Shown here piece by piece: positions 1 through 64,000 of a stretch of DNA of 64,000 nt. Made by a program: the position numbers and the translations under genes. The notes beneath the pieces are model-generated. The model did not search any database and was not told where the DNA came from. It was given only the letters and a program-made list of their open reading frames with translations. How positions within the stretch are numbered: the first letter of the stretch is position 1; each line of letters begins with the position of its first letter. Origin of the DNA: the human T2T-CHM13v2.0 reference genome, Homo sapiens. Where the stretch lies: assembly GCF_009914755.1 (NCBI RefSeq), contig NC_060943.1. The stretch is one strand, 5' to 3'.

Positions 1-614
1 GTTCTCACTGTCCCCAGATAACCTTTCACTGGATCTTCACATAGCTGGCCTACCAATCTGAAACAGACTGTCTGTCACTTAATATTTTATTGCCCTAATT
101 TTTAGCATAGCATCCATTCATACTAAATTCCTTCTTTATTAATTGAGAGCACTCCTAAGAACACGCGTCTTGTTTTATTGTGCAAGAAGGAGATTTATAA
201 TAACATTAATATCTGTTACCAATGTGTCTTGTTCATTGTCAAAGCCTTGGAAATATAATTTGAATAAAAAGGTTTTGGAATACTGAAAAGTCTTTAGAAA
301 TTTTTGTTCTGTCCTATGTTCATAGTCTTTGAAGAAAAAGTTATCATTCTGACTGTTTTTCATACTTGTTCATCTGCTTCGCTGGTTGTAATTGATGTCT
401 CTGCATTCCTAAACAAGATAAATACCTGGGGTTTGCTCTATTAAATCGGAAGATAATTGGCACTTTCCTCGTCTTCAACATGTGTAAACGGTGAGTGGAA
501 TCTAAAATCTGCTAGATTTCACAATTTAACAAGGGAGTGGTGTTGAAAGTCTTACCTCATTGAGGTTGGCAGACTGAATGCTTGATTCCAGTTGTCCCAT
601 GCTAACCTTGATGT

Positions 615-908
615 TCTTTTTTTTTTTTTTTTTTTAACTTTTAGGTTCAGGATACATGTGCAGGTTTATTATACAGGTAAATTGTGTGTCACAGGGCTTT
701 GGCGCACATATTATTTCATCACCAACATAATAAACATAGTGCTTTATAGGTAATTTTTGTATCATCTCCCTCCTCCCACTCTCCACCATCCAGTGGGCCC
801 TGGTGTCTGTTGTCCTTTTCTTTTCTCCATGTGTTCTCAATGCTCAGCTCCCACTTATAAGTGACAGCATGCAGTATTTGGTATTCTGTTCCTGCATTAG
901 TTTGCTTA
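615..908 (-). mobile_element. 5'-truncated L1 3' end (older L1PA/L1PB type)
   Basis: Poly(T) at 615-635, then reverse-complement L1 3'UTR (ggatacatgtgcaggtt...cccacttataagtgacagcatgcagtatttgg); flanked by direct repeat taaccttgat at 603-612 and 909-918. Confidence 0.85.
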
Positions 909-1272
909 TAACCTTGATATAGTTACGTGAACCAAATATCTTACTGTATTCTTTAAGGTAGTTATATAGAGCTGGATTTTAAATAGAAATTGGAAATAGA
1001 AAATTCTTCACCATGGTTACCTCGGATGTGTGGAATTAGAATATTGAAGCTGAGGTGGAGAGAGTGTTTATTTTAATATATTAAAATAGCATAGTATTTC
1101 TTTTTAATGTAATTTTTAAAAAATTAAAAAATTCCCAGTTTTATTTCCTTCCTATATATGCGTGTGTGTGTGTGTGTATACCCACACACACATCCCCACC
1201 CCCACCCCCACACGTACGTAATTGAGAGCATATCCAGATTTGGTAAATAAGTCTTCCTATAATAATGTAGGC

Positions 1273-1675
<403 letters not shown>

Positions 1676-2340
1676 TCACTTCTAGGGAACAGTCTCCTGT
1701 CATTTTATTGGTACCATCTCATCAATCACCAGCACGCTCAATTAATTCATTTTAGGACAACTCATCCATCTCTGTGGTCCTTCCACCTCCATGGGGATCC
1801 ATATGTGTGCACACAAACACATACACTTTTCATTCATAACGACAATAAAAAGTACAGCTCCCATTTTATTCTGCAAATATTTTGAGGTTAAGAGAAAGGG
1901 GAAGCTGGTTGAAATTCTGGTTCAACATTTGAGAGTTGCTGGTTGCTACAACAGTTGGTTGTTGAGAGATTGGACCCTTCCTTTCAGCCAGAAAAGAAAG
2001 ATAATGTTTGCCTGGATATTATTGGGTATTACAAGAGAAATAAACAAGCCAAGTACACGCGGGGAGGGCGCCATCTTGTTCTTGTTCCCGCCACTGCTCT
2101 GACGCAGCAAGAAGAAGTCAAAATCAGTTGGAGCTTCCAATCTACTGAGCCTCTACCTGCTTCTCCTTTCATTCACTGCCATCTTTTCTTTGCTGTTTGT
2201 TCACTTCTGGCTCCACGTTTATCCTTATGATCTTTCTTTTGCACATACTCTATCCTTAGCACTCTGTTCTTCTCCCACACCCACCAAACACCCACTTGGA
2301 AATAAACCCAAACATCGCCCTTCTCAGTGTGATCCCATGA

Positions 2341-3321
<981 letters not shown>

Positions 3322-3987
3322 TAAAAAAAACTCTCTCACATATGAATCCCCTCAAATCTACAAATCTGCTTATATCCACATGCACTTACATTTTCTTATA
3401 CCTCGTAACAATGGAAGACCAGTTTCTACCGAAGGTGACTCCACTCCCTCCTCCTGGGATCATCCCATCTCTTCCTTTTTTCTCTGGGCCTTCTATCAGA
3501 TATTTCCTCTCTACTATTCTTTGTTATTTCCTTTCATGTTTTTTTCCTTTTGAGATGAGGTCTTGCTATGTTGCCCAGGCTAGTCTCGAACTCCAGGGCT
3601 CAAGCAATCCTTCTGCCTCTGCCTCCCAAAGTGCTGGGATTACAGGCGTCAGCCACCGCTCCTGGCCTCTATAATCAAATTGGATTGTATCCAGATTCTG
3701 CTTACCGAACGATGCTCTGTGGCTTCTCTTTGGACTTAGCCAGCTCTCAAGTGCTGGCTTGCCCACTGCCTGGCTCCCAGGGCACTCACCATGGACCAGC
3801 CCCAGTGGCTTTCCCTCACTTTGTACAGCGCACCCATCTTTGTTGCCCTTGTTCGTGTGGTTCATATCTGACCCTTTTTAAACCTCACTCTGGTACTTTA
3901 TCTCCACACCTGTATTCCTACCTCAGGTATCACCTCAGTTATCACTTTTTTTCTGTTTTAGAAATATTCTTTATTAAGGTAATGCAT

Positions 3988-4291
<304 letters not shown>

Positions 4292-5048
4292 AAGGTAATG
4301 CATTTTTAATACACGTTATTTTTTAGAGCAGTTTTAAGTCACAGAAAAATTGAGTAGTAGGTATAAAAATTTCCATGTACACATAGCCACTGTGTTATCA
4401 ATATCCTCCACCAGAGTGGAACATTTGTTGCAATTGATGAATCTACATTGACACATCACTATCACCCAAAATCCATAAGCTTATTTTACTTCATTTATTT
4501 TATTTTAGAGGTGGGTCTCTCTTTCATCACAACTCAATGCAACCTTGAACTCTTGAACTCAGGTGATTCTCCTGCCTCAGCTTCCCGAGTAGCTGAGACT
4601 ACAAGTGTGTGCCACCATGCCTAGTTACATTTTTAAATTTTTTCTTTTGTAGAAACGGGGTCTTGCTATGTTGGTCCAGGCTGGTCTTGAACTCCTGGCC
4701 TCAAGCAGTCCTTCCTTTTTGGCCTCCCAAAGCGCTGGGATTATGGGCATAAGCCACCACGCCTACCCCATAGACTTAATTTTTAAAAGGGACTAATTTT
4801 ACACAGTTAGCAATTAAAGTGCTGAGGCTAAACTACAGATTTCCATATTAAAACCCCATAATCCTGAATCGAAAACCTCTAGTTATTTATAGTTAGATCA
4901 CCTTCAACTCACATCCCAGAAAAAAAAAAAAAACAAAAAAAAACCCTCTCTAATGAGAAAGGGTTCTCCTCTGCCAACAAAAACTCTAGGTTCTTTCCAA
5001 GGAGAATGATTAAACGTCTTCATCCCCCTCCCCTGGTAAATCTCACCA

Positions 5049-5191
5049 TCATTCACAGTATTTCCAAATTCGGTCCTTGTTAAAATTCTTGGTCAGTGAA
5101 CACCATTTTTTCCCAAATGCTTCCCCATCATCAGTACACTCCCAGTAGATCAAGCGTCTGTACCAGAAGGGAAATACACAGTTTGCAAAAT
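5049..5191 (-). CDS. BSPH1: BSPH1 last coding exon (second FN2 domain, stop TGA)
   Basis: ctgcag| acceptor; (D)FANCVFPFWYRRLIYWECTDDGEAFGKKWCSLTKNFNKDRIWKYCE*; donor TG|gtgaga 2 nt after the stop. Confidence 0.97.
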
Positions 5192-5709
5192 CTGCAGAGG
5201 AGGAAGAGGAAGAAGCAGAGTAAGAAACCTTTCTAATTTGCACCCACCTCCACCACACCATGCACACACATGCACACATATGCACACATGTGCATGCACG
5301 TGAACAAATGTGCACACATACACATGCACACTCACACAGACATACATGTATGCACACTGGTGCGCTCACACACACACGCGCAAATACACACTTTTGCTTC
5401 CTATTCAGTATCATCTGCTCTGCCCTATTTCACCAAAGGCACATGGGAACAATATTGGTGGGGGATTCAGATCCCACATCACTTTGCTGTTCTATTAAAA
5501 AGATTCTTTTCAAAATAATGTGGTTGAAATGCTCATAACATATCTATGGTGCAATGTGATTTTTATATCGTCAGAAATCGAACATCCTTTATTTTCACAA
5601 CTTAATTGGCTATGGATTCTATTTTCAGAACCCTCTTGTGTTTTGCCTCAGATCCCAGCCTCAGAGACCAAGATTACTGCTCTGAGGTATTTAGAGACAG
5701 GACACTCAC

Positions 5710-5841
5710 CTTCTGCACTGCAAAACTTCCAGTATCCTTCGTAGGTCTTGTTTAACGAGCACCACTTGTGTCTTGCCTTGGACTTGATGCAGTCATAATA
5801 TGTTCCATTTTTATAGTGGAATGGAAAGACACACTCCCCAT
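5710..5841 (-). CDS. BSPH1: BSPH1 coding exon 4 (first FN2 domain)
   Basis: ttttctctag| acceptor, AAG|gtgagt donor, 132 nt phase 1-1; (D)GECVFPFHYKNGTYYDCIKSKARHKWCSLNKTYEGYWKFCSAE with the four FN2 cysteines. Confidence 0.97.
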
Positions 5842-6336
5842 CTAGAGAAAACAAAATTCTTCCTCTGTTTCTGGGTGTGTTAGGAGAGAGGTTATCAAGC
5901 GACTGTCTTCCTAGGCGCTGTTGCCCTTTGAAATCAGAGTCATTGGCTGTGGCTGTAGTAAATGTTATTGTGCTACTCAATAGCAGAGCTTTGGCTCTCT
6001 AATGACAAAGCTCTTTTGTTTTATATTCCTGCCCCTGCCCTACTTCTTTTCCAGGTTATAAACAGTCTCAAAATTTTGCTTAGCATTTGCCCCAGTTTCA
6101 GAAATCTCTCCTAAGCGTAGAAATATAAATGTGGGCATTTATCTACCCAACAATTCTTCCCCCCTGCCCCTGGATCTCTTATTTTTACCTCTTTCCGTCA
6201 TCTCTCTTTCTCTCCCTCTCCCATGCAACTATACATGTGTGTATGTGTGTCACCTGGGTATATCTGTGTTGTATGGTTTTATATATATACTTATATATGT
6301 TATATGGTTTTGTATATATGCTGTATGGTTAATACA

Positions 6337-6373
<37 letters not shown>

Positions 6374-6503
6374 TAGGTGCATACACACATACAGGCACAC
6401 ATACATAATTTTTTGCTACCCTTCAAAATGAATCATATTTTATACTTGAGTTTCCGACTTAACACATCACAGAAATCTTCTTAAAGTGATTGTGTAGCCC
6501 TAA

Positions 6504-6614
<111 letters not shown>

Positions 6615-7908
6615 TAAATTTTTTGTAGAGATGAGATCTCACTATGTTGGCCAGGGTGGTCTCAAACTCCTGAGCTCAAGCATCTTCCTGCCTCGGCTTC
6701 CAAAAATGCTGGGATTACAGTCATGAGCCACTGAGTCCGGCCTTAACTTCTTTCTAATGCTGATTCATGTTCTGTGATATGGATTCAACACAATTTATTC
6801 AGTATTTCCACATTCAGATTTTTCCTACTGTAAATACAGCTGTAGTAAACATTTCACATATTTAAGTCCTTATGTATTGAAGCATTTGTTTCTATAGAAT
6901 CCCCAAAGCAAGGTTGCAAGGACACAATGTATATACAATTTTAACATTGATGAATATTGCTTTGTCAAAGGAAAATGGCAATTAGTCTTTCCCACCAATT
7001 GTGCTCCTTTACCTGAATTTTCATTAGCACGAAGCATTTACACACTTTAAAAATGTTTACCTGTATTACAGAAGATTTCTGCCTTGCTTTAAAAGATCTA
7101 CTGGTCTTTAGGCCATACATATATTTTCCATTTTCTTCTTAAATTAAACAATTTTGTTCCTTTTACATTTAAAATTTGATTAAGCTAGAATTTAGTTTTG
7201 TATATGATGCCAAAGGGCAATGCAACTTTATTTTCTTTCAAACATATTTAGTAATGACAGATCGATGATGAAATAAATCACCTGTACATTTAAACAATCA
7301 TGTTTAAAACCATGGATTATTCTAATATATCCTGGGATCCATTCTATATTTTCTATAAAGTTTCTTGAAATTATTAGAGAGGTAAGGAAGCATGGTGGTA
7401 AAATGAGCAGGCTCTGGAGCCAGCAAGCATCACAAAATATTTCTTCTTTTCTTCTCTCCTCTTCCTTCTCCTCCTCCTTCTTCTTCTTCCTCTTCTTCTT
7501 CCTTCCTCCCTCCTCCTCCTCCTCTTCCATTTTTCTAGGCTGATTCCATGTTGCTTATATTACAATATTTTAGTATGTCTACATATCTGATGAGACAAAA
7601 TATTTCTCTACTACAGCACTTTGTTCATACTTCTAATTATTATTGGATGTTTTTCTATATAAATTTTAAAATCTATTATTTCCTGTTAGATTGGCAGAAA
7701 TTAAAGAGTAGACACATTTAGTGCTGATGAAAGTTCAGAGTGACTTCTATACCTCTGTTTTCTTTATCTGTTTATGAGGCACTTATGTTACATTTTATAT
7801 AAGGAGAAAAAATGATTTTTTTTACTGGAAAAACATTACTGATTTCCTCACTTTTACAAAATTAAAAGAAAATATACATTAATAATCAAAGTTTTCTGAT
7901 CGACTTAC

Positions 7909-7938
7909 CTGTAACTTCTGGAAAATGAGTTATAGTTT
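7909..7938 (-). CDS. BSPH1: BSPH1 micro-exon 3 (30 nt)
   Basis: tttttcag|AAACTATAACTCATTTTCCAGAAGTTACAG|gtaagt encodes (E)TITHFPEVT(D), phase 1-1. Confidence 0.93.
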
Positions 7939-8787
7939 CTGAAAAATAAAATTTAGAGCTGACATTTATTTCACTATTATTAGGCTTTAAAATGGGCTCT
8001 TACGTAAAATAAAATTAAATAAAAATGTTAGTTTAGGAAAAAGTGATATTGTTATGGCATTATGTTTTCCATCCAAGAACATGGCATCTGCTCTTTTTCA
8101 AAATGTATTTTTTTGCTCTTCAATATGATTTTCTTATTTATTCTATATAAATCCTACACATTTCTCACAAATTTAATTCCAAAGTGCTTTTTTTTGGTCA
8201 CTGATGTTAAACAGAATGTTTTCCATTTCCATCAATGTCCAGTTGGTTCTTATCAGTATAGAGAAAAACTATTGACTGTTGTATGTTTATCTTGCATCCA
8301 GCCACATAGCCATATTACTTTATTAAAACTAATAATTTTTATTCATGTTCTTAGGGATTTAAGGTATACAATCATAAAATAATTTTGCCTGTTATTTTAT
8401 ATAGAGTTTGTCCTTTCTACAATATCACTTATGTTAGAACCTAAAATAGTGTTAATGTAACACCCCTGTGCTTTCCTAGTTTTAATTGGTATGACACTTA
8501 GATTAAGAATGTTTATTTCAGCATGATTAGTATTAGATTAAAAATAATAATTAAAAAATATTCATCCCTGAGGGAATTTTAAAATGAAATTGGCTTTATA
8601 ATATCAAGTAGGCATTAATAAAGATGAGTATATAAATAGATACGGAAAAATTTGTACTTCATTTTTAGGTGGCAAAAGGCATTTTCTATTTCCTTCTTTT
8701 CCAGAATACTTGATTTTTGCTAAAAATCACATTATGAAGTTACATGTAATGACATGTTTAATCACCCAAAAGTAAAATTAACAGTAA

Positions 8788-9081
<294 letters not shown>

Positions 9082-9259
9082 TCTTCTTCTTTTTTCTTAA
9101 CATTTTTAACATGAAATTTACTTTATATATAAGTACATAAAATAGTAATCTTTAATGAAAAGTATGATTTCTTACCAGGAAAGGGAATACTCAATGGTTT
9201 CACATTTTATTGCAAAAATTTGAAAAGAAACGCTAATAAAAGTTTTTTGATCAACTCAC

Positions 9260-9280
9260 CCACAGTTGATGATAATTCAT
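9260..9280 (-). CDS. BSPH1: BSPH1 micro-exon 2 (21 nt)
   Basis: tgtttttcag|ATGAATTATCATCAACTGTGG|gtgagt encodes (N)ELSSTV(E), phase 1-1. Confidence 0.93.
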
Positions 9281-10924
9281 CTGAAAAACACAATTTTGAA
9301 CAAATATTTATGTCACTTTAAAATAAAAGAGATGAAAGGATTTCACCAATTTCTATTCTAGTAAGAATAATACTATTTTGAAAGTTAGACATCAAAGTTC
9401 AATAGAGCTTATTTTTAGTAGTGTGATTGTGGGTGATTTCTTACTTTCCTTTTGCTTTAATTGTATTTTTCAAATATTATTAAAGGATAGGAATGATTAA
9501 AATTATTTTTAAAACAAAAAATTCAGCAGGCAAAGGAAATGATTTACTTTTCTCACATTTTTCTATAAAATAAACCACTTCATCATAGGTTTCTGATATG
9601 AACACTATAGGTTTTTATTTCTGTCACCACTTCTCACTGAATACCTGAATTCTACTATTAGAGATTCATGTCTTTGGAGTTGCCACTTTCAAAATGGAAA
9701 CCTCTTCCTCTAGGAGGGAAAAATAAGAATGATACCTCTGAGGTATGTAGGAAATGCAAATAAATGCTCTGAACGTCTTCTCTATCCTGGGCACTATATT
9801 TTATTTAACTTATCAGAACAATTTTGTGAGGCAGGCATTGTTTCCATCATCTTAGAGATAAAGTTCAGAAATGTTAGGTTCCATTAAATTAAAAAAGTTA
9901 AGCATATGGCAATTCAATTTGAATCCCCCCGGAGGGGTTGGTTCAGTAGGAAGTAACGGCCCAAACCCTGGCACAGGCTCAACCACTTACCAACCATCTG
10001 CCCTCAGTTTACTCTGCTGTAAAATGGAGAGAGAACATTAGGATGTCAAGTCCTCCCCAGTTTGAATATCCTAATATTCTTGGAATGAAGGAAACTGCCT
10101 GATAGCTTTACTTTTTTTTTTTCTTAAAGCAGCATTTTTCAACCATTGTTCCTTCATGAGCCATTCAACCTGTAATATTTACCTCCCCCTCCTTAGAACT
10201 TGAATTTTTTGTTTTGTTACTTTGCATGGTTCCTGATGAAGTGATTTTAGGCAAAGGCTATTTGATTTAAAACCAGCATGTTTTAGTTAAATATTACATA
10301 ACTGTTACAAAGTTCATTTAATTGAGGCTTTAAGAACAGTCATAACTTTAGGATGAAATACAACATAGAATGAATTGTAGAATAAATATAGAGTGAAAAA
10401 TTTGATTTTTTCCCAAATAGCCCGTAATAGATGATGCTTAATAACCATTAAGATGATGTCAGATAGAAAAGCACAATTTACCAACAAGTAAATTTACAAA
10501 TGTCATGTTTGGTTAAGAGAACATCCACGTACTATAATGTAATTAGCAGATATCTCTCATATTAAAGCATTATAACTCGACATATTCTGTGTTCATAACT
10601 AGTTCATCAAATTTGTGGATTACACTTGAAAGAGCAATGACTTAATTTTTTATTTTTTGAAAAGATTTTTGCAAAAGCAATGATTTTAATTCTGAATTTG
10701 TTGTGTATATTTCATTTATTACTGACGATTTTGCTATTTGCTCGTGTTTATTCATTCCACAAGTTTGTTTTTCAGCTAAATTGTCCTGGCTGCCATTGTG
10801 GCTTGAAATTAAAACGTTTTTCCTTAGGCACATCTTATTTAAGAAATAGTCATAATGGACCAGCACAATGGTTCACAAGCTTTGTTGCATATTAGAATCA
10901 CCAGCTGAGTTTTTAAAAACCCAG

Positions 10925-11410
10925 ATCCCTTCCACTTCTGGGTATATATACAAAATAATTGAAAGCAGAGACTCAAACAAATATTTGTAAACCCATGTTC
11001 ATGGTAGCATTATTCATAATAGCCAAAAGGTGGAAAGAACCCACATGTCCGTGAGCAAATGAGTAAATAAAGAAAATATGGTAGACACATACAATGGAGT
11101 ATTATTCAGCATTAAAAAGGAACAAAATTTGAATAGATGCCACCACATGGATGCACTTTGAAAATACTAGGTTAAGTAAAATAAGCCAGACACAAAAAGA
11201 CAAATATTATATGATTCTACTTATATGAGGTAACTAGAATAGTCAAATACATAGAGACAAAAAGCAGAATGGTGGTTGTTAGGAGCTGGAGGGAGGGAGG
11301 AATGGGGAGTTATTATTTAATGGGTGCAGAGTTTCAGTTTGGGACAATGAAAAGGCTCTGGAGATAGATTGCACAATTTGAATGCATTGAATGCCACTGA
11401 ACTGTGCACT
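10925..11410 (+). mobile_element. Old L1 (L1M-type) ORF2 end/3'UTR fragment
   Basis: cccatgttcatggtagcattattcataatagccaaaaggtgg...aagtaaaataagccagacacaaaaagacaaatatt are typical L1 3' motifs. Confidence 0.8.
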
Positions 11411-12173
11411 GGTTCCAGTATATAGGGAAGATCTCACGATGAAGGGATCTGCATTTATTCAGCCAGTCCATCAACCCACTCATGTAGACAACAAATATGG
11501 ATTGAATGCCTACTATGTGCCCAGCCTAGTGCTAGGTTCTGGGCTACCCAAAAAGGGAGTGGCTGAAATGGTAGACTCTGGACTACAGAAACCATGAGAT
11601 TCAGGTGGGAATCCAAGATCAATGGACTCATCAGGAGTTAAGCTTGTCTTTCTCTGAAATATGGGGATTATAATTGTTTCTACTTCCTGGATTTGTTGGG
11701 TTCATTCAGTATGCATTCCATAGTGAAACTATTAGGAAATGGATTTTGGTTTTGAGGATCATGATAGGCCTGATTTCATGAATGGGGAGATACAGACGAG
11801 TGATTCCAACATAGCCTGTCTGCTAAGCACTATGATCTTAGAACAGGTATCACCAGGTAAGCATCAGAATGCAACATCCCCATATCATAAACACAGTGCA
11901 CCATCCTCGGTGCTATAAAATTATGAGTCCCCACTCAAACGTCCCACTCTGATTAACACCAGAAATTCTGCCATCCACCTGGTGGATCATTTGTTGTGAA
12001 TGTTGGGATGTTATGTTTCAAAAAATACCTTGCAAGTACAATGCAACTGCAAAGCAAGTGGACTACAAAATGAAGCCGGTCACTTTGTGAAAGATGCAAG
12101 AATGTATGAATTTAATGACAGTGATACAACAAAGTTAAAAAGAGCACATATTGTAACTCCATAAGGGCTTTGA

Positions 12174-12522
<349 letters not shown>

Positions 12523-12889
12523 TAAATATATATAATATGTATATTATACATAAAATATAAATATATATATTATATATTTTTAAATTCAAAGGATTAAGAA
12601 GGGCCCCTAAAAATTAATATAGTCCTAGAATTAGTCTTAGAATACTTATACAAAACTGGCTTTCTTTATGACCCTTTGAGGAAAGTGTAGAATGGAAGAA
12701 GACAAAGCTATGCACTGGAAAATCGTAACAATTTTGTCAGGAAAGTCCTGCATCCCAATTCTTTTCATTCTCAAGAATTCACCTTTGGTCATAATTCAAG
12801 CTAAATTCTGTTATAATATATAAGGTTTTAAAAATACCCTTATTTGAAATAAAAATGAGTCTCATTTTTTCAGTTAAACCCAAATCGAA

Positions 12890-13565
<676 letters not shown>

Positions 13566-13574
13566 TTAAAAGAA

Positions 13575-14361
<787 letters not shown>

Positions 14362-14800
14362 TTATTCTTCCAAGCTACGGAGCCCCAGAGGAGGGAGGAG
14401 TCTGGGGAAGCTGGTCGAACAGACTAGGGAAAAAAAGCTGCAGTGGCCTCCCTATCGTGGGGAATTGCTGTAGCCTGCTACATGGTAGTCCTACGATCCT
14501 AACTTGGCCAAGATTCTTGTTTGGGTTCAAGAGCTGGGTCAGGAGTCTTCCCAAAGTGCTGCACTTGCTGTTCCATTCTATGTTCAATGGAATACAGCAC
14601 AAGATAGAAGACAAAACTTACGAATCTAGAGAATGTCAGAAGGCCTGGAAGAGCACTGGTGAAGAGCAATAACAATGAATGGGGAGGAGTTGGGGTCCTT
14701 GGGTACCAAACCATGGGAGGCTCATCCCCCAGACAGGAGAGCCGCGTGGCCTCTGTGATTGCTTCTTCCTTGGTTTTGTGCTGTAGAATTTTACTGGTCA

Positions 14801-15076
<276 letters not shown>

Positions 15077-15139
15077 CTATCTAAAAATAAAATAAAATAA
15101 AATAAAAATAAAAAAAATCTAGACAAAGTACCATAGACT

Positions 15140-15530
15140 GTTTGGTCTAGAGCAATAGACATTTATTGTCTCACAGATCTGGAGGCCAGAAGGCCAAAAT
15201 GCCAGGGTTGGTTCCTTCTTAGGAGCTCAGAGGCAGAAACTATTCCATGCCTCTCTCCTTGCTTTTGGTGGCTGCTGGCAAGCTGTGGCATTCTGTGACT
15301 TGTGGCAGCATCACTTTAATCTTTTCTTGTGACTATGCGTGCTTGTCTTCCCTGTGTGTGTCTGTTTCCTCTTCTTATAAAGATACCAGTCATTGGATTA
15401 GGGCCAACCCGTATCCATTGTGACTACATCTTAATTACCGACATCTGCAAGGACCTATTTCAAATACAGTCATATTCACAGATCTCTGGTAAACATGAAT
15501 TCTGGAAGGACACTATGCAATGCAACCCCA
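15140..15530. mobile_element. MaLR (MLT1-type) LTR
   Basis: atttattgtctcacagatctggaggccagaagg...cattggattagggccaaccc...catattcacag motifs. Confidence 0.7.
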
Positions 15531-15635
15531 GACAGTGAGGATGAAGACGAAGAATTTGAGTGTCACTAGACAATCCAGTTTGTGGAGGCTAAAACACCTC
15601 TGTCTTGGGTGCTAATTCGCCGTGTTGGTTTCTGA

Positions 15636-15914
<279 letters not shown>

Positions 15915-16725
15915 TAGGTCCCACTATGTTTCCCAGGCTGGTCTCGAATTCCTGGGCTCAAGCAATCCTCCCACCTTGAACTATGCATGGCCAGAGCTTG
16001 TCTTTACTATTGATCCTGCCCTTAGGTCAAAACAACCTTGATCAAAGAACCTTTAGGCAGGGCTGGGTGTGGTGGCTCACAGCACTTTGGAAGGCGGAGG
16101 TGGGCAGATCGCTTGAGCTCAGGAGTTTGAGACCTGCCTGGGCAACTTGGCGAAATCTTATCTCTACCAAAATTACAAAAAAATTAGCTGGGCATGGTGG
16201 TGTGCTCCTGTGGTTCCCGTACTGGGAGGCTGAGTTGGAGGATTAATTACTTCAGTCCCGGGAGGCGGAGGTTGCAGTGTGCTGAGATCACACCACTGCA
16301 CTCCAGCCTGGGTGACAGAGTGAGCCCTTGTCTCAAAAACAAATAAAATAAAATAAAAATAAAAATTACAAAATCAGAAAAATTTTAAAAATTAAAAAAA
16401 GAGAAAATCCTGCCGTTTTCAGTAACATGGATGAACCTGGAGGACATTATGCTAAGTGAACCAAACCATTCACAGAAGGACAAATATTGCACGATTCCAC
16501 TTGTATGAGAAGTTTAAAGTAGTTAAACTCACTCTGTGAGTATCGACTACTAAATCCAAACCCTTATCCTGCCTCTTTAATACTGTAATAGTACTTTTGG
16601 TACTATAATAGTAGTAATAATGACTTAATGATAACAGTTCTGTTCTGAGCGTCACGCATGCTAACCCATTTAATCTTCCAGCAACCCTGGGAGTCAGCAA
16701 GAATCACGATCCTCCTGTTTCAGAT

Positions 16726-18016
<1,291 letters not shown>

Positions 18017-18325
18017 CTTCCGCTTATTTGTGACGACATCTTATTATCTGCAAGCCGGATTGCTGTGGGGACCCAGCTGTTATTGTCTGTATTGAATTCG
18101 ACCAGCATCAAAAACTTGCAGTTTGCTACTCAGTAGCTCAAAAGAAACTCTTAAGAGACAATAGGCTGTGTGCGGTGGCTCCTGCCTATAATCCCAGCAC
18201 TTTGGGAGGCTGAGGTGGGTGAATCACCGAAGATCAGGAGTTCGAGACCAGCCTGGCCAACATGGTGGAACCTGGTCTCTACTAAAAATACAAAAATTAG
18301 CTGGGCATGGTGGCACGTGCCTTTA

Positions 18326-18565
<240 letters not shown>

Positions 18566-19338
18566 TCATTTAAAATACAGGCTAACGAGCCCGGGGCCCA
18601 TGAGTTTTTATTCTCTGATGCATTATTAAAAGAAATGCTTCATCAGTAAGGCTCTGAATAGCACAAGTATTATGTGGAAAAATATGACATCCATAAATTA
18701 GGAGACCAGACATTGACAGCGGAGAAGCTTTAGGATCGTCTTAATTTGCCTTTTTCCACTTATCTATATTCCTTTTTATGTATCTACAAACATGATGTCT
18801 GATTTAAAAAAAAAACCTGTGGCCAAGTACAGTGTTATTTTTCAGTAAGTATAAAATAATTCTAGTGGATAAGAAAGCAGTGGTCATAGTTACATTGGGA
18901 GTATATTTTCTTTTCTGTTCTTTAAAAAAAAATAGCAAGCAGTGTTATTTTTTTTTAATGCAAAGATGTCCTGAAGAATACTTAAAAGAAATATCTGCAA
19001 GATCATTCTTCTTGGTCATTCCATAAAAAATTGTTTTTGAAACTATGCTTAGTCCTCATCAAACGTTGTCAGATGCATCCATAGTGAATTCCCTTCTTAT
19101 TTTTCTATTTCGCTTCATAATTGTTACAGGCAACACGACTTTGGAAAAGGAATAAAATCGACTTTATGAAAATTAGTCTCATTTTCAAAACCTCTGCAGG
19201 AGGCATTTAAAATCTCCTAGCATGAAGGGAGGAGACACATGGTTTTCAAGTAACATGTCACTAGGATTTTCCAATTTACATTCTTAGTCTTTCATTATTT
19301 TATTAGCCGAACTTTCTTATTTTTTAAAAAATCTTTAC

Positions 19339-19353
19339 CTATGGATTGTGTTT
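19339..19353 (-). CDS. BSPH1: Candidate 15-nt BSPH1 micro-exon, (E)TQSI(D)
   Basis: ctctcccttccatgtcag|AAACACAATCCATAG|gtaaag; phase 1-1, open. Confidence 0.45.
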   Translation of the reverse strand, partial: KHNP

Positions 19354-19498
19354 CTGACATGGAAGGGAGAGTATCTTTTTCTTTCTTAAGGTACCTAAAG
19401 CAAGGGAGACTGTTGCCCTCCATGGCGACTGGGATTTGATTACATACAGCAGCCGATGTGCAGGACTCCGTCCCAGCCAGGGTCACCTGTCTCCTCAC

Positions 19499-19595
19499 CT
19501 TCTTCCAGAACGTTAAATACAGCGCCGACCACACCACCGACCACACCGCGAATCAGGCAGACCCAAACCAGCAGGAGCCCCATGTGCCGGGCCAT
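19499..19595 (-). CDS. BSPH1: Candidate alternative BSPH1 first coding exon encoding a signal peptide
   Basis: agcATGG Kozak; MARHMGLLLVWVCLIRGVVGGVVGAVFNVLEE; AAG|gtgagg phase-1 donor, in frame with exon 2. Confidence 0.65.
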
Positions 19596-19637
19596 GCTCC
19601 TGTCAGACACTCGTGGTCGACCAGCTGATGTCCAAGA

Positions 19638-19644
19638 TTTTATA
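19638..19644 (-). promoter_or_regulatory. TATA box for the candidate alternative first exon
   Basis: ggggcTATAAAAtc on the minus strand, starting 49 nt upstream of the ATG at 19595. Confidence 0.6.
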
Positions 19645-19669
19645 GCCCCTGGAACTAACCACAACCACT

Positions 19670-20275
19670 TCCCCTCCCTGTCCCTCCTCTCTTTCCCTCC
19701 TCCCCACTTCTTCCTTGTCCCTCTCCTTTTTCACCTTCTCCTCCTCCTCATTCTTTTTCTCCCTTCTCCTTCTCCTCTCCTCCTCCTCCTTCCTTTCCTC
19801 CTCCTTCTTCTTCTCTTCCTTCTCCTCCTCCTCCCCCTCCTTTTCCTCCCCTCCTCCTTTTCTTCTTTCTTCCCCTCCTCCCGGTCATCCTCCTCCTCCC
19901 TCTCTTTCCCCTCTGTCTCCCCCTCCTCCTCCTCCCCCTCTTCCTCCTCTTCCCTCCTCCTCCTCCTTCCCCTCCTCCTCCGTCTGCTCCTCCTCCCCCT
20001 CCTCCTCTTCCTTCTCTTTCTCCCCTCCTCCTCTCCTCCTCCTTCTTCCTACTCTCCCTCATTCCCCTCCTTCTCTCCCTCCTCCTCTTCCTTCTTCACC
20101 TCCTCCCCCCTTCTCCCCCCTTTCCCTCTTTCTCCCCTCCTCCTCCTTCCTCTCTTCCTCCTCTTCCCTCTTCCACCTCCTTCCCTGCCTCTTCTCCTTC
20201 CTCCTCCTTCCCCTCTTCCCCTTCCTCCTCTTCTTTCATCTTTCATCCCCACCTTCTCCCTCCTTCCTTGCTCTC
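19670..20275. repeat. Polypyrimidine (CCT/CTT)n low-complexity tract
   Basis: About 600 bp almost exclusively C/T on the plus strand. Confidence 0.95.
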
Positions 20276-20335
20276 ACTCTGCTCCAAAGTTAAGCTATCT
20301 ACCTTGCATAGGAAGAAATATAGAAAAAGAAATAC

Positions 20336-20408
20336 TTAAAATAACAGGGAAGATGCAAGCTGAGGAATTTCGCGTCGTTTCCACGAAGAGAAGCATCAGG
20401 GAGCCCAT
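20336..20408 (-). CDS. BSPH1: BSPH1 first coding exon as I recall the reference protein
   Basis: MGSLMLLFVETTRNSSACIFPVIL + A|gtattt; exon sum 73+21+30+132+143 = 399 nt = 132 aa + stop. Confidence 0.92.
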
Positions 20409-20521
20409 GGGCAGTCACAGGCTTCCCGGTATCTCAGATCTTCCTGGTCTTTGTCAGCCAGGGCTCAAGAATCCCCTGGAGAGGCCCAGGGAGGCTTCTT
20501 GGAAAAGCAGGTTTGCTTCCC

Positions 20522-20529
20522 TAATATAA
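20522..20529 (-). promoter_or_regulatory. TATA-like element upstream of BSPH1 exon 1
   Basis: TTATATTA on the minus strand about 115 nt upstream of the ATG at 20408. Confidence 0.4.
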
Positions 20530-20812
20530 GCACCTTTGTTGATGCTCCACAAACCTTCAGTGTGGGCCACTGTTCTCTGGAGGCCCTTGGTGATTAACCT
20601 AATGGGCTGCAGATGGCTTTGAAGTTCTGAGGAACAAGTGGTGCAGCCTTATGGACACCTACATTTCCAACTATGAAATAAATAAATAAATAAATAAAAG
20701 TATTTAAAAAAGAAAAATCAGATTAATCCTGAATTCTGAAACCCAACGTGTTCTTAGTTACTGTTCCTTTTTTTTTTGAGACAGAATTTTGCTCTTGTTG
20801 CCTAGGCTGTAG

Positions 20813-21618
<806 letters not shown>

Positions 21619-21942
21619 TCAAAAATGTCAGCAACTATCAAATTAGAAACTCTTATGAAATAAAAGCCTATCCAAGACTTTAAAAATACCTTTGAGGAAT
21701 CCTAGTTTTTGGAAATGACTGTTGCCTTCACTTATTTCTAACATTTCTTTTTTCTTTTCTTTTTTTTTCTTTCTTTTCTTTTTTTTTTTTTTTTACATGG
21801 AGTCTCACTCTGTTTCCCAGGCTGGAGTGCGGTAGCGTGATCTTGGCTCACTGAAACCTCCACCTCCTGAGTTCAAGCGATTCTCCTGCCTCAGCCTCCC
21901 AAGCAGCTGGGACCAGAGGCGTGTGCCAGCAGACCCAGCTAA

Positions 21943-22167
<225 letters not shown>

Positions 22168-22513
22168 TGATTATATTCTACAACATAATGGGTGGTCTCT
22201 GGCACACTGCCTTTTTGCTATTATTATTGATACTTTATGAAGACCAAGTGTGCTAAGACATTGTACATTTGCGGAGCCACCCATTCTCCCCTTTAACATC
22301 TTTGTTTCATGTCACTCTTCACTGCATTGCATGTCATCAGTTTCCCATTCTGCAAGTATTTCTTCAATCAGTTTCCCTTTATTATTAGCCATACGAGATC
22401 CAAAAATCCCTTAGCAGGTTAATGTGGACTGGGTGCAGTGGCTCATGCCTGTAATCCCAGCACTTTAGGAGGCCAAGGTGGGTAGATCACCTGAGGCCAG
22501 GAATTTGACACTA

Positions 22514-22706
<193 letters not shown>

Positions 22707-22959
22707 CTAAAAAAAAAAAGAAAGAAAGAAAAGAAAAGAAAATAGTAGGGCTTTTTCATTGTTCAGCTGAAACCTCTCCAGCTCCTCATAGCTGAATTTC
22801 TGGGAACGTTCCCTCCTCTGTTCATTGATATTCTTGTCCCTGACCCCAGCCCCCGCAAGGCCCCTTCTGTGTACACTTGACTGAATTTTATGGGCCTCGT
22901 GGATATGCATGGGCTTATCTCCAGACATCATAAATTAACCACAGCTGATCTCATCCAGA

Positions 22960-23138
22960 CTGCCTTCTGACAGTAACCACTGATGAAGAACCCTCCTTTG
23001 AGAAGCTGCCTTTGTGTCCTACAGACAGGCTGGGGCCAAAGCCATTCAACCAATCCCCAGATAATCCAGAGCTCTTGGGAGCAGAACCTTAAAGAGAGAT
23101 CGTGGAGAGAGCCAGGGCCCAGAAGAACTCTCTCAAAG
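22960..23138 (+). other. ELSPBP1: Probable ELSPBP1 non-coding exon 1 (start approximate)
   Basis: CATAAAT TATA-like element at 22929-22935, unique sequence, AAG|gtacat donor at 23138; fits my recollection of the gene span. Confidence 0.6.
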
Positions 23139-23229
23139 GTACATTTTGACCCGGAAACTTGGGAGGGTGTGACAAGTGGGGTCTTAGGGCCCCCATAGCA
23201 AAGAAGGAAGGTCTAGAGCATCATGGTGC

Positions 23230-23530
23230 ACTAGAAATATAATACGAGCCACATAAATCATTGTAAGTTTTATAGCAGAAGCACTTTAAAAAACTAAGAA
23301 GAGTGCAATTTATTTTAATAACATGTTCTGTGGAATCCATGTATATCTAAACGATTATCATTTCAACACATAATGAATACAAATAATTATTAATGAGATA
23401 CTTTACATTTTTTCCCTATACTTTGTCTTCAGAATCAATAGGTATCTTACACTTACAACATAGAACAATTTGAACTTTCCCATTTCAAGTGCTCAAGAAC
23501 CAGAAGTAGCTGGTGGCTGCCATATTGGTT
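23230..23530. mobile_element. hAT-Charlie MER3/MER33-type DNA transposon remnant
   Basis: tagaaatataatacgagccacat...catttcaagtgctcaagaaccagaagtagctggtggctgccatattgg. Confidence 0.65.
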
Positions 23531-24464
23531 CTGGAAGGGGACAGCCAGAGAAAGTAGGGAAGGTGGTCTTGTGGGTGAGGTCCTTTCTCTGTTAATAAAC
23601 TCAAAGAAATGGGTTAAACCAGATTCTATGAATGATGTAATGCTAAGGAAGGTTGCCTGAATCCCAAGCTTAGGGAAGAAACTGAAGAAAAGGGAACAAG
23701 TTACCTGTTAAGAGACTGGGTGAATTACTTATTAAATTCTTGGTAGTGGATTAAAATCTTCATGGTTCTGTCAATGTTTGGACCATTTCTCCAAGGTAAG
23801 GCTTACTCTCCCTATTTTAGGAAAAAGAAAGTTGAGATTCAAAAAGAGCTTACTGAGATCCTGTTGCTTCTCCCTCCAAAGGCAGCCTAAATATGTAATA
23901 GAAGAGGTGTGTGTGTGCGCCTAGAGGTGGAGGGAAGGCTTACACTGAAGTTTTGTTTCAGATCTGGGGTCATTTGCTGCTGAGAAGCAGAAGGACTCAT
24001 TATTTTGAAGGTACACTATACTTCAGTGACTTTACAGCCCCATGTGTGCCTGTAATTATTCACAATGGCTTCTATAGTTTAGGTTTTATCTCCACTAAAC
24101 AGATAGGAATACTGACTTGGAGTTCAGAGAGGTGAAATGACCTTCCCAAGGCCACCCAGTTGAAACATGGGAGAGGTAGGATTTGAACCCTGGTTGGTTG
24201 GGTGCTATTATCTTCTCACCGCTCCACTGTGAAATTATTTTGGCTTAAGAGAACGAGAGGGCAGAGGCTGTGGGCTAAGCTGCCTCTTGGGCACCCTATC
24301 AGGGCCTTAATACTACCAGTTGTATCTGCCATTATTTTCCATGTTGGGTGGTAGATATTGGTGCCAATGTCTTATCTATAGCTGTTTGAAGACAGCTATC
24401 ATATCTGGTTCCTCTTGGTACCCACCACATTTCCTTATAGATGATAGGGTTCTTGAATACTCAT

Positions 24465-25040
24465 TGGATGGGTGGTGGATTGAAGGAAGATTAAAGAATG
24501 AAAGGAAGGATGGGTGGATAGAAGAATGGATGAACAGTGAAAGAATGGATGGATGGAAGGATGGATGAGAAGTGGATGAATAAACTGAAGGATGGATGAA
24601 ACGATTTATCTCTGATTGTTGAAGGCAGAAATCATGTATGGTTCCTCTTGGTACTTGACACAGTTTCTTATGGATGGTGGGTTTCTTAAATACTTATTTG
24701 ATGAATGATTGATGGATGGATGATAAGAGGATGGATTCAATGAATAATGGATGAATAGAAGGATAAATGAATGGACAGATGAGTGGATAGATAGATGGCT
24801 GGTGAAAGATGGGCAAAAGGATGGGAGAATTGATAGACAGATGGAAGAATGGGTGGAAGGATGAATGGGTGGATGAATTGATGGATGGATGTATGGATGA
24901 TGGAAGAAGATAGATGAAAAGATGGATAGATGGAGGAATGGATGTAAGAATGGGTGGAAGGATACATGGGTGGATGGGTGGATGGATGGATGATGAAAGA
25001 AGAGTTGGTAAAGGGATGGTTGATGGATGGATGGATGAGG
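24465..25040. repeat. Degenerate (TGGA)n simple repeat
   Basis: Repeated gatggatgga/gatgaatgga units. Confidence 0.9.
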
Positions 25041-26831
25041 GAATATTAACAATGAAGAGTATCATTAAGCAGAGAAAAAATTTCTCAGAAGGTAATATTT
25101 TCAGGAAAGTTTGAAAGCCAATAAATAACAAAAGTAAAAGAAGAGAATTAGAACATTCTCAAAATGTTTGCTTAATTAATTAATTACTGCCGGTCTAGCA
25201 TGGTGAATGAATGTTATCATCATCATCATCGTCATCATTAATGGCCAACATTTATTGTGAGTTATCTCTATAGCACGCATTGTCTTAAGCATTTTGTATC
25301 TTTCATCTAATTCAATCCTCCCAACAACTCTATGAAGTAGAACTGTTTATTAGCATCCCCATTTTATAGAGGGGTAAGCTGTGAAGTACCTTATTAAATG
25401 TCACTCTGCTAGGCACCACTGAAACATCCACACAGGTTTTTAATTACTGGCATGCCAGTGGAATTGGAATGCCAACACCAAGAGGCCCCGGCACAGCGCT
25501 TTGCTCTATAGATGTTCAATAAATTTGGTAAGTCAATAACTACCTCATAAAATTAATCCATTCCTAAGACAGCCATCTCATTGTTGCAGATTTTTCATTT
25601 TGTGATTTTAAACTGCCTCCTATTGCTTTACTCAGGGTGTTCTATCTTTTTTAAAAACCATTTTAACTCTGCATGTTTTCATGTGAGCATATGTGCATGC
25701 ATATACCTGTATATGTGCACATATGATGTGTGTATATTACACATGCCTGTATACATATATACACATCTATAATGTATACAGGCATGTGCACGTATATGTA
25801 TATACACATTATGTATGTGCATATACATGTATAATTACTGTTTCTAAAATGTTTTATTGATACACAACAATTGTATATATTTATTGAGGTACGCGTGATT
25901 TTTTTTCTTTTCCTTATTTATTTATTTAATAGACATGGTGTCCCACTCTGTTGTCCAGGCTGGTCTCAAATTCCTGGTCTCAAGTGATCCTCCCACCTCA
26001 GCCTCCCAAAGTGCTGGGATTACAGGTGTGAGCCACTGATGTGATATTTTGATACATGCAGACAGTAATGATCAAATCAGGGTATTTAGGATATCCATTA
26101 CTTTCAACATTTATCATTTCTTTGTGTTGGGAATATTGCAACTCTTCTCTTCTAGGTATATACATAATTAAATTGTTTTTAAAGACATAAGTCACACATC
26201 TGTGATAAAAACTTAATTGGAAAGAAGTCTCCTATTTACCCCTGGTTCCCACTTCCAGAGGTGATTGATATCAGTGGCTTCTCACATGCCCGCTCAGGAA
26301 AACACTCTGTACATGTATGTGCATGGGGAACACAGATGCAGTGTCTTGCTGAGAACTACAAGGCTCTGACCTAGGTTTGCTAGTGTCACCATCTTTTCGT
26401 TCCTCTGCACTTACTCCAAAATTGGTAGTCAGCAGCTTCCAGTAAAATCTCAAGGATGGCCTGGGCGCGGTAGCTCAATCCTGTAATCCCAGCACTTAGG
26501 GGGGCTGAGGTGTGTGGATCATGAGGTCTGGAGTTCAAGATCAGCCTGGCCAAGATGGTGAAACCCCGTCTCTACTAAAAATACAAAAATTAGCCGGGTG
26601 CAGTGGCAGGCGCCTGTAATACCAGCTACTCGGGAGGCTGAGGCAGGAGAATCGCTTGAACCGGGGGACAGAGGTTGCAGTGAGCTTAGATCGTGCCACT
26701 ACACTCTAGCCTGAGTGACAGAGTGAGACTCCATCTCAAAAAAAAGAAAAAAAATCAATCAATCAATCAATCAATCTCAGGGATTGGGCTAATGAGCCCG
26801 GGCATGCGCATTAAGAGACAAAATGGCAGAG

Positions 26832-27274
<443 letters not shown>

Positions 27275-28333
27275 CTAAGGGGAAAAATGAAGGGTCCAGC
27301 CATGTGGCCCTCCCTTCTGTGCGTCAGAACATGTCACATTGTTTCCCACATCAGCAGCTTTGCCCTCACTGATCCCTGTGCCTGGAATGCTTGTTCCTCA
27401 CACTGTGTGTGGCTGACTCTAGGTTTTGGTTCAAACATCACCTGCTCAGAGAGGCCTTCCCTGACCACCAAAGGAGACATCTGTCAGGCATGATTGTTTA
27501 CATTCCCCTGTTTATTATTTTTTTTCATTGCACTTTTCATATTCTGAAATGATTTTGGTTTTGGTTACTGTGGTAGAATACACATAAGATTATGATTTTA
27601 ACTATTTTAAAGTGCACAATTTAGTGGCGACAAGCACATTCACAATGTTGCACCATCATCACCATTATCTATTTCCAGGAACTTGTCACCACCCCATACT
27701 GAAAGCCTCATTTCTTTTTTTTTTTTTTTTTTTGAGAAAGAGTCTCGCTCTGCCACCCAGGCTGGAATGCAGTGGTGTGATCTCGGCTCACAGCAACCTC
27801 CACTTCCTGGCTTCAAACAATTCTGGTGCCTTAGCCTATGGAATAGTTGGGATTACAGGCATGTGTCACCACGCCTGGCTAATTTTTGTATTTTTAGTAG
27901 AGATGGGGTTCAACATGTTGGCCAGGCTGGTCTTGAACTCCTGGCCTCAAGTGATCCACCCACCTCGGCCTCCCAAAGTGCTGGGATTACAGGCGTGAGC
28001 CACCACCCTGGTCAGAAAACCTCATTTGTATTTTGTCTTTCCCACCCTAGTAAAATATTAGCCTCATGCAAGAAGGAATTTCACCTGTCCAGTCTACCGA
28101 CAACTCCACATAGTAGGAGGAACACAACAAATATTTATCACATACGTGATTTTTTTTTTTTTTTTAGGAAATGGGGTCTCGCTCTGTCATTCAGGCTGGA
28201 GTGCAGTGGTGCAATCATAGCTCACTGCAGCCTCAATATCCTGGGCTCAAGTGATCCTTCCCCCTCAGCCTCCTGAGTAGCTGGGACTACAGGTGTGCAC
28301 CATCTTGCTCAACTAATTTTTAATATTTTGTAG

Positions 28334-28474
<141 letters not shown>

Positions 28475-29214
28475 TGAGCACTCAGCATGTGCCAAGAACT
28501 CTGCTTACATTGTATCATTTCATTCTTCCCCCACCCCGGCCGCCCCCCAAAAATCCTGCCCCCTCCCCCATCCCCCATAGATGGAGTCTCACTCTGCCCA
28601 GGCTGTAATGCAGTGAGCCAAGACTGGCACGATCTTGGCTCAGTGCAACCTCTGCCTCCTGGGTTCAAGCAATTCTCCTGCCTCAGTCTCCTGAGTAGCT
28701 GGGATTACAAGTGCGTGCCACCACGCCCAGCTAATTTTTGTATTTTTAGTAGAGACGTGGTTTCACTATGTTGGTCAAGCTGGTCTCTAACTCATGACCT
28801 TGTGATTCGCCCTCCTCGGCCTCCCAAAGTGCCGGGATTACATTCATTTCATTATTAAACAGTCCTACGGGATAGATTTCAGTTGTCTCATATATAGAAA
28901 AGAAAGCTGAGAGTCAAATACATTCCATAACACTCTGAAGGTCACACGGATGAGCAGAAATTCGTATACAGGCTACCCTTTTCCGAAGCCACAACCACTT
29001 ACGTATTTCTCCATTGTGGAGATGAGGACTCCGAGCTGTGCGTGTGTCCATGGAGCCACACAGCTGGCTTGAGAGGGAGCCTAAGGTTAGACACCTTTGC
29101 TCCGTACCTGTTCCAGGATGGCTGATTCAAATGGGACAGAGATAATGAAAATGATAACGATTAATATTTACAAAGCACGTTTTATGTGGCAGGCAGGGTT
29201 TTCAGCCCCCTGTG

Positions 29215-30420
29215 TGTGCATTAGTTTTCTGCAGTGGCTGTAACAAATCCCCACACACCTAACCGACTTGACACACATTTGTTCTCTTACAGTTCTGTGA
29301 GTCAGTCTCACTGGGGCTAAGATCAGGGTACCAGCCAGGCTGCATTCCTTCTGGAGGCTGTAGGGAAGAATCCGCTTCCTGGCTTCTTCCAGCTTCTAAA
29401 GGTCGCCTGCATTCTTTGGCTCGTGGCCTCTTCCTGGCATAACTCTAACCTCTGCTTTCTGTTGTCACACCTGGTTTTCTGACTCTCCTGCCTCTCTCTC
29501 TGTTTTTTTTTTTTTTGACACAGAGTCTCGCTCTGTTGACAGGCTGGAGTGTGGTGGTGCAATCTTGGCTCACTGCAACCTCTAACTCCCTGGTTCAAGA
29601 GATTCTCCTGCCTCAGCCTCCTGAGTAGCTGGGATTACAGCTGAGTAGCTGGGATTACACCACACCCAGCTAATTTTTTTTTTTTTTGTAGTAGAGACGG
29701 GGTTTCACCATGTTGGCCAGCATGGTCTCAATCTCCTGACCTCATGATCCTTGTGATCCACCCGCCTCGGCATCCCACCACCTCTCTTTTATAAGGGCCC
29801 TTGTGATGACATTGGGTCCATCTGGGGAATCCCGGATCATCTTCCCATCTCAAGATCCTTAGCTTTATGACATCTGCAAAGTCTTCCACACTCCTTTTTT
29901 TGAGACAGGGTCTGGCTCTGTCACCCAGGCTGGATCATAGCTCACTGCAGCCTCAAAACCCTGGGTGCAAGTGATCCTCCTGCCTCAGCCTCTTGAGTAG
30001 ACAGGACTACAGGCATGTGCCACCATGCTAGTTTTCTTTCTTTTTTTTTTTAAGATTGTTTGTAGATAGGGGTCTCACTGTGTTACCTAGGCTGATCTCG
30101 ACCTCCTGGGCTCAACCAGTCCTCCCACCTCAGCCTCTCGAATAGCTAGGACTGCAGGCATGTGCCACCATGCTGGCTGTTTTTTTTTAATTTTAAGATT
30201 TTTTGTAGATACGAGGTCTCACTATGTTGCCCAGGCTGATCTCAAACTCCTGGGCTTGAGTGATCCTCCTGCGTCAGCTTCCTGAAGTGCTGGGATGACA
30301 ATTATGAGTTACCATGACTGGCCCGCAAAATCCACTGTGCCATGCAACCTAGCATATTCGTGGACTCTAGGAATTAGGACGTGGACAGATTTGTGTTGGG
30401 TGGGTATTATTCTACCCACC
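29215..30420. mobile_element. MLT1-type LTR fragmented by Alu insertions
   Basis: cagggtaccagccaggctgcattccttctggaggctgtagggaagaatcc...ctctaggaattaggacgtggac. Confidence 0.7.
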
Positions 30421-30956
30421 AAGCGTCTATGAACGACACTAACATTCTGTAGCAGCAACAGTGATCACCATCCCTTCCACTGTGCGGATGAGGACTGAGA
30501 CCCAGGAAACTCAGTACTTTGTTGGGGTCACAAAGGTAGTAAGAGGCAAAGCATGGAAACCCAGGTGGTTGGGCTCCAGGGCAGGCTCTTTCTGGCATTA
30601 TAACCTTCTGCCTGTCTGGATCTTAGCATCTAAGCCAAAAATTATTCATTTGAATCTTGAGGAGAAGGGTCAAAATGAAAGCTTGAGGTTAATGAACCAA
30701 TTAAGGTGTAGGAATTGGGGTTTTGGGCCAGGCAGGAATATAAGCATGACACTGCAGGTAGTCAAGGGTTTAGAGGAGGTGGCAAAATTTGTCTCTCCCC
30801 CATCTCCATAAATAGTAATTAAAACATCTCGCTTGGGCCGGGCGCAGTGGCTCATGCCTGTAATCCCAGCACTTTGGGAGGCCCAGGTAAGCAGATCACT
30901 TGGGGTCAGGAGTTCAAAACCAACCTGGCCAACACGGTGAAACCGTGTCTCTACTA

Positions 30957-31262
<306 letters not shown>

Positions 31263-31847
31263 TCATTTGATGATTGGAAAAACTATCCCCATATTTTCCT
31301 GTGGTTTGACTCCATAGCCACAGCAACCCTTTTTCCGACCAGCCAAGAAACAGCAGCGGTGGCAGGATGCTGGTCCCAACCACCCCGGGGCTCAGGACAG
31401 AGGGTTCTCCAAGCATCTGAACCTGCCAGTGCCCAAAGCATAACTTGGTCCTCACCTGGATGTTCCAGACGAGACATGGGTGTCTGGCTATTAGGGCTTG
31501 TTTTACAGTTGAATAATTATTTTGAATGGCCCCTAAAATATTTTCTATGAATATCCATAACTTGGTCTGTGCAGAGTCATAAACCTTCCAGACCATCAGT
31601 TGCTACCAATTCTTCGAATTTGCACAGAACTCTTTATTGCACAAAGAAGCAAGCCATGCAAATAGCTGGGGTCAAGGGATCATCCCAGGCAAAGAGAAGA
31701 GCGAGTGCAAAGGCCTTGAGGTGGCTTCTGCAGGAAACAACTAAAAGGCAGATCGAGGGAGGGGAAGGAAGATAAGAAATGAGTTTGAGGGAAGGCACAG
31801 TATGGACTAGGGATTGTATTCTAAAGGTGATGGAGGATTTTGAATGA

Positions 31848-31991
<144 letters not shown>

Positions 31992-32156
31992 TAGCTGGGA
32001 CTACAGGCACCTGCTACCACGCCCAGCTAATTTTTTTTTTTTTTGTATTTTTAGTAGAGATGGAGTTTCACCATGTTGGCCAGGCTGGTCTCGAACACCT
32101 GACCTCAGACGATCTGCCCACCTCATCCTCCCAAAGTGCTGGAATTATAGGCATGA

Positions 32157-32583
<427 letters not shown>

Positions 32584-33291
32584 TAGAATCTGAGGGAGGC
32601 TCTACAGGGTCCGGTCCCATCCATCTCACCATGCATCTCTGTGGCCTTGCTCCTCCTCACTTGTTGTAGAGACGAGGTGTCACTGTGTGGCCCAGGCTGG
32701 TCTCAAACTCCTAAGCTTAAGCCATCCTCCTGCTCAGCCTCCCAAAACACTGGGATTATAGGCATGAGCCACTGTGCCCAGCCTGGGCCTTAGCCATGCG
32801 GGTCCCACTTGCTCCTTGAGCACATCTAGCTTTTTCCATCTCAGGCAGTTTCCACGTCGGCTTCTCCTGCCTGGATGTATCCCCCACCCCCATACCTCCA
32901 GCTCCTCTCACGTCTCCCTCCTCCATCTGTTCCTCCAGGTGTCAGCTTACCTGTCATTTCTCAGAGCACCCTCCCCTCACCTCTCAATCAAAAGTGACCT
33001 TGTCCTAGTTGTTCCTGAGACTCGTCCACAGCAATGATCACAGCGAAGAGTTGTATTTGTTTCTGGTTTCTTCGCTTCATATCTGTCTCCTTGGTTGACT
33101 CTCAGCCCCACGAAGGCAGGGCCTATGCCTGCTTTACCCACTGCTGCATACTCATCGTGTAGCCCTGGCCCCACATCTTTTAAATGCTCAATAAATACTC
33201 ATTCCTGAGTGGATGCATAAAGCATGCATCAGGAAAGGGCCCATACTGGGCACAGTGGCTCTTGCCTGTAATCCCAGTGCTTAGGAGGCTA

Positions 33292-33681
<390 letters not shown>

Positions 33682-34699
33682 TTAACAGCAGAGGCAGGAA
33701 AAGCGGATAGATTCAGGAGCTCCAGAAAGTAGAACCAACTGACTGATAGAACACAGCAAGAGACAGGGACAGCAGATCTACACTGGGGGCTACAACTCAG
33801 GTGGTTGAGAAGAACATAGTGCAATTAAATGAAGTAACATGGGGGAAGGATAGCATATTTTGGGCTGTATCTCAACAGCCAAAGCTTGGAATTTGAGATG
33901 CTTGAAGGACATCTAGGTGGACATGTCTGGGAGGCAGTTGAAAATACAGTTCTGGCTCTCAGAAGTGAAACAATACTATATGAACAATACTATTTTGGAT
34001 GATATTTATGAGTTCTTAGCACATGTCCGGTCCCATGTTAAGCCTAGAGGCAGCATCGTACATTGGTTAAGAGCTCAATTACTCTGAACTGAGTCAGATT
34101 GTTGGAGTTCACTTGCAAGTTCTCCAACTTGCATGATCTGTAACCCTCAGCAAGGTGCTTAAGCTTACTGTGCCCCATCTGTGCATATCTGGGGTAGTAA
34201 TGGTACCTACCACGTTGGGCTACTTCCTATCAGGATTACAGTGAATTTAGAATAGTGTGTAGCACTCAATGAGTTTTATCTGTTTTTTGTTTTGTTTTGT
34301 GTTTTGAGACAGAGCCTTGCTGTGTCGCCCAGGCTGGAGTGCAGTGGTGCGATCATAGTGCACTGCAGCCTCGACCTCCTGGGCTCCAGTGATCCTCCCA
34401 CCTCAGCTTCCTGAGTAGCTGGGACTACAGGCATGCACCACCATGCAAGGCTATTTTTTTTATTTTTGTAGAGATGAGGTCTCACTATGTTGTCCAGGCT
34501 GATCTCAAACTCCTGGCCTCAAGCAATCCTCCCATCTTGGCCTCCCAAATCTGTCATATTTTTATGATTGTCGTTAATCATCATAACAAGGCTGAGTGGT
34601 AGATAGGATTAGCATCCTCATGTTTTGACACGACGAAACTGAGGCTTAGAAAATTTAAGGTTGGGCCCAGTGGCTCACGCCTGTAACACTAGCACTTTA

Positions 34700-35054
<355 letters not shown>

Positions 35055-36329
35055 TCATCCTGCATTGTCAGGTCTAAGTCCTGACTGAGCCACTAGCCAA
35101 AGAGAATGAGAGTCCTTCACAAGTAGTGAATGAGACATCACTCAGAAAAAGCCTGTTTGAGGCATGGTGCTGGGGTTAAGAGTAAAAGGCTTCAAGGAAG
35201 AACGACAAGAAAAAGGGAGAAAGACACTTTGATGTGTAGCGGGAGAGCCAAGCACTGTTGGGAGAGGAAAAAAGTTTGGGGCGTGTTGTGTGGCTCAGAT
35301 ACTCAGTGGTGCCACCTACCTGTGGGAGGACTTAAATCAGTAACTTTGGGATTTTGATTCCTGGCGGTATCTGGGTTTCTTGCTAAAAGTTGGTTCCATC
35401 TGATGCCTTCCCGAGCTATCCTGACCTTGGCTTTAATAATTCATAAATGCCACTAACGATCTACAAGTGAAAAGCATTTTCACATCAAGGTCTAATTGGA
35501 CCCTCGTGGCCACCCGGAGACACAGGAACGACTAAATACATTCTGCAGATGAGGAAACAAAGGCTCATAGAGGGGAAGGGGTTTACGTTGCCTAAGAACT
35601 CTGACACTAGTATAGACAGGCCCGCACTGACTCTGAGATACATCACGTACCAGCTGTGGTCCTTTGGTAAGTTACTTAACCTCCCAAGCCTCAGTTTCCC
35701 TTTTCTGTGAAGTGGAGATGATCATGCCTGCCCTTAGATTTTCAGGAGCAAATTGGATTGTGGATACAAAGCTTAGGACATCCGGTATACAGTAAGCAGT
35801 CAATAATTGGGAGCCAGCCGTAGAAGTGGTGATAGTAGCTGAGACTCAAGTCAAATCCAGACCACCAATTCCAAACTGTGGGTTCTTGTTGCTGCTGAGA
35901 ATGGCATGGTCATCTGTCATCAAGGAAACGGCACGAAGGAAAATAGAGCTAGTAATAACTATGGTTAATGAGGACGGTAAATGCTAATCACTGAAGGACT
36001 TTCGTCTCCAGCTAAGGAGATGAGTGTGATTCATGGGGAGGATTTAAGGCTATTGTTAAGGTTCCAACAATGAGAAGGGCCCTTGCAGCCATTAATATGG
36101 GTTAGAACCCAGACCCTGCCCTTTCCTCCCTGGGTGACCAATCCAGGTCTGAGTGTTAGTTTCTGCATCTATAAAATGGGGGTTAAAACATGTATTACTT
36201 GATTTATGAAAGCCAAGTGACATAAAGTGTGTTGAACATCGAGCCTGGAGTACAGTAAGTGTTCAACAAGTGTTTCATTTTTTTCTTTCCATCACACTTT
36301 CCTAAGGACAGTACATGACAGTAGAGTTA

Positions 36330-36490
36330 TGCATCAGGAATACAGTCTGAGAAGTGCATTGTTAGGCAATGTCGTCCTTGTGTGAGCATCATAGAGTGTA
36401 CTCACACGAACCTAGATGGTAGTGCCTGCTACACACCTGGGCTATATGATACAGCCTGTGCTTCCAGGCTACAAACCTGTACATACACAC
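36330..36490. mobile_element. Tigger3/MER7-type fragment
   Basis: ctgagaagtgcattgttaggcaat...catcatagagtgtactcacacgaacctagatggt. Confidence 0.65.
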
Positions 36491-36842
36491 ATGTAGAAAC
36501 ACACACACATATCACACACACATATGTAGAAACATATGTGTGTGTGTGGTATATGTGTGTGTATGTGTGTATTTAGAGATAGGGTCTCACTCTGTTACTG
36601 AGGCTATAGTACAGTGGCACAATCATAGCTCACTGCAGCCTTGACCTCCTGGGCTCAAGTGATCCTCTTGCCTCAGCCTCCTGAATAGCTGGGACCACAG
36701 GCATACACCACCATGCCTGGCTAATTTAAATGAAAATTTTGTAGAGGTGGGGTCTCACTATGTTGTCCAGGCTGGTCTTGAACTTCTGGCTTTAAGCGAT
36801 CCTTTGTCTTGGTCTCCCAAAATGCTGGGATTACAGGTGTGA

Positions 36843-37109
<267 letters not shown>

Positions 37110-37141
37110 TGAATGGGGCAAAGCAAAGATTCCTGGAACTA

Positions 37142-37595
<454 letters not shown>

Positions 37596-39317
37596 TTATC
37601 TCACGGGGTTATTTTGAAGATCAAATAAAATAATGGGCACCAGCATCTTTCATAATGCTCAGCACATGGTGGGGGTAAAAGGCAGGCTATATAATTCCAG
37701 TGAACAGAACCTTCAGACCCCAACCTGGACAACCTAATTATATCTTAATATATCTCAGAATCTAAATTAACCACTAAAAGACTGTAGGGTAAGCATGGAA
37801 ACAGAACAAGAGGAAACCTTGCTTACATGTCATTCACTCAAGCCTTGGTGAGTCATTCTTCACAATTAGAATCCTTTTCTGCCTGATAAATCGTTCTCCT
37901 CTGGATAAGGCTCAGGAACCATTTGCATATTGATGCACCTTGATCCCACATTCTTTATTCCAGAGATTCCTAACCTGGGGTCATTGAGTGAGGATTAGAG
38001 TCCATGAAAACTGGAATTTACGTTTTAAAAAAAGTGTGTATTTATGAGGGTAGTGAGAATAGCTATTGTAACAAACAAAATCCAAACTATCAGCTGCTTG
38101 ACACAATAACATTTTTTTTTTCTTGGTTCTGCAAAATCCCAGAAGGGTGCATCTGGTCAGGAAACAATGCTCCACATGGTCATTCAGGGATCCAAGCTTC
38201 TTACATCCTGGAGCCCCAACATCCCCTACGGTTTCAGAGTCTGCTGAGGTTTCTTTGCTTTTAGCTTGTAGACAAGTATCAAGAGAGTCTGGAGGATCTT
38301 GGAGGAGAGGGTTTTTTGTTTGTTTGTTTTCTTTTGGCCAGGACAGGAAGTGACATTCATCCCTTTCTCCTGCTTCCACTGGCCAAAACTGATATGGCTC
38401 TTAACTGCAAGCAAGTCTGGGAGATGCAGTGTAGCAGTGCATTTGGGAGGAAAGTGAAACTGATTTCGGTGAACACACAGCCATCTCAACCATAAGGGCA
38501 TATGAATATTCTCCTAGAGAGAAGTTCTGGGTTCTCAAAGAACTGACAAATTCCTGAAAGTTTAGGAACTCACAGTTTATTCAGACAAGGAACAATGTAC
38601 TTGATGGGGTATCCACTTTTCTAGTTATAATCTCATTTTTGTCATGCCTCCCTGAGACCACACCCACATACTTGTGGTGAAACTCAGTATTCCAAGTTCC
38701 CTTTGCGTGTATTTACAGATAAATTATTCAGTATACACTTACTGAGTGATCTTTAAGTTCCAGACATTGTGTTATGGACCAGAAGTGCAGAAATAAACAA
38801 AACCTAAACCCTCCACTCAGAGAGTTCACAGTAATCGGGAGTTATAGACACATAAATGAATTATTTTTAAAAAATTGGCAACTGCATTCATTTATAGAGA
38901 TTGACTCTGAGTATTATAAGTGTGAGGAAGAGTATTGACCCAGACTGAGCCAAGTCTTCATGGATGAATAGCAGGGACTAAAGCTGGGAAGAGAGGAAAG
39001 GCATTCAGGACAGGGTGAAGGGCAGGACCAAAATCTCAAAGACGAGAAAGAACATGGAATAAGGTCAAGGGAATGTTAATCAGGGAGTGAGAACAGGCAG
39101 GTCAGCAGGGTCTGGATTATAGAGGATTGTAACTCAGTTAAGAAGATTAGGCCATCTGCTGGATTACTTTGCAGATGGCTAATAGTATTCATTATGTGCT
39201 GATTCTTACTAACGACTCCCAAAGATAACCTTAATTCCACCTACAGGGGCATCTGCCCTCTCCCTCAACACAGTATCCTATATACTCAGTGGTGTTCGTG
39301 ACTGAGGCAAAGCATTG

Positions 39318-40135
39318 ATAATGACAATAATGACAGTGAAGATGACAATGATAATGATGAGGATGATGATGATATGACGATGATGACAATGATGACGGTA
39401 ATGATGACAACAATAATAGCGACAATGACAATGATGATGGTGACAGTGATGATGATGACGATGGTGATAATGATTATGACAATGATGTGATGAGGAGGAA
39501 AATAATGATTACAATAATGATGATGACAATGATGATGAGAATGACAATAATGGGGTTGATGATGATGATGACAATGATTGATAATGATGATGACAATGAC
39601 GATGATGATCATCATGATAATGACAATAATGAGGTTGATAATGATGGTGACAATGACTGATGATGATGACAATTATGACGATGATGATGATGATGGTGAC
39701 AATGATGATGACGATGATAATGATGATGTCAATAATGATGTGATGAGGAGGAGAATAATGATCACGATGACAGTGATGATGATGATGACAATGACAATAA
39801 TGAGGTTGATGATAATGACAATGACTGATAATGATGATGACAATGATGATGACAATGACTGATAATGATGACAATGATGATGATGACAATGATGATCATC
39901 ATCACATGATAATGACAATAATGAGGTGGATTATGATGACAATGATGATGACAACGATGATGATGATCATCATCCTGATGACAATGACAATAATGAGACT
40001 GATGATGGTGACAATGACTGATGATGATGATCATGACAATGATGATGAGCATTATGATGATGCCAATGACAATAGCGTGGAGAATGATGATGATGACAGT
40101 GATGGTAATGATGATGATGATGACAATGATAATCA
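39318..40135. repeat. (GAT)n/(GACAAT)n low-complexity array
   Basis: About 800 bp of gatgatgacaat-type units. Confidence 0.95.
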
Positions 40136-41495
40136 TAGCTAATATTTATTAAGCAGCAGCCATGCTCCAGGTACTCTTCTAAGCACTTTCCAGATTTAAA
40201 CTGGTTTAAGTTTCACAAAAATAAATACCAAACAGTTCTGAGAAACAAGGTGAAAAATGCAATGAACTAACAGTTGAGCAAGTTGAGCTCTCATCCCAGG
40301 TCTACAAAAAAAAAGCAATCAACTTTAATTAGTCCTTATTGTACGTGGGTTTTCATGTAATGAGGAATTTGGGATAGAATAGCATTTCTTTCTTTTTTCA
40401 AAAAAATTTACACATCAAAATTCTGCAGAACACCGTTTTTGTTTTTTGTTTTGTTCTGTTTTGTTTTGTTTTCAGACAGGGTCTCACTCTGTCACCCAGG
40501 CTGGAGTACAGTGGTGCAATCATGGCTCACTGTGGCCTCAACTTCTCAGGCTCAAAGGGTCTTCCCCTCAGCCTCCCAAGTAGCTGGGATTACAGGGGCA
40601 CACCACCATGCCCGGCTAATCTTGTTTGTTTGTTTTTTTGTAGAGATGGGGGTCTCACTTTGTTGCTCAGGCGGGTCTTGAAGCGATCCGCCCACCTCAG
40701 CCTCCCAAAGTGCTGGGATTACAGGCATGGAGCATTGTGCCTGGCCGAGAACAGCATTTTTTGATATATTTCAGGGACCATTAGTCTCTAGTGCCATTGA
40801 ATTTTGAAAAAAAAGAAGGACAACTCGATATACTGTATTCATCAATTCTCATTTTCATATTAACTTTTCTGTTGAGTCCTTCATTAAAGAAACCTGTTTA
40901 ACTTTATTTCACGTGGCATTTTTCCAAACTTATTTTATTGTTTCTGTTGTTTCTTGAGCAAATAATTATTCTAGGTTCTGTAGATACACTGCACAAAAAA
41001 CAAAGTTCCTGTACTCATTGAGAAGAATAAGGACGTCGAAAGTTGTCCCCTCAATATTTGCCACATCTGGGTACCACCAGTACTATTATTTACTCAACAT
41101 TTTTCTTTAAATTTGCTTACTTTTCTTCACTTTAAAAAATTCATTTTGGGAGATTGGTTAACATCAGTATTATAATATAAAAAAGCACTACCACTTTCCA
41201 TAAATAGGAAGTACGACCAAAAAGAAATACTGTACTATGAAAACAAAATCCCATTATTAAATTCTGCTAGACTATCGTCCGAATAAAGCTTTGAGTTTGA
41301 GTCCTGCTCCCCACCCCCCTCTCTTTTTTGTTAAAATGGGAGATTATTAAGTATTAGAGATGCAGTAGAGAAATACTACTATTAAATTGAAGCTTTCTCT
41401 TTTGCGTAAGCAGAAGGACTAAAAGGACCACTGGAAAATGATTTTTTTCCAGTCTATATTTCAAAATTATTTAATGTGTGTCCTTACATAACCTA

Positions 41496-41900
<405 letters not shown>

Positions 41901-41903
41901 CTA

Positions 41904-42038
<135 letters not shown>

Positions 42039-42462
42039 TCATCTCAAAAAAAAAAAAAGTAAATAAAATAAAATTTAAAAAGTACCATTGACTGCGTAGC
42101 TTATAAACAATATAAATTTCTGTCTCCCAGTTCTGGAGGCTGAGAAGTCCAAGGGCAAGTCACCAGCAGTTTCAGTTGCTGGTGAGGGCCTGCCTCCTGG
42201 TTCACAGATGGTGCCTTCTTGCTGTATCCTCACATCGTAGAAGGGGCTAGCTAGCTCTCTGGGGTCTCTTATAAGGGTTCTTATCTCAGTCATGAAGGCT
42301 CTGCCCTTACGACCTAATCACCTTCCAAAGGCCCCTCGTACCATGACCGTGGGGGTTAGGATTTTAACATATGAATTTTGCGGCGGGGGCAGGGAGGGAA
42401 CACGGACATTCATATTAAAGCAAGAGCCAAACCAAGACTCATCCTTTGCTAATTCATCGTGA

Positions 42463-42672
<210 letters not shown>

Positions 42673-42775
42673 TGAATAGGGTGGATCACAAAAGAGAATG
42701 TGTGACTGTCTATGACATGATCACATTTTTGCAGACAAACGGTAATACGTATGCGTGCGTAGAAAAGGCTCTGGG

Positions 42776-43097
42776 TTTTAATGATCGCCATTCTAACTTG
42801 TGTGAGAACACATGGACACAGGAAGGGGAACATCACACACCGGGGACTGTTGTGGGGTGGGGGGCGGGGGGAGGGATAGCATTAGGAGATATACCTAATG
42901 CTAAAGACGAGTTAATGGGTGCAGCACACCAGCATGGCACATGTATACATATGTAACAAACCTGCACATTGTGCACATGTACCCTAAAACTTAAATTATA
43001 ATAATAATAAAATTTAAAAAAATCAGTGATAATGTAATGGGTAATAAATGATATATAATTACTGTTTTTAATTTCCACAAATAAAAAAAAAAGAAAA
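42776..43097 (+). mobile_element. Young L1PA 3' end with short 5' inversion and 3' extension
   Basis: TSD agaaaaggctctggg at 42761-42775 and 43098-43112; L1 3'UTR from 42803 to about 43020. Confidence 0.92.
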
Positions 43098-43339
43098 AGA
43101 AAAGGCTCTGGGATGCCTGACAATGAATGCTAATAATGGGTAATAATGTTAATAATGCTAGTGTTAAAAATAGTGCTCTCTGGATGAGGGTCTTGTGATA
43201 CTGTAAGACTAGTTGACCCAATAGAACCATCCCATCTTTATGCCTTTCTTAATTTTCTAAGTTAATAAGGAAAAAGGAAACGAAGTGTAAGAAACGGGAT
43301 TTGAGGCTGGGCGAGGTGGCTCATGCCTGTAATCCCAGC

Positions 43340-44068
<729 letters not shown>

Positions 44069-44184
44069 ATGGCATAGGCAAATGCTTGATGAAATAATGC
44101 ATAAAGTCTCTTCTGAACCTTATGTCTGTCCTGTCCTATGATGGTTGATTGATGATTAAATGACTCTGTCCTGTGAACGACTAG

Positions 44185-44379
<195 letters not shown>

Positions 44380-44663
44380 TAGCAGGGATGGGATGTGTGG
44401 TGGGAGGGAGAGTGGACAGCATGGATCCTCCTGAGGGGAGGCTGGGCAAGGTAGAGACCAGAGCACCCAGGGGGAAGTACTTACAGGAGCCAAGTGTCTG
44501 CTCAGAGAGTTCGCTATGACAACGACAGACAGGGGTATCCCGAGGCCATTCGCCCAGTCCCCAGTCCAGCATGAAAAGACAGGAGTCCTGAGAACTGAAA
44601 CAATGAGCTGAAGTCCTGATATTGGCTTCTGAGTATTTCTGTTTCTAGAACTGACAATAGTGA

Positions 44664-45122
<459 letters not shown>

Positions 45123-47078
45123 TGAACTCCTGGTCTCAGGTGATCCATCCGCCTCGGCCTCCCAAAATGCTAGGATTACAGGCATGAGGCACTGTGCCTG
45201 GCCCTGACCTGCATTTCAATGCAGCCTAACATCATATTAAGTCTACACATAATCTTAGGTGAATAATGACCAAAATTCATTGAATGTCCTCTCTGTCCTA
45301 CACTGATCCAAGAGCTTTGTATACAATATCCTGTTGAATCTTTCCATAGCAGCTCTATGAGCTGCTGCTCGCCACCACCTGTTCAATAAATGGTCCCAGT
45401 ATAACTGAGCCCTTCCCAAGGTCACAGTCCTACACTATATTAGAATTAGAGCTTGAGTTCTAGTCCATATAGTTCCAAAGCCCATGCTCTCTCCTTAAGC
45501 ATTGTTGCGTCCACAGAGACAAAGATGTGTGAAGGCAGTTATTCGTAGGCATGCTTACTCTTGCGTAAAAATCTTAATTCTGTTGTTCCCTTAGCACTCA
45601 ACAAATCCTAATTCCATCTAAACCTTAATTTTATTCTAGCCCTAATCATCCACCATTTGTGTTCTTTACTATAAACAAAACTTAACCTTAAATCTCACTA
45701 TAGCTTTGTCCTAGTAGTTAACCTAATTTTTCATCCCAAGTCCAACTCTTTCTCCATTTCCATTCCTAACTCTAAATTGTATCATTAATACATACATTCC
45801 ATCATTAATAAATACATTAATAATATACTCTGTCATTAATACATCATTAATTCATAACCTTAGCCATTTCTTAACCCTAAACCAAATAGATGAATTAGGA
45901 AAGGTATCAGTGAGACCAGGCTCAGTGGCTCATGCCTGTAATCCCAAAAGGGATTGGGAGGCTGAGGCAGGAGAATTGCCTGAGGCCAGGAATTTGAGAC
46001 CAGCCTAGGCAACATAGGAAGACCCGCTCTGTAAAAACAAGAATTAAAAAATTAACTGATCATGGTGGTGCGTGCCTGTAGTCCCAGCTACTTGGGGAGG
46101 CTGAGGTGGGAGGATTCCTTGAGCCCAGGAGTTTGAGGCTGCAGTGAGCTATGATCACATCATGGCATTCCAGCCTGGGCAACAGAGTGAGATCTTGTCT
46201 CAAAAAAAAAAAAAAAAAAAAAAAGGAGGAAAAGAAACATCACTTTTGTGGTAATATAACCTTAATATCTAAGCTCCTGTTTATCCTTAAAACTATCCAA
46301 TCTCCTTAGACCCAGTTTTGATGGAGTAACAGATTCAAATTTGCATAAATCACCAAACGGATGTCCAAGAAGAGATACCTTTTAGCTTTGGCTTCCCCAT
46401 TAGGTTAAGAAAGTTGTTGATTATTTCCTTTCTATGGATAAGTGAGAACCAAGACCACCCATGGCTGCATGCTACTGTCTCCATGAACATAGCTTTACCG
46501 CTTCACAGTCATCATCAACTTGACTCTACTAACCCAGGAAATTCGTGCCTGGGAAGTCACTTTTATTATCTGCAAAATGAGAATGCTAAGGCTGGCATCA
46601 CAGGGTTTTTGTAAAGACTGGAGTTTATTTTCATGCAGGATTGATGGTGATGCCATACCAGGTACCCAAGAAATGTGAGCTTTCTTCTGCTATCATCTGA
46701 GACACTAGGCAAAAAAAATGGGCTTTGAAGTTAGACCCGAGTTGGAATTCTGTTGTTTCCCTTACCATCTATGTGATCTTGGACACATTAGATCATAGAA
46801 GTAATAATTATCATAACATAATGAACTTTTAATAAGCATTTTCTATGTGCCAGGCAGTATTTTAAGTGCTTCACATGAAATAACTCATCTATTCCATACA
46901 ACAATCTCTATCAGGTAAATGTGATTATTAGCCCAGTTTTACACATGGACAAACTGAGGTTAATAGAAGCAAAGCTGTGATTTTGATCCCAGGAAGTCTA
47001 ACCTTCAGAATTTGTGCTCTTAATCACCAGTCATTACTGCCTGAAAACCCCAACCCCTTAGTCAAATTCTAGCTCCCC

Positions 47079-47859
<781 letters not shown>

Positions 47860-48013
47860 CTTATCCGTAACATTGGGATAATAACGTCATCCGGAAGTTG
47901 CTTGGAGAATCCAATGTGACGTTGCCTTTAATGGGATAAAGGGTGGCACAGTTTGTGTGTCATAAATGGAAGCTCTTTTCATCTCCTCTTCTTGACCCGT
48001 AACCTTTCCATAA

Positions 48014-48334
<321 letters not shown>

Positions 48335-48709
48335 TAATGTCAATGATGTGATATGCCACAGGCTTTAAAATCCAAGAGAAAGGTGCCAAAATGAAATGCT
48401 CAAAATGTTAAACACCTAACCATGATGCAAATACAGAGTAAACACACGCCAGGGTTTTTAAAAACCCCAGTGTGAGCCACGAATGGTGGCTCACGCCTAT
48501 AATCCCAGAACTTTGGGAGGCTGAGATGGGAGGATCACTTGAGCCTGGGAGGTTGAGGCTGCAGTGAGCTGTGATCACACCTCTGTACTCCAGCCTGGGT
48601 GACAGAGTGAGACCTTGCGTCTAAAATAAATAAATAAGCAAACAGTGAAATCACCCAACAAAAGGCTCAAACATTTGGAAAACATAATACTATACTGCTA
48701 AAGTGCACC

Positions 48710-49619
48710 TGTTCACAGTACAAGAGCTGAAGTGAGCCAAAAGAGCATCCCCTTGTTCCCCCTTGGGTGAGAACATGTGTGTTGGGAGACTCAGACTCAA
48801 ATTTCCTCTCCTGTGTGTGTCCACAAATGACCACAGAAGCGTCATGAGTGTCGATTTCATCAGTGACAAAGTTTAGCGAGTTGACGCATTTGCACCTGTG
48901 GAATCCATGAAAGATGAGGACACTGGAATTAGTCCTCTGAGACAAATCCTCCATCCACCAGGTGCTCCTGGTGACCAGCATTCTCCTTCTCCCTCCTTCC
49001 TCCAGGGCCCTCTGTGCTTCCACTCTGCCCTTCTTCCCTATTCCAGTGCCTGCCCTATCTTCCAGCCTTTCTCATGTCCTACACTCTTGATAGCTTCTGA
49101 GGGAAGAAAATACCCAAGACCCAGTGGAAAGGAAAGGGAAGTCCTTGGGCAAAGAGGAACTAGAAGGAGTTATATTTCTGCGCCACTCCGGGCAAGGGGT
49201 CAGTCCGAATAGCTGTGGGTGGGGGGGTGTGTTGTTCCAACAACTTGGGACTTTCCTAAATAAAATAAATTATTTCTCAGCTGGTCATGGGAGATGTGAC
49301 AGCAAAAATTGAGACCCATTTACCCTCTGTTGCCTCAAGCTTCTGTGGATAGAGGCTTCCAGTTTGTACTATTTATGGGGTCATCTTTCATGAGGACATC
49401 ATTTACGTCCTCATCTTTCATGGATTCCACAGGTGCAAATGTGCCTACTCGCTAAACTTTGTCACTCAGAAAATTGATACTTGTGGTGCTTCTGTGGTCA
49501 TTTGTGGACACACACAGAGTTAGGAAGTTTGAGTTTGAGTCTCCCAACACTCATGTTCTCAGCCAAGGGGGAACAAGGGGGTGCTCTTTCGGCTCATTTC
49601 AGCTCTTGTACTGTGAACA
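48710..49619. repeat. Inverted repeat of a Tigger-family (MER82-like) fragment, arms 48710-48921 and 49407-49619
   Basis: Arms are reverse complements, e.g. tgcacctgtggaatccatgaaagatgaggac vs gtcctcatctttcatggattccacaggtgca. Confidence 0.92.
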
Positions 49620-49644
49620 AAATTCTTCTTTGGCTTAGGTTTAG

Positions 49645-49931
<287 letters not shown>

Positions 49932-50068
49932 TAGTAGAGATGGGGTTTCACCACGTTGGCCAGGCTGGTCTCAAACTCCTGACCTCAAGTCATCTGCCTG
50001 CCTCAGCCTCCCAAAGTGTTGGGATTACAGGCATGAGCCACAAAGCGCAGCCACATTTTATATTTTAG

Positions 50069-50323
<255 letters not shown>

Positions 50324-50429
50324 TAAATGCGCGCGATTAAATGCTGGGATTAAAGGCGCGAACCACCACACTCAGCCCCAATTTGAAATCTAGGGTGGGC
50401 CTGAAGCCCACGCCTCTACGACAGTGTGA

Positions 50430-50630
<201 letters not shown>

Positions 50631-51349
50631 TGCTGAGGTGAGAGCAGGGACCAACAGTGGTCATTTCACGGATGCAGAGGTGAGACAGGTGCACAACTGG
50701 TGTGTCACTGATGCGAAGGCGAGATCTGCTTTTTCAAGCGTGTCTGATTAGCGTCGCTGATGTGAAGGCGAGATCTGTTGCTTTTCCAGCATGTCTGATT
50801 AGCTGAGGTTCCCAGCAATGCGGGCTCCTGTTGTCAAAGATAAGGTGGAGTTGGGGAAGACTGGAACAACTCCCCAGATTAGAAGGATGAAAGAAATTGG
50901 GATTTCCCCCAGAAGCAGGAGAGCAGAGGGGGATTGGCAAACTTTTTCAGACCCAGGAAGGTATCATTCCAAGTTTCAAGTCTGGGAGGCTTTGGCTGTT
51001 GATGATTAGAAAAGTGGAATTTCTCAAAGTGGAGCATGGTATGAAAAAACAACCCAGAAAAGGGGATAACTGACCAGCTGTGGTGACTCACACCTGTAAT
51101 CCTAGTGCTTTGGGAGGCCAAGGCAGGAGGATCAGTTGAGGCCAGGAGTTTGAGACCACCCTGGGCAATGTAGCAAGACCCTGTCTCTACAAAAAAAAAA
51201 AAAAAATTAGTTGGGTGTGATAGCACACATCTGTAGTCCCAGCTACTCAGGAGGCTGAGGTCAGAGGATCCCTTGAACTCAGGAGTTGCAGTGAGCTATG
51301 ATTACACCACTGTACCCCAGCCTGGGGAACAGAGTGAGACCTTGTCTAA

Positions 51350-52010
51350 GAAAGAAAAAGAGAAAGATGGACGAAAGGAAGGAAAGAAGGAAGAAAGATG
51401 AAGGAAGGAAGGAAAGAGAGAGGGAGGAAAGGAGAGAGGAAGGGAAGAAAGGAGGGAGGGAGGGAAGGAAGGAGGAAGGGAGGGAAGAAAGAACGGAGGG
51501 GAAAGGAAGGAAGGAGGGAAGGAAGGAGGGAGGGAAGGAAGAAAGAGGAAAGAAAGGAGGTAGAGAGAGGGAGGAAAGAAGAAAGGAGGGAAGAAAGGAA
51601 GGAAGGAGAGAAGAAAGGAAGGAGAGAGGGAAAGAAGGAAGGGAGGGAGGAAGGAAAGAAGGAAGGGAGGAAGGAAGAGAGGAAAGGAGGGAGGAAAGAA
51701 GGGAGGAAGTGAGGGAGGAGGGAGGGAGGGAAGGAGGAAGGGAGAAAGTAGGAAAGGGAGGAGGGAAGGAATGGAGGAAGGGAGGAGGGAAGGGAGGAGG
51801 GAAGGAAGGGAGGAAGGAAGGGAGGGAAGGAGGGAAGGAAAAGAGGAAGGAAATAAGGAAGGAAGGGGGGAAGGAAGGAAGAAAGGAAGGAAGTAAGGAA
51901 AGAAGGAAGAAAAGGGAAGGGAAAGGAAGGGAAGGAAGGGAGGGAGGAAGGAAGGAAGGGAGGGAGGGAGGGAAGAAAGGGAAGGAGGGAAGGAAGCAAG
52001 GAAAGGAAGG
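51350..52010. repeat. Polypurine (GGAA/GGGA)n tract extending an Alu tail
   Basis: About 660 bp almost exclusively A/G. Confidence 0.95.
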
Positions 52011-52070
52011 ATAACCCAGAAGCCAAGACACCATGGTGTGCATCCATTGCCCCCATCACTGAGTAGCTGA

Positions 52071-52481
<411 letters not shown>

Positions 52482-53312
52482 TGATCCATCCAACTCGGCC
52501 TCCCAAAGTGCTGGGATTACAGGCGTGAGTCACTGTACCTGGCCTATCCCTCCTTTTCTTCTAGTCTTTTCCTCTCTCTACATTCTTCACAAAGGACCAG
52601 CTGATTGAAGCAGGTGGTGCAGAGGGTATTTCTAAAGGTGGTTATTTAAGCTTGAAAGATGTTCTCCAGCCTGTAGAAATGGTCTTTAAATCTCCCGCAT
52701 GGATCAACTGACCTCACTGCTCTGTGACTTCTGGAATCTAAATAAAAAAAGAGAAGCCCTTTCATCAGATGTGTAGACAAAACCCCATCCCTCCTCCCTT
52801 TGGGGTGGAAAACCCTGGTGGTTCTAGCAATGTCTGTCCTTACAATGCATGTGGCTTATGGATGACACTAAATTAGCGGGCCCTTCCTGAATTTTGCCTT
52901 GGTAATGAAAATCATCTTCCTGGAATAGAGGAGAGGGAAAGGAGGGGGTTTGGAACTCTGGGCACCATCTTAACAGGGTAGATATTAAAAAACACCCACA
53001 GTGGCCTTCAGTCTGTGGCTAGGACTAGGAACAGCGTCCAGCCTCTGACTTCTGTCCATCACAGCAGAACTGGCACTTTGCAGGTCCCCTTCCCCTTAGC
53101 ATAGAGGTGAGATTGAGGAGCTCATTGTTCATTGATCTCCTTGCTCCTATGAGCTAGGCAGGGATGTGGGGGTGGGGGCGTCTGATTCCTCTCAGCTCAG
53201 CTGCTTCCGACTAAGTCTGGAAAACCAATACAAAGTCATTTTTAATTCACCTTCCTCTTTGAGTCAATGCCTACTTATTCATTAAACTCAGATCTTTGCT
53301 TCTATTTTCAAG

Positions 53313-53510
53313 GAAAGGAGAAATATCTTCAGAGGAAGACTGCCGCCATACTGAGGCTGAGCACAGATTTGTCTTTTTCATTGCATCTGTCAAGCTTAAA
53401 TAACCACCTTTAGAAATACCCTCTGCACCACCTGCTTCAATCAGCTGGTCCTTTGTGAAGAACGTAGAGAGAATGCGGCATAACCACCAATAAAGGAGTC
53501 TTGATTTAAC
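53313..53510 (+). other. ELSPBP1: ELSPBP1 terminal 3'UTR exon
   Basis: ttctattttcaag| acceptor and AATAAA at 53489-53494. Confidence 0.75.
53489..53494 (+). terminator. ELSPBP1: ELSPBP1 polyadenylation signal
   Basis: AATAAA near the end of the terminal exon. Confidence 0.75.
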
Positions 53511-53869
53511 CCTGGGATCTGCCTTTTCTGCTTCCTAAGATGAGACCGATGGTGAATGTGTGGGGAAGGAAAGATTGGTAGCCAGGCTGTCGAGTCTCAT
53601 AGTGTGGAGAGGTCAGACTCTCAGGCCAGGGACCTCTAGGAGTCATTACAGCCTGCTCTGTCTTCTGAGGGAAATCACAGATTTGGGTGGGGTGTTTGTA
53701 GATACATATTAAATTATTAATGAATAAATTAGGAAGTAAACAGAGGGTAGAAAATTCACCACAAGACTGCCTCAACCATTCCCTCCCTGTGCCCATGGCA
53801 GATATCAAGAACTGATTACAGAATCTGATTCCCTCTCAGTCCAGATGGAAATTCACATTGTTGTTCTTG

Positions 53870-54140
53870 TTCTTTCTTCTTCTTCCTTTCACTCTTCTTC
53901 TCCCTCTCCTCCTCCTCCATCTTCTCCTCCTTCTCCTCCATGTCTCCTCTTACTCCTCTCCTACTCCCTCTTGTCCTCCTTCTTCTACTCCTCCCTCTTC
54001 TCCTCCTCCCTCTCCACCTCCTTCTCCTCCTCCCTCTCCTTCTCCTCCTCCTTCTCCTCCTCCCTCTCCTTCTCCTTTTCCCTCTTCACCTCCTCCTTCT
54101 CCTCCTCCCTCTCCTTCTCCCTCTCCTCCTCCTCCCCCCG
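53870..54140. repeat. (CCT/CTT)n pyrimidine tract
   Basis: Direct inspection. Confidence 0.9.
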
Positions 54141-54234
54141 CCTCCGTGTCTTCCTTGTGCTGGAATTCTCTTACCCCTTGTCTTCCTGCAGTCTCCTCCT
54201 CCCTTCACTCATTGTCCGTGGAATTGCCCCTGTG

Positions 54235-55015
<781 letters not shown>

Positions 55016-55290
55016 TTAAGCCCCTTCCCCAAATTATCTTTGTATCCAACCATCCCAATTTATCCTCAAAGTATTTGTCCCAATCTGAGCTGCTTCTGAT
55101 GGATTTAATTTTTTACTCCCCTGGCACTGGAATGTAGCCTGCAAGAAACCAAAAGACCTTATTGCTGGGCACATTCCAGGACCTAGAATAATCCCAGGCA
55201 TATAACATGAAATTGTGATGTCCAATATAGTAGCCACTAGCCATAAGGAGCTAGTTACATTTAACTTAAGTAATTAATAACATTCCTTAC

Positions 55291-56295
55291 CGATATGGTT
55301 TGGCTATGTCCCCAACCAAATCTCATCTTGAATGATAGCTCCCACAATTCTCATTCCATCTACACATTCACCCATCTTCCCCTTCATTTCTTCAGTCACC
55401 CATTCAAAAAAGATTTTCTAAATACCTGGTCTATGCCTGGCATTGTTCCAGGTAATGGAAATAGAGCAAGGACAAGGTATTTGGCCTCAACAAGCTTATA
55501 TTTTGAAACATGCAATTCAATAGAATCTTCTGCGAGGATGGAAATATGGTTTGGCCATGTCCCCACCCAAATCTCATCTTGAATTGTAGCTCCCATAATT
55601 CCCATGTTACCTATTGATGTGGTTTGGCTGTGTCCCCACCCAAATCTCATCTTGAATCATAGCTCCCGTAATTCCCACATGTTGTGGGAGAAACCTGGTG
55701 GAAGATAATGGAATTATGGGGGAAGTTTCCTTCATACTGTTCTCATGGTAGTGAATAAGTCTCACAAGAGCTGATGGTTTTATAGGGGGAAACCCCTTTC
55801 TCTTGGCTCTTATTCTATCTTGCCTGCTGCTGTGTAAGACGTGCCTTTCACCTTCCGCCATGATTGTGAGGCCTCCCCAGCCACGTGGAACTGTGAGGCC
55901 ATTATACCTTTTTTTCTTTTTCTTTTTCTTTTTTTTTTTTTTTGAGATGGAGTTTTGCTCTTTCACTCAGGCTGGAGTGAAGTGGCATGATCTCGGCTCA
56001 CTGCAACCTCCACCCCCTCAAGTTCAAGTGATTCTCCTGCCTCAGCCTCCTGAGTAGCTGGGATTACAGGCATGCACCACCACACCCGACTAATTTTTTT
56101 ATTTTTAGTAGAGATAGGGTTTCACCATGTTGATCAGGTTGGTCTTGACCTCCTAACCTGAGATGATCCACCCACCTCGGCCTCTGAAAGTGCTAGGATT
56201 ACAAGCATGAGCCACCATGCCTGGCCTCTTTTTCTTTATAAATTATCCAGTCTCGGGTATGTCTTTATCAGCATCATGAAAACAGACTAATGCAC
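55291..56295 (+). mobile_element. THE1-type MaLR LTR with triplicated 5' end and an internal AluS (about 55909-56225)
   Basis: gatatggtttggct.tgtccccacccaaatctcatcttgaat occurs at about 55291, 55544 and 55615; LTR end ...aaaacagactaatgca. Confidence 0.88.
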
Positions 56296-56624
56296 TTATG
56301 TATTCATTAATAAAACTGTTCTCACTTGATAAAAATAAAATAAAATTTAGTTTCTCAGCCTTGCTCACACATTTAATACTCAGTAGTCACATGTGGCTAC
56401 CATAATAAACAGCGCGGGTCTGGAATATTTCTATCCTCGCAGAAGATTCTATTGAATTGCATGGTTCTAAAATATGAGACTGTTGAGGCCAAATACCTTG
56501 TCCTTGCTCTATTTCCATTACCTGAAACAATGTCAGGCATAGACCAGGTACTTAGAAAATCTTTTTTGAATGGGTGACTGAAGAAATGAAGGGGCGGATG
56601 GGTGCATGTGTGGATGGAATGGGA
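55350..56624. repeat. Inverted repeat, arms about 55350-55547 and 56425-56624
   Basis: Reverse-complement match, e.g. ggtaatggaaatagagcaaggacaaggtatttggcctcaaca vs tgttgaggccaaataccttgtccttgctctatttccattacc. Confidence 0.93.
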
Positions 56625-56855
56625 TGGAGCTGAGGAAAGAGGTTGAGATTAGGAAATAACATTATTCTGCTTCCACTTTTTCTTTTTTAGAGACAGGGAC
56701 TCACTCTGTCACCCAGGCTGAGTGCAGGGTGCCATCTTGGTTCACTGTAACCTTGACTTCTGAGTTCAAGCTTTCCTCCTGCCTCAGTCTCTTGAGTAGC
56801 TGGGATCACAGGCACACACTGCCATGCCTGGCTATTTTTTTTTTCTTTCTTTCTT

Positions 56856-56908
<53 letters not shown>

Positions 56909-57467
56909 TAGAGACAGGGTCTCATGTTGCCAGGCTGGTTGTGAACTCCCAGCCTCAAGTGACCCTCCCTCCTCGGCTTCCCCAAGGGCTCCACTTTTTC
57001 TTAATTTTCTTATTTTATAAAACAAAGCTATTGGCTGGGTGTGGTGGCTCACACCTGTAATCTCAGCACTTTGGGGGAGCTGAAAAGGGTGGATAGCTTG
57101 AGCCCAGGAGTTTGCAACCAGCCTGGGCAACATGGCAAAACCCTGTCTTTACAAAAAAAAAAATACAAAAATTAACCAGGCATGGTGGCATGCACCTATG
57201 GTCCCAGCTGAGGAGGGTGAGGCTGAGGTGGGTGGATGGCTTGAGCCCGGGAGGTAGACGTTGCAGTGAGGTGAGATCACTCCAGCCTGGACAACAGAGT
57301 GAGACCCTGTCTCAAAAATAAATACATAAATAGGCTGGGTGCAGTGGCTCACGTCTGTAATCTTAGCACTTTGGGAGGCTGAGGCAGGCAGATCACATGA
57401 GGTCAGTTCAAGACAGCCTGGCCAACATGGTGAAACCCCATCTCTACTTAAAAAAAAAAAAAAATTA

Positions 57468-57698
<231 letters not shown>

Positions 57699-57783
57699 CT
57701 ATTGAACCAGATGACTCATTTTAAACATCTAATTCATGGACTTCAAAGCAAGAAAAAGTTGGAGGAAGGCATGAAGTTAATTC

Positions 57784-57801
57784 TTTATTTTGACTTTTAT
57801 T
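57784..57801 (-). terminator. CABP5: Probable CABP5 polyadenylation signals (two AATAAA)
   Basis: TTTATT at 57784-57789 and 57796-57801, about 1.15 kb past the stop, at the end of largely unique sequence. Confidence 0.55.
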
Positions 57802-58183
57802 TTAACCTTTGCATTGCTGGAGTGTCTTGCTTTGGGCGGAGGTCAGGAGGAATCTCTCTTTTCTGTTTCATGGCACAGATCGATGTCAGGACGTGAGGGA
57901 CGGAACAGACGACCCATCTAACAGAGACACAGCCTCTGGGTGGTCCAGGACAGACCAGCGCGGAGGTAGGAGGCTTCTAGGAAAGACTTTGCAACAACCT
58001 GGCTGAACTGGGGATTTGGGGGATCCTGTCATCTCTCTCTTTGCATGATGACATTTTTTCAGGGGATTAATTCCCCAAGGATCAGCTAGCTCTAAACCTT
58101 GATAATCCAGATTTGTGGTTTAATTCAGTCCCCTGAGTATCTTACACAAAGGAAGGGATGTGGGAGGGGAGACAGAGACAGAC

Positions 58184-58190
<7 letters not shown>

Positions 58191-58231
<41 letters not shown>
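58191..58231. repeat. (GA)n microsatellite in the CABP5 3'UTR region
   Basis: About 20 GA units. Confidence 0.95.
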
Positions 58232-58237
<6 letters not shown>

Positions 58238-58951
58238 GACAGTGCTTCCAGGAAATCAGGAAAAGGAAGGAGTTGACTTTGAATGCCACTTGCACGAGCC
58301 ATTTCCAAGCCCAGCCTCAACAACAACTCTGTTTCCAGCTCTGTGACTGATTTGCATCCTTTTTATTTCATTTTGTATTTCTATAGATTTAGGGAGTACA
58401 AGTGCGGTTTTGTTACATGGATATATTGCGTAGTGGTGAAGTCTGGGCTGTTCATGTAACCATCACCTGAATAAAGTATAATTTGTCCCCTTACCGGGAG
58501 AGAGAAACGGGATTTGCAACAGTTGATGCAGGCAGGGGAAGAGTAGAGACTACGTTCTGAACCTTTTGATACCCAACAGGAGAAGAGACTATTTTCACCC
58601 AAGGGGAAGCTGGGGAAGAGACTCTGGCAGGTCACAGGGACTTAGGACTACGTGAAGTGAAAAGATGTCAAGAATCATTGGAATTTTTGGGGGTGGCAAC
58701 TGGACCCTCCCACGCTTCCTATTTCCATCCACAGACTCTTCCTTCTTAACCTAGTTCTGCAGACGCCCCCATCCTGGCAAAGATACCGCTCTGGGTCTCA
58801 CCCCATGCACAGCGCCGCATGCCAATGCCCTCCCTCCCGCCTGCCCTCCCTCTCTGCTTTAAGGGGATCTGGGGCTTTGGGGCTTTGGTTCTCCACAAGC
58901 GCTTGCTCCATGTTGACCAGGTGGAGAGGGTCTGGAGCTTCCAGGACCTCC

Positions 58952-58977
58952 TCAGCGAGACATCATCTTCACAAACT
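58952..58977 (-). CDS. CABP5: CABP5 last coding exon
   Basis: ttttttctttgcag|AG TTT GTG AAG ATG ATG TCT CGC TGA = (E)FVKMMSR*. Confidence 0.95.
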
Positions 58978-59209
58978 CTGCAAAGAAAAAAAAGAATCCC
59001 CAGTAAGGCATCTCGTTGTAAAAGCCCCCAACATTATTTTTTGAGCCCTTCCTATGTGGCAGGCACTGCTGGTGATCCCTGGGAAATTACTTAATCCCTC
59101 TATGCTTCCATTTCTCCATCTATGAAATGGGAATCAGATCTCTGTGGCAAGTTACTTAACCCTGTGCCTCAGTTTCTCATCTGTCAAGTTGGCATGTTTA
59201 ATAGAGCTA

Positions 59210-59356
<147 letters not shown>

Positions 59357-59573
59357 CTACAAAAAAATTAAAAAATTAAATAGGTAAATAAAATTTGCTC
59401 AGAACCGTGCCTGCCATCACAGTCACCCCATGTAAACTACTGTGGTTATTATTATGCTCCTACTTCTGAAAGACTAATTTCAGTATGTTGCAGTTTCTTC
59501 ATTTCTGTTATGAAAATAATCTTGCATGTAAATAAAACATTAAATTTAAAAAATGGGAATCCTAGTATTGCTA

Positions 59574-59931
<358 letters not shown>

Positions 59932-60989
59932 CTAAAAAACAAAACCCAAAAAACCTGTGATTGTCACTATCAGATTTCATCATCTCAACCATCCTGGAGG
60001 GATAAGTGTCACTTTACAGATAAGGAAACTTACGCCAGCGAGGGTCACCAACATGCCTGAGGCCACGTGGATAGTGAATGGTGAACCCTGGAAGGAACGC
60101 AGGTTGCACCTGACTTTGCTGTGGCTCAAGACGATCTTGCTGCCCACCCGGGTCTTGAGGTCATCCTGACCTTCCCTTGCCTTTGGTTGGCCTGAGGATC
60201 ATCTCCCACCCCCACCCCACCTTCTCCAGATGTCACTTGATGTCCACTGCACACCTAATCCTGGCTAGATCTAGCAGGTGTCCAACCAGCCTCTACTATG
60301 TTTCCATACTGGGACATACAGCATATATGGTTTAGAGAATGGCCCTTCCTCCTCTCTATCTAGGATGGAGGTCTTGGAAGCTAATACAACTCAACACAGC
60401 AAGGTCTGCTGTGATAACTTCCATGGAGAGGAACAGAAAAACTTCTGTAAGACTTCACAGCTGGGAGGAAGACATGAGGGAAGGATGGAGAGAAGCTTCC
60501 TGACAAAGGTTGCCTTGATGTGAGTTCCTGAGGGATGGATGAGACTGAAAGATGTGGTAAGTGGACGGAGCATCTGATGCCTAGGAACGGAGGTTGGAGA
60601 ACATAAAGCAGGCACCAAGTTTGTGCCAGAACTTAAAAGTTCAGAGAATAGCTACAGAAGATACAGGCTGGGTGGGTGGGCGAGGCCAGATGATGGATAG
60701 ACTTGGATATCAGACAAATAATTTTGGACTTTTTTTTTTTCTGGAGATGGAGTCTCGCTCTGTCACCCAGGCTGGAGTGCAGTGGGGCGATCTCACTGCA
60801 ACCTGCGCCTCCCAAGTTCAAGCAATTCTCCTGCCTCAGCCTCCCAAGTTGCTGGGACTACAGGCACATGCCACCACCCCTGGCTAACTTTTTGTATTTC
60901 AGTAGAGATGGGTTTCACGGTGTTGCCCAGTCTGGTCTTGAACTCCTGAGCTCAGGCAATCTGCCTGCCTTAGCTTCACAAAGTGCTAG

Positions 60990-61316
<327 letters not shown>

Positions 61317-61399
61317 TGAGCCCGGCGAGAATTTTGGATTTTTGTCCATAAGCAGCAGATAGGTGCTGAGATCTTTGAACTAAAGAATGTCACAATTAG

Positions 61400-61752
<353 letters not shown>

Positions 61753-62612
61753 TAGAACCCCAATCCTTTTCACTTATTCAATGATCCAATATACTCATGC
61801 TGGGCTCAGTGCTAGGATTTGGGGATATAGTGATGATGAAGGAATTGGTCCATGGTCTCAGAAGGAAATAGGCAATAAACTCTGGAGATGCCACGAAGCC
61901 GTATTACTGCAGAAGCAAGCATGAGGTATTACTGGGGAGACAGAAGAGGGACACGGAGCCCAGTAAGAGAGGTGGGAGGCACCTTCCAGGAACATAACTA
62001 GGAATTAGCCAGGGGAGAGGGGAAAGGGTATTCCAGACGGAAGGACAACTCGAGCAAAGACAGGGAAGGATAATTTAAAAATACAGTGGTGCTTTGTGCA
62101 TGATTTCTTTTAGTTTTCTCCAAAAGGTGTCATCATCCACCTCATTTTACAGATGGGAAAACTGACCCTTAAAGAGAAAAAGGGAGTAGCATAAGCCACA
62201 TGCTGAGTCAGCGATGATCCTGAATTTGAAGCTCCTGAACCTGACCCCAGAGCTCCAGCTGCTAGCCAGTCCAGTCTCTTTCTGATGGGACAAGTTCTTC
62301 CTAGGATCAAAGGTGCCCTGCAAACTAACAAGGAATGGGCAAGGCAGAAGGGCGTCCTGAGCATGGGAAGGAAAGGGCCTTGGCTGAGGTGTTCCTCGGA
62401 GCCACCAGAAGTGGGGGACACCCAGCTCTTTGAAATGAATAGCCTGGGAAGAAAGGGACAGAACAGATGCTTCCAAAACCTGCCACCCGCTTCCATTCTC
62501 AAACTTGGAGAGGAGTGAGAAGGAGTGGCCAACTTGGAAAATCTGACAGTGAGTTGGAAGTGGATTCCTGCGGTGGCTGCCCCCGCTCCCCACCACGCCC
62601 CGTCAATGTCAC

Positions 62613-62760
62613 CTTCAAAGTCAACTGTGCCGTCTCCATTAACATCAGCCTCCCGGACAACCTCAGAGATCTCCCGGGGGGTGAGCCGCTCCCCCAGGAG
62701 TCTCTGCATGGCCTGCTGTAGCTCCGCCAGGGTGATCTCCCCATCTCCATTCGTGTCAAA
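62613..62760 (-). CDS. CABP5: CABP5 penultimate coding exon (EF-hands 3 and 4)
   Basis: ttctattcag| and AAG|gtgaca; FDTNGDGEITLAELQQAMQRLLGERLTPREISEVVREADVNGDGTVDFE with two canonical DxNGDG loops. Confidence 0.96.
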
Positions 62761-62887
62761 CTGAATAGAAGCAGAAATAGATTATATCAGCAATGACAAT
62801 GATGATAGCCACGAGATGATGGAGTTTACCTATCGCTTACTGTGGGTCAAGCACTGAGATAAAAGCTTTGGGAATGTGAGCCACTAG

Positions 62888-63203
<316 letters not shown>

Positions 63204-63723
63204 TAAAGTGCTGGGATTACAGGCTTGAGCCACTGTGCCCGGCCGAAACTTTTTTTTAATGAGACGGGGTCTCACTATTTTGGCCAGGTTGGTCTTAAAA
63301 TCTTGGCCTTAAGCAACCCTTCCACCTTGTCCTTCCAAAGTGCTAGGCTTACAGTCCTGAGCCAAAGTGCCCAGCGATACATTTAAAACTTACTTTTTAA
63401 GTGATTTTTGAAACATATATTATTATTTACTATAGTTATCCTGCTGTGCAATAGATCTCAAAAGTTATTCCTCCTGTCTAACCAAAACTTTGTACCCTTT
63501 GACAAGCAACTGTCCATTCCTTCTCTGTGGCTCCCCAGCCTCTGCTAACCACCTTTCTTTTTATTTGCATGAGTTCAATTTTTTAAGATTCTGCATGTAA
63601 CATCATGTGGTATTTGTCCTTTTGTGCCTGGCTTATATAGCTTAGCATAATGTGCTTCATGTTTATTCATGTTGTTGTAAATGAGAGTTTCCTTCTTTTT
63701 AAAAGCTGAATATGCCGGACTCA

Positions 63724-63990
<267 letters not shown>

Positions 63991-64000
63991 TCAAAAAAAG

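What the first reader, a model, noticed from the sequence alone, without database searches (positions are those of the whole stretch)
19499..19644. Second, apparently intact BSPH1 promoter and first exon encoding a much better signal peptide
Seen: TATAAAA (19644-19638), ATG at 19595 in strong context (agcATGG), 32 codons MARHMGLLLVWVCLIRGVVGGVVGAVFNVLEE, and a near-consensus AAG|gtgagg donor in phase 1. It joins exon 2 in frame (...EE-DELSSTVETITHFPEVTDGECVF...). The upstream exon I recall as the reference one (MGSLMLLFVETTRNSSA...) has a short hydrophobic core and a weak TAA|gtattt donor. From memory, bovine BSP signal peptides begin MALQLGLFLIWAG/MAPLVGLFLIWAG, which resembles MARHMGLLLVWVC. 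Inference: this is the ancestral signal-peptide exon, so the secreted human BSPH1 may have a different N-terminus (140 aa, or 145 aa with the micro-exon), or two promoters give secreted versus poorly secreted forms.
Basis: partly seen in the sequence, partly recalled or inferred. Interest (0 to 1): 0.88.

Follow-up and report, generated by a model that had tools for sequence, protein, structure and literature searches.

The report
Unannotated ancestral signal-peptide exon of BSPH1
Inside the first intron of the human sperm-binding gene BSPH1 lies an intact copy of the first exon that other mammals use to encode the protein's secretion signal, but the human reference annotation omits it and whether human tissue still uses it could not be tested here.

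Summary
On the minus strand there is TATAAAA at 19644-19638 and an ATG at 19595 with A at -3 and G at +4. Then come 32 open codons plus one base and an AAG|GTGAGG phase-1 donor after 19499.

It is not a chance ORF. It is the human orthologue of the canonical first coding exon of mammalian BSPH1. A snub-nosed monkey BSPH1 protein (140 aa) starts with this exon, 28 of 32 residues identical, and continues into exon 2 across the same junction. Its residues 1-35 map to one place in the human genome, this exon. N-termini of 17 of 67 BSPH1 proteins from many mammalian orders land on this ATG.

Spliced to the annotated exons it gives an open 140-aa product. Its donor ranks at the 91st percentile of 278 chr19 donors; the annotated exon-1 donor scores below all 278.

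RefSeq has no transcript using it. No reads, CAGE or trained signal-peptide predictor were available. So "ancestral signal-peptide exon" is supported, and "used in human" stays open at roughly even odds.

The parts
19638..19644 (-). TATAAAA box, 49 nt upstream of the candidate ATG. With the usual spacing of about 30 nt it predicts a start of transcription near 19613-19615 (inferred).
   Evidence: The motif is frequent in the window (23 copies against 10.8 expected), so it is weak evidence alone.
19596..19637 (-). Putative short 5' UTR with no upstream ATG. Its sequence is alignable to read-through N-terminal extensions of the colugo and pangolin gene models.
   Evidence: TATA-to-ATG segment; P0023 and P0005 align across 19637-19596.
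19499..19595 (-). Candidate first coding exon: ATG plus 32 codons plus 1 base (phase 1). It is the orthologue of the canonical BSPH1 signal-peptide exon.
19525..19547 (-). 12-bp tandem duplication inside the exon (period 12, 1.9 copies, 100% match) encoding GVVG-GVVG. It is part of an insertion of about 8 residues relative to non-catarrhine mammals. It is shared with the two Old World monkey proteins, so it is older than the ape/monkey split.
19493..19498 (-). Intronic half of the donor AAG|GTGAGG.
   Evidence: 11.6 bits, 91st percentile of 278 chr19 MANE GT donors. It is the best of 537 GT sites in intron 1.
9260..9280 (-). Annotated exon 2, whose acceptor both first exons would share. The split codon becomes Asp with the candidate exon and Asn with the annotated exon.
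20336..20497 (-). Annotated (RefSeq) first exon, CDS 20408-20336. It has a TATA-like TATATTA at 20528-20522, 31 nt upstream of the annotated start. Its donor is TAA|GTATTT.
   Evidence: donor -0.47 bits, below all 278 sampled donors.
19707..20247 (.). Purine-rich (GA on the gene strand) low-complexity repeat separating the two first exons. It leaves no pyrimidine tract upstream of the candidate exon, so the exon can hardly act as an internal exon.
   Evidence: masked as repeat 19730-20052 and 20116-20272.

Best explanation
Window 19499-19595 (minus strand), with the TATA box 49 nt upstream of its ATG, is the human orthologue of the canonical first coding exon of mammalian BSPH1. This exon encodes the signal peptide in other mammals and in the related BSP, HSP-1 and A3 seminal proteins. 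All its sequence signals are intact in human.

Proposed mechanism (inferred):
1. A proximal TATA-type promoter starts transcription near 19613.
2. The ATG at 19595, in a strong context, opens a 32-residue N-terminus: a positively charged start, the hydrophobic core MGLLLVWVCLI, then small residues (VVG repeats).
3. The strong phase-1 donor joins exon 2 at 9280.
4. The result is a 140-aa precursor collinear with monkey BSPH1. It enters the endoplasmic reticulum, where the four disulfides of the two fibronectin type II domains can form.
5. Signal peptidase probably cuts after one of the VVG motifs, by homology with the SVVG ends of orthologous signal peptides.

The RefSeq transcripts start 0.8 kb further upstream at a different first exon and skip this one.

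Shown: identity, orthology, intactness, the in-frame product and the relative donor strength.
Inferred: promoter activity, start of transcription, cleavage site.

My probability for the exon's identity is about 0.95. My probability that it is used at an appreciable level in human epididymis is about 0.45. The confidence below is for the whole statement including use.
For: Orthology
- the only named protein found with the exon as query is Rhinopithecus roxellana BSPH1 (140 aa, E 3.3e-9). It begins with this exon and continues directly into the exon-2 sequence.
- the human spliced product is 140 aa with the stop as its last codon. It is 129/140 identical to that monkey protein, without gaps.
- monkey residues 1-35 map once in the whole human genome, to chr19:50983491-50983595(-), which is window 19491-19595 (E 2.7e-9).
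- 29 of 67 BSPH1 proteins match the peptide at E<=10 (16 below 1e-3), and 24 of them align Met1 to Met1. The annotated exon-1 peptide matches only the human cluster convincingly.
- 17 of 67 N-termini have their best window hit starting on the ATG at 19595. They come from primates, carnivores, bats, elephant and manatee, tree shrew, colugo, rodents and pangolin.
- horse HSP-1-like and mole A3-like proteins carry the same type of N-terminus.

Sequence signals
- the donor is at the 91st percentile, against an annotated donor below all 278.
- there are no comparable decoys in intron 1.
- the hydrophobic core scores 3.30, above the median (2.92) of 28 orthologous signal peptides.
- Kozak context A-3/G+4.

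Use in monkeys
- a second monkey model (Macaca nemestrina cluster, 13 members) also starts at this exon but splices to other exons. That pattern suggests transcript evidence for the exon in macaques (inference).

Need for ER entry
- The Cys columns of both fibronectin type II domains are invariant. A functional protein therefore needs to enter the ER (established knowledge of disulfide formation).
Against: - RefSeq RS_2025_08 lists two BSPH1 transcripts. Both start at 20497 and neither uses this exon.
- No functional element (promoter, CAGE cluster, enhancer) is annotated in window 1-24000.
- By recall, and by the reference list seen, the only cloned human cDNA is the basis of the upstream-exon model.
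- The monkey proteins are computed gene models, not sequenced proteins.
- An intact exon is expected even without selection. About 3% divergence on the human branch means only about 4 substitutions in 146 nt (inference).
- The exon differs from the monkey at 4 of 32 residues against 7 of 107 in the rest of the protein. That is no sign of stronger constraint (Fisher p = 0.28).
- The signal-peptide assessment is a hydropathy heuristic only. By it, the annotated N-terminus (2.41) is not outside the orthologue range.
- The 98 papers that mention BSPH1 were seen as a listing of 40 and as passages from 6; none of what I saw mentions this exon. Peptide-string searches found 0 papers.
Confidence: 0.45

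Rival explanations
1. Silent relic. The exon is the ancestral signal-peptide exon, but in humans (perhaps in apes generally) transcription has moved to the upstream promoter and this exon is no longer used. It looks intact only because too little time has passed for it to decay.
For: - No RefSeq transcript uses it.
- The human protein cluster (14 member sequences) carries the upstream N-terminus, and no separate human or ape cluster with this exon was returned.
- Divergence from the monkey in this exon (4/32) is no lower than in the rest of the protein (7/107).
- Neutral retention over some 25-30 million years is plausible (inference).
Against: - The annotated alternative has a donor weaker than all 278 sampled donors, and 249 of 537 intronic GT sites score at least as well. 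It also has a poorer signal-peptide-like N-terminus. That is odd for the sole route to a disulfide-rich secreted protein.
- A 140-aa ape model would be 92% identical to the monkey representative. It could therefore be hidden inside that 90% cluster, whose members I could not list.
- CpG density in the exon is 0.83 observed/expected against 0.27 for the window. This is unusual for unconstrained, methylated DNA, but only suggestive.
Confidence: 0.42
2. The exon's strong donor is used, but from the upstream start site. This would give a long first exon (20497 to 19499). The upstream ATG would then open a short reading frame of 37 codons, and the signal-peptide ATG would be read by re-initiation or leaky scanning.
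For: - The upstream donor is extremely weak, and the next strong donor on the strand is this one.
- The upstream ATG frame closes after 37 codons if the weak donor is skipped (ORF 20295-20408).
Against: - No such transcript is annotated.
- A 999-nt first exon containing a 540-nt purine repeat is unusual (inference).
- Nothing here tests it.
Confidence: 0.06
3. Chance open reading frame next to a chance TATA box and a chance donor, with no relation to BSPH1 exon 1.
For: TATAAAA is common in the window (23 copies). Short ORFs are common.
Against: - 88% identity to monkey N-termini and Met-to-Met alignment with 24 orthologues.
- A unique genome-wide hit.
- Only 2 decoys in 11 kb, and the other one is not hydrophobic.
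Confidence: 0.01

Closest known systems
First coding exon of BSPH1 in other mammals, for example the Rhinopithecus roxellana model P0001 (140 aa) and the cat, otter, elephant, bat and rodent proteins
   Same: - Same position in the gene, and the same start on Met1.
- The same M-A-x-x-x-G-L-L-L-V-W-V-C core, the same phase-1 junction into exon 2, and the same 140-aa product length as the monkey.
   Different: - The human copy is not part of any RefSeq transcript.
- Catarrhine copies carry an insertion of about 8 residues that includes a 12-bp tandem duplication.
- Human differs from the monkey at 4 of 32 residues.
Human BSPH1 reference first exon (NM_001128326.2, window 20336-20497)
   Same: Also a TATA-associated first exon. 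It ends in phase 1, joins the same exon 2 and gives an open product (132 aa, identical to stored protein P0003).
   Different: - No detectable DNA similarity to the candidate exon region (best E 0.53).
- Its peptide matches no orthologue convincingly except a weak cow hit (E 0.008-0.4).
- Its donor is TAA|GTATTT at -0.47 bits against 11.6.
- It has no charged start, a 9-residue hydrophobic run followed by Glu, C at -3 of its ATG, and lower hydropathy.
Signal peptides of BSP, HSP-1 and A3 seminal plasma proteins and of BSPH2
   Same: Horse HSP-1-like (P0088, P0111, P0114) and mole A3-like (P0115) proteins start M-A-P-x-L-(G/R)-(I/L)-(F/L)-L. P0115 matches the candidate at E 0.005.
   Different: - These are paralogous genes, and identity is limited to about 13-16 residues.
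- BSPH2 proteins have a different N-terminal pattern.
Genes whose alternative first exons give ER-targeted and non-targeted isoforms (IL1RN and gelsolin; recalled, not checked here)
   Same: Two promoters and first exons join a common exon 2, and only one of them encodes a classical signal peptide.
   Different: - For BSPH1 neither the use of the second promoter nor a difference in secretion has been shown.
- Both BSPH1 N-termini have some hydrophobic stretch.

Membership tests
Orthologue of the canonical mammalian BSPH1 signal-peptide exon | Sequence homology to the N-termini of BSPH1 orthologues, beginning at the initiator Met | tested here: met
   29 of 67 proteins hit, 24 aligned Met1 to Met1, 88% identity to two monkey proteins; 17 of 67 best hits start at 19595.
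Orthologue of the canonical mammalian BSPH1 signal-peptide exon | Syntenic, single-copy position inside BSPH1, upstream of exon 2 | tested here: met
   monkey residues 1-35 hit only chr19:50983491-50983595(-), between annotated exons 1 and 2. Other hits are fibronectin type II domains of other genes.
Orthologue of the canonical mammalian BSPH1 signal-peptide exon | Phase-1 donor joining the next coding exon in frame, as in the orthologue | tested here: met
   same junction residue (Asp) as monkey P0001; 140-aa open product, 129/140 identical, no gaps.
Orthologue of the canonical mammalian BSPH1 signal-peptide exon | Transcribed and spliced in human epididymis | not testable with these tools
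   Reads and CAGE were not available. RefSeq has no such transcript. Supplements of the RNA-seq paper PMC7436996 were closed.
Classical N-terminal signal peptide | Charged start, hydrophobic core of 7-15 residues, small residues at -3/-1 of a cleavage site | tested here: inconclusive
   heuristic: one Arg before an 11-residue core; 9-residue mean hydropathy 3.30 (28 orthologues: 2.09-3.60); VVG motifs follow. No trained predictor and no experiment.
TATA-type core promoter | TATA box about 25-35 nt upstream of a mapped start of transcription | not testable with these tools
   The box is present at 19644-19638, but no start site data. The motif occurs 23 times in the window.
U12-type (minor spliceosome) intron, as an explanation of the odd annotated donor GTATTT | Donor close to the recalled U12 consensus, and a branch site of the recalled U12 type within about 10-26 nt of the acceptor | tested here: not met
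   Read by eye against the recalled consensus. The donor differs at +5/+6, and no branch-site-like motif lies near the exon-2 acceptor.

The most novel reading that the evidence does not exclude
Apes took up an upstream first exon with a very weak splice donor and a poor secretion signal, and that exon became the human reference. The ancestral signal-peptide exon is still the one that makes the secreted BSPH1 in the human epididymis. If so, the reference human BSPH1 protein has the wrong N-terminus for the functional secreted form. The two promoters would then yield an ER-targeted and a poorly targeted product.
Probability: 0.3. Interest if true: 0.55.

Novelty: new member of a known kind. Interest (0 to 1): 0.42.

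Why it matters
BSPH1 is the only human member of the binder-of-sperm family and is studied as a capacitation factor. Antibodies, recombinant constructs and proteomic databases all rest on the 132-aa reference.

If the ancestral exon is used, the following change:
- The precursor, the cleavage site and the mature N-terminus. An N-glycosylation sequon (N-S-S) lies in the reference N-terminus and is absent from the alternative.
- Mass-spectrometry searches would miss the true N-terminal peptide.

The locus is also a compact case for studying how a reproductive gene changes its first exon and promoter during primate evolution.

If the exon is silent, the finding is an ordinary annotation footnote: a recently bypassed exon.

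Tried and rejected
- Tandem duplication of the first-exon region. The two N-termini both contain M-G-(S)-L, so I compared 20280-20700 with 19300-19730 on the gene strand. Only 7-9-mers matched (best E 0.53). Rejected.
- U12-type intron as the reason for the GTATTT donor. Rejected by eye against a recalled consensus.
- Structured RNA. Rfam gathering scan of 18000-22000 found 0 matches.
- The long plus-strand ORF 19456-20529 (357 aa) is a translation of the pyrimidine-rich strand of the repeat. Dismissed as an artefact.
- Cow counterpart of the human reference exon. P0048 residues 1-49 align to 20594-20448 (59%, E 2.7e-14). P0020 residues 1-25 align weakly to 20399-20325 (32%, E 0.008), with a competing hit at 19429-19400 (E 0.16). 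This suggests the upstream region is alignable, and exonic in cow models. The identity is about what neutral alignable DNA would give, so I draw no conclusion on age.
- Literature.
  - Searches found nothing on this exon. One search was badly framed and returned irrelevant papers.
  - Passages only were read from PMC4557993 (passages and section 5), PMC7265374, PMC3927612, PMC11483612, PMC4577580 and PMC7436996.
  - The primary human cloning paper (doi 10.1093/molehr/gal098), a recalled DOI for the recombinant-protein paper, and PMC2844493 were not held. I saw nothing of them.
  - Supplements were closed and may hold transcript-level data.
- Constraint test. 4/32 against 7/107 residue differences to the monkey, p = 0.28. 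Uninformative.
- I could not list the members of the 90% clusters, so I cannot say whether an ape or human model with this exon is hidden in the monkey cluster.

Full report
OBSERVATION

The minus strand of the window reads TATAAAA at 19644-19638, then 42 bases without an ATG, then ATG at 19595 in the context AGGAGCATGG (A at -3, G at +4). After that come 32 codons (MARHMGLLLVWVCLIRGVVGGVVGAVFNVLEE) plus one base, and AAG|GTGAGG with 19499 as the last exon base.

Annotated exon 2 (9280-9260) follows a cag acceptor and starts AT GAA TTA. The split codon is therefore G+AT = Asp with this exon, and A+AT = Asn with the annotated exon.

A script joined the coordinates of this exon to the four annotated downstream coding exons. 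The result is a 423-nt CDS of 140 codons whose only stop is the last codon. The same script reproduces the 132-aa reference protein exactly from the annotated exon.

It encodes MGSLMLLFVETTRNSSACIFPVIL and ends TAA|GTATTT.

IS IT MORE THAN CHANCE?

I built a simple donor weight matrix from 278 GT donors of MANE transcripts. These lie in 200 kb of chr19 fetched for that purpose; 279 annotated donors lay in the stretches, and one was AT. The tiles were chosen for donor density and are G+C-rich. The model is position-independent, not MaxEntScan.
- The candidate donor scores 11.6 bits, the 91st percentile. It is the best of the 537 GT dinucleotides on this strand in intron 1.
- The annotated exon-1 donor scores -0.47 bits, below all 278. 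249 of the 537 intronic GT sites score at least as well.
- In the 11,055-nt intron only 2 ATG-initiated open frames of at least 15 codons end in phase 1 at a donor of at least median strength. The other one (13684-13615) has no hydrophobic stretch.
- TATAAAA alone is common: 23 in the window against 10.8 expected from shuffles, 14 of them on the minus strand.

WHAT IT IS

I searched with a stop-free 96-codon stretch around the exon, with the words drawn from residues 42-81. Among named sources this gave one candidate and one hit: BSPH1 of Rhinopithecus roxellana, 140 aa, E 3.3e-9. Two candidates of untold source were left out. That protein begins MAGHMGLLLVWVCLFRGVVGGVVGGLFNVLEE and runs straight on into the exon-2 sequence.

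Searching with that protein returned 67 BSPH1 proteins at E<=1e-5 among 76 candidates; 281 unnamed candidates were left out. Their N-termini mostly follow the pattern M-A-x-x-V-G-L-L-L-V-W-V-C-x-L-H-S-V-x-G.

Three further tests agree.
- A short-query BLASTP of the human 32-residue peptide against these 67 gave hits in 29 at E<=10, and in 16 below 1e-3. The E-values refer to that small set. 24 hits align Met1 to Met1. The annotated exon-1 peptide hit 7 subjects, and only the human cluster scored better than E 0.4.
- TBLASTN of the first 30 residues of all 67 against the whole 64-kb window put the best hit of 17 of them exactly on the ATG at 19595. One (human) landed on the annotated CDS, one (cow P0048) on 20594-20508, 46 elsewhere (other exons, low-complexity sequence or weak chance hits), and 2 nowhere.
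- In the whole human genome, monkey residues 1-35 match once, at chr19:50983491-50983595(-), which is window 19491-19595 (E 2.7e-9, 83%). The other 20 matches are fibronectin type II exons of BSPH1, ELSPBP1 and other genes.

It comes out in favour of the candidate.

A profile search (169 proteins at E<=1e-5 of 247 candidates, best 120 listed, 1716 unnamed left out) added paralogues. Among the 53 new proteins, 8 matched the peptide at E<=1. They include a mole "seminal plasma protein A3-like" protein (MAPGLRLLLVWACACVFLQLD..., E 0.005). Horse HSP-1-like proteins start MAPRLGIFLILAG. So the exon type is shared with the BSP branch of the family.

ANATOMY

An alignment of the exon with 18 of the 67 proteins shows that catarrhine copies carry about 8 extra residues before the exon's end. 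Inside that stretch is a perfect 12-bp tandem duplication at 19525-19547, which encodes GVVG twice. Both Old World monkey proteins have it, so it predates the ape/monkey split.

Upstream of the exon the gene strand is almost pure purine for about 540 nt (19707-20247). There is therefore no pyrimidine tract or acceptor, and the exon can only be a first exon with its own start of transcription. That is an inference from the sequence.

The exon region is CpG-dense. It has 9 CpG in 146 nt, observed/expected 0.83, against 0.27 for the window. Only 27 of 2555 sliding windows reach 9 CpG: 4 cover this exon, 22 overlap masked repeats, and 1 is at 47776.

The reference first exon 0.8 kb upstream has its own TATA-like box (TATATTA, 20528-20522), 31 nt before the annotated start. 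No DNA similarity links the two exon regions.

SIGNAL PEPTIDE

No trained predictor was available, so I used a hydropathy heuristic.
- The candidate has one Arg before an 11-residue uncharged core. Its best 9-residue Kyte-Doolittle mean is 3.30.
- 28 orthologous N-termini, which I picked by eye as canonical, range from 2.09 to 3.60 with a median of 2.92.
- The reference N-terminus has no charged start. Its 9-residue run is followed by Glu, and its best mean is 2.41, reached further in, at residues 16-24.

It does not show that the reference N-terminus fails as a signal.

All Cys columns of the two fibronectin type II domains are invariant. Whichever form is functional must therefore reach the ER, which follows from established knowledge.

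IS IT USED IN HUMAN?

This is the open point.

Against use:
- RefSeq lists two transcripts, both starting at 20497. No functional element is annotated in window 1-24000.
- No separate human or ape protein cluster with this N-terminus was returned.
- The exon differs from the monkey at 4 of 32 residues against 7 of 107 elsewhere (p = 0.28).
- Intactness over some 25-30 million years is expected even without selection (inference).

For use:
- Every signal is intact.
- The reference donor is weaker than any of the 278 sampled.
- A second monkey model (Macaca nemestrina cluster) starts at this exon but continues through an exon matching human 17058-16984 and an extended exon 4. Such a pattern usually comes from transcript evidence (inference).
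- A 140-aa ape model would be 92% identical to the monkey representative, so it could be hidden in that 90% cluster.

The literature available to me says nothing either way.
- 98 papers mention BSPH1, of which 40 were listed.
- Peptide strings from either N-terminus or the junction occur in 0 papers.
- The human gene is described as having six exons (passage in PMC7265374).
- BSPH1 is epididymis-specific in human RNA-seq (passages in PMC7436996).
- The epididymis also has apocrine secretion for proteins without signal peptides (passage in PMC4577580).
- The primary cloning paper was not held.

VERDICT

The exon is real and is the ancestral signal-peptide exon of BSPH1 (about 0.95). It is structurally competent to give a 140-aa precursor collinear with monkey BSPH1. 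Its use in human is undecided: about 0.45 for use, about 0.42 for a silent relic, and about 0.06 for use of its donor from the upstream start.

It is a new member of a known kind: an unannotated alternative first exon of a known gene, with known orthologues. It is of moderate interest to reproductive biology and genome annotation, and one look at epididymis reads would decide it.

Noticed in passing
window 20336 (donor of annotated BSPH1 exon 1): The reference donor TAA|GTATTT lacks G at both -1 and +5. It scores below all 278 sampled chr19 MANE donors, and 249 of 537 GT sites in the same intron score at least as well. The reference splice is unusually weak for a MANE Select transcript.
   Followed up: partly
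window 19707-20247: About 540 nt of purine/pyrimidine-asymmetric low-complexity repeat (GGA/GAG-rich on the gene strand, nested periods 3, 27 and 61-95) sits exactly between the two first exons. Its possible effect on transcription or DNA structure was not examined.
   Followed up: no
window 19499-19644: A small unmasked CpG-dense patch (9 CpG in 146 nt, observed/expected 0.83 against 0.27 for the window) coincides with the candidate exon and its 5' UTR.
   Followed up: partly
window 47776-47921: The only other unmasked 146-nt window with at least 9 CpG, just upstream of an ELSPBP1 exon (48024-48182). Not examined.
   Followed up: no
window 16984-17058 and 5842-5998 (minus strand): A Macaca nemestrina BSPH1 model (191 aa) joins the signal-peptide exon to a segment matching human 17058-16984 (68% over 25 residues). 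It then continues into exon 4 extended upstream by about 157 nt. Both segments are open in human too. They may be alternative exons or model artefacts.
   Followed up: partly
window 20448-20594 and 19403-19501 (minus strand): Cow gene models translate sequence homologous to the human reference promoter and 5' UTR (P0048, 59% over 49 residues). They also translate, in another frame, the region just downstream of the candidate donor (P0014, 41% over 34 residues). Several alternative first exons seem to be modelled in cattle.
   Followed up: partly
window 20295-20408 (minus strand): If the weak reference donor is skipped, the upstream ATG opens only a 37-codon frame. Read-through transcripts would then carry a short upstream ORF ahead of the signal-peptide ATG.
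   Followed up: no
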